From Patescibacteria group bacterium (lineage in GTDB: Bacteria > Patescibacteriota > Patescibacteriia > JAZDEU01): a DNA stretch of 38,544 nucleotides. The position numbers were made by a program, and so were the translations under genes. The notes beneath the pieces are model-generated. The model ran no database searches and was not told the origin of the DNA. It saw nothing but the letters and a program-made list of their open reading frames with translations. Positions within the stretch are counted from its first letter, which is position 1, and each line of letters opens with the position of its first letter. Location: the NCBI GenBank assembly GCA_042568285.1, contig JBHPIX010000004.1, forward strand, positions 1 through 38,544. The letters are read 5' to 3'. Below, in pieces: positions 1-38,544 of this stretch.

Positions 1-29
1 CCAATATCAAGACATAATATTTCTTGCAT
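1..29 (-). CDS. 5' end of a gene running off the window (MQEILCLDIG...), possibly ASKHA/RNase H-fold (FtsA/PilM/YqgF-like)
   Basis: ATG at 29 on the minus strand; hydrophobic strand followed by LDIG; only about 10 codons visible. Confidence 0.45.
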
Positions 30-121
30 ATATCACTTCTAAATGACAAATTGCACAAATTTTAAAACTCACTGTATTATTTTGTAATTTATTATTTGTG
101 ATTTGTTATTTTTTTAAAATT

Positions 122-162
122 CCTGCCTGCCGCCTGCCTGTCCGGTAGGCAGGGTAGGCACG
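122..162. repeat. Nested CCTG-tagged palindrome (CGCCTGCCTGTCCGGTAGGCAGGGTAGGCA)
   Basis: Same 30-mer core recurs at about 22257-22286; inner hairpin sits inside an outer CCTGCC...GGCA(C/G)G hairpin. Confidence 0.8.
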
Positions 163-287
163 GTAATTTTTATTATTTAACATTTAATTATAGTCCTCTC
201 TACTATAAATAGGCTATCTATTATATTGTATATGATACTCCAAAACAACGAAAAATGCAATTATAGATACTTATCTTGACAGGGGGG

Positions 288-315
288 TTGACATTTATAA
301 ATACTATGATATAAT
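288..315 (+). promoter_or_regulatory. sigma70-type promoter
   Basis: TTGACA (288-293), 16 bp spacer with TG, TATAAT (310-315). Confidence 0.7.
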
Positions 316-456
316 AAAATTATGATATGAATGGACTAAAATATATTACTTAAAAAATCTATAAATATCATACAAAAAATTGTTCACTCCATCTCATTTC
401 TTTCTACTTCTTATTCTTACACCATTGCACCTTTTCAACCTATCTTACTTTAACAC

Positions 457-487
457 AGGGAATTTATTAAAAATTCCCTTTTTTTTT
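457..487 (+). terminator. Intrinsic terminator
   Basis: AGGGAATTT...AAATTCCCT stem followed by a T-run. Confidence 0.7.
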
Positions 488-509
488 GGATAAATTTACA
501 ATATGAAAC

Positions 510-549
510 AAAAAAAAGCCGTTCATCAAGTCATTAACTGTGAACGGCT
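510..549 (-). terminator. Intrinsic terminator of accB
   Basis: AGCCGTTCA...TGAACGGCT stem with a T-run on the minus strand, just after the accB stop. Confidence 0.7.
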
Positions 550-563
550 ATTATTATTTTTTC

Positions 564-1031
564 TTATTTTGCTGGTTTAATTAAGAAAAGATCTGTCCCA
601 TATTGAACAGTATCTCCATTGTTAAGAAAAATTTCCTTAACTGTCCCTGATTTCTCAGCTTCAATTTCATTCATTAATTTCATTGCTTCAATAATACATA
701 AAATATCTCCTTTTTTGACTACCGTTCCTTCTATCACAAAAGGAGATTTATCAGGATCTGCTGATCTATAAAATGTTCCAACTAATGGAGCTTTGATAAT
801 ATTTCCTTCATCTTCTTTTTTTCTTTCCAGAATAACTTTCGATTCACCTTCTTGGCGCTCTGTCTGTTCTGGAATTTGTCCTTTTTGTATAAGAAACGGA
901 CTTTTTTTAATGACCTTAATGCGAATGCCTGAAAATTCAATCTCCACGCTATTAGCGCTATTTTTTTCAATTAACTTTAAAATTTCTTTTACTTGCTTGA
1001 TTTCCACTTTTTCCCACTTTTTATTTTCCAT
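564..1031 (-). CDS. accB: Acetyl-CoA carboxylase biotin carboxyl carrier protein
   Basis: [12 protein letters not shown] and EAMKLMNEI biotinylation motif; AAGGAG SD. Confidence 0.92.
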
Positions 1032-1195
1032 CTTCTTTTTCTCCTTTTTATTTTTAATAATACACTATTTTTTCTTTTTATCAAGACATTATGAGAATCA
1101 AATGCGCATTTCAAAATTAACGGGATTAAAAACTGCATAAAAAAGGAGCTTACAAATAGCAAGCCCCCGTTTAAGATAGTTTTAAATATCTCATT

Positions 1196-1459
1196 TTACA
1201 TCATTTTGATAACTTTAGTATCTAAAGGGAAATAAAACTTTTTGATTTTTTGTTTTATTTTTTTCCCTCCTTCAAACACGACTAAGTGGCTCTTTTGACC
1301 ATTAGTTAAAAGAACATTATAATCACTACTCATTTCTATTTTCTTAAAAATAGCGCTACCCAAAGTATGGACATTTATTTTTTTGCCTTGCCATATTGCA
1401 TCGTTATATTGATTAAATAAAATAAACTTCTCTTTGTTCATCAATTCCTTTAATTTCAT
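1196..1459 (-). CDS. Hypothetical protein (87 aa)
   Basis: ORF with strong GGGAGGG SD, upstream TTGACT promoter and downstream terminator hairpin (about 1141-1168). Confidence 0.6.
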   Translation of the reverse strand: MKLKELMNKEKFILFNQYNDAIWQGKKINVHTLGSAIFKKIEMSSDYNVLLTNGQKSHLVVFEGGKKIKQKIKKFYFPLDTKVIKMM

Positions 1460-1659
1460 TTTCTTCCCTCCCTTTAACTATCAATGATTAAATTGTTTAT
1501 GTGCAAAATTAACATTTTTTACATTACTATAAAATTAAGATTTAGTCAACCTGCTACGGACACCGCCACTACTAGATTTTTTTAAATATATCTGATACAA
1601 TGAAAATAGATGGATTTACATAATATCTCTGTTATTGTTGTTATAGCTAAATACTTACT

Positions 1660-1736
1660 GACCGCTTAGCTCAGTTGGTTAGAGCGTTACGTTGACATCG
1701 TAAAGGTCAGTGGTTCAAATCCACTAGCGGTCACCA
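1660..1736 (+). tRNA. tRNA-Val(GAC)
   Basis: GACCGCT/AGCGGTC acceptor stem, TTACG-TTGACAT-CGTAA anticodon arm, GGTTCAAATCC T-arm, encoded CCA. Confidence 0.96.
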
Positions 1737-1743
1737 GAAAGCA

Positions 1744-1887
1744 AATTACAAATTTTATCCGCCAAATCGGCGGATTAAAACAATAACAAATTTATAAATA
1801 ACAAAACAATGCAACGATTTTTGAAATTTGTAATTTAATATTTAATATTTTTTTAATCCGCCGATTTGGCGGATAAAATTTGTAATT
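1744..1887. repeat. 144-bp element with perfect 37-bp inverted repeats, each carrying an ATCCGCC-AAATC-GGCGGAT hairpin
   Basis: 1744-1780 is the reverse complement of 1851-1887; a third arm lies at 7389-7423. Confidence 0.85.
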
Positions 1888-1897
1888 ATTAACCCAT

Positions 1898-3052
1898 ATG
1901 CCTCCAAAAAAGAAAATTTTAGCAGTAAATATTTCTCATCAATTTTATAAAAAAATAGCCATAAACTTTTTTGTTATTAGCATAATATTGTTTATGGTAA
2001 TATTTTTCTTTACATATAAAAAAGCTGAAATAAAAGTTTGGCCTAATTATGAATTAGGTAATACTGAATTTATGGTTGATATTAAAGAAAATCCAGAAAA
2101 AGAAGATGAACTAAAAGGAAGAATTCTTCAAGCAACCATTGAAAACATTTTAGAGCATCATACAGAAAGCGAGATAGAAGAAACGTTAGATGAAATAACA
2201 GCTAAAATTACAGTCGTCAATGAACATTCAGTAAATCAAAAATTAGTGGCGACAACAAGATTTTTAACTGATAATGGAGAGCTATTTCGTCTTAAAAAAT
2301 ATATTGAAGCGCCTGCTAATGGGCAAGTTGAAGCGGAAATTTATGCTGATGATCCGAAACAAATAATAAAAGAAATACCAGAAGGACAATTAACAATCCC
2401 TGGATTAAGAAAAGCGTTGCAATCAAAAATTTATGGTAAAATTATAAACACAATTAAACCAAATACTGGAAAAGTAAAAATAATCAAAGAAGATGACATA
2501 GAAAGAGCAAAAAATGAAGCTTCTGAAGACTTATCAAAAAGAGCCATAATACAATTCGCAAAAGAAATTAAATCTGGAGAAAAAATTCTACCTAAAAGCA
2601 TAAATAAAGAAATTCTAGAATTTAAAATAGATAAAAAAATTGGAGAAAAAACAGCGACATTTAATTCTCAATCAAAAGTAATATTTACAGCTGTTATATT
2701 TGATGAAGATGAATTATTATCGCTCGGGAAGCATCATTTAGAGCAGTCTATTGCTGACGACAAACAATTATTAGAGATAAAAGAAGACGGATTATTATAC
2801 TTTATAGAAAAATATGACCTAGAAAGTAATACAGCTAATATAAAAGTTTCTTTGACAGGTAAAGTGGCAATTAATGAAAAACATAAAAAACTAAATAAAG
2901 AAAATATCTCTGGGATGGATAAAGAAGAGGCTTTAATATATTTTAAAACAGTTAAAGAAATAAAAAAAATAGAAATAATCACTAGCCCTTCATGGTGGAG
3001 CAGGTTACCAAGATTAGAAAGCGGAATAACTATAGAAATAATTAAAAATTAA
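1898..3052 (+). CDS. Hypothetical membrane-anchored protein (possibly baseplate-J-like repeats)
   Basis: 384-aa ORF, N-terminal TM helix, QKLVATTRF and TIPGL motifs. Confidence 0.7.
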   Translation: MPPKKKILAVNISHQFYKKIAINFFVISIILFMVIFFFTYKKAEIKVWPNYELGNTEFMVDIKENPEKEDELKGRILQATIENILEHHTESEIEETLDEITAKITVVNEHSVNQKLVATTRFLTDNGELFRLKKYIEAPANGQVEAEIYADDPKQIIKEIPEGQLTIPGLRKALQSKIYGKIINTIKPNTGKVKIIKEDDIERAKNEASEDLSKRAIIQFAKEIKSGEKILPKSINKEILEFKIDKKIGEKTATFNSQSKVIFTAVIFDEDELLSLGKHHLEQSIADDKQLLEIKEDGLLYFIEKYDLESNTANIKVSLTGKVAINEKHKKLNKENISGMDKEEALIYFKTVKEIKKIEIITSPSWWSRLPRLESGITIEIIKN

Positions 3053-3057
3053 ATAAT

Positions 3058-3708
3058 ATGCAGATATTTTACCTTGGACATTCATGTTTTAAACTACAAA
3101 ATAATAATGTAACCTTAATAACCGACCCTTTTGATAAAACCGTTGGATTAAAAGTTCCGAATATAATTGCTGATATTGCTACAGTAAGCCACGAACATAA
3201 AGATCACAATAATACATCCGCTGTGAAATGTAATGAAGTCAACCCATTTGTCATAAATATGCCAGGCGAATATGAAGTTAAAGGAGTTTTTGTCTATGGA
3301 ATACCTTGTTATCATGACGATAAAAATGGAGAAGAAAGGGGTTTAAATACTATATATAGAATAGAAATGGATGGTGTAAATATATGTCATCTTGGAGATT
3401 TAGGGCACCTGCTAACTGATGCGGAACTATCAAAAATTGGCAACATAGATGTTTTAATGATACCTGTTGGCGGGAAATTTACGATTGGAGCAAAAGAAGC
3501 AAGCGCGATAATAAATCAAATGGAGCCAAGAATTGTTATTCCTATGCATTACAAAATGAATAAAACAAGTAGTAGCTTAGGACTAGATTCAATTGAACCA
3601 TTTTTAAAGGAAATGGGAATCTCCAATCCAGAAATAACAACAAAATTAAAAATATCTAAAAAAGATTTACCGCAAGGAGCAATGGAAATAGTAGTTATGG
3701 GCGAATAA
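3058..3708 (+). CDS. MBL-fold metallo-hydrolase
   Basis: LGHSCF, SHEHKDH, HLGD and IPMHY motifs. Confidence 0.9.
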   Translation: MQIFYLGHSCFKLQNNNVTLITDPFDKTVGLKVPNIIADIATVSHEHKDHNNTSAVKCNEVNPFVINMPGEYEVKGVFVYGIPCYHDDKNGEERGLNTIYRIEMDGVNICHLGDLGHLLTDAELSKIGNIDVLMIPVGGKFTIGAKEASAIINQMEPRIVIPMHYKMNKTSSSLGLDSIEPFLKEMGISNPEITTKLKISKKDLPQGAMEIVVMGE

Positions 3709-3749
3709 TTTCAGGTTATATAAAAATATTTTTCGCAGTATAAAACTTT

Positions 3750-4241
3750 ATGGAAAAAAATAAAAAAGAATTTAATATCCCAATAAAAGTCTGTACAGAC
3801 AAGACCACTAATAGAAACCTTGCACATTCTTCAACGAATGCATCTGGCAATTTTAATAATAAATCATCTAACCAAAAAAACTGGCTTTTAAAAAAAGATG
3901 AGCAAACAAGAAAAAAAGCTATGTGGATAATCATAGGATGCTTTATGGCATTAGTAGTCCCTATATGGATCATTTTTTTACAAGAGACTGTAAACATAGA
4001 AAAATTATCAGCCAATGCGCAGAATAATGAAGAATATTGGGCATCTTTAAAAAATAATTTAGATGAATCAATAAAAAATATAAATGATGGAATAGCGAAT
4101 TTTAATAAACAAAAAAAAGTTGACGATGCAGATTATGCAAATGCTAACGAACCAGCTAATGTTGAAGCTGTGTATGAAAAAATTAAAATTGATGATGAAA
4201 AAATTGAGCAGTTAAAAGAACGACTGATGGAGAAAGAATAA
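3750..4241 (+). CDS. Hypothetical single-pass membrane protein
   Basis: 163-aa ORF with one hydrophobic helix, co-directional between MBL gene and gyrA. Confidence 0.7.
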   Translation: MEKNKKEFNIPIKVCTDKTTNRNLAHSSTNASGNFNNKSSNQKNWLLKKDEQTRKKAMWIIIGCFMALVVPIWIIFLQETVNIEKLSANAQNNEEYWASLKNNLDESIKNINDGIANFNKQKKVDDADYANANEPANVEAVYEKIKIDDEKIEQLKERLMEKE

Positions 4242-4274
4242 CATAAACATACACCACATTTCACTTTACAGACT

Positions 4275-4298
4275 GGGCGGTTCACGAACCGCCTCTAC
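4275..4298 (-). repeat. GTAG-type REP-like palindrome
   Basis: Minus strand GTAGAGGCGGTTCGTGAACCGCCC. Confidence 0.6.
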
Positions 4299-4319
4299 GA
4301 CTTTATAAACTAATACACT

Positions 4320-6788
4320 ATGAAACAAGATAAACTAATAGAAATGACTAATGCGGGAAAAATGGAAAAATGCAATATAACAAAAGAGATGGAAGTCTCT
4401 TATTTGGACTACGCAATGTCTGTTATAGTAAGTCGCGCGCTTCCTGATGTGCGAGATGGACTGAAGCCAGTTCATAGAAGAATTTTATACGCGATGTGGT
4501 CTATTGGATTAAGAGCAAATGCTAAATTTAGAAAATCAGCGAATGTAGTCGGAGAAGTTTTAGGTAAATACCATCCTCATGGAGATACAGCTGTTTATGA
4601 TTCAATGGTAAGAATGGCGCAACCATTTTCAATGCGATATATGCTTGTTAACGGGCAAGGTAATTTTGGATCAATGGATGGAGATTCTGCGGCCGCTATG
4701 AGATATACAGAAGCTAAACTATCCACAATTTCAGAAGAACTGCTATATGACATTGATAGAGATACTGTAAATTTTATACCAAATTATGACGGTAGCCAGA
4801 GAGAACCAACCGTCCTTCCAGCAAAACTTCCTAATCTGCTGTTAAACGGAACAATGGGTATAGCTGTGGGCATGGCAACTAATATACCTCCTCATAACTT
4901 AACTGAATTATGCGAAGGCATAACATACCTTATTGACAACCCAACTTGCGATATAAACGATTTAATGAAATTTATTAAAGGTCCAGACTTCCCTACTGGA
5001 GGAATTATCTATAATATGCCTGACATAAAACAAGCTTATGCTACTGGCAAAGGCGGGGTTGTTATGCGCGCAAAAACTGAAATTCAAGAAACAAAATCTG
5101 GGGCTTTCCAAATAATTATTACAGAAGTTCCATACCAAGTTAATAAAGCGACATTATTAGAAAAAATTGCAAATTTAGTAAAAGAAAAAAAAATAGAAGG
5201 TATTAAAGATTTACGAGATGAATCAAACAAAGAAGGCGTTAGAGTTGTTATTGAGCTAAAAAAAGACTGCTATCCACAAAAAATACTGAATAAATTATTT
5301 AAACTTACTTCATTGCAATGCAATTTTTATTTCAATATGCTTGCGTTAGTAGATTCTATACAACCAAGAATACTAACATTAAAAATAATTCTAGAAAAAT
5401 ATATTGAACATAGAAAAGAAATAATTATTAGACGCACGGCATTTGAATTAGCTAAAGCAAAGGAACGAGCGCACATCTTAGAAGGATTAAAAATAGCTTT
5501 GGACAATATAGACAAAATAATAGATACTATTAAAAAATCCAAAGACAAAGAGGAAGCTAAGATTAATTTAATAAAAAAATTCAAATTATCAGAACGACAA
5601 TCAATAGCTATCCTAGAAATGAAACTGCAAAATTTAGCTAATTTAGAACGACTTAAAATAGAGGAGGAATTAAAAGAAAAGAAAAAACTAATAAAAGAAC
5701 TTGAAAGTATTCTAGCGTCCAAAAATAAAATATTAGGTATAATAAAAACTGAATTAACTGAAATAAAAGAAAAATATGGGGACGAAAGGCGAACAAAAAT
5801 TATATCTAGGGCAGTTGGAGAATTTTCTCAGGAAGATTTAGTTCCAAATGAATCAATGGTTACTGTAATTACAAAAGCAGGATACATAAAACGGCTTCCT
5901 CCTGAAACTTTTAAAACACAAGCTCGCGGAGGAAAAGGTATAATTGGTTTAACAACAAAAGAAGAAGATATAGTTGATCACTTCTTCACCGCAACAACTC
6001 ACACAGATATTTTATTTCTTACAACTAGAGGAAGGGTATATAAAATGAAAGGATATGACATACCTAGTTCATCAAGAACAGCTAAAGGACAAGCTATTGT
6101 TAACTTCTTAAATCTAGCTGGAGGAGAAACTGTATCTGCTGTAATGCCATTAGATGATATAAAAGAATATAAATATTTGGCTATGGTCACAGAATTAGGA
6201 ATTATAAAAAAAGTTAATATTTCTGATTTTGACAATATTAGAAGTAATGGGCTAATTGCAATAAAAATAAGACCTAATGACGCGCTTAAATGGGTAAAAG
6301 TAACTACTGGTAAAGATGACATTATTTTAGCCAGCTCGCAAGGTCAATCCATAAGATTTAAAGAAAAAAATATTAGAGCTATGGGAAGAAATGCTTCTGG
6401 CGTTAAGGCAATTAGGTTAAAAAAGGATGATAAAGTGGTTGGAATGGATGTAATAACTTCAGATTTAAAGGAAACAACCTTTGATTTAGCAGTAGTCATG
6501 GAAAATGGCTATGGTAAAAGAACAAATTTAAAAAATTATAAAATACAAGGCCGAGGAGGATCTGGAATAAAAACAGCTAAAATAACATCTAAAACTGGCA
6601 AAATTGTGGCTAGTTTTATAATTAACAATAAAAGCGTTGAAGAAGATTTGATTATTATTTCGACTAATGGTCAAGTTATAAGATTACCAATAAAAACCGT
6701 AAATACTTCTGGCAGAGCTACTCAAGGAGTAAGATTGATGAGATTTAAGGCAAAAAATGATAAAGTAGCTAATGTTACTTTTATATAG
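4320..6788 (+). CDS. gyrA: DNA gyrase subunit A
   Basis: YHPHGD, AAMRYTE active-site Tyr, GyrA-box QARGGKG, beta-pinwheel repeats. Confidence 0.98.
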
Positions 6789-6797
6789 CGCCTAACC

Positions 6798-6845
6798 TGT
6801 GGATAAATAAATATTTTTTCTATATTAAAAAATACCTGTGGATAA
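6798..6845. promoter_or_regulatory. Two perfect DnaA boxes
   Basis: TGTGGATAA at 6798-6806 and 6837-6845. Confidence 0.7.
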
Positions 6846-6930
6846 CTGTCAATACTCCAATTGTTTAAAAATTAAAATTTCAGCTAGAATAAGCCAAAAA
6901 TACACAATTCAAACTTATACACTTAACCTA

Positions 6931-6959
6931 TTGACTTGATTAAAAAACTATGCTATACT
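6931..6959 (+). promoter_or_regulatory. Strong sigma70-type promoter followed by boxA-like TGTTCTTTG
   Basis: TTGACT-17 bp-TATACT with TG extension; TGTTCTTTG at 6972-6980. Confidence 0.7.
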
Positions 6960-6964
6960 TATAA

Positions 6965-7232
6965 AGTAAGTTGTTCTTTGTTCAAAATATACAAATTTTT
7001 TTAACTATTTTTAAAAAAATAAAAACAAAAAATAAAATAGGTAAATTCTTTTATATTAAAGAAAATACCAAAAAATAGTTAAAAAAACGTCAAAAAAACG
7101 TTTTGAATAATTATCTTCATAATCTTCTAATAAAAATATATTGAAGAATATGAAGTAAATTTAAAACGACCAAGACGCTAAACGGCCTATTAATTAATTA
7201 TATAATATGAGGCGCCAGTTGGCGTCTTTTTA
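6965..7232 (+). ncRNA. Candidate structured non-coding RNA (unassigned)
   Basis: Promoter, long interrupted rod 6978-7110, hairpin 7115-7155, GC hairpin plus T-run 7172-7232; no ORF of 60 aa or more. Confidence 0.4.
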
Positions 7233-7269
7233 TTTGGGTTAAAAAATTACTGAATAAACTAACCGTCCC

Positions 7270-7297
7270 TTGCAAAATTAGAAAAAATTGGTATAAT
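7270..7297 (+). promoter_or_regulatory. sigma70-type promoter upstream of tRNA-Gly/nusA
   Basis: TTGCAA-16 bp-TATAAT with TG extension. Confidence 0.65.
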
Positions 7298-7620
7298 ACA
7301 AGTATCCAGTCAAAAGGAGTCATACACGATATATGGGCTACTTATTATAATAATTTGATTGAGTGACTTTAATAAAATTTACAATGAGAAATTTTATCCG
7401 CCAAATCGGCGGATTAAAACAATTTTAAATAACAAATAATAAATTTTTCAAAATCGCAATATTTATTACATATTAACGCATAAAGTACTAATAATATAAA
7501 TATAATTAAAAATATTTTAAAAGAATTATTATCAGTTTAATGTTTGGTTATTTAAGATTTAAGATTTAATATTTAATATTTTTTTAAAATTTAAAATTTG
7601 TCATTGAAAATTTGTTCCCT

Positions 7621-7692
7621 GCGGGTATCGTATAGTGGCTATTATACGTCCTTGCCAAGGATGAGATACGGGTTCAATTCCCGTTACCCGCT
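7621..7692 (+). tRNA. tRNA-Gly(GCC)
   Basis: GCGGGTA/TACCCGC acceptor, CGTCC-TTGCCAA-GGATG anticodon arm, GGTTCAATTCC; CCA not encoded. Confidence 0.95.
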
Positions 7693-7745
7693 CTGACTCA
7701 AGAAAACAAAAAAGCAAGAAAACAAGAAAACAAGATATTTACGCT

Positions 7746-7777
7746 TCCCCCCTTAATAAGGGGGGACTAAGGTGGGT
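7746..7777. repeat. C6-TTWATAA-G6 palindromic repeat
   Basis: TCCCCCCTTAATAAGGGGGGA; relatives at 25361-25424, 25445-25480 and 37573-37631. Confidence 0.75.
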
Positions 7778-7831
7778 TTTGTTTTTTAGGGGCTAAAACG
7801 CCATACATCTTCTTGTTTCTTTTAAATAAAT

Positions 7832-9121
7832 ATGGATAAAGAATTATCAAATGCAATGCAACAAATATGCGACGAAAAAGGTCTTTCAATGGAATCTGTT
7901 ATAGAAACTATTGAAGCTGCTCTTGCTGCCGCTTACAGGAAAGACTATGGAGAAAAAAATCAAAACATAAAAATTAATTTTGATTTAACAACAGGTGGGT
8001 TTGAAGTATATGATGAAAAAACTGTTGTTGATAAACCTATTGAAATAGAAGAAGAAAAAGACTCAGAAAAAGAAAATAATAACAAAAAAAAGATATCTAA
8101 TACTAGCGAAGGACAAGCAGATAAAATTTTGAGATTTAACCCTAAAACAGATATCCAAATTGCTGACGCAAAAAAAATAAAAAAAGACGCTAAACTAGAT
8201 GAAATTATTAAACTACCACTAAAACCGCATGATGAATTTGGGAGAATGGCTTCACAAACCGCAAAACAAGTAATTATTCAAAAATTAAGAGAAGCAGAAA
8301 GACAAACATTATATGAAAATTTCAAGAAAAAAGAAAAAGAAATTTTAATAGGCGTTATCCAAAGAAAAGAAGGAAAAAATTGGATAGTTGATATAAGCAA
8401 AGCTACTGCTATACTACCTCAATCAGAATCAATAGCGTCAGAAGACTATAAAATAGGATCAAAAATGAAATTTTACATTGCATCAGTGGAATATGCGGCT
8501 AAAGGTCCCGAAATTATTCTATCTAGAATACATCCAGAAATTTTAAAAAAACTTTTTGTATTAGAAATACCTGAAATAGCCTCTGATGTAGTTGAAATAA
8601 AAGCGATTGCGCGAGAAGCTGGCTCTAGATCAAAAATTGCTGTAATAGCAAAAGAAGAAAATATTGATCCAATAGGAGCATGCGTAGGACAGAGAGGCGC
8701 TAGAATACAGACTATAATAAATGAATTGGGTGGCGAAAAAGTTGACATAATTGAGTATGATGAAGATATAAATAAATTCATTACAAACGCTTTGTCGCCA
8801 GCAAAAATATTAAAAGTCAACATAGATGAAGCGCGCTATATTGCAAAAGTATTAGTGAATGAAGATCAGCTTTCTTTAGCAATAGGAAAAGCTGGACAAA
8901 ATGTTCGCTTAGCAGCCAAATTAACTGGCTGGAAAATAAACATAAAAAGCGCTTCTGGCGAAGAATTTTCAACAAACGCGACTGACAAAAAGGCAGATGA
9001 AAAAAGTAAAGAAGAAATAAGACCTGATAAAAAAAATAAAGAAATAAAAAAATCTAAAAAAGAAACAACAGACAAAAAAAAGAAAACTAAAAAACCAAAA
9101 AAAGAAAAAAAGAAAAAATAA
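7832..9121 (+). CDS. nusA: Transcription termination factor NusA
   Basis: FGRMASQTAKQV, AREAGSRSKIAV, LSLAIGKAGQNVRLAAKLTGW; Lys-rich tail. Confidence 0.97.
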   Translation: MDKELSNAMQQICDEKGLSMESVIETIEAALAAAYRKDYGEKNQNIKINFDLTTGGFEVYDEKTVVDKPIEIEEEKDSEKENNNKKKISNTSEGQADKILRFNPKTDIQIADAKKIKKDAKLDEIIKLPLKPHDEFGRMASQTAKQVIIQKLREAERQTLYENFKKKEKEILIGVIQRKEGKNWIVDISKATAILPQSESIASEDYKIGSKMKFYIASVEYAAKGPEIILSRIHPEILKKLFVLEIPEIASDVVEIKAIAREAGSRSKIAVIAKEENIDPIGACVGQRGARIQTIINELGGEKVDIIEYDEDINKFITNALSPAKILKVNIDEARYIAKVLVNEDQLSLAIGKAGQNVRLAAKLTGWKINIKSASGEEFSTNATDKKADEKSKEEIRPDKKNKEIKKSKKETTDKKKKTKKPKKEKKKK

Positions 9122-9147
9122 TACTAAAAATAAGAAAAAATAAAATA

Positions 9148-9177
9148 AAAACACCCTGTAATATATAGGGTGTTTTT
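9148..9177. terminator. Bidirectional terminator
   Basis: AAAACACCCT...AGGGTGTTTTT between convergent genes. Confidence 0.75.
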
Positions 9178-9201
9178 AAATTATACCTAAAACATTCTAA
9201 G

Positions 9202-9346
9202 TGTCATCCCGCACTTGATGCGGGATCTAGGATAAAACCATTAGTATTATTTTACTTAATTAATCCTTTATAAATACACATCTGAAGTTCTTAATTCTGG
9301 ATTCCGTGTCAAGCCCGCCGAATAGGCGGGCAAGCACGGAATGACA
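9202..9346. repeat. TGTCA-tagged paired palindromic element (REPIN/RPE-like)
   Basis: TGTCATCCCGCACTTGATGCGGGATC ... GGATTCCGTGTCAAGC[insert]ACGGAATGACA. Confidence 0.85.
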
Positions 9347-9371
9347 AAATGGGTGTAATTTAAAGTAATAC

Positions 9372-10370
9372 CTATATATCCCCTTCTAAAATTCTCTCAA
9401 TATCCGCGACCGCCTTTTCAGGATGCCCTTCTGGATTTAAAATTATATAATCATACTTCTTAGAAAATTCCAACTCTTTCTTAGCTGTTTCTAATCTTAA
9501 ATGAACCTCCTTTTCTGAAATAAACGCCCTATTCCTAATTCTTTTCTCCATATTTGAAAAAGAATTTGGCTTAATAAAAATTAATAATGCATCAGGAAAA
9601 ATTTTCTTTATATTCATCGCGCCTTGTACGTCAATAACTAAAAGTGAAATTTTATTTTTATTCTTAATTCTCTTAATTTCTTTTACTAATGTTCCATAAA
9701 ACATTTTATGAACATTTGCCCATTCTATAAATTCTTTATTTTTAATTTTACATTTAAAATCTTTTTCAGTAATAAAATAATAATGAACTCCATTTTTTTC
9801 ATTCTCGCGAGGTTTTCTAGTAGCGCAGGAAATGGTTTCTTCTAACCTATTATTTTTTTCTAAAAGTAAATCAACTACTGTATTTTTACCAGAACCTGTA
9901 GGAGCTGAGATAACAATTAATTTTTCATTTTTTTTGATTATTACTCCTAATAACACTATAAAAACTCCCACCGTAATCATAATATCAGCGATATTTAAGA
10001 CTGAAAAATAAGGAACTGATATATAATCAATAACTGATCCATATAATATTCTATCTAAAAAATTACTAATAGCGCCTAAAAAAATACAAACTAACCCTGA
10101 TTGTAATATTATTTTATTTCTTAATTTTACAATATATGCAACTAAAACTAATAAACAAATAATAATAATAAAAATTAAAATACCTTTATTAATTGGCATC
10201 CCAAAAGCGATGCCTTTATTTAACGACATATCAAATTTTAAAAATAAAAAATCCTGCTTAAAGCTAGGATTCTTTATAAAAAATTGTTTTACTAAATAAT
10301 CTACTATAAAGAAAGAAAAAATAATTCCATAGAAACAAAATACTTTGGCTTTCTTAAATCTATACTGCAT
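9372..10370 (-). CDS. lspA-gmk: Lipoprotein signal peptidase in frame with guanylate kinase (lspA-gmk)
   Basis: N-half has NKGIAFG, GAISNFLDR, VIDY, NIAD; C-half has SAPTGSGK, TRKPRENE, YGT, IDVQGA. Confidence 0.85.
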   Translation of the reverse strand: MQYRFKKAKVFCFYGIIFSFFIVDYLVKQFFIKNPSFKQDFLFLKFDMSLNKGIAFGMPINKGILIFIIIICLLVLVAYIVKLRNKIILQSGLVCIFLGAISNFLDRILYGSVIDYISVPYFSVLNIADIMITVGVFIVLLGVIIKKNEKLIVISAPTGSGKNTVVDLLLEKNNRLEETISCATRKPRENEKNGVHYYFITEKDFKCKIKNKEFIEWANVHKMFYGTLVKEIKRIKNKNKISLLVIDVQGAMNIKKIFPDALLIFIKPNSFSNMEKRIRNRAFISEKEVHLRLETAKKELEFSKKYDYIILNPEGHPEKAVADIERILEGDI

Positions 10371-10389
10371 AAATAATGAATTACCTTTT

Positions 10390-10493
10390 TGTCATCCCGC
10401 ACTTGATGCGGGATCCAATTATTTAAGCTAAATTTTAACTTTCTGGATCCCGTGTCAAGCCCGCCGAATCGGCGAGGCAAGCACGGGATGACA
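10390..10493. repeat. TGTCA-tagged paired palindromic element
   Basis: Same arms as 9202-9346, including the nested CCGCCGAATCGGCGAGG insert. Confidence 0.85.
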
Positions 10494-10537
10494 GTTGTTA
10501 GACGGCCTTATATTGTTATCTGATAAACAATATAATT

Positions 10538-10903
10538 TTACTCTGTTAATTTACTTTTACATTTCATGCAAGCGCCAGAAACTGGACGAACTAAAAGACG
10601 TTTTTCTCCTATTTCGTTACCGCAATATCTACATTTTCCATAAGTTCCCGCTTCTATTCTTTTTAATGCTTCTTCTATATCATTCATAGATTTTTCTAAT
10701 GTCCTTTCTAAGGATAAATTATCGCTAAAAGTAGAAACCTCTTCAACATTTCCATCTTGTTCATTGCCAAAATCAGGAAAATTAGCAGTATAATCACTTT
10801 CATTATGTATATTTTTACTAGCAAACCCTTTTAATGATTTTTCTAATTCATTTTTCCTTTTTACTAATTTTTCTTTTATTTGTTCTAATATTTTTTCATC
10901 CAT
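10538..10903 (-). CDS. TraR/DksA C4-type zinc finger protein
   Basis: ALKRIEAGTYGKCRYCG...RL...P...CMKC. Confidence 0.9.
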   Translation of the reverse strand: MDEKILEQIKEKLVKRKNELEKSLKGFASKNIHNESDYTANFPDFGNEQDGNVEEVSTFSDNLSLERTLEKSMNDIEEALKRIEAGTYGKCRYCGNEIGEKRLLVRPVSGACMKCKSKLTE

Positions 10904-10982
10904 ATATTTAATGTTAACTTTAAATTAGTATAGCCTCTTAATTACTCTAATATTAGCATTATAACTAGCCTTTGTCAATGTT

Positions 10983-11594
10983 CTAAACTTGCATTCCTAA
11001 TTCTAAATTCTTTTTTAATAACTCACCTGCAAATCTATTTTTTAATGCATCTTTTACAGAAGCTGGACTAAATAAAGAAGTATCTTTTGCTAATTCAAAA
11101 ACTATCAATGTATTTACAATCGGTTTACCTAAAATTTTCAATGCAATCGCTGTTCCGTCAATCGCTTTTACGTTAAACATCTTCTTATGTTTTGGACAAA
11201 CTAAAGTTTTTTTGTCATTACTGTTTCTACTTTTTTTAGAAAAAAAACCAGATTTTATTTTGCAAATACCCTTAAAAACATCTTTTAAATCTTTTGCCGT
11301 ATTAATAATAATAAGCCCTTCATTTTTTAAACCAGTTAAAAGATTAGGATTTGAAGCAAGTAAACTAGCATCTTGTATTATAACTATATCAGGACATTTC
11401 ACTTGTTCTCTTAAATTAATAAACTTATTATTATCAATCCTTGCGTATGCCTCAATAGGCGCTCCTCTGCGCTCCACGCCAAAAAATGGGAATGCTTGGC
11501 TATATTTCCCTTCATAAAAAGCCGCGGCAGCTATTAATTCAGCGCCAGTAACAACGCCCTGACCGCCTCTACCATGTAATCTAATTTCTGTCAT
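10983..11594 (-). CDS. 2-oxoacid:ferredoxin oxidoreductase gamma subunit (PorC-type)
   Basis: EIRLHGRGGQGVVT, FPFFGVERRGAP; start reassigned to ATG 11594, just downstream of TGCTATAAT. Confidence 0.88.
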   Translation of the reverse strand: MTEIRLHGRGGQGVVTGAELIAAAAFYEGKYSQAFPFFGVERRGAPIEAYARIDNNKFINLREQVKCPDIVIIQDASLLASNPNLLTGLKNEGLIIINTAKDLKDVFKGICKIKSGFFSKKSRNSNDKKTLVCPKHKKMFNVKAIDGTAIALKILGKPIVNTLIVFELAKDTSLFSPASVKDALKNRFAGELLKKNLELGMQV

Positions 11595-11701
11595 ACTATA
11601 TTCATTATAGCATAAAATCAAAAATAATTATATATAAAAAACTCCAGCCAAAATTTTAAAATTTCTAAAATTTCAACTGGAGTAATATTAAAAAACTATA
11701 T

Positions 11702-13864
11702 TCAAAATACTAATGCCTCTAAAAAAGCGACGACATCTTTTGTTGATGTAATGCTAAATTTAGCGCGCGAAGGAGTTAACCCAACATTAATAGAATAAGA
11801 ATTATCAGGTAAAACTCCAAAAAGATCTTCAAATGGCGTATCGCGTCCAATAGCTAAAATGAAATCCCAATCATTTTTTTCAATAAATTTTAAAGCTGTC
11901 CTGCCTATATTTACGCCAGCATTTTTTATTTCAACAACTTTATTCCCCTCTACTAAGCACAAACTTAAATTACCAATAAGATGCAAAAGTTCAGCTTTTA
12001 TTTCTTGGGCTTTAATAAACCCCTGCTTAGGATCAGCTCCTCTCCAATGCCAGCTCATTGAATACTCTTTTTCTTCCATTGAAGCTCCTGGAACCAAATC
12101 AGCAGCTAACTGCAAAGCAGGACGGACATTTTCTTTCCATTCATTATTTAAAAGTTCAATCATTATCCATTCTTGCCCAAAAAATTTATACCATACGCCA
12201 CCTTCAGCTATAAAATTAAAACTTGATTCGCCGAACCACTTTCCAAATGTATGTTTCTCTCTTCCTCCTATTAAGACAATTTGATTTCTCTGATTGCCTT
12301 GTAATTTTTCCAGCAATAAAATTAGCTCATTTGAAGGACTTACTCTTTCAAATGTAGATTCATAAGGCATAATTACTCCGTCCGAACCTAAAAGAATTAG
12401 CGTGTTGAAAGATTTTTTAAATTGTCTTATCAATTTTTCTTTATTATCAGCGCTAAGAATTCTCGCGCTCATTTCTTCCTGCACTTCTTTTGTCTTTTTA
12501 AGACTATCTAATAAACTTGTAATCCATTTATGAACATCATAATGTCTAATTCTTTTCTGCATAATTTGCGCCCTCTCTATTTGCTCTGATTCAGGCATTG
12601 TTAACCCCTTCTTTAATGCTTCAATCATTTTACTCTGATCATATGGATTAACAACTAACGCGCCTGAACGCAATTCTTCCGCTGCTCCGGCAAACTCGCT
12701 TAAAATTAACACTATTCTTTTATCCTTATCATGCGCGGCAATAACTTCCTTCGCAATCAAATTCATACCGTCTTTCAATGGAGTTACCGTACATACAGAG
12801 GCATTTCTATAATGCTTTATTAGTTCATCAACTTTAAAAGAACGAAAAAAATATTTAACTGGCTCCCAATCATCTGTACTATGGTCCCCATTAATTGCCC
12901 CAACTATTTCATCTGTTTGCTTTTTTAAATTAATATATGCTTCTCCATCCGGGCGAGTAGGCACAGCTATTATAACTAATTGCACTTTTCCTTTATATTC
13001 AGGAAACTTTCCTAAAAAAATATTATACGCATTCAATCTTTCAGGAATACCTTTTGTATAATCTAAACGGTCAACTGATAAAATAATTTTACAGTCCACT
13101 GCTCCTTGCGAATCACAAACTCCATCATTATTGGCAAATTTATTATAATCTATTCCAATAGGAAAAGCTCCGACATGAATAATGCGATGTCCTGTGTTAA
13201 TCTGCCCCAAGTTAAATTCATACCCTAACAATTTCAGAATGCTCGCGGAAAAATTTCGCACATCTTTATAAATCTGAAATCCGACTACGTCAGCTCCTAA
13301 CATTCCTTTCAAAATTTCTTTACGCCAAGGCAAAGTACAAAATCTTTCGTCAGAAGGAAAAGGAATATGAAGAAAAAATATTATTGAGCTATTAGAGCAT
13401 CTTTCTCTTATCATCTGCGACAGCAAAAGCAGATGATAATCATTTATCCATATAACATCTTCTTCTCCAACATTCTCTAATACTTTATCAGCAAAAAATT
13501 GATTTACAGATAAATAAGTGTCAAAAAATTTTTCCTGACATTTAACATATTGCGGAAAGTCGTGAGATAATGGCCAAATAATCTCGTTGCAAAATCCATA
13601 ATAATACTTATCAAGTTGTTCTTTTGAAAGAAAAACTGGGATACACTTATATTTATTCAATAATATATCGCGCAAATATTCCTCATCTCCATTTTCTAAT
13701 TCATCTTTCACTATTCCCGGCCATCCTATCCAAATGCCATTTTTTTCATAAAATGAACTTAACGCTGTAGCTAACCCTCCAACACTCTGAATAAATTCAA
13801 ATCCATCTGCCGTTTTTTTTACAGTAACGGGCAACCTGTTTGAAACTATTACTAATTTTCTCAT
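11702..13864 (-). CDS. Fused trehalose-6-phosphate synthase/phosphatase (OtsAB-like); phosphatase motifs degenerate
   Basis: VSNRLP, DYHL, FLHIPFP, VDRLDYTKGI, DGMNL; C-terminal HAD-like domain. Confidence 0.93.
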   Translation of the reverse strand: MRKLVIVSNRLPVTVKKTADGFEFIQSVGGLATALSSFYEKNGIWIGWPGIVKDELENGDEEYLRDILLNKYKCIPVFLSKEQLDKYYYGFCNEIIWPLSHDFPQYVKCQEKFFDTYLSVNQFFADKVLENVGEEDVIWINDYHLLLLSQMIRERCSNSSIIFFLHIPFPSDERFCTLPWRKEILKGMLGADVVGFQIYKDVRNFSASILKLLGYEFNLGQINTGHRIIHVGAFPIGIDYNKFANNDGVCDSQGAVDCKIILSVDRLDYTKGIPERLNAYNIFLGKFPEYKGKVQLVIIAVPTRPDGEAYINLKKQTDEIVGAINGDHSTDDWEPVKYFFRSFKVDELIKHYRNASVCTVTPLKDGMNLIAKEVIAAHDKDKRIVLILSEFAGAAEELRSGALVVNPYDQSKMIEALKKGLTMPESEQIERAQIMQKRIRHYDVHKWITSLLDSLKKTKEVQEEMSARILSADNKEKLIRQFKKSFNTLILLGSDGVIMPYESTFERVSPSNELILLLEKLQGNQRNQIVLIGGREKHTFGKWFGESSFNFIAEGGVWYKFFGQEWIMIELLNNEWKENVRPALQLAADLVPGASMEEKEYSMSWHWRGADPKQGFIKAQEIKAELLHLIGNLSLCLVEGNKVVEIKNAGVNIGRTALKFIEKNDWDFILAIGRDTPFEDLFGVLPDNSYSINVGLTPSRAKFSITSTKDVVAFLEALVF

Positions 13865-13980
13865 TATATCTTTCCCCTTTCAGGATTGCATTTTATACTT
13901 TATAAAAATTTCAATGAACAATACTTAAAAAACTTTATTTATTGTTTATACTAACAAACTTTATCTAAATTTGCAAATAC

Positions 13981-14021
13981 AAAAAAGGATGATTTATTTG
14001 AGTATAAATCAGCCCTTTTTT
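13981..14021. terminator. Bidirectional terminator after pilin operon
   Basis: AAAAAAGG-TGATTTAT...ATAAATCA-CCTTTTTT hairpin. Confidence 0.65.
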
Positions 14022-14102
14022 CATAGCTAATGAACAATCTATTTAACTGCGCCCATAAACAACGCTCTGCCCGCCTCTGCCTTGTAAACTATAATATATC
14101 AC

Positions 14103-14675
14103 CTAAAAAGCGCAATCTCCGCCCAAGGTTATTATTCCATTGCTCCCGCTTCCATAATGAAAATATGTGCCATTGCATGCTGTAACACCGTCTTTGCTTT
14201 CCAAGTAGTGCGGATAATTTTCTAAACCAAAAATAATCATATACCACTGCCCAGCTCCGCCATACCCGTTCGCATAATAAAAAATGGTTCCTCCATTATA
14301 TGGCCTAAAATTCGGGGCCCCGCCTTGTTTTGGATCTAAAGGATCTTTAGATATAAATTCAGATAAATTAACAACGCCTCTCCGCACCCAATGATCATTA
14401 GAGAGCGATTCAACACTATTACACCACCCCCCGTTTGGGCTTGTTGCTCCGCAATTACCAGAAACAGGATAAGCTCCATTTTTGTCGTAATACAATTCAA
14501 GCGCAGTTTGAAGCTGTTTTATTTCCGCTAACCTTCTTGCGTCTCTAGCTTTAGCGCGAGCATTATCTAAACTCACAAAAGCAATGCTAGACAAAAGACC
14601 AATAACAGCTATAACCACTAAAAGTTCAATAAGTGTAAATCCTATTTGTCGTTGATTATATTTAGAATGCTTCAT
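14103..14675 (-). CDS. Type IV pilin / GspG-like prepilin
   Basis: GFTLIELLVVIAVIGLL prepilin motif; KARDARR...ALELYY. Confidence 0.92.
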   Translation of the reverse strand: MKHSKYNQRQIGFTLIELLVVIAVIGLLSSIAFVSLDNARAKARDARRLAEIKQLQTALELYYDKNGAYPVSGNCGATSPNGGWCNSVESLSNDHWVRRGVVNLSEFISKDPLDPKQGGAPNFRPYNGGTIFYYANGYGGAGQWYMIIFGLENYPHYLESKDGVTACNGTYFHYGSGSNGIITLGGDCAF

Positions 14676-14679
14676 ATTA

Positions 14680-14985
14680 CTAATTAGGCACGAACTGATT
14701 CACTGGAATCTCTCCTAAAATATTATTTTTTTTGTTTCTCCCAAAAACTAAAAACAAACTAAAAATGATTGACACCACCACAAACACTAACAAAACATAA
14801 TTTGCCTGATTTTCATTTTTTATCAATCCGCCGGAATATTTTACCGTCCACCGAACAATTTTTGGAGTTCCCGGACGAAAAAAATATTTTGGCGACTGCT
14901 TTTCGCTTAAAATCCTTTCACTTAAATCACTAGGAAATTTATGACTTAAATCTATTTCACTTTTATTTTTTTCTTCTTGGTCCAT
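14680..14985 (-). CDS. Small membrane protein, copy 1
   Basis: Duplicate of 15733-16062; C-terminal TM helix. Confidence 0.8.
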   Translation of the reverse strand: MDQEEKNKSEIDLSHKFPSDLSERILSEKQSPKYFFRPGTPKIVRWTVKYSGGLIKNENQANYVLLVFVVVSIIFSLFLVFGRNKKNNILGEIPVNQFVPN

Positions 14986-14998
14986 AATAATATTTTTA

Positions 14999-15183
14999 GG
15001 GGACTGTTGCCGAATGCTCCTTTAGGCATAAATTTTCAGATTTTGAGGCATAATTTTTTGAACAATTTTTGCGGTTTAGCCTTAGCTAAGCCAAAAGAAT
15101 TTTCAGAAAATTTGACCAAAATATGGAAATTTAGGACAAAGAGGCCTGCCCGCCGTATTGGAGGGTATTTGGCAACAGTCCCC
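14999..15183. mobile_element. MITE (185 bp), TIR GGGGACTGTTGCC, flanked by TA
   Basis: Perfect 13-bp TIRs; empty site visible in the paralogous region near 16070. Confidence 0.8.
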
Positions 15184-15203
15184 TAATTTAAAAATTTTGA
15201 AAA

Positions 15204-15728
15204 TTACTGTTCAAACCCACCTGTCACCCAATCAAACTCATTTTGCCAATTTCTAGTAGGACAACTCCAACCGGGACTTGAAGGATGTGGTCGTCCGCTT
15301 CCTTCCATGTCTCTAACCCCTAAAACATAAAATTCTCCATTTGAAGAATCGCATCCATAGCTTCCTGCATTATAAACATAATAACTATAGTATTGACCGC
15401 TGCCAGAAGTATTAATTGGATCCACAGGCACTGCGCTCATATATCCATCATCTTTTAAAGAATCTATAAAATCTCCGCCATCTTCGTAGCTATGTTCCCA
15501 ACTTCCATTGCTAGAATTTTCTTGAGGATAATTTATATTTTCATCATAATACAATTCCAAAGCAGTAATTATTTGCCTCATATCAGCTAACCTTCTTGCG
15601 TCTCTAGCTTTAACTCTAGCATTATCTAAACTCACAAAAGCAATGCTAGACAAAAGACCAATAACGGCGATAACCACTAAAAGTTCAATAAGTGTAAATC
15701 CTTTATTTTTGTTGTATCGTAAATTCAT
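15204..15728 (-). CDS. Type IV pilin / GspG-like prepilin
   Basis: MNLRYNKNKGFTLIELLVVIA; start reassigned to ATG 15728. Confidence 0.92.
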   Translation of the reverse strand: MNLRYNKNKGFTLIELLVVIAVIGLLSSIAFVSLDNARVKARDARRLADMRQIITALELYYDENINYPQENSSNGSWEHSYEDGGDFIDSLKDDGYMSAVPVDPINTSGSGQYYSYYVYNAGSYGCDSSNGEFYVLGVRDMEGSGRPHPSSPGWSCPTRNWQNEFDWVTGGFEQ

Positions 15729-15732
15729 AATT

Positions 15733-16062
15733 TTAAAATTCCATAGGAGGCGCAACTTCAGCAAATGGCGCTTCTGCCGCAGGCGCAAAAGTTTCTTGTT
15801 TATTTTTTTTGTTTCTCCCAAAAACTAAAAACAAACTAAAAATGATTGACACCACCACAAACACTAACAAAACATAATTTGCCTGATTTTCATTTTTTAT
15901 CAATCCGCCGGAATATTTTACCGTCCACCGAACAATTTTTGGAGTTCCCGGACGAAAAAAATATTTTGGCGACTGCTTTTCGCTTAAAATCCTTTCACTT
16001 AAATCACTAGGAAATTTATGACTTAAATCTATTTCACTTTTATTTTTTTCTTCTTGGTCCAT
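15733..16062 (-). CDS. Small membrane protein, copy 2
   Basis: 15800-16073 appears identical to 14723-14996 (274 bp). Confidence 0.8.
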   Translation of the reverse strand: MDQEEKNKSEIDLSHKFPSDLSERILSEKQSPKYFFRPGTPKIVRWTVKYSGGLIKNENQANYVLLVFVVVSIIFSLFLVFGRNKKNKQETFAPAAEAPFAEVAPPMEF

Positions 16063-16249
16063 AATAATATTTTAATTTAAAATTTTTTCTTTTACAAAAT
16101 GTTATTCAAGCCACCTGATCGGACAGCCTGCGGATATATGAGGTTTGATTTCGTCGGCAACGAACTGTCTTTCTTTTATTATAACACATAATACACCTAA
16201 AAAACATAGCAAGCCCCTAAACAGATTCTTAATCTTCTCTTTTTTTCTA

Positions 16250-16480
16250 GTGCGCCCAGGGGGATTCCTGCCCCGTGTTTATCACGGGGTGAACCCCCTA
16301 TGCTATTATTCTCACTTTTCTTATCCGTGCGCCCAGGGGGATTCCTGCCCCGTGTTTATCACGGGGTGAACCCCCTATGCTATTATTCTCACTTTTCTTA
16401 TCCGTGCGCCCAGGGGGATTCCTGCCCCGTGTTTATCACGGGGTGAACCCCCTATGCTATTATTCTCACTTTTCTTATCC
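16250..16480 (-). repeat. Three tandem 77-bp units, each with the tRNA-Lys 3' end and a hairpin inserted in the T-loop
   Basis: Units start at 16250, 16327, 16404; minus strand GGGGTTCA[CCCCGTGATAAACACGGGGCAG]GAATCCCCCTGGGCGCAC. Confidence 0.9.
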
Positions 16481-16481
16481 G

Positions 16482-16555
16482 TGCGCCCAGGGGGATTTGA
16501 ACCCTCGACCGTTTGCTTAAGAGGCAACTGCTCTACCAAGCTGAGCTATGAGCGC
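16482..16555 (-). tRNA. tRNA-Lys(CTT)
   Basis: GCGCTCA/TGGGCGC acceptor, TTGC-CTCTTAA-GCAA anticodon arm, GGGTTCAAATCCC. Confidence 0.93.
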
Positions 16556-16560
16556 ATTAT

Positions 16561-16824
16561 TTAAATAACTTCATTTAATTTTAAAATATCTCTTATTTGC
16601 CGTCTCAATAATCTTTTACCATCCGTGGTCTTTAAAAATTTCTCTCTTCTCTCTGCATCACTTTTTAAACTATAAGATTCATAATGAATTAATTTTAAAG
16701 GTCTTCTATTTTTGGTAGACTTAACTTTACCATACTGATGTTCTTTATAACGTCTTTTTAAATCATCTGTAAAACCTGTATACAGTTGTTTATTTTTTAA
16801 TAATAATATATAAACATAATACAT
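16561..16824 (-). CDS. GIY-YIG nuclease family protein (87 aa)
   Basis: MYYVYIL...LYTGFT.DLKRR..EH..G.VKSTKNRRP...E...A..RE; the longer ORF start overlaps a tRNA. Confidence 0.9.
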   Translation of the reverse strand: MYYVYILLLKNKQLYTGFTDDLKRRYKEHQYGKVKSTKNRRPLKLIHYESYSLKSDAERREKFLKTTDGKRLLRRQIRDILKLNEVI

Positions 16825-16833
16825 ATTATTCTG

Positions 16834-16911
16834 TGCCTCGGAGAGGAATTGCCCTATCATCCGATAGGGCACCCCGTCGCATGACGGGGTGAACCCCACA
16901 ACACCTTGGTC
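16834..16911 (-). pseudogene. 3' half of a tRNA-Arg-like gene with two hairpins inserted in the T-loop
   Basis: GACCAAGGTGTTGTGGGGTTCA[hairpins]AATTCCTCTCCGAGGCA; acceptor strand complements the fragment at 17036-17042. Confidence 0.75.
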
Positions 16912-16930
16912 CGCCCCGCCCAATTTTTTG

Positions 16931-17003
16931 CGCGCTCTGGAGGATTCGAACCTCCAACACCTGGTTCCGAAGACCAGTGCTCTATCCATTGAGCTAAGAG
17001 CGC
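16931..17003 (-). tRNA. tRNA-Arg(TCG)
   Basis: GCGCTCT/AGAGCGC acceptor, CTGGT-CTTCGGA-ACCAG anticodon arm, GGTTCGAATCC. Confidence 0.95.
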
Positions 17004-17019
17004 AAAAATTTAAGCGTGG

Positions 17020-17042
17020 CTATCCAATTGAGCTACCGAGGC
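17020..17042 (-). pseudogene. 5' fragment of a tRNA (acceptor strand plus partial D-arm)
   Basis: GCCTCGGTAGCTCAATTGGATAG. Confidence 0.7.
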
Positions 17043-17072
17043 ATTTATTTTATAACTATTCTTTTAATATTA

Positions 17073-17179
17073 TTGGTCCGCCACGGGATTAACCCGTGGC
17101 GCCCCGTGTTTACTTGTCCCGTCGTATGACTGGGATCACGGGGCGAAGCCAAGTACTCTATCCATTGAGCTACGGATGC
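17073..17179 (-). pseudogene. tRNA-Arg(TCG) 5' portion with nested hairpins inserted after the anticodon; 3' end missing
   Basis: GCATCCGTAGCTCAATGGATAGAGTACTTGGCTTCG[insert of about 65 nt]GACCAA. Confidence 0.78.
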
Positions 17180-17246
17180 AAACTGATAACCCCGCCTTTA
17201 AGCGGGGCGAATATATTATTCTATTTTACACAAAATTTTAAATTTG

Positions 17247-18191
17247 TCAATTCGTTACATAAACTCTTTTAATTTCTTCTTCTGCTCTCTGTTCCTCTTG
17301 TTTTCCAGCTCTATAAATAGCTCCTGATATTTGATTAGAAATTAATTTTAATAAAATTTCATTATTAATACTAAAATCTCCTCCAATTTTATCGCCTAAT
17401 AAAATTAGACCGATAACTTTTGAACCAAAAATCATGGGACATCCAATACCTTTATTCATTTTATAATTACTTTTCAAAGAAATAGAATCCTCATTTTTTG
17501 TCCTATAAAAATTTTTGGTTTCTAATATTTCTTGCGATATATTATCATCAGCAAAATTAATTTTTCTACTTATTTCATTTTTAGAACTATAGCCCTCTGA
17601 AGCTAATATAATAATTTCTTTTTTATATAAATCAAAGACAGCAAAAATCGCCTTTTTTATTTTTATAACTCCCATTATGACTTTTAATGCTTTTTTTGCA
17701 AGAATACTTAAATCATCTTCATCAGAAACAATCTGTCCTGTCTTATATAAAGAAACTAATTTATTAGTAGAATGAACTAATCTATGATTTAATCCTTTAA
17801 TAAAACCATTAGAAATAATCTGTCCTATATGAGCATTGTTATTTTTTATTAATTTTTTATAATCAATCCCACGTATAACTAACAATTCACTTTCTTCAAT
17901 AGCAAATGCTGTTTGGTGATGCAATGATTTTTCATCAATTAAAGCATTTGCGGAAATAAAATCATTTTCTTTAAGTATTGCCCAACCTTCTTCATTTTTA
18001 TTATTACTTTGAGATAATTTAATATAACCTGAAATAACTATAAAAAATTCTTTTCTTAGCTCTCCTTTTTTAAATAAAAATGCGCCTTTTTTTACATTTT
18101 TCACATTAACAATCTTTGCTATCTTTTCTACTTCTTGCCTTGTTAAATTGGTAAATAAGCTAACATTTTTTAATAAATTAGAATTTATCAT
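17247..18191 (-). CDS. Cyclic-nucleotide-binding plus GAF domain protein
   Basis: LLKNVSLFTNL...LFKKGE...FFIVISG (CRP-type cNMP fold); C-terminal PMIFGSKVIGLILL...FS..NEILL GAF pattern. Confidence 0.82.
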   Translation of the reverse strand: MINSNLLKNVSLFTNLTRQEVEKIAKIVNVKNVKKGAFLFKKGELRKEFFIVISGYIKLSQSNNKNEEGWAILKENDFISANALIDEKSLHHQTAFAIEESELLVIRGIDYKKLIKNNNAHIGQIISNGFIKGLNHRLVHSTNKLVSLYKTGQIVSDEDDLSILAKKALKVIMGVIKIKKAIFAVFDLYKKEIIILASEGYSSKNEISRKINFADDNISQEILETKNFYRTKNEDSISLKSNYKMNKGIGCPMIFGSKVIGLILLGDKIGGDFSINNEILLKLISNQISGAIYRAGKQEEQRAEEEIKRVYVTN

Positions 18192-18204
18192 ATTTTATCA
18201 GTAA

Positions 18205-18364
18205 GAAACTGTCCGAAAAGTATTTGCGAGACAAAAAATAAAAATTTTTTTCGCAAAAAGTTGAAGATTGAGGAAGCGATATGAGTATATCGTTGACGAA
18301 ATCTGAAGCTTTTTGCGGAAAAAAGATCATTTTTTGTGCCGTGAAGGACTTTTCGGACAGTTTC
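18205..18364. mobile_element. MITE (160 bp), 17-bp TIR GAAACTGTCCGAAAAGT, TAA direct repeats
   Basis: Perfect TIRs; TAA at 18202-18204 and 18365-18367. Confidence 0.8.
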
Positions 18365-18367
18365 TAA

Positions 18368-18391
18368 GGACACGGCATGCCGTGTCCATAC
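18368..18391. repeat. REP-like perfect palindrome GGACACGGCATGCCGTGTCC
   Basis: 20-bp palindrome preceded by GTAT on the minus strand (GTAG-like tag), abutting the MITE. Confidence 0.6.
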
Positions 18392-18397
18392 AATTAC

Positions 18398-19384
18398 CTA
18401 TCTTTCTAAAACAGGCTCAATCAATATTTCTCTCTCATTAATATTTTGATCTTTATCATTAAATACCTGTTTTTCAAAACATTTATAACCTTCCCCATGC
18501 TCCCACTGCTCATCCAAAGATCCGTATGGGTAATAACACTCTTCAATATCATCCATATTAGAAGCCATAAAATTTGAGCATAATTGATACCTATCTTCTG
18601 ATAAAATTTTATAATTAAACTTTTTTCCATCCACCTGATTAACAATATCTTTATTGCTCAAATTAGTACTCCCATTCAAAAGTTCATCTAAATTTTGAGG
18701 TAATCTTTTTTTAGAACTATAAAAATTTTCTACGGCATACTTTAATGAGTTAAACTGATTCAATATCTCACTATCTTGTTTTTTCATTCTTGTATTCATT
18801 GGAGAATCTATAAATATAAATCCAGAAATCAATGTTATCATTACAACTAATAGAGAAATAATAAAATAAATTTTCGCTATTTTATTTTTATTCCCAACTA
18901 TATTTTTTCTTTTAATATCAAATAAATAATAAGTAAATACTCCCGCTGAAATAGAAAGCGCGGTTAAAGCTTTCAAAATAAATTTAATTGTTAGTTCTCC
19001 ATCTAAAAAACTATAAATAACAGATATTAAATATCCTATTATTACAACTGATGCAACAAATAAAATAAAATAAGTCAAGAATTTGCGAACTCCAGACTCT
19101 TCGTCCAATTTTCCTAAAAACAAACTTTTATTTAGCTGTACAGCAAGTGTATAATAAACAGGCGCGGAGATAATAATAGCTGAAATAGCAAATTTTAAAG
19201 CGCTTGAAGAATAACAAGCTCTATAAGATGCGATCACATCAACTATATTTTTATTTATAATTTGAAAAATAATTATTCCTACAGAAACAGCCATAAACCC
19301 TAAAGCGACTAATGACAACATATAAAAAAAGGAATATTTCGCGGAATTATTGTCTGCTAAATTATTTTGATTTTGTTCTTCCAT
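18398..19384 (-). CDS. Multi-pass membrane protein (DUF5671-like)
   Basis: About 5 TM helices followed by SP...R...D...LP..L and YQLC soluble domain. Confidence 0.75.
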   Translation of the reverse strand: MEEQNQNNLADNNSAKYSFFYMLSLVALGFMAVSVGIIIFQIINKNIVDVIASYRACYSSSALKFAISAIIISAPVYYTLAVQLNKSLFLGKLDEESGVRKFLTYFILFVASVVIIGYLISVIYSFLDGELTIKFILKALTALSISAGVFTYYLFDIKRKNIVGNKNKIAKIYFIISLLVVMITLISGFIFIDSPMNTRMKKQDSEILNQFNSLKYAVENFYSSKKRLPQNLDELLNGSTNLSNKDIVNQVDGKKFNYKILSEDRYQLCSNFMASNMDDIEECYYPYGSLDEQWEHGEGYKCFEKQVFNDKDQNINEREILIEPVLER

Positions 19385-19511
19385 ATTATTATTTCCACAA
19401 ATTTACAAATTTTATTTTTTTAAAAAATATTTATGAAGACTTGTCAGACTAAACTTTACGTTAAGTCTAAACGGGTAAATTTATAGAAAATTAGTTTATT
19501 TTTTAAATTAT

Positions 19512-20555
19512 TTAATCTTTTAAACTTTCCGGATTTATCATATACGCCTGCGCGACCTCTTTAGCAATCACGCCAGAGCTATATAATCTTTTTATATCCT
19601 GATCCAATGACTGCATACCCTCTTCCGCGCTTGTCTGAATAGCAGTGCCTATTTGCGCGATTTTATTTTCTCTAATCATATTTGAAATAGCAGGTGTATT
19701 AATTAACAATTCTCTAGTGGCAATTCTCCCTCCTTTTGTTTTTGGCAAAAGTCGCTGAGAAATGACGCCAGCTAATGTCATTGACAATTGCAAACGAATT
19801 TGAAATTGCTGATATGGAGGGAATATATCAATTATTCTGTCTACTGTCTGCGCGGCGCTAAATGTATGCAAAGTGGCTAAAACTAAATGACCTGTTTCAG
19901 CCATTGTTATAGTTGCCGCAATTGTTTCTAAATCTCTCATCTCTCCAACCATAATAACATCTGGATCCTGACGCAAAACATGTTTTAATCCTTCATTAAA
20001 AGACAACACATCTGAATTCAACTGCCTTTGCTTTATAATACTCTTATTAGAAGCATATATAAACTCTATTGGGTCTTCTAATGTCATTATATGGCAAGAT
20101 CTTTCTTTATTTATCAAATTTATCATTGCGGCTAAAGAGGTTGACTTACCGCAACCCGTAGGTCCTGTAAAAACAACTAAGCCTTGCTTTAATCTAGCTA
20201 ACTTATATATCATTTCTGGCATATCAAGATCTTCCATTGTAGGAGGCACGAAATTTATAATTCTAGACACTAGCCCAACATTATCTTTTTCCAAATGTAT
20301 ATTAATTCTAAATCTTCCTAAATTAGTAATCTGATAAGAAATGTCTAATTCTTTATTCTGTTCAAAAATTTTCTGCTGATTTTCTGATAATATACTATAA
20401 ACTAATTTCTTTATACTAGAAGAATTTAAAATAGGCAAACTTTTAATTTCATATAATTCACCATCAACTCTAATAATTGGAGGCTTGCCTACAATCAAAT
20501 GGATGTCAGACGCCTTTCTATCAACGCCTATTTTAAAAATTCCGTTTATAGTCAT
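19512..20555 (-). CDS. pilT: Type IV pilus retraction ATPase PilT/PilU
   Basis: ASDIHL, GPTGCGKST, EDPIE, LRQDPDVIMVGEMRD, AETGHLV.ATLHT; start likely ATG 20555. Confidence 0.93.
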   Translation of the reverse strand: MTINGIFKIGVDRKASDIHLIVGKPPIIRVDGELYEIKSLPILNSSSIKKLVYSILSENQQKIFEQNKELDISYQITNLGRFRINIHLEKDNVGLVSRIINFVPPTMEDLDMPEMIYKLARLKQGLVVFTGPTGCGKSTSLAAMINLINKERSCHIMTLEDPIEFIYASNKSIIKQRQLNSDVLSFNEGLKHVLRQDPDVIMVGEMRDLETIAATITMAETGHLVLATLHTFSAAQTVDRIIDIFPPYQQFQIRLQLSMTLAGVISQRLLPKTKGGRIATRELLINTPAISNMIRENKIAQIGTAIQTSAEEGMQSLDQDIKRLYSSGVIAKEVAQAYMINPESLKD

Positions 20556-20655
20556 AACTTCAAAAAAACAAGAAAACAATAAAACAACAAAACAATTGTT
20601 TCATCGCTTCTTTATTTTTAAAAGAAAAATAATTAAACTACTAATATTTTACTTA

Positions 20656-21351
20656 TCACTCCTGCCATTCTTCTAATTCCAGAGCTTTTTCCGCAGCCTG
20701 AACTTGCGCCTCCTGCTTGCTAGTCCCTATCCCTGAACATATAAGTTCTTTTTCTAAATATAACCCTACTTCAAATTTTTTATTATGATCAGGCCCCTTA
20801 GTTGAAAGCACTTTATAGGAAGGTGTAATACCTTTACGATCTTGAGCTAACTCCTGAAACCTGCTTTTAGGATCTAAGTAAAGCTTATTCTTTAAAATAT
20901 TTGGTAAATTAATTAATATTTTTTTTACAATAAATTTTTTAGCTACCTCTAGTCCACTATCTAAATAAATAGACCCTATTAAGGCTTCAAAAGAATCTGC
21001 TAATATATATTGACGAGCTTTAATATTATTATCTTTTGATTCTCCGCGACTTAAAAAAAGAAACTCTTCAAGCTTTATCTTACCAGCTGTTTTAGCAAGC
21101 ATCTTACTATTAACCAAACTTGCGCGCCAATTCGTTAATTCACCTTCAGGATTATTATAATTTTTATATAAATACTCAGTAACGACTATTTCTAAAACAG
21201 CGTCTCCAAGAAATTCAAGCCGTTCATTATTATCTAATATGAATTTCGGATTTTCGTTTAAATATGATCTATGAACTAATGCTTGCCGTAAAAGATCAAT
21301 ATTATTAAATTTTATACCTATTTTTTTTTCTAATTTTGAGAAATCTTTCAT
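20656..21351 (-). CDS. rnc: Ribonuclease III
   Basis: NERLEFLGDAVL, dsRBD GPDH...SKQEA. Confidence 0.97.
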   Translation of the reverse strand: MKDFSKLEKKIGIKFNNIDLLRQALVHRSYLNENPKFILDNNERLEFLGDAVLEIVVTEYLYKNYNNPEGELTNWRASLVNSKMLAKTAGKIKLEEFLFLSRGESKDNNIKARQYILADSFEALIGSIYLDSGLEVAKKFIVKKILINLPNILKNKLYLDPKSRFQELAQDRKGITPSYKVLSTKGPDHNKKFEVGLYLEKELICSGIGTSKQEAQVQAAEKALELEEWQE

Positions 21352-21439
21352 TCTTTTCTAATTTATGAATTTGTTAATTTGCGAATATACCACATCCACT
21401 AATTTACAAATTTACCAATTCACAAATACACTAAATTTA

Positions 21440-21904
21440 CTAAGATTCATTTTTTCCAGTTTTGCTATCCTCTAAATCATTGTACACAGCGCCTAACACA
21501 CCATTAACAAATCTTCCTGAGGAATCCCCTCCAAAATTTTTAGACAACTCTATTGATTCATTAATAGCTACTCTTGGAGGTATATCTTTATCAAAAAGCA
21601 ATTCATACAATCCAATTCGTAAAACATTTCTATCTACAATGGCTATTTTATCTAATGGCCAACTTGGCGCATATTCTATAATTTTATTTTCTATTTCTTC
21701 GTTATTCTCTATAACTCCATTAACTAATTTGCGAATAAAACCATCATCATTAAAAGATGGGGCAAATTCTTTTAAATTATATTTTATATTATCTTCAATA
21801 TTTTTTTTCTCACTTCCAAAAGTAATGCCTTTTTTCTGGCACAAAAAATCTAATTGATATAATGTTTGAAGTACGATTGTCCTTGCTAAATGACGGTTAG
21901 ACAT
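21440..21904 (-). CDS. nusB: Transcription antitermination factor NusB
   Basis: [27 protein letters not shown]. Confidence 0.95.
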
Positions 21905-21981
21905 TCTGATTTTAGATTGATGATTTTAGATTTTAGATTTACAGCTAATTGAAAATCTAAAATCTGCAACCTTAAATCTAA

Positions 21982-22206
21982 TTAGTCCTCTTTTGCTGTC
22001 TCTGTTGATTTCTTTTTTTTATCCAATTTGCTTTTTATCTTTAATACGCGCCTACCTTTATAATATCCGCAAAATGCGCATACATAATGTGGTTTTGTAG
22101 GCTTTCCACATTTAGAGCATTTTGATAATTCTTTTTCTTTCAAAGCAAAATGGCTCGCCCTTCTTTTCTTTGATGATTTTGTTCTCCTTTGTGACTGTAA
22201 TGCCAT
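21982..22206 (-). CDS. rpmF: 50S ribosomal protein L32
   Basis: CSKCG...PHYVCAFCGYYKGR. Confidence 0.93.
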   Translation of the reverse strand: MALQSQRRTKSSKKRRASHFALKEKELSKCSKCGKPTKPHYVCAFCGYYKGRRVLKIKSKLDKKKKSTETAKED

Positions 22207-22547
22207 ATATAATAATCAATTGCTATATTGTTGGATTGTTGGATTGCCTGCCTTGACGCCTGCCTGTCCGGTAGGCAGGGTAGGCAGGTTATGTTATGCT
22301 ATACTTTAGCTTTTCAACAATTGAACAATAGAGCCTGTCTCGCACTTGCATCGCCAAGGCGGACAATTGAACAATTCTTCAATTAAACATTTTACCTTAT
22401 CTTTTTGATGTAAAACTTTAAAAACCTTGAATGAATTCTATTATTTTTACTATAACAAATATTCTAAAAAATTGCAACCTAGTAAAAAATATATTGACAA
22501 GCAAGCTATTCTTCTATATATTTATTTAAAATAATTCTTGCTATGTC

Positions 22548-22567
22548 TTATCCACAGCTAATCCACA
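22548..22567. promoter_or_regulatory. DnaA boxes upstream of dnaA
   Basis: TTATCCACA 22548-22556 and 1-mismatch TAATCCACA 22559-22567. Confidence 0.7.
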
Positions 22568-22643
22568 TATTATAAACTTTTTAAGGCTTTGACGGATTGA
22601 AAAATTTGTTATAGAATAACAACAACCTTATCAATATAAAACT

Positions 22644-24032
22644 ATGACTAATCAAGAAATTTGGCAAGCCACATTAGGAGAATTAGAATTAATATTAAGC
22701 AAAGCTAATTTTGTTACTTGGTTTAAAAATACATACATTTCTTCTCTAGAAAAAACCAAGGCGGTTATAAATGTTCCTAATGAATTTACGAAATCATGGT
22801 TTGAACAAAAATACCATAAAGAAATTCTTCAGTCATTAAAAAATGTTTCTCAAGAAAATATAACAGAAATATTATATCAGGTGCAAACAGTAAAAACTCC
22901 TTTTGAAAATTCCTATTTTAAAAAATTCAAAAACAATCAAAGTAATACAGTAGAAACTGAAACAAAAACAAACAATGATCGCGAAACAGTAATTTCAATC
23001 AAACAAAACAACTATGGATTAAATGAAAAATATACTTTTGAAACTTTTATTGTAGGCAGGGGGAATGAAATGGCCCAAGCCGCATCTATAGCAGTATCAG
23101 AAAATCCTGGAAAAATTTATAATCCATTATTTATTTATGGAGGTGTTGGATTAGGAAAAACTCATTTAATGCAAGCTATTGGAAATACAATTGCATCTGT
23201 TAATCCTAAAACTAAAATTATATATGCGACAAGCGAAACTTTTACAAATGATTATATTTATTCCTTAAAAACAGGAACTACAAAAGATTTCCATAGAAAA
23301 TATAGAGAAATAGACCTTTTGCTTATTGATGATATACAATTTATGGCTAATAAAGAAAGCACGCAAGAAGCCTTTTTTCATACATTTAACGACTTGTATC
23401 AGACAAATAGACAAATTGTAATAAGTTCAGACAGGGTCCCAAAAGCAATTCCGAAACTAGAAGATCGCCTTACTTCAAGATTAGAATGTGGAATGATCGC
23501 GGATATTTCTCGTCTTGATTTAGAAACTAGATTAGCTATATTGAAAGCAAAATGCATTGAGAAAGAATTTGAAATGAATGAAGACGCTATAAATTTAATG
23601 GCAGCGACAGTAACAAATAATATTAGAGAATTAGAAGGAGCTTTAAATAAAGTAATGGCTCATTGCCATTTTCATAATATATCAGCTGGGACAGATGACA
23701 TAAAAAGCATATTGGCATCGCTTATTATCACTCCATCAAAAGGACATATAACTTCAAAGGGGTTATTAAAAACAGTGGCAGAATTTTATGACGTTAATAT
23801 TGCTGAATTATTAGGGAAATGCCGAAAAAAAGAAATTGTTGAACCGAGACAAATTATTATGTTTCTATTAAGGGAAGATATGAATTATTCTTTTCCTCAT
23901 ATCGCGCAAGAGCTGGGTGGCAGAGATCATACTACTGCGATACACGCGCATAAAAAAATTGCAATGGGCTTAAAAATGGATGAGAGAATAAGACAAGAAA
24001 TAGAACTTATACGACAAAAAATGTATTATTAG
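22644..24032 (+). CDS. dnaA: Chromosomal replication initiator DnaA
   Basis: YNPLFIYGGVGLGKTHL, LLIDDIQF, RELEGAL, GGRDHTT. Confidence 0.98.
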   Translation: MTNQEIWQATLGELELILSKANFVTWFKNTYISSLEKTKAVINVPNEFTKSWFEQKYHKEILQSLKNVSQENITEILYQVQTVKTPFENSYFKKFKNNQSNTVETETKTNNDRETVISIKQNNYGLNEKYTFETFIVGRGNEMAQAASIAVSENPGKIYNPLFIYGGVGLGKTHLMQAIGNTIASVNPKTKIIYATSETFTNDYIYSLKTGTTKDFHRKYREIDLLLIDDIQFMANKESTQEAFFHTFNDLYQTNRQIVISSDRVPKAIPKLEDRLTSRLECGMIADISRLDLETRLAILKAKCIEKEFEMNEDAINLMAATVTNNIRELEGALNKVMAHCHFHNISAGTDDIKSILASLIITPSKGHITSKGLLKTVAEFYDVNIAELLGKCRKKEIVEPRQIIMFLLREDMNYSFPHIAQELGGRDHTTAIHAHKKIAMGLKMDERIRQEIELIRQKMYY

Positions 24033-24193
24033 AATTTTATAAATATGTGGAATAATATAATATTATAAAAAATTACAAATTCACCTAATTTCTAATTCAC
24101 CTAATAAAATTTCCAATCAGGATGATGTTGTAAGAATTTGACATTTGACATTAAATATTTTATTAGAAATTAGAAATTAGAAATTAGAAATTT

Positions 24194-25351
24194 ATGCGAC
24201 TATCATGCTTGCAGGAAAACTTAAATCAAGGATTAAATGTAGTTAGCCATATCAGCGATAAGACTACCAGTTTGCCTATTTTAAATAATGTTTTACTTAA
24301 AAGTGAGAATAAAACAATCAAACTAATTGCCACTAATTTAGAAATTGGAATAAACTGCTCTATAAGAGGAAAAGTTGAGGAAGATGGAGATACAACTATT
24401 TTGGCGAGAATATTCAGTGAATATATCGCTCTTATGCCAAATGAAAAAATTGATATGGAGATGAAGGATGATTCGCTTAAAGTATCTTGCGCAAATTTTT
24501 CTACTAAACTAAAAAGCTCGCCTGCTTCTGACTTCCCTTTATTGCCATCTATTGATAAAGAAAAAAGTTATTGTTGTTCTGTCGCAATAAATGATTTTAA
24601 AAATGCTATATCGCAAGTGTTATTTGCCATTTCACCAAATGAATCTCGCCCTGAAATAAGCGGTGTATTTATATCTGTAAAAAATGGGGAATTAACATTA
24701 GCAGGCACTGACAGCTTTCGTCTTGCTGAGAAAAAAATAAAAATAGTTTCAGAAAACAATAAAAAAGATAATCTTAGCACAATTATTCCATATAAAACCC
24801 TTAGCGAACTTCTTAGAATTTTATCTGTACTGCAAAAAGACGACAATGTAGAAAATGATCAGAATAATATTTCTATTTACATTGCTGAAAACCAAATTTT
24901 ATTCTCATGTAAAAATATTGATCTAATTTCAAGATTAGTTGATTCCAAATATCCAGATTATACGCAAATTATTCCTCAAAAGTTAAAAACAAAAATAACA
25001 TTAAACGCTAAAACTTTATTAAACGCAGTTAAGGCAGCCAGTTTATTCACCAAAACTGGAATTTATGACATTTCACTTTCTTTCAATCCTGCGACTAATA
25101 AAATTAAAATTTTCTCTTTAAATAATCAAATCGGAGAAAGCGAATCTGAAATTGATGTTCAGATTGAAGGAGAAGAAGAAAAACTTATTCTCAATTATCG
25201 CTATCTATTAGACGGACTCCAAAACATCAATACTGAAAAAATTATTATGCAAATTACTGACAGCGCAAAACCATGTATAATAAAACCAGCCACTGAAAAA
25301 GGCGAACCAACAGACAATTATATCTATCTCATTATGCCTATAAAGCAGTAG
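24194..25351 (+). CDS. dnaN: DNA polymerase III beta clamp
   Basis: LPILNNVL, ATNLEI, SRPEISG, TDSFRL, YLIMP. Confidence 0.97.
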   Translation: MRLSCLQENLNQGLNVVSHISDKTTSLPILNNVLLKSENKTIKLIATNLEIGINCSIRGKVEEDGDTTILARIFSEYIALMPNEKIDMEMKDDSLKVSCANFSTKLKSSPASDFPLLPSIDKEKSYCCSVAINDFKNAISQVLFAISPNESRPEISGVFISVKNGELTLAGTDSFRLAEKKIKIVSENNKKDNLSTIIPYKTLSELLRILSVLQKDDNVENDQNNISIYIAENQILFSCKNIDLISRLVDSKYPDYTQIIPQKLKTKITLNAKTLLNAVKAASLFTKTGIYDISLSFNPATNKIKIFSLNNQIGESESEIDVQIEGEEEKLILNYRYLLDGLQNINTEKIIMQITDSAKPCIIKPATEKGEPTDNYIYLIMPIKQ

Positions 25352-25360
25352 AGCCTAACC

Positions 25361-25551
25361 TCCCCCCTTTATAAGGGGGGAAGCAGTCCGCCTCGGCTCT
25401 GCCTCATCGAGACGGGGGGGTATTCAGATTGAAGATTTAAGATTGCCCTCCCCCTTTCCGAGGGGGAGGTAGGAGGGGGTGTGGAATAATAATTTTCAAT
25501 TCACAATTTTCAAATAATCTACTTTTGTCATTCTCGCGGAGGCGGGAATCC
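25361..25551. repeat. Cluster of palindromic repeats (two C/G-run elements, a 28-bp nested unit, a TGTCA arm)
   Basis: 25361-25424, 25445-25480, 25526-25551. Confidence 0.75.
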
Positions 25552-25592
25552 ACAACTATTAACAATATAAACATATCAAAATAAAAAAAATC

Positions 25593-26606
25593 ATGCATAT
25601 AAAAACAGTCCAAGTATATCAAAAAATAATGAATAGACCGTTAAGCCTAATTGATTGTGAGTGCTGGGATATTGGAGAAAGAATAAAATTGCCTAAAAAA
25701 TTTAAAAACCTACTTTTTTTTGATCCGCTATTTATTTACACGCCTAAAAAAGCGGTAGCGGTTTATTATAACTTTACTGATCCTAAACAGAACCCGCAAC
25801 CGCTAATTACATATCTTCAAAAAAAATTATCTTGGCTTAAAAAAGAAAAAGTTAAATTTGATAAAAACTGCCAAGAAATAAGAATGTTAATTAAAAATAA
25901 TTCTGCTGATTATAAAAAAATTGCTGAACTAAACCATAATATTTGGGCTATAATAGCTATTGCAAATGTACTAGGACGGACAGAAGCTTATAAAGTTTCT
26001 AAAAAATTGAAACTGATTTGTATTCAAATTAGAAATGAAAGCGATGATATTCTTCATCCTTCATTAACTTATCTAAACAAAATTATTGCAAAACATTTCA
26101 AAATTAAAAACACACAAAATATTTTATTATCTGAAGTTTTAAAGCATAACATCCCAAACAAAGAGGAAATTATAAAAAGAGAAGATGGATGGATTTATCA
26201 TAAAGGAAATATTATTTTTGATTCAAAAAAATATTTCAAAGACAAAAATATTCAAATTGTGAATCCTTCAAAAAAAAATGATACTGTTATAACTGGAAGT
26301 GTAGCTTGTAAAGGTTTCGCTAAAGGAAAAGCAAAAATTGTTTTTGAATTATCTGAACTTAATAAAATTGAAAATGGGAATATTTTAATAACTCCAATGA
26401 CTACGCCAGAGATGATGCCTGCATTAAAGAAAGCCTCTGCAATTGTTACTGATGAAGGTGGCATTACCTGCCATGCCGCAATAGTCTCCCGCGAACTTAA
26501 AAAACCCTGCATTATTGGCACAAAAATAGCCACAAAAATATTGCGCGACGGACAAATCGTTAAAGTTGACGCAGATAAGGGGATTGTAAGGATAATAAAA
26601 CCCTAA
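25593..26606 (+). CDS. Unknown N-terminal domain plus PEP-utilising phospho-His swivel domain
   Basis: C-terminal MTTP...AIVTDEGGITCHAAIVSRELKKPCIIGT...VDADKG. Confidence 0.88.
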   Translation: MHIKTVQVYQKIMNRPLSLIDCECWDIGERIKLPKKFKNLLFFDPLFIYTPKKAVAVYYNFTDPKQNPQPLITYLQKKLSWLKKEKVKFDKNCQEIRMLIKNNSADYKKIAELNHNIWAIIAIANVLGRTEAYKVSKKLKLICIQIRNESDDILHPSLTYLNKIIAKHFKIKNTQNILLSEVLKHNIPNKEEIIKREDGWIYHKGNIIFDSKKYFKDKNIQIVNPSKKNDTVITGSVACKGFAKGKAKIVFELSELNKIENGNILITPMTTPEMMPALKKASAIVTDEGGITCHAAIVSRELKKPCIIGTKIATKILRDGQIVKVDADKGIVRIIKP

Positions 26607-26614
26607 AAATAGCC

Positions 26615-26669
26615 CTTGACATTCTAAATGTCAAGATGTATAATATCCTTGACAGTACAAATAACAAGG
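26615..26669 (+). promoter_or_regulatory. Promoter with overlapping palindromic operators
   Basis: TTGACA-17-TATAAT; CTTGACA-N7-TGTCAAG and a second imperfect copy 33 bp downstream. Confidence 0.75.
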
Positions 26670-26674
26670 TAAAT

Positions 26675-28078
26675 ATGGAAATTAACTACTCTCTATTACA
26701 AAAATACAATCCATGGTGGGAAGATAAAAACGCAATTAAACGAGATGAAAAAATAATAGAATTTTCTTCTCAAGCTATAAAATATTATCCTAATTTTTTT
26801 ATTAAAGAAAAATTCACAAAAGGAGTATATACCCTATTGGGACCAAGGCAGGTTGGGAAAAGCACTACTTTTAAGCTTTTTATAAAAAATTTGCTTTTAG
26901 AAAAAAAAATAAATCCTCTTAATCTTCTTTTTTTTCAATGTGACGCTATTAAAGATTTTCAGGAATTAATAAAAGTGCTGGAAACTTACAAGGAAAGCTT
27001 ATCTAATAAAAATCGGTTTTATATATTCTTGGATGAAATATCTTTTATAGAAGAATGGCCACGAGCAATAAAGCACCTAATTGATCGCGGTGATCTTAAA
27101 AATGCGATTATTTTTCTCGCAGGATCTCTTTCTTTAAATGTTAAAGGCGGAGCAGAGCTTATGCCGGGCAGGAGAGGAAAAAAAGAAAAACAAGATTTTC
27201 TGCTTCTGCCGTTAGACTTTAAAAAATATGTTAAATTACTAAAAAATGAATCTTCGTAGATAGATTTTAGGTTTTTGTTAGAAAATTCTGTTTCTAAAAT
27301 TTTATTCTCTCCTGAATTAAATAAAATTTACAGAAAAAAAGCTATCTTAGAAATTTTATTTAATCAATATTTAATAACAGGCGGATTCCTATCGCCTCTT
27401 AACCAGTTCGTAAAAAGTAAAAAAATTACTGACGCAACTTTTAATATCTATTGGCAAGGGATAAAAGGCGATTTATTGAAACTTGAAAGGAAAGAAACTA
27501 TATTTTTAGAAATTATGCAGGAGGAGATGAAACATCTCGGAGGAACTTTTAGCTACAATGATATTGCTAAAAATATTTCTATAAGCTCGCATGTCACAGT
27601 TATGGATTACTTAACTTTATCTGAAAAATTTTTCATTTTAAACATTTTTCACAATATTGATCTTGAAAAGAGGTTGCCTGCCTTGAGAAAACAAAAAAAA
27701 CTTTCTTTTTTAGACCCATTTATTTTTAATCTATTAAACTCACAGATCATTGGAGCAATAGATTTCTTTGAAACCGCAAAAATAGAATCTTCTAAATATT
27801 TCCCTGCTTTAATAGAAGGAATAATTGCTAACTTTTTAAAATTAAAATTCTTGCGATGCGGGTTTTGGAACAATAAGAGAGAGATTGATTTTGTTGGAAT
27901 AGAAAAACAAAAAACTATCGGTTTTGAGATTAAAATACAAAATAAGATTAACGAACGCGACATAATTAAGCTAAAAACTATAAACCAATTTGACAAAATT
28001 ATAGTTGTATCAAAAAATGAATTTAAAGAAATTGACGGGATATTGCTAATCCCTTATTGGATGCTTTTATTATTATAA
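26675..28078 (+). pseudogene. AAA+ ATPase with DUF4143-type C-terminus, interrupted by one in-frame TAG (27257-27259)
   Basis: NPWW, GPRQVGKST, FLDEI, GS, GR; both ORF halves are in the same frame; TGGF, DP, EIDF...EIK nuclease-like motif. Confidence 0.82.
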
Positions 28079-28163
28079 GACAAAAAAAGAGGGATAGGAG
28101 AACTTTAAATCTTTTTAATATTTAAGTTCTCGCTATCCCGTGTTAAGAGCGATGTAAAGTTGG

Positions 28164-28748
28164 TTACTCCTGGTAATAACCAAGAAGATTTTTTACTGAA
28201 ACACTTCCGTCGGCACTTAAAACGAAAGTTACACCTTCCAATTCTTTGATTTTTAGATCAACTAAATTCCCACCAAGAATTTTGTTGACGAGCATTTCAA
28301 TCGTAGGGCTGTGACTGACGAGAAGGCAAGTATCATTATTATTCAACTTTAGAAACGCATATTCCAACGCCTTATACATATCATTAGTCCATCGCTCAAA
28401 ATCGTTAAAAGATGAGGTCTCTTGCAGGACTTCAAAGTTGCCTTTTCCAGTTTCCTTTTTCCTTTTCTTAAATTCGTCAATCACCATTTCCGCAAAAAGA
28501 GCGTCGGAGCCAAACCGAGGATCGATTTCTATATATTCGGTATCAACTCCTCCTCCATTTTTAGCCTTCCAGCTCACACATGCCTCTCCTGTTTCAAATG
28601 TCCTAACACAAGCAGAACCTTTGTGGAATTTATTGAAGAGCCCAACTCCCGCAATCCCATTTTTCCGAATGTCATTTAAACATTCAGCAGTAATATGATT
28701 GCCAGTTGCGTCTTTAAAGCCGTGCCTTATCATTTGTATCTTCTTCAT
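28164..28748 (-). CDS. Histidine phosphatase superfamily protein (putative)
   Basis: N-terminal IRHG, RTFET, late LVSH; own promoter and terminator. Confidence 0.6.
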   Translation of the reverse strand: MKKIQMIRHGFKDATGNHITAECLNDIRKNGIAGVGLFNKFHKGSACVRTFETGEACVSWKAKNGGGVDTEYIEIDPRFGSDALFAEMVIDEFKKRKKETGKGNFEVLQETSSFNDFERWTNDMYKALEYAFLKLNNNDTCLLVSHSPTIEMLVNKILGGNLVDLKIKELEGVTFVLSADGSVSVKNLLGYYQE

Positions 28749-29163
28749 TTTTCAATCCTTTCAAAAAAACTATTTCAGTTGCGCCAAGCCGATAAATTCG
28801 GTTTGGCAGGTTAAAAAAATGCACTGCTTTCCCCCCTTTCTTATTATTTATTTAATTTTAATGTGCGATTTAATTCAATATATCAATATAGCATACTTTA
28901 TAGAAATTGTCAAGCACAAAACTTGCCTTTTAAGCTTATTTAAGCCCTGTTTTTTAAAAAACAATCAAATTTTCAATGTTATTATTTAGCTTATATTTGA
29001 GTATTAGGGATTCCTCCGCTACGGTCGGAATGACACTAAAAAAGTTTTCTTCTTTCCACTAACGACATAAATTATTTGCATAGATTTGGCACACTCTTGC
29101 ATAGATTTAAACCTACGAGCAAAATTAAGACCTCCTACTTTTTCTACCTAAGTAGAAAAAGAC

Positions 29164-29225
29164 TTGACAAATAAGAATAACCCTGCTAAAATTACAGTAT
29201 TAGCATAAATAACCCTGCTAAAATT
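29164..29225 (+). promoter_or_regulatory. Promoter with 18-bp direct-repeat operator
   Basis: TTGACA-17-TAAAAT; AATAACCCTGCTAAAATT at 29176-29193 and 29208-29225. Confidence 0.75.
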
Positions 29226-29231
29226 TATAAT

Positions 29232-30485
29232 ATGTATATAAAAAGGGCAATAGAACACAAAATCACCCCATTTTTAGCCAAAAAAGAAGCTATTTCAATA
29301 ATTGGGCCGAGACAGGCCGGAAAAACTACTCTTATAAAGCATTTTTCTGAAAAATTACAAAAAAATGGAAAAAGAATTAAGTTTATTACATTTGAAAAAA
29401 AGGCTGATTTAGACTTATTCCAAGAAAACATTGAAGATTTTAAAGATCTTATTTCTAAATACGACTATGTTATTATTGATGAATTCCAATATGCCAAAGA
29501 AGGTGGACAAAAATTAAAGTATCTATATGATACTACAAAAATCAAATTTATCATTTCAGGATCATCATCATTAGAGCTAACATTTCAAACCGGCAAATAT
29601 ATGGTCGGCAGGATGTTAGATTTTAAATTAAATCCATTCTCTTTTAGAGAATTTTTATCTTTTAAAAATGGTGATCTTTATAACGCGCTGAAAGAAAAAA
29701 TAGATCAATCTGCTATTTTTGAATTTAACATAAAAAAAGGATTTGGAGAACAAATAACGAAAAATTTATCAGAGCTATTGGAAAAATATATCATCTATGG
29801 AGGATACCCTGCTGTAGCGCTATCTAACACTGAGGAAGAAAAACAAAAACTATTAGAAAGCATCGTTGAAAAATATTTATTGCGCGATATAAAGAGCCTT
29901 TTAAATTTAGCGACGGACGATGAGCTTATAAAATTAAGCAAATTTTTAGGTGCGCAGATTGGAAATATTGTTAAATATGGCGAGCTTTCTAACATATCAG
30001 GATTATCTTATAAAGATGTTATTAAACACTTAAATATTTTGGAAAAAACTTTTATTATAAAACTAATCAAGCCATTTTTTACTAATAGGCGGCTTGAATT
30101 AACAAAAAATCCAAAAATTTTCTTTATTGATCTTGGATTGAGGAACTATTTATTAAATGATTTTCGCCAAGCGAATATTAGAAACGACTTGGGCTCTCTG
30201 ATAGAAAACTATGCTCATAATTTAATAACATCTATGGGATTAGGCGCTGATATAAAATATTGGCGAACTAAAAGCAAAGCGGAAGTTGATTTTGTGATTG
30301 AAAAAGAGCAGAATATTTATCCAATAGAAGTGAAGTATGTTTCAAAAAGAATTGTTGGTAAAAGTTTCTATAGTTTTATTGATAAATTTAATCCAAAAAC
30401 AGGCATTATTTTAACAAAAGATTATATAGGAGAAGAAAAAATTAAAAACACTATTGTAAAATTTATTCCATTGTGTTATTTCTAA
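29232..30485 (+). CDS. AAA+ ATPase with DUF4143-type C-terminus
   Basis: GPRQAGKTT, IIDEFQ, SGSS, GGYP, PKIFFIDLG, EVDF...PIEVK. Confidence 0.9.
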   Translation: MYIKRAIEHKITPFLAKKEAISIIGPRQAGKTTLIKHFSEKLQKNGKRIKFITFEKKADLDLFQENIEDFKDLISKYDYVIIDEFQYAKEGGQKLKYLYDTTKIKFIISGSSSLELTFQTGKYMVGRMLDFKLNPFSFREFLSFKNGDLYNALKEKIDQSAIFEFNIKKGFGEQITKNLSELLEKYIIYGGYPAVALSNTEEEKQKLLESIVEKYLLRDIKSLLNLATDDELIKLSKFLGAQIGNIVKYGELSNISGLSYKDVIKHLNILEKTFIIKLIKPFFTNRRLELTKNPKIFFIDLGLRNYLLNDFRQANIRNDLGSLIENYAHNLITSMGLGADIKYWRTKSKAEVDFVIEKEQNIYPIEVKYVSKRIVGKSFYSFIDKFNPKTGIILTKDYIGEEKIKNTIVKFIPLCYF

Positions 30486-30511
30486 TTGATTAAGCTTAAC
30501 AAATCAAATAT

Positions 30512-30823
30512 ATGCGTATTGAAATAAAAAAATTCGGAACTACTTTAACATCAAGACAGCTTGGCAAAGAAGCTCTTTCCGCTTTTATGCCATCGTTAAA
30601 TGAAATCCCAAAAAAAGAAATGATAGAAGTTGATTTTGATGGAGTTGTAACACTCGCCCCTTCATGGGCTGACGAGTTTTTAACGCCAATTTTAAAAACT
30701 TACAAAAATGTACAGCTGGAAAATACTAAAAATTCATCTGTTCAAGCTACCCTTGCATTACTAAAAAAAATTTACGGTGCTGATTTTAAAACATTATTAA
30801 AATACCTTTTAACAAAAAATTGA
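30512..30823 (+). CDS. STAS-like domain protein (DUF4325-like)
   Basis: FGTTLTSRQLG, VDFDGV...PSWADEF. Confidence 0.75.
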   Translation: MRIEIKKFGTTLTSRQLGKEALSAFMPSLNEIPKKEMIEVDFDGVVTLAPSWADEFLTPILKTYKNVQLENTKNSSVQATLALLKKIYGADFKTLLKYLLTKN

Positions 30824-31169
30824 CAATTCTAAGACAGATGTCATAAAAGGTCAATCTGCCTATAATGGAAAAGCTACCGGCAGAGTAAAAATAATAAACA
30901 CTACTCCTGAAATAGCTAAAATACACTCTGGAAATATTTTAGTGTCTCACATGACGAATCCTGGAATTGTCCCAGCGATGAAACAGGCTGTTGCAATTAT
31001 AACAGATATGGGAGGCATAACATGCCACGCGGCTATAGTATCACGCGAACTTAAAAAACCTTGCATTATCGGCACCAAAATAGCAACGCAGGTTCTAAAA
31101 GACGGAGATATGGTAGAAGTTGACGCGGATAAGGGAATCGTAAGGATTTTAAAAAGACATTGCAGTTGA
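30813..31169 (+). pseudogene. Complete PEP-utilising His-swivel domain lacking its own start; 5'-truncated or frameshifted from the STAS-like ORF
   Basis: Frame open from 30813: KIDNSKTDVIKGQSAYNGKATGRVKII...GGITCHAAIVSRELKKPCIIGTKIAT. Confidence 0.8.
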
Positions 31170-31235
31170 CTTAATTTTTATTTTCTAATAAAATTAGACT
31201 ATTACTTAGACTAATCATTAGACTGATTTTAGACT
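31166..31235 (+). promoter_or_regulatory. Promoter followed by four TTAGACT direct repeats
   Basis: TTGACT-17-TAAAAT; repeats at 31194, 31206, 31218, 31229. Confidence 0.7.
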
Positions 31236-31361
31236 AATTTCATGAACAAACTAAACTCAAAACATCTAATGAATTTTTTTTATGGATAAAAAATATATTT
31301 TTATATAGGAATTAAATAAAACTATTGACTTTTTGCGTCGGTTATGCTATCCTGTATATAT

Positions 31362-31931
31362 ATGTATAGGATAAACAAACCTAAAATAGAAAAATTCGCT
31401 GAAATAGCTAAATTGGGAGAAATCCTTTTTCACACTAAAGATTTGGCTAATTTGTGGCGAATTAAAAACGAAAACACTCTATACACAACAATAAGCCGTT
31501 ATATTAAAAAAAAATTGCTTTTTAAAATATATAAAGGATTTTATTCTATAAAACCAATTGAGCAGATTGATCCATTCTTATTAGGGAGCAAGGCAATTCA
31601 CGAATATTGTTATTTAAGCGCTGAAACAGTTTTAGCGCAAGCTGGGATAATACAACAAAGCATAAATCAAATAACTTTTATCGGCAGTAAAAGAAAAAAA
31701 TTTAAAATAGAAGGAAATACTTATTCTGTAAGGCAGTTAAAAGACGAACATCTATATAATCCAGCTGGCATTATAAATAAAAACCATGTAAACATAGCTA
31801 CTCCAAATCGCGCGATTGCTGATTTGCTTTATTTTAATCCCAATGCTTATTTTGACGGTGAAAATTTAATTAACTGGAAAGAAGTTCGTGGAATTCAAAA
31901 AGCAATCGGGTATCCTTTGACGACCAAATAA
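31362..31931 (+). CDS. AbiEi-like type IV TA antitoxin / transcriptional regulator
   Basis: N-terminal wHTH-like region (L.KIYKGFYS), YLSAETVL..AGII.Q, IATPNRAIADLLY; directly upstream of AbiEii-like gene. Confidence 0.8.
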   Translation: MYRINKPKIEKFAEIAKLGEILFHTKDLANLWRIKNENTLYTTISRYIKKKLLFKIYKGFYSIKPIEQIDPFLLGSKAIHEYCYLSAETVLAQAGIIQQSINQITFIGSKRKKFKIEGNTYSVRQLKDEHLYNPAGIINKNHVNIATPNRAIADLLYFNPNAYFDGENLINWKEVRGIQKAIGYPLTTK

Positions 31932-32005
31932 AACCTCCCCCCGCCAATACGACCCATAGCCCACTTTATGACTTTATAACTTACAAACTTTTGACTCACC
32001 TACAT

Positions 32006-32749
32006 ATGATTCTCCCATCTCAAAAAGAAGCAGTCCATAAAGCATGGCTTTATAGATTACTTAAAAAAATTTCCGATAACCTGCTTTTAGCCTCTTCCTT
32101 ATATTTCAAAGGTGGCACATGCGCGGCTATGCTTGGACATTTAGATCGCTTTTCAGTTGATTTAGATTTTGATTTTGTTGCTAAAAAAAATGATGTAAAA
32201 AACATACAAAAAAATTTAGAAACAATTTTTAAAAATCTGGGACTTGAAATAAAATATAAAAGCCAGCGAACACCGCAATACTTTTTAAAATATCCAGTCA
32301 ATGGTGATGGACGAAATACAATAAAAATAGATATAACAATGCCTCCTCCAAAAGCTAATAAATATAATACAGCTACTTTTAGAGATATAGACAGGATTTT
32401 AACCTGCCAAACAATAGAAACTATGTTTGCCAACAAATTAGTCGCGCTTATTGATAGATTTGAAAAGAATAATTCTATTGCAGGCAGAGATTTATATGAC
32501 ATTCATTATTTTTTTATGCGAGAATTTAGGTATAATGCCAATGTTATCATTGAACGGAGAGGCAAAGAATTGATTCAGTTTTTTGATGAACTCATTTTAT
32601 TTATTGAAAAAAATATCACCGAAACAATCATTAATGAGGACTTAAATTATTTACTGCCAATTGATAAATTTCAAAAGATTAGAAATGTCCTAAAAAATGA
32701 AACGTTAATGTTTCTTAGAGATGAGAAAACACGGATTAAAAATAATTAA
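32006..32749 (+). CDS. AbiEii/AbiGii nucleotidyltransferase toxin
   Basis: FKGGT, RFSVDLDF, K..AL, RDLYDI. Confidence 0.9.
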   Translation: MILPSQKEAVHKAWLYRLLKKISDNLLLASSLYFKGGTCAAMLGHLDRFSVDLDFDFVAKKNDVKNIQKNLETIFKNLGLEIKYKSQRTPQYFLKYPVNGDGRNTIKIDITMPPPKANKYNTATFRDIDRILTCQTIETMFANKLVALIDRFEKNNSIAGRDLYDIHYFFMREFRYNANVIIERRGKELIQFFDELILFIEKNITETIINEDLNYLLPIDKFQKIRNVLKNETLMFLRDEKTRIKNN

Positions 32750-32761
32750 ATAATAAAATAT

Positions 32762-33739
32762 ATGAGCACAAAAACATTTAAACAAATCACAAAAAAAGAT
32801 GTTGATATCGCGGGCGGAAAAGGAGCTTCTTTGGGAGAAATGACAAACGCGAAAATGAAAATTCCTCCTGGATTTATTATATTAGCATCTACTTTTGACT
32901 CTTTTCTAAAAACGTCAAAACTGGCGACTGACAAAAATGAAAAGACAGAATTTGATTTAGATGTCGCGATTCAGGCAGAATTAAACAAAGTTAATTATAA
33001 AGACATAAATACAATTGACCGCGCGTCAAATGTTATTCACGATTTAATAAATGACGCGCAATGCCCAAGAGACATAGAAAAAGAAATTTTTGATGAGTTT
33101 AAAAAATTAGGAGCTAAAGAAGTTGCAGTTAGATCCTCTGCCACAGCTGAAGATTCTTCAATCGCGTCATGGGCGGGAGAGCTTGAAACATACCTTAATG
33201 TTAAAAAACCAGAGCTCTTATCCTCAGTAAAAAAATGTTGGGCGTCTTTATTTACACCCCGCGCGATTTTTTATAGATATGAAAAAAAACTGCATAAAAC
33301 AAAAGTTTCAGTCGCTGTAGTTGTTCAAAAAATGGTTCAATCAGATGTCTCTGGAATATGTTTTACCGCCCATCCTGTCACAAACGACAGAAACCAAATT
33401 GTTATTGAAGCAGGATATGGATTAGGAGAAGCGATTGTCGGAGGAATGATCACGCCAGACACTTACATCATAGACAAAAACAGCGGAGACCCTTATATTT
33501 TAGATAAAAATATTTCAGAACAAAAAATGATGATTACTAAAACTTCAAAAGGAACGAAAGAAACAAAAATTTTAAAGTCAAAACAGGAAAAACAAAAACT
33601 TTCTGATTCTAAAATTTTTAAATTAGCTAAAATGTGTTTGGCAATAGAAAAACATTACAAAAAACCGCAAGACATTGAATGGGCTATGGAAAAAAATATT
33701 TTATATATTACACAGTCGCGGCCTATTACTACTCTATAA
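32762..33739 (+). CDS. Stand-alone PEP/pyruvate-binding (ATP-grasp) domain of PEP synthase/PPDK family
   Basis: GGKGASLGE, VAVRSSATAED, AVVVQKMV, GLGEAIVGG, PQDIEWA, QSRPITTL then stop. Confidence 0.93.
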   Translation: MSTKTFKQITKKDVDIAGGKGASLGEMTNAKMKIPPGFIILASTFDSFLKTSKLATDKNEKTEFDLDVAIQAELNKVNYKDINTIDRASNVIHDLINDAQCPRDIEKEIFDEFKKLGAKEVAVRSSATAEDSSIASWAGELETYLNVKKPELLSSVKKCWASLFTPRAIFYRYEKKLHKTKVSVAVVVQKMVQSDVSGICFTAHPVTNDRNQIVIEAGYGLGEAIVGGMITPDTYIIDKNSGDPYILDKNISEQKMMITKTSKGTKETKILKSKQEKQKLSDSKIFKLAKMCLAIEKHYKKPQDIEWAMEKNILYITQSRPITTL

Positions 33740-33821
33740 AATTTGAGAATATCTCTTAACAAGAAAAAAGGATAGAACTATTAACTAGCTCTATCCTTAT
33801 TATTTAAAATTTTTTATCCGC

Positions 33822-34124
33822 TTACGGAAGCACCCTTTCAACCTTGTCCCAAGTAAAGGAGTATTTAACATTCTCAAAATCTAAATCTTTGAATACTATT
33901 TTTTTCGCATCCACTTTTATTGGAATCACCTTTCTATGATATAGTTGCAATTTGTCATGGTTTCCTTTAATTGTTATTTGAGAAGTTCTTCTCTCTTCAA
34001 TCCTATTAGGATTAATGGTAAAAACACAATTTTTGGGATTATTTAACAATTCCGCGAATAATCCTGCTGTTAGTCCCTGCACCTCTGGCATTTGCACATT
34101 TAATTCTTTTGTTTCTGTTGACAT
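33822..34124 (-). CDS. Hypothetical protein (100 aa)
   Basis: GGGGAG SD, terminator hairpin at about 33764-33798. Confidence 0.65.
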   Translation of the reverse strand: MSTETKELNVQMPEVQGLTAGLFAELLNNPKNCVFTINPNRIEERRTSQITIKGNHDKLQLYHRKVIPIKVDAKKIVFKDLDFENVKYSFTWDKVERVLP

Positions 34125-34203
34125 TTTAATCTCCCCATTTTAAAATATTAAGAACAATTATAGCCCTTCAAACGAGAGCTTTATATATAAAACAATACTC
34201 TAT

Positions 34204-34289
34204 TGTCATTCCGCACTTGATGCGGAATCCAGTTAGTTAAGCCAAATCTGTTGGTCATCACTGGATTCCGTGTCAAGCACGGAATGACA
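34204..34289. repeat. TGTCA-tagged paired palindromic element (no nested insert)
   Basis: TGTCATTCCGCACTTGATGCGGAATCCAG...CTGGATTCCGTGTCAAGCACGGAATGACA. Confidence 0.88.
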
Positions 34290-34293
34290 GTTT

Positions 34294-34995
34294 CTAAACA
34301 TTAACTCTAACGCCCTTCCCCATTGTGGAACATATAACAATATTTTTCATATATGTTCCTTTTGATGAAGATGGTTTTGCTTTTTTAATTTCATCAATAA
34401 AAGCTTTAAAATTTTCCACTAATTGATTTTCAGTAAAAGAAATTTTACCTATTATTTGATGGATATTAGAAGTATCATCATTTTTAAAACTAATTTTACC
34501 TTTTTTCAATTCTTCAACAGTTTTAGAAATGTTATTTGTAATTGTTTCATTTTTAGGCGAAGGCATTAATCCGCGAGGTCCTAAAATTTTAGCAATTTTT
34601 GCCAGATCTTTCATCACATCAGCTGTCGCCACTAAAACATCAAAATTAACTTTTCCGCTTGTCTTTATTTTTTCAATCATTTCTTTTCCGCCGACAATAT
34701 CAGCGCCTGCGTTTTGCGCTTCTTTTTGATTATCATCAGCTGTGATAACAGCTATCTTTTTTGTCTTTCCAATTCCATGAGGCAATACAGCGGTAGAGCG
34801 CACCATTTGGTCCCCTTTTTTAGGATCAATTCCCAATTTAATATGAATTTCTACTGATTCATCAAACTTTGCTTTCTTTGCTTCTTTAATAATTTTAACG
34901 GCTTCATCTATAGAAACTGCTTTATTTTTATCAATTTTTTCATCTTTTTCAATTTTAACAGTTTCTTCAACTTTAACATTTTTTTTCTTTTTCAT
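34294..34995 (-). CDS. rplA: 50S ribosomal protein L1
   Basis: KFDESVEIH..LGIDP, LPHGIGK, LGPRGLMP, STMGKG. Confidence 0.97.
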   Translation of the reverse strand: MKKKKNVKVEETVKIEKDEKIDKNKAVSIDEAVKIIKEAKKAKFDESVEIHIKLGIDPKKGDQMVRSTAVLPHGIGKTKKIAVITADDNQKEAQNAGADIVGGKEMIEKIKTSGKVNFDVLVATADVMKDLAKIAKILGPRGLMPSPKNETITNNISKTVEELKKGKISFKNDDTSNIHQIIGKISFTENQLVENFKAFIDEIKKAKPSSSKGTYMKNIVICSTMGKGVRVNV

Positions 34996-35006
34996 AATTT
35001 TATTAC

Positions 35007-35187
35007 GTGGTGATAATGAATTGAAATTTATACTATATTATATTAATTGTCATTCCGAGCTTGCCGAGGAATCCCTTTTACAAATAGATTCCCCGTCTCG
35101 CTAAGGCAGAGCCGAGTCGGACTCCACTTCGGTCGGAATGACAATTACGAAGATACTAGCTTAGCTAATAAAATTCAATTCTCCCAC
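35007..35187 (-). promoter_or_regulatory. Probable L1-binding leader, with a repeat element in its apical loop
   Basis: GTGG-GAG-AATTGAA ... TTCAATT-CATTATCA-CCAC just upstream of rplA. Confidence 0.6.
35048..35143. repeat. TGTCA-tagged paired element with nested 28-bp unit
   Basis: Right arm matches 38325-38381; simple arm at 29007-29035. Confidence 0.82.
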
Positions 35188-35315
35188 ATTTATATTATTT
35201 ATTAAATCTTCTTACTCAAATCCGCGTACTATCCGTTTTTCAATCCGCGTCAAATCCCTGCCCGCCTGTCTTGCTGACAGGCAAGGCGGGCGTGGCGCGT
35301 GTTCCAGCAGGAACG

Positions 35316-35738
35316 TTAAACCACTTTAATTCCCATTTGCCTTGCTGTGCCCTCAATTATTTTCATTGCTCCATTTATATCATTGGCATTTAAATCTTGC
35401 ATTTTCTTTTCTGCTATTTCTTTTACTTGATCTTTTGTAACTTTACCTACTTTTTCCTGCAATGGTTTTCCTGAACCTTTTTTAATCCCAGCCGCTTTCT
35501 TTAAAAGATCTGAAGCTGGCGGGCTTTTCATAATAAAATCATAAGTTCTATCTTCAAAAACGCTAATTTCAACAGGCACAATGTCACCCATCTGTCCTTT
35601 TGTTTTATCGTTAAATTTAGTACAAAAATCTTGGATATTCAAACCATGTTGCCCTAAAGCAGGACCAACTGGAGGAGCTGGATTTGCCTGCCCAGCCGGT
35701 ATTTGTAATTTTATAATTGTTTTTAATTTTTTCGCCAT
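35316..35738 (-). CDS. rplK: 50S ribosomal protein L11
   Basis: [18 protein letters not shown]. Confidence 0.98.
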
Positions 35739-35770
35739 ATGCTATATATACAAATATATAATTTATCTTT

Positions 35771-35878
35771 TGTCATTCCGTGCTTGCCTCGCCGATTCGG
35801 CGGGCTTGACACGGAATCTATGTTAAAAAATTCTATTTTATTACTTTAGCTAGATCCCGCATCAAGCGCGGGATGACA
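35771..35878. repeat. TGTCA-tagged paired element, inverted relative to 9202 and 10390
   Basis: Contains the same nested insert in reverse orientation. Confidence 0.85.
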
Positions 35879-35941
35879 ATATTAATATAACTTATTATAT
35901 ATTTGTGAATTTGTGAAATGATTTGTAGATTTGTGGGAATA

Positions 35942-36484
35942 TTAAATTTTCCTAACTTGTAAAAAGTCTAATTCTACTGGAGTCTCGCGACCAAACATGG
36001 ACACCAATACTTTTATCTTGCCTCTTTCTTCATCAACATTAGACACCTTGCCTTCATATCCCTTAAATGGTCCATCAGTAATTTTAACTGGAGATCCAAC
36101 TGTTACATCAATTTTATATTTTGGCTCATCAACTCCCATTCTTTTCTGCAAATCTTTAATCTCTTTTTCTGAAACAGGAGTTGGAACTGTTCCAGTGCCA
36201 ATAAATCCTGTCACATTCGGTGTATTCCTAACAACATACCACGAATCATCTGTAACTATCATCTCAACCATAACATATCCTGGAAATATTTTTTCAGTTA
36301 CTATTTTTCTTTTTCCATTTTTTATCTTAATTTTTTTTTCTGTTGGTATTAAAATGTTAAAAATCTTATCTTCCATGTCCATTGACTTAATCCTTTGCTG
36401 TAAATTATTTGACACATTTTCCTCATAGCCTGAATAAGTATGAATAACATACCATCTTTTTCCTCGTTGTATTTGTTTAGGCAT
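35942..36484 (-). CDS. nusG: Transcription factor NusG
   Basis: WYVIHTYSGYE, FPGY, VRNTPNVTGF, GPF, FGRETPVEL. Confidence 0.98.
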   Translation of the reverse strand: MPKQIQRGKRWYVIHTYSGYEENVSNNLQQRIKSMDMEDKIFNILIPTEKKIKIKNGKRKIVTEKIFPGYVMVEMIVTDDSWYVVRNTPNVTGFIGTGTVPTPVSEKEIKDLQKRMGVDEPKYKIDVTVGSPVKITDGPFKGYEGKVSNVDEERGKIKVLVSMFGRETPVELDFLQVRKI

Positions 36485-36608
36485 ATATATTGTATCGGTA
36501 TATTTCGTTCTTATTTATTCTTACCAAGTTTCACATTCTATCTGTTTTTATAATACTCTTTACACGAAACCACACGAATAAGAACACGAAATTACACGAA
36601 AATTTGAA

Positions 36609-36806
36609 TTACCTTATAATAAACTTTTCTAAGCCCATTGCGAAAATATAATCCACAAATCCTAAAAATGCTGCGACAATCAAACATAAAACAATAACTA
36701 CCCAAGTATGATTTTTTACGTCCTTTTTACTTGGCCAGACTACTTTTTTAAGTTCATCATAACATTCCATTACATATTTTGCTATCGCGCTATTTTTTAA
36801 GTCCAT
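36609..36806 (-). CDS. secE: Preprotein translocase SecE
   Basis: ELKKVVWP plus TM helix, upstream of nusG. Confidence 0.93.
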   Translation of the reverse strand: MDLKNSAIAKYVMECYDELKKVVWPSKKDVKNHTWVVIVLCLIVAAFLGFVDYIFAMGLEKFIIR

Positions 36807-36898
36807 ATATTTTAAATTATTATTTAATTGATACTAAAAAAGATATCCGCTTTTGAATATATCCTTTACTAACATAATACTACATTTAAAAAATTTTG

Positions 36899-37363
36899 TC
36901 AAATCTTATCTAATTCAGATAACCAATGACATAACATTGTCTTATCATCCTTAAAATAAAAATCGCCTTGAAAATTCTTACCTTGCAATAATAAAGGCAT
37001 CCAATGCTTATCATCAGGCCACATGAGAGAAAATGGAATATCGCTAACATTAAACCATTTTGGCCTCATTTCTTCTGTTTCAATAGGTTCTCCGTCATAC
37101 TGATCAGTAGTAAAAAGATGGACTTCTAAAATATCAGAATCTCCTTCAAACATAAAATTAAAAACTGCTCTTTTGCTGATATTTAATGGCTCTATGTTCG
37201 CTTCTTCCATTGTTTCCCTTATAGCCGCAGACTGTATTGATTCATTCTCTTGCAATTTTCCTCCAAAACCATTCCACTTGCCTTCGCCGAAACCTCTTTT
37301 CTTCATTCCAAGAAGAATTTGATTATTTTTATGTATTATTAAAAGTGTGCTTATTTTTTTCAT
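36899..37363 (-). CDS. NUDIX hydrolase, 8-oxo-dGTP diphosphatase (MTH1-like)
   Basis: LLGMKKRGFG.GKWNGFGGK...AAIRETMEE, MWPDD. Confidence 0.9.
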   Translation of the reverse strand: MKKISTLLIIHKNNQILLGMKKRGFGEGKWNGFGGKLQENESIQSAAIRETMEEANIEPLNISKRAVFNFMFEGDSDILEVHLFTTDQYDGEPIETEEMRPKWFNVSDIPFSLMWPDDKHWMPLLLQGKNFQGDFYFKDDKTMLCHWLSELDKI

Positions 37364-38261
37364 ATTTAAAAATTAAAATTCCAGCTAATAACATAAATAA
37401 AATAGCAACTACCTGAGTGCTACGGATACCAAAAATTAAAGGGACTGTATCAATTCTTATAAATTCAATTAGCGCTCTGCCAAAACTATATAAAAATATA
37501 TACCATAAAAATATATTTCCATAAGAATAGAAGCTTTCCCCTCGCACCGATGACAAGCAGTGACCGTCCTCGCCCCCCCCCTTTATAAGGCCTGCGCGCC
37601 GTGTTGGCGTGGGGGGATAAGGGGGGGTATTTCGCAACCTATAAAAATGCATCCATATCAATATAAGCCCAACTGCTAAACACCAAATTGATTCATAAAA
37701 AAATACTGGATGGAAATATGAAAATTCAGAAAAGTTACTAACACGATTAACAAATTCTATTGGCAATCCAATAAAAACTTTTGTTGGCAACCCATATAAT
37801 TCTTGGTTAAAATAGTTTCCCCATCTGCCAATCGCCTGCGCAAAAATTATTCCAGGCGCTAATAAATCTAATAAAAAACTAATTTTTTTCTTAGGAAAAT
37901 TTTTTCTTTTTGAATAAATTAAAAGTCCAGCAAATCCTCCATAAATAGCTCCATAAATCCATAACCCTCCATTCCAAATTTTAAAAACATCTAAAGGATG
38001 TAAAAAATAATAGTTCCATTCCGCAATTATATGAAAAACTCTTGCGCCAATAAGTCCGCCTATTAGCAAATATACTGACAAATCAATAAGGTTAACATCT
38101 TTTAAGACCTCTCCAATCATTAACTTATATTTTTTTAATAACCATTGACTAATAAAAAAAGCGATTAGAATACCAATCACTATCAAAAATCCATACCAGT
38201 AAACTTTTACTGGACCTAATTTGAATAAAATTGGTTGTGGGGTGTATGTATGTAGAAACAT
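37329..38261 (-). CDS. lgt: Prolipoprotein diacylglyceryl transferase with in-frame repeat-derived insertion
   Basis: WYG, GAR, GGLWIYG, QAIGRWGNYFNQELYG, HP.F.YES, EFIR; start reassigned to ATG 38261. Confidence 0.93.
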   Translation of the reverse strand: MFLHTYTPQPILFKLGPVKVYWYGFLIVIGILIAFFISQWLLKKYKLMIGEVLKDVNLIDLSVYLLIGGLIGARVFHIIAEWNYYFLHPLDVFKIWNGGLWIYGAIYGGFAGLLIYSKRKNFPKKKISFLLDLLAPGIIFAQAIGRWGNYFNQELYGLPTKVFIGLPIEFVNRVSNFSEFSYFHPVFFYESIWCLAVGLILIWMHFYRLRNTPPYPPTPTRRAGLIKGGGEDGHCLSSVRGESFYSYGNIFLWYIFLYSFGRALIEFIRIDTVPLIFGIRSTQVVAILFMLLAGILIFKYEKNKHTFNNT

Positions 38262-38281
38262 ACTAAGAATTATATCAATTA

Positions 38282-38381
38282 TGTCATCTCGCGCTTGACG
38301 CGGGATCCATTTCTTAAACAAATAGATTTCCCGTCTCGCTAAGGCAGAGCCGAGGCGGGCTCCACTTTGGTCGGAATGACA
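38282..38381. repeat. TGTCA-tagged paired element with nested 28-bp unit
   Basis: TGTCATCTCGCGCTTGACGCGGGATC...GGTCGGAATGACA. Confidence 0.82.
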
Positions 38382-38448
38382 ATTCACATTTTCCACTTCA
38401 GATAAAACGACAAAGCTCTCTACTCCTGAAAGCATACTCCAAACATTA

Positions 38449-38544
38449 TTATCTCTTCCTAAACTTGCATATCTCCCTTAATACATACTGATTCTCTCGC
38501 GAATAAATAACAGTTTCCCGTTTGCTAATCATATGCTTACCATA
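38449..38544 (-). CDS. Possible 3' end of an unidentified gene entering from beyond the window
   Basis: Open frame YGKHMISKRETVIYSRENQYVLREICKFRKR-stop. Confidence 0.35.
   Translation of the reverse strand, partial: YGKHMISKRETVIYSRENQYVLREICKFRKR

Follow-up and report, generated by a model that had tools for sequence, protein, structure and literature searches.

The window, i.e. the whole 38.5-kb stretch of Patescibacteria DNA that was analyzed, contains a dense series of tRNA genes, tRNA gene fragments and GC-rich hairpins, which is read here on the minus strand from position 17250 to position 16250. In this direction, a promoter-like site is followed by a solo hairpin and by three pieces of dead tRNA-Arg(TCG) genes arranged around an intact tRNA-Arg gene; then come a gene for a small GIY-YIG protein, an intact tRNA-Lys(CTT) gene and three units that each carry a dead tRNA-Lys 3' end. 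Every one of the eight features listed in an earlier reading of this DNA, made from the letters alone (hereafter the sequence-only reading), is present on this strand. The promoter-like site reaches 11/12, the top score among the 10 consensus matches of the stretch 15900-17400.

Table 1. Features of the locus, in the order in which they are met on the minus strand (positions in the window).
Feature	Position	Strand	Remarks
Sigma-70-like promoter	17223..17250	-	TTGACA, 16-nt spacer, TAAAAT; consensus match only, not evidence of function
Solo hairpin after TTCG	17190..17207	-	'Empty' counterpart of the hairpin with tRNA-Arg in its loop
Dead tRNA-Arg(TCG) copy 1	17144..17179	-	5' part; break in the anticodon loop, behind CTTCG
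Two-hairpin module (plug), 65 bases, in the anticodon loop	17079..17143	-	
Dead tRNA-Arg copy 2, 5' stub	17020..17042	-	Acceptor strand and D-arm
Hairpin arms 17019-17004 and 16929-16912 around the tRNA-Arg cargo	16912..17019	-	
Intact tRNA-Arg(TCG) in the hairpin loop	16930..17003	-	ARAGORN; Rfam tRNA 70.6 bits
Dead tRNA-Arg copy 2, 3' part	16834..16911	-	Anticodon loop to 3' end, interrupted in the T-loop
Two-hairpin plug of dead copy 2	16850..16889	-	After GGGGTTCA of the T-loop
Single-domain GIY-YIG gene, 87 aa	16561..16824	-	25 nt past the plug; 5 nt ahead of tRNA-Lys
Intact tRNA-Lys(CTT)	16481..16555	-	ARAGORN; Rfam 61.9 bits
Three identical 77-bp units	16250..16480	-	Each: spacer, GGGGGTTCA, hairpin and CAGG, last 17 bases of tRNA-Lys

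The dead and intact pieces of tRNA-Arg are interlocked. Parts of the solo hairpin recur on both sides of the intact tRNA-Arg gene, its first 11 bases with one mismatch at 17019-17009 and the final 7 at 16920-16914. The acceptor strand in the 5' stub of dead copy 2 can pair with the 3' end at 16840-16834, and 17 D-arm bases of dead copy 1 are identical to those of the intact gene. The layout on C22 is alike, with an intact tRNA-Thr gene between inverted arms inside a dead tRNA-Thr gene. In the plug of dead copy 2, hairpin 2 is an inverted, diverged copy of hairpin 1 (13/18 bases). Its CGGATGA loop (16861-16855) was considered as an acceptor-end remnant of dead copy 1, an idea that was dropped as the word recurs in second hairpins of other genomes. 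A scan of 15500-18000 with Rfam (E up to 10) found only the two tRNAs and chance-level matches, hence no known RNA between the tRNA halves; a group I intron in a tRNA gene was rejected, given that no intron family appears in Rfam and the pieces do not sum to one gene.

The 77-bp units form a perfect tandem array (TRF: period 77 bp, 3.2 copies, 100% identity, 16250-16497), the copy number being that of the assembly. Such perfect identity in a metagenome bin of 81 contigs could point to an artefact of short-read assembly, i.e. to collapsed or chimeric tRNA-gene repeats. This explanation is hardly credible: the same layouts are present in dozens of independent assemblies, some of them consisting of 1-3 contigs, and an unrelated Patescibacteria MAG has two tandem units of this kind downstream of its tRNA-Lys(CTT), so that only the number of tandem units is really at risk. 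An allele without the cassette was sought by synteny of the upstream 314-aa gene, and among 40 relatives there was no close one with the same neighbors; a metagenome scan with this gene yielded no match.

The hairpins of the locus share a core and the word that precedes them. The pattern CCCCG-N(3-12)-CGGGG has five matches in the window, all inside 16271-17207, against a mean of 0.00 in 100 dinucleotide shuffles. A sixth CCCCG...CGGGG hairpin, with an interior of 32 nt, lies at 17102-17143, where a small hairpin is nested within the loop of another. The sequence-only reading had placed each of these hairpins directly after TTCA or TTCG, which holds for all six on the minus strand (TTCA in four, TTCG in two); since the tandem unit accounts for three of the six, the number of independent junctions is four. 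Its view that tRNA loops supply the tetranucleotide applies to the T-loop and to the Arg anticodon loop; the TTCG ahead of the solo hairpin lies in no recognizable tRNA piece. The proposal that stem and tag are kept together stands for the CCCCG common to all stems, which diverge beyond it (CCCCGTG, CCCCGTC or CCCCGC), and fails for the tag: the 19-base hairpin of the tRNA-Lys units has 31 public occurrences, and because 25 of them have flanks other than TTCR, we take this word to be a target, not a tag forming part of the hairpin. A fixed target duplication of two bases was likewise rejected; it fits double hairpins that end in CG or CA and fails for single hairpins with CAGG, CAAG or TAAA tails.

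As a side observation, TTCG can pair with a following CGAA, which merges the plug into one long stem.

The 87-aa protein matches Pfam family PF01541 over residues 1-70 (55.4 bits, cut-off 22.6; E 7.9e-15) with no other match and therefore no second domain; none of the NCBIfam families is matched. Homing endonucleases of the SegB type possess a DNA-binding domain in addition to the catalytic domain; in contrast, the protein of the window is the catalytic domain alone. Eight nuclease paralogs in the host genome share 34-55% identity with it, and residues Y5, Y15, G17, R25, H29 and E61 are invariant among the eight. We take Y5, Y15, R25, H29 and E61 to be the equivalents of the catalytic Tyr-Tyr, Arg, His and Glu of I-TevI. 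The protein has 21 matches among phage records, all below 60% identity and none of them close. Its nearest solved relatives by sequence are the UPF0213/YhbQ-type structures PDB 1zg2 (E 1.6e-8) and 1ywl (E 1.5e-7); proteins of this type fall into the same size class, and we found no link between them and tRNA genes described in the literature.

Homologs are widespread, being present in 177 out of 201 genomes of the class (E <= 1e-8) with 0 to 18 family matches per genome and about 825 in all, and they are tied to tRNA genes; a set of 401 genomes contains still more matches. In the host genome, seven of eight tRNA-type nuclease copies have a tRNA gene at a distance of at most 134 bp, while one copy (C66) lies away from tRNA genes. 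In other genomes, a tRNA gene is located within 200 bp of 46 out of 75 copies, a set that represents best-scoring matches, not a random sample, and includes related genomes that are not independent. All 46 copies share the strand of their tRNA gene, which suggests that both are probably co-transcribed; the tRNA gene lies past the nuclease gene in 32 cases and ahead of it in 12, and the two overlap in the other two. For 27 of the 75 copies, no tRNA gene was present within the sequence examined (700 to 1500 bp per side). This outcome supports the sequence-only reading, which had proposed to test close GIY-YIG homologs for flanking tRNA fragments. A literature search retrieved no published description of a tRNA-linked cassette family.

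The closest comparison is with the Ssn family, known from SsnA of Neisseria meningitidis and the NTS/SRM hairpin repeats that accompany it (Chenal et al. 2025, PMC11893778). Ssn proteins are described there as having a single GIY-YIG domain and as cleaving single-stranded DNA next to their own hairpin repeat, and the authors liken the repeat-gene-repeat arrangement to an insertion sequence (PMC11893778). According to that description, both systems combine a GIY-YIG protein of about 90 aa without a further domain (about 94 aa in Ssn, 87 aa here) with short GC-rich hairpin repeats which flank the gene and scatter through the genome. The differences are phylogenetic and positional. The tRNA-type proteins are a clade of their own, which a branch with 100/99 support sets apart from the 29 Ssn-like proteins found in this class. 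Their partner is the tRNA gene, found within 200 bp in 46/75 versus 3/29 copies, and not the SRM (0/75 versus 11/29 within the same distance); this Ssn-like set is defined by likeness to an SRM-flanked gene of the host genome (C49), with neither CDD nor the N. meningitidis protein as its reference. Finally, the hairpins studied here do not follow the SRM pattern and are placed inside tRNA loops; the word tRNA is absent from the main text of the Ssn paper (PMC11893778).

Plugs are also present elsewhere in the host genome. Against 41 detected tRNA genes, there are 13 loci at which a hairpin splits a copy of a tRNA T-loop after TTCR or, in tRNA-Tyr, after TCCG; in all 13, the plug divides the duplicated stretch at one and the same base, with GGTTCR before it and AAYCC after it. 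This genome-wide result supports the tRNA bias suspected from the window. The modules themselves recur: the 65-base module of the Arg anticodon loop differs in a single base from a module in a tRNA-Val T-loop copy on C59, and a second module type resides in dead copies of tRNA-Arg(TCT), tRNA-Ser(GCT) and tRNA-Trp (two). Because near-identical modules are found at different tRNA loci, we regard the modules as the recently mobile part. No GIY-YIG gene lies beside nine of the 13 T-loop plug loci, which counts against a tie between plug and nuclease. The plugs probably act like non-autonomous elements that are moved in trans, with the nuclease genes as older residents.

The same genome offers material for another interpretation. 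With 521 non-redundant perfect hairpins in 994 kb, the host is rich in GC-rich hairpin families; the published SRM pattern has 80 matches, compared to 0-1 in five shuffles, and the Ssn-like gene on C49 is situated between SRMs. Furthermore, seven of the 31 public stretches with the 19-base tRNA-Lys hairpin have TGACA after it, i.e. the SRM layout on the other strand. The hairpins could hence be independent palindromic repeats, REP- or MITE-like or related to Ssn and moved by the Ssn-like nuclease of this genome, which survive best in dispensable DNA, dead tRNA copies included, and the GIY-YIG gene, missing near most of the T-loop plug loci, would be a passenger or an unrelated neighbor. We consider this unlikely, because none of the plugs in 15000-18500 fits the SRM pattern, SRMs are not found near any of the 75 tRNA-type genes, and the exact position of the plugs in different tRNAs tracks the clade of the nuclease, as described below.

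The protein of the window is placed in a clade of eight members with a support of 100/98, recovered in 100% of 200 bootstrap trees. This clade was chosen from the first tree ahead of testing, and 22 new members were added by E-value to the clade profile, not by tree placement. A hairpin directly after YYCR, upstream of the nuclease gene and on its strand, is present in all eight defining members and, according to a strict script, in 15 of the 22 new ones; a reading by eye raises the latter number to 19, the additional four resting on imperfect stems. In the other tRNA-type clades, such a junction occurs in only 5 out of 70 rows. Exceptions among the new loci are L167 and L170, which lack an upstream junction, and L183, which has TGCG instead. 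The plug lies 8-73 nt ahead of the start codon throughout the clade, a further point against hairpins that are independent of the nuclease. The words encountered are TTCG, TTCA, CTCG and TCCG: the TTCR of the sequence-only reading is among the probable target words, and the rule proves too narrow and widens to YYCR. Among the 22 new loci, the plug site is the T-loop in ten and the anticodon loop of tRNA-Ser(CGA), tRNA-Arg(TCG) or tRNA-Arg(CCG) in nine, where CTCG belongs to tRNA-Ser(CGA) and TCCG to tRNA-Arg(CCG). The break site of dead copy 1 in the window recurs in a dead tRNA-Arg(TCG) of another genome (L173), again beside a nuclease of this clade.

In this clade, the plug thus stands directly after YYCR, usually before A, in a T-loop or an anticodon loop. 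This clade-specific target rule is what is new here, and it was tested on loci outside those used to find it. There are hints in the sequences that other clades of the family may place their hairpins in other loops. Two accompanying measures have to be read with their construction in mind: the 'other tag' control is uninformative, since the GGCG that separates a plug's two hairpins itself scores as a tag, and the breakpoint tally of 47 junctions, about 35 of them at unpaired positions, serves as a pointer, since it includes false calls in which tRNA arms were taken for hairpins. Together with the 13 loci of the host genome, the clade counts support the central claim of the sequence-only reading, i.e. 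a selfish, tRNA-targeted element that makes duplicates of tRNA segments and puts hairpins behind TTCR, with one intact tRNA copy retained.

The dead copies vary in identity and extent. At 19 clade loci where the comparison is measurable, dead and live copies are identical in six, at least 93% identical in another six, and less alike in seven; identity extends down to 67%. A dead tRNA copy that travels with the cassette was therefore rejected, dead and live copies being identical or nearly so in 12 of the 19. The dead copies are also shortened unequally, from 6 bases up to full length. One could argue that the plugged tRNA pieces are working signals of the operon (leader, processing site, terminator or decoy), that the nuclease is a domesticated host enzyme and that the array is selected for the cell, given that all parts lie on one strand downstream of one strong promoter-like site, that many dead 3' copies match the live tRNA end exactly, and that tandem plugged 3' copies also follow tRNA-Lys(CTT) in the distant MAG mentioned above. 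Such a role is quite improbable in view of the wide range of identity and the irregular trimming of the copies, which resemble decay, of the variation of the nuclease family from genome to genome, and of C10 and C21, where the same plugs occur at stand-alone dead copies with no live tRNA adjoining.

Tyrosine-integrase elements classically leave a direct repeat of the final 17-19 tRNA bases, from the T-loop on, and the repeated tRNA 3' ends of the locus look like this footprint. On this account, the duplications would be att-site scars of decayed integrase-borne islands, and the hairpins would have come later. An integrase-borne island was rejected for the locus, as no integrase domain is present within 4.5 kb on either side and the repeats are split by the plug; nor is there an integrase, recombinase or transposase domain in the ten ORFs of at least 100 aa in 11.7-21.9 kb. 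On the whole, this account is very unlikely: the plug divides the duplicated stretch itself at the same base in the 13 host loci (GGTTCR / AAYCC), 5' halves and anticodon-loop breaks are unlike att sites, and the D-arm of a dead tRNA encloses an intact one.

Hairpin-ended DNA directly 3' of a short target word, action on single strands and many non-autonomous hairpin copies per genome characterize IS200/IS605 and REP/RAYT. The plugs resemble them in following directly after a short word and in their many non-autonomous copies, and the nuclease would likewise act on single strands. A Y1 (HUH) transposase is absent among the ORFs of 11.7-21.9 kb. To our knowledge, GIY-YIG enzymes make no covalent DNA link, so that transposition by Y1 (HUH) chemistry is impossible for the nuclease. 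IS200/IS605 and REP/RAYT are also cited as a parallel in the account of Ssn (PMC11893778).

Two further systems share parts of the arrangement. SegB of phage T4 is a free-standing GIY-YIG homing endonuclease in a tRNA gene cluster (PMC2330249). According to the account given there, the two have in common a free GIY-YIG gene among tRNA genes that is thought to spread with its flanks. The differences are the host, here a bacterial chromosome and not a phage, and the plugged duplicate tRNA genes, none of which are left by SegB as portrayed in that account. In fungal mitochondria, mobile endonuclease ORFs (mORFs) create gene hybrids in Allomyces (atp6) and Glomus (atp6, atp9, cox2, nad3); as described, an mORF that has entered an essential gene carries along or generates a new end for it, so that the gene remains whole and its former native end persists next to it as a dead duplicate (PMC3630166). 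Similarly, dead and live copies of one tRNA flank or adjoin the nuclease gene at the present locus and in its clade. Compared with the mORFs of that description, the present cassette has tRNA genes as targets and a much smaller nuclease, and the duplicate is also split by hairpin modules which sit at a fixed loop position and spread independently.

Taken together, the locus is probably a tRNA-Arg(TCG)/tRNA-Lys(CTT) operon that has been colonized repeatedly by a selfish cassette family of Patescibacteria. This interpretation builds on the anatomy of the locus, on its recurrence, on the link between nuclease and tRNA genes, on the clade-specific site and on the near-identical plugs at different loci, all of which are observed directly; the nuclease would be the mobilizer of the hairpins, a role that we infer, along with its activity, its target and the order of events. 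The cassette would have two parts, i.e. a minimal single-domain GIY-YIG gene in the spacer beside a tRNA gene, on the same strand, and short GC-rich hairpin modules (plugs), usually as an inverted pair. The plugs would enter the loop of a duplicate tRNA gene and kill this duplicate, with a working copy remaining adjacent. We hypothesize that the nuclease resembles the related Ssn enzymes in acting on single-stranded hairpin DNA and that it cuts a 7-base loop after YYCR. Repair of the break from an already plugged copy, by means of a few conserved bases on each side, would copy the plug. Survival would be limited to cells with a second tRNA copy, whether already present or newly gained, so that a dead and a live copy remain together with the nuclease gene. 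Slippage could then amplify the resulting repeats to an array such as the 3 x 77 bp at the end of the locus. A nuclease that cuts YYCR in T-loops would find a target in every tRNA gene of the cell, and the live tRNA copy has no visible protection against cutting; the restriction of its action to single-stranded DNA is our assumption.

More tentatively, the 80-90-aa proteins might represent a second, unrecognized branch of hairpin-guided single-strand DNA nucleases, in which each clade reads one loop of the cloverleaf into which a tRNA gene would fold as single-stranded DNA. The clade of the window would then read YYCR and cut before a purine in a 7-base loop, and nuclease and plugs would together form a drive of the type 'cut an essential gene, supply a spare' that turns over the tRNA genes of Patescibacteria. 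This possibility is the more doubtful of the two.

If these interpretations are true, one selfish cassette family would be breaking, duplicating and replacing a large share of the tRNA genes of these ultra-small bacteria. This turnover would account for the unusual tRNA fragments and tandem arrays that make such genomes difficult to annotate and assemble. A function would be assigned to a very common family of 'hypothetical' nucleases, given its presence in 177 of the 201 genomes sampled. The hairpin-directed single-strand nucleases of the Ssn type would gain a sister group with a testable target, i.e. YYCR in a tRNA loop, and the family would provide a set of tiny site- and structure-specific nucleases that may be of practical interest, too.

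On the minus strand of the window, from 17250 to 16250, intact and broken tRNA genes, GC-rich hairpins and a small nuclease gene follow one another in the order of the table, as read from the sequence. The sequence-only reading had described hairpins set into a tRNA array, and this description is confirmed: the parts it listed are present, and all six hairpins directly follow TTCA or TTCG, three of the six being tandem copies of one unit. The pattern CCCCG-N(3-12)-CGGGG has five matches in the window, all within the array, versus 0.00 expected; the sixth hairpin (17102-17143) has a long interior. In each 77-bp unit, a spacer and GGGGGTTCA are followed by a single hairpin and by the 3'-terminal 17 bases of tRNA-Lys. 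ARAGORN and Rfam detect no tRNA in the array beyond the intact tRNA-Arg and tRNA-Lys.

Parts of the tRNA-Arg/tRNA-Lys array, in order of their minus-strand reading
Feature	Position	Strand	Support
Promoter-like site (TTGACA, 16-nt spacer, TAAAAT)	17250-17223	minus	11/12, best of region
Solo hairpin	17207-17190	minus	
tRNA-Arg 5' part, ends after CTTCG of anticodon loop	17179-17144	minus	
Two-hairpin module, 65 bases	17143-17079	minus	
Second tRNA 5' stub	17042-17020	minus	
Intact tRNA-Arg(TCG), enclosed by hairpin arms	17003-16930	minus	ARAGORN, Rfam
tRNA 3' part; two hairpins split T-loop after GGGGTTCA	16911-16834	minus	
GIY-YIG gene, 87 aa	16824-16561	minus	Pfam PF01541, E 7.9e-15
Intact tRNA-Lys(CTT)	16555-16481	minus	ARAGORN, Rfam
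Three identical 77-bp units	16480-16250	minus	TRF: period 77, 3.2 copies, 100% identity

In its acceptor strand, the stub at 17042 complements the 3' end at 16840-16834; hence stub and 3' part form one dead tRNA-Arg, which has the live tRNA-Arg inside it. The arms that flank the live gene reproduce the solo hairpin – its first 11 bases on the left (one mismatch) and its last 7 on the right – so that this hairpin occurs in two states, empty and with its loop occupied by a tRNA gene. A small hairpin is also nested in the loop of the first hairpin of the 65-base module, and hairpins as well as genes lie within hairpin loops. The tRNA-Arg 5' part has a different acceptor strand and represents a further dead copy. 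Together with the nested live copy, the different acceptor strands reveal at least three generations of tRNA-Arg(TCG), of which only the youngest is intact.

The source genome bin (994 kb, 81 contigs, 32% G+C; the window is contig C34) contains, according to tblastn, eight nuclease paralogues, which are 34-55% identical and keep all catalytic residues, as well as one fragment of another type, located at the end of a contig. Seven of the eight have a tRNA gene on the same strand within 134 bp, and the paralogue flanks carry dead pieces of the neighbouring tRNA, split by hairpins; at the tRNA-Trp locus on C14, the 5' and 3' dead pieces match each other and differ from the live copy. The eighth paralogue (locus L013, C66, 1100-1460) lies away from any tRNA between inverted GC-rich arms, and from its sequence it seems to split a small ORF.

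We call a plug the short GC-rich hairpin module, usually an inverted pair, that is inserted in a loop of a dead tRNA copy. The genome-wide search for hairpins after TTCR, the preference proposed from the sequence alone, bears this preference out: T-loop copies are plugged at 13 loci (detected tRNA genes in the genome: 41), 12 times after GGTTCR and once, in a tRNA-Tyr copy, after GTCCG, the T-loop of tRNA-Tyr itself reading TCCG. Outside intact tRNAs, a hairpin follows GGTTCR in 17 of 404 cases versus 199 of 12,782 for 29 permutations of the word; of the 17, three are copies of a different repeat that lacks tRNA flanks, and the control counts are inflated by other hairpin families with fixed flanks of their own. 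The live tRNA-Trp (C14 15312-15383), which adjoins a nuclease gene, and the live tRNA-Tyr (C17 1104-1187) have TCCG in the T-loop, nearly all other tRNAs TTCG or TTCA. On C10 (16370-16490), a tRNA-Trp-like gene of full length carries a two-hairpin plug in the T-loop and stands by itself.

The 65-base module of the window differs by one base from the module in a tRNA-Val copy (C59), and a second module type is found in dead tRNA copies for Arg(TCT), Ser(GCT) and, in two cases, Trp. By these data the plugs are young and mobile and the nuclease genes old. Two further loci of the source genome involve other parts of the tRNA. At L025 (C37, 950-1370), an intact tRNA-Gln(CTG) is directly preceded by three tandem units of 100 bp, each of which comprises a 5' piece of tRNA-Gln with a hairpin at the D-loop end; they form a 5' mirror image of the tRNA-Lys array. 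At L026 (C22, 8960-9150), an intact tRNA-Thr(CGT), bordered by inverted GC-rich arms, is nested in the D-arm of a dead tRNA-Thr; no nuclease gene was found nearby.

The hairpin pair of a plug consists of two diverged copies of a single asymmetric hairpin, inverted relative to each other. In the T-loop plug of the window, the first hairpin and the reverse complement of the second agree in 13 of 18 bases, and the differences are mostly paired stem changes. Among species-representative genomes, 31 stretches contain an exact match to the 19-base hairpin of the tRNA-Lys units. In six of these, all Patescibacteria MAGs, it stands after GGGTTCG and before a second hairpin and a tRNA 3' end, and a live tRNA of the same strand lies 12-77 nt upstream; in seven, from alphaproteobacterial MAGs, TGACA follows it, which is the SRM layout on the other strand; the remaining stretches have other flanks. 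Such varied flanks indicate that TTCR belongs to the target and not to the hairpin. In one of the Patescibacteria MAGs, a single plugged 3' copy accompanies tRNA-Arg(TCG), two in tandem accompany tRNA-Lys(CTT), and no nuclease gene lies between the two arrays. Another 19-base hairpin, with the stem ATCCGCC, lies in the window at 1757-1775, 1856-1874 and 7396-7414, just after tRNA-Val and near tRNA-Gly; with a TAAAACAA tail it is also present on C8, C12 and C45, once downstream of a tRNA locus, and could represent a terminator or yet another repeat family.

A profile of the eight paralogues matches in 177 of 201 genomes of the class Patescibacteriia (E <= 1e-8), often several times per genome. 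We examined 69 loci of other genomes, a non-random set of best-scoring matches (the 29 first returned and the next 40 of the table). Close homologues do adjoin tRNA genes, as anticipated: among 75 nuclease matches in these best-scoring loci, 46 have a tRNA gene within 200 bp (31 within 60 bp), always on the same strand; two have one farther off, and 27 have none in the examined stretch. The control set consisted of 29 loci with the class's other small GIY-YIG type, which resembles an SRM-flanked gene on C49 of the source genome (Ssn-like): a tRNA lies within 200 bp in 3/29, and the published SRM pattern is present in 11/29. For the type of the window's nuclease (tRNA-type), SRM matches number 0/75. 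A tree of 107 proteins separates the two types with 100/99 support. The gene on C49 (3670-4425, at the contig end) is flanked by two SRM-pattern repeats; NTS-like repeats fitting this pattern number 80 in the source genome versus 0-1 in shuffles, with copies in the window at 9206-9226, 10394-10414 and 35854-35874.

In the same tree, the window's protein belongs to a clade of eight (support 100/98; present in 100% of 200 bootstrap trees), first picked from an earlier quick tree. All eight members have a hairpin pair at a distance of 8-73 nt upstream of the start codon; it immediately follows a TTCG, TTCA or CTCG belonging to a dead copy of a tRNA, and two core types recur among the clade's plugs. 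A clade-profile search of 401 genomes found 44 with a match at E <= 1e-30, mostly one per genome; the 29 returned loci of other genomes comprise seven defining and 22 new ones, the latter assigned by profile match and not by tree placement. A tRNA gene lies within 200 bp in 20 of the 22. A strict script, which requires YYCR with a perfect stem of >=6 pairs (loop 3-8) directly behind it, detects the upstream junction in 15/22 new loci versus 5/70 other tRNA-type rows; in one of the 15 (L186) it chose an inner site, GGGTTCG and a hairpin being visible farther up. Read by eye, L174, L175, L184 and L185 also carry the junction, with one stem mismatch or bulge; L183 has TGCG in place of YYCR, and in L167 and L170 the junction is absent upstream. 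The plug lies in the T-loop in ten new loci and, as checked against the live copies, in the anticodon loop in nine: seven tRNA-Ser(CGA) after CTCG, one tRNA-Arg(CCG) after TCCG and one tRNA-Arg(TCG) after TTCG. This last case (L173) presents the window's operon again, in the order dead Arg, nuclease, live Arg, tRNA-Lys(CTT). Junctions at both loops bear out the proposed TTCR target and extend it to YYCR within a loop of 7 bases; nearly all plugs are followed by A. Dead and live copies of the 22 loci are identical in six, >=93% identical in six and less so in seven (lowest 67%); three are not measurable. At L171 (genome G334, C3, 244005-245044), three tandem clade nuclease genes with a 394-bp period, each with a T-loop plug, precede tRNA-Gln(CTG). 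In other clades hairpins occupy other loops, often the D-loop end, in a tally that includes false calls and serves as a pointer only.

IS200/IS605 and REP systems offer a parallel for the hairpin logic. The closest known systems also include the Ssn nucleases with SRM repeats (PMC11893778), phage T4 SegB (PMC2330249) and fungal mitochondrial mORFs, which leave a displaced gene end (PMC3630166). In none of these is a minimal nuclease found together with tRNA-loop plugs and a spare tRNA; a full-text literature search, covering articles in part, returned nothing on tRNA-linked small GIY-YIG genes or hairpins in tRNA loops. We rate the tRNA-plug cassette as a variant of selfish nuclease-borne elements, among which it belongs. 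An integrase origin of the array is disfavoured, because the ten ORFs of >=100 aa in 11.7-21.9 kb contain no integrase, recombinase or transposase domain: they encode a trehalose synthase-phosphatase fusion, pilins, a cNMP/GAF protein, DUF5671, a PilT-like ATPase, RNase III and NusB, and two are without a Pfam match.

As for the nuclease-borne element, the window's protein consists of the catalytic domain alone (Pfam), and by analogy with the Ssn enzymes (PMC11893778) it probably reads the hairpin in single-stranded DNA. The nuclease would cut a tRNA loop after YYCR, and repair from a plugged copy elsewhere, primed by a few conserved bases on each side, would copy the plug; only cells with a spare tRNA copy would survive, and the repeats would then grow by slippage. 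The weak point of this model is that an unprotected target remains in the live tRNA; cutting is supposed to be limited to rare single-stranded states. Two pilin-like genes with an N-terminal methylation motif and a PilT/T2SSE-type ATPase gene flank the tRNA array (14103-15821 and 19512-20579). Such parts are of the kind used in DNA uptake, a would-be source of single-stranded DNA.
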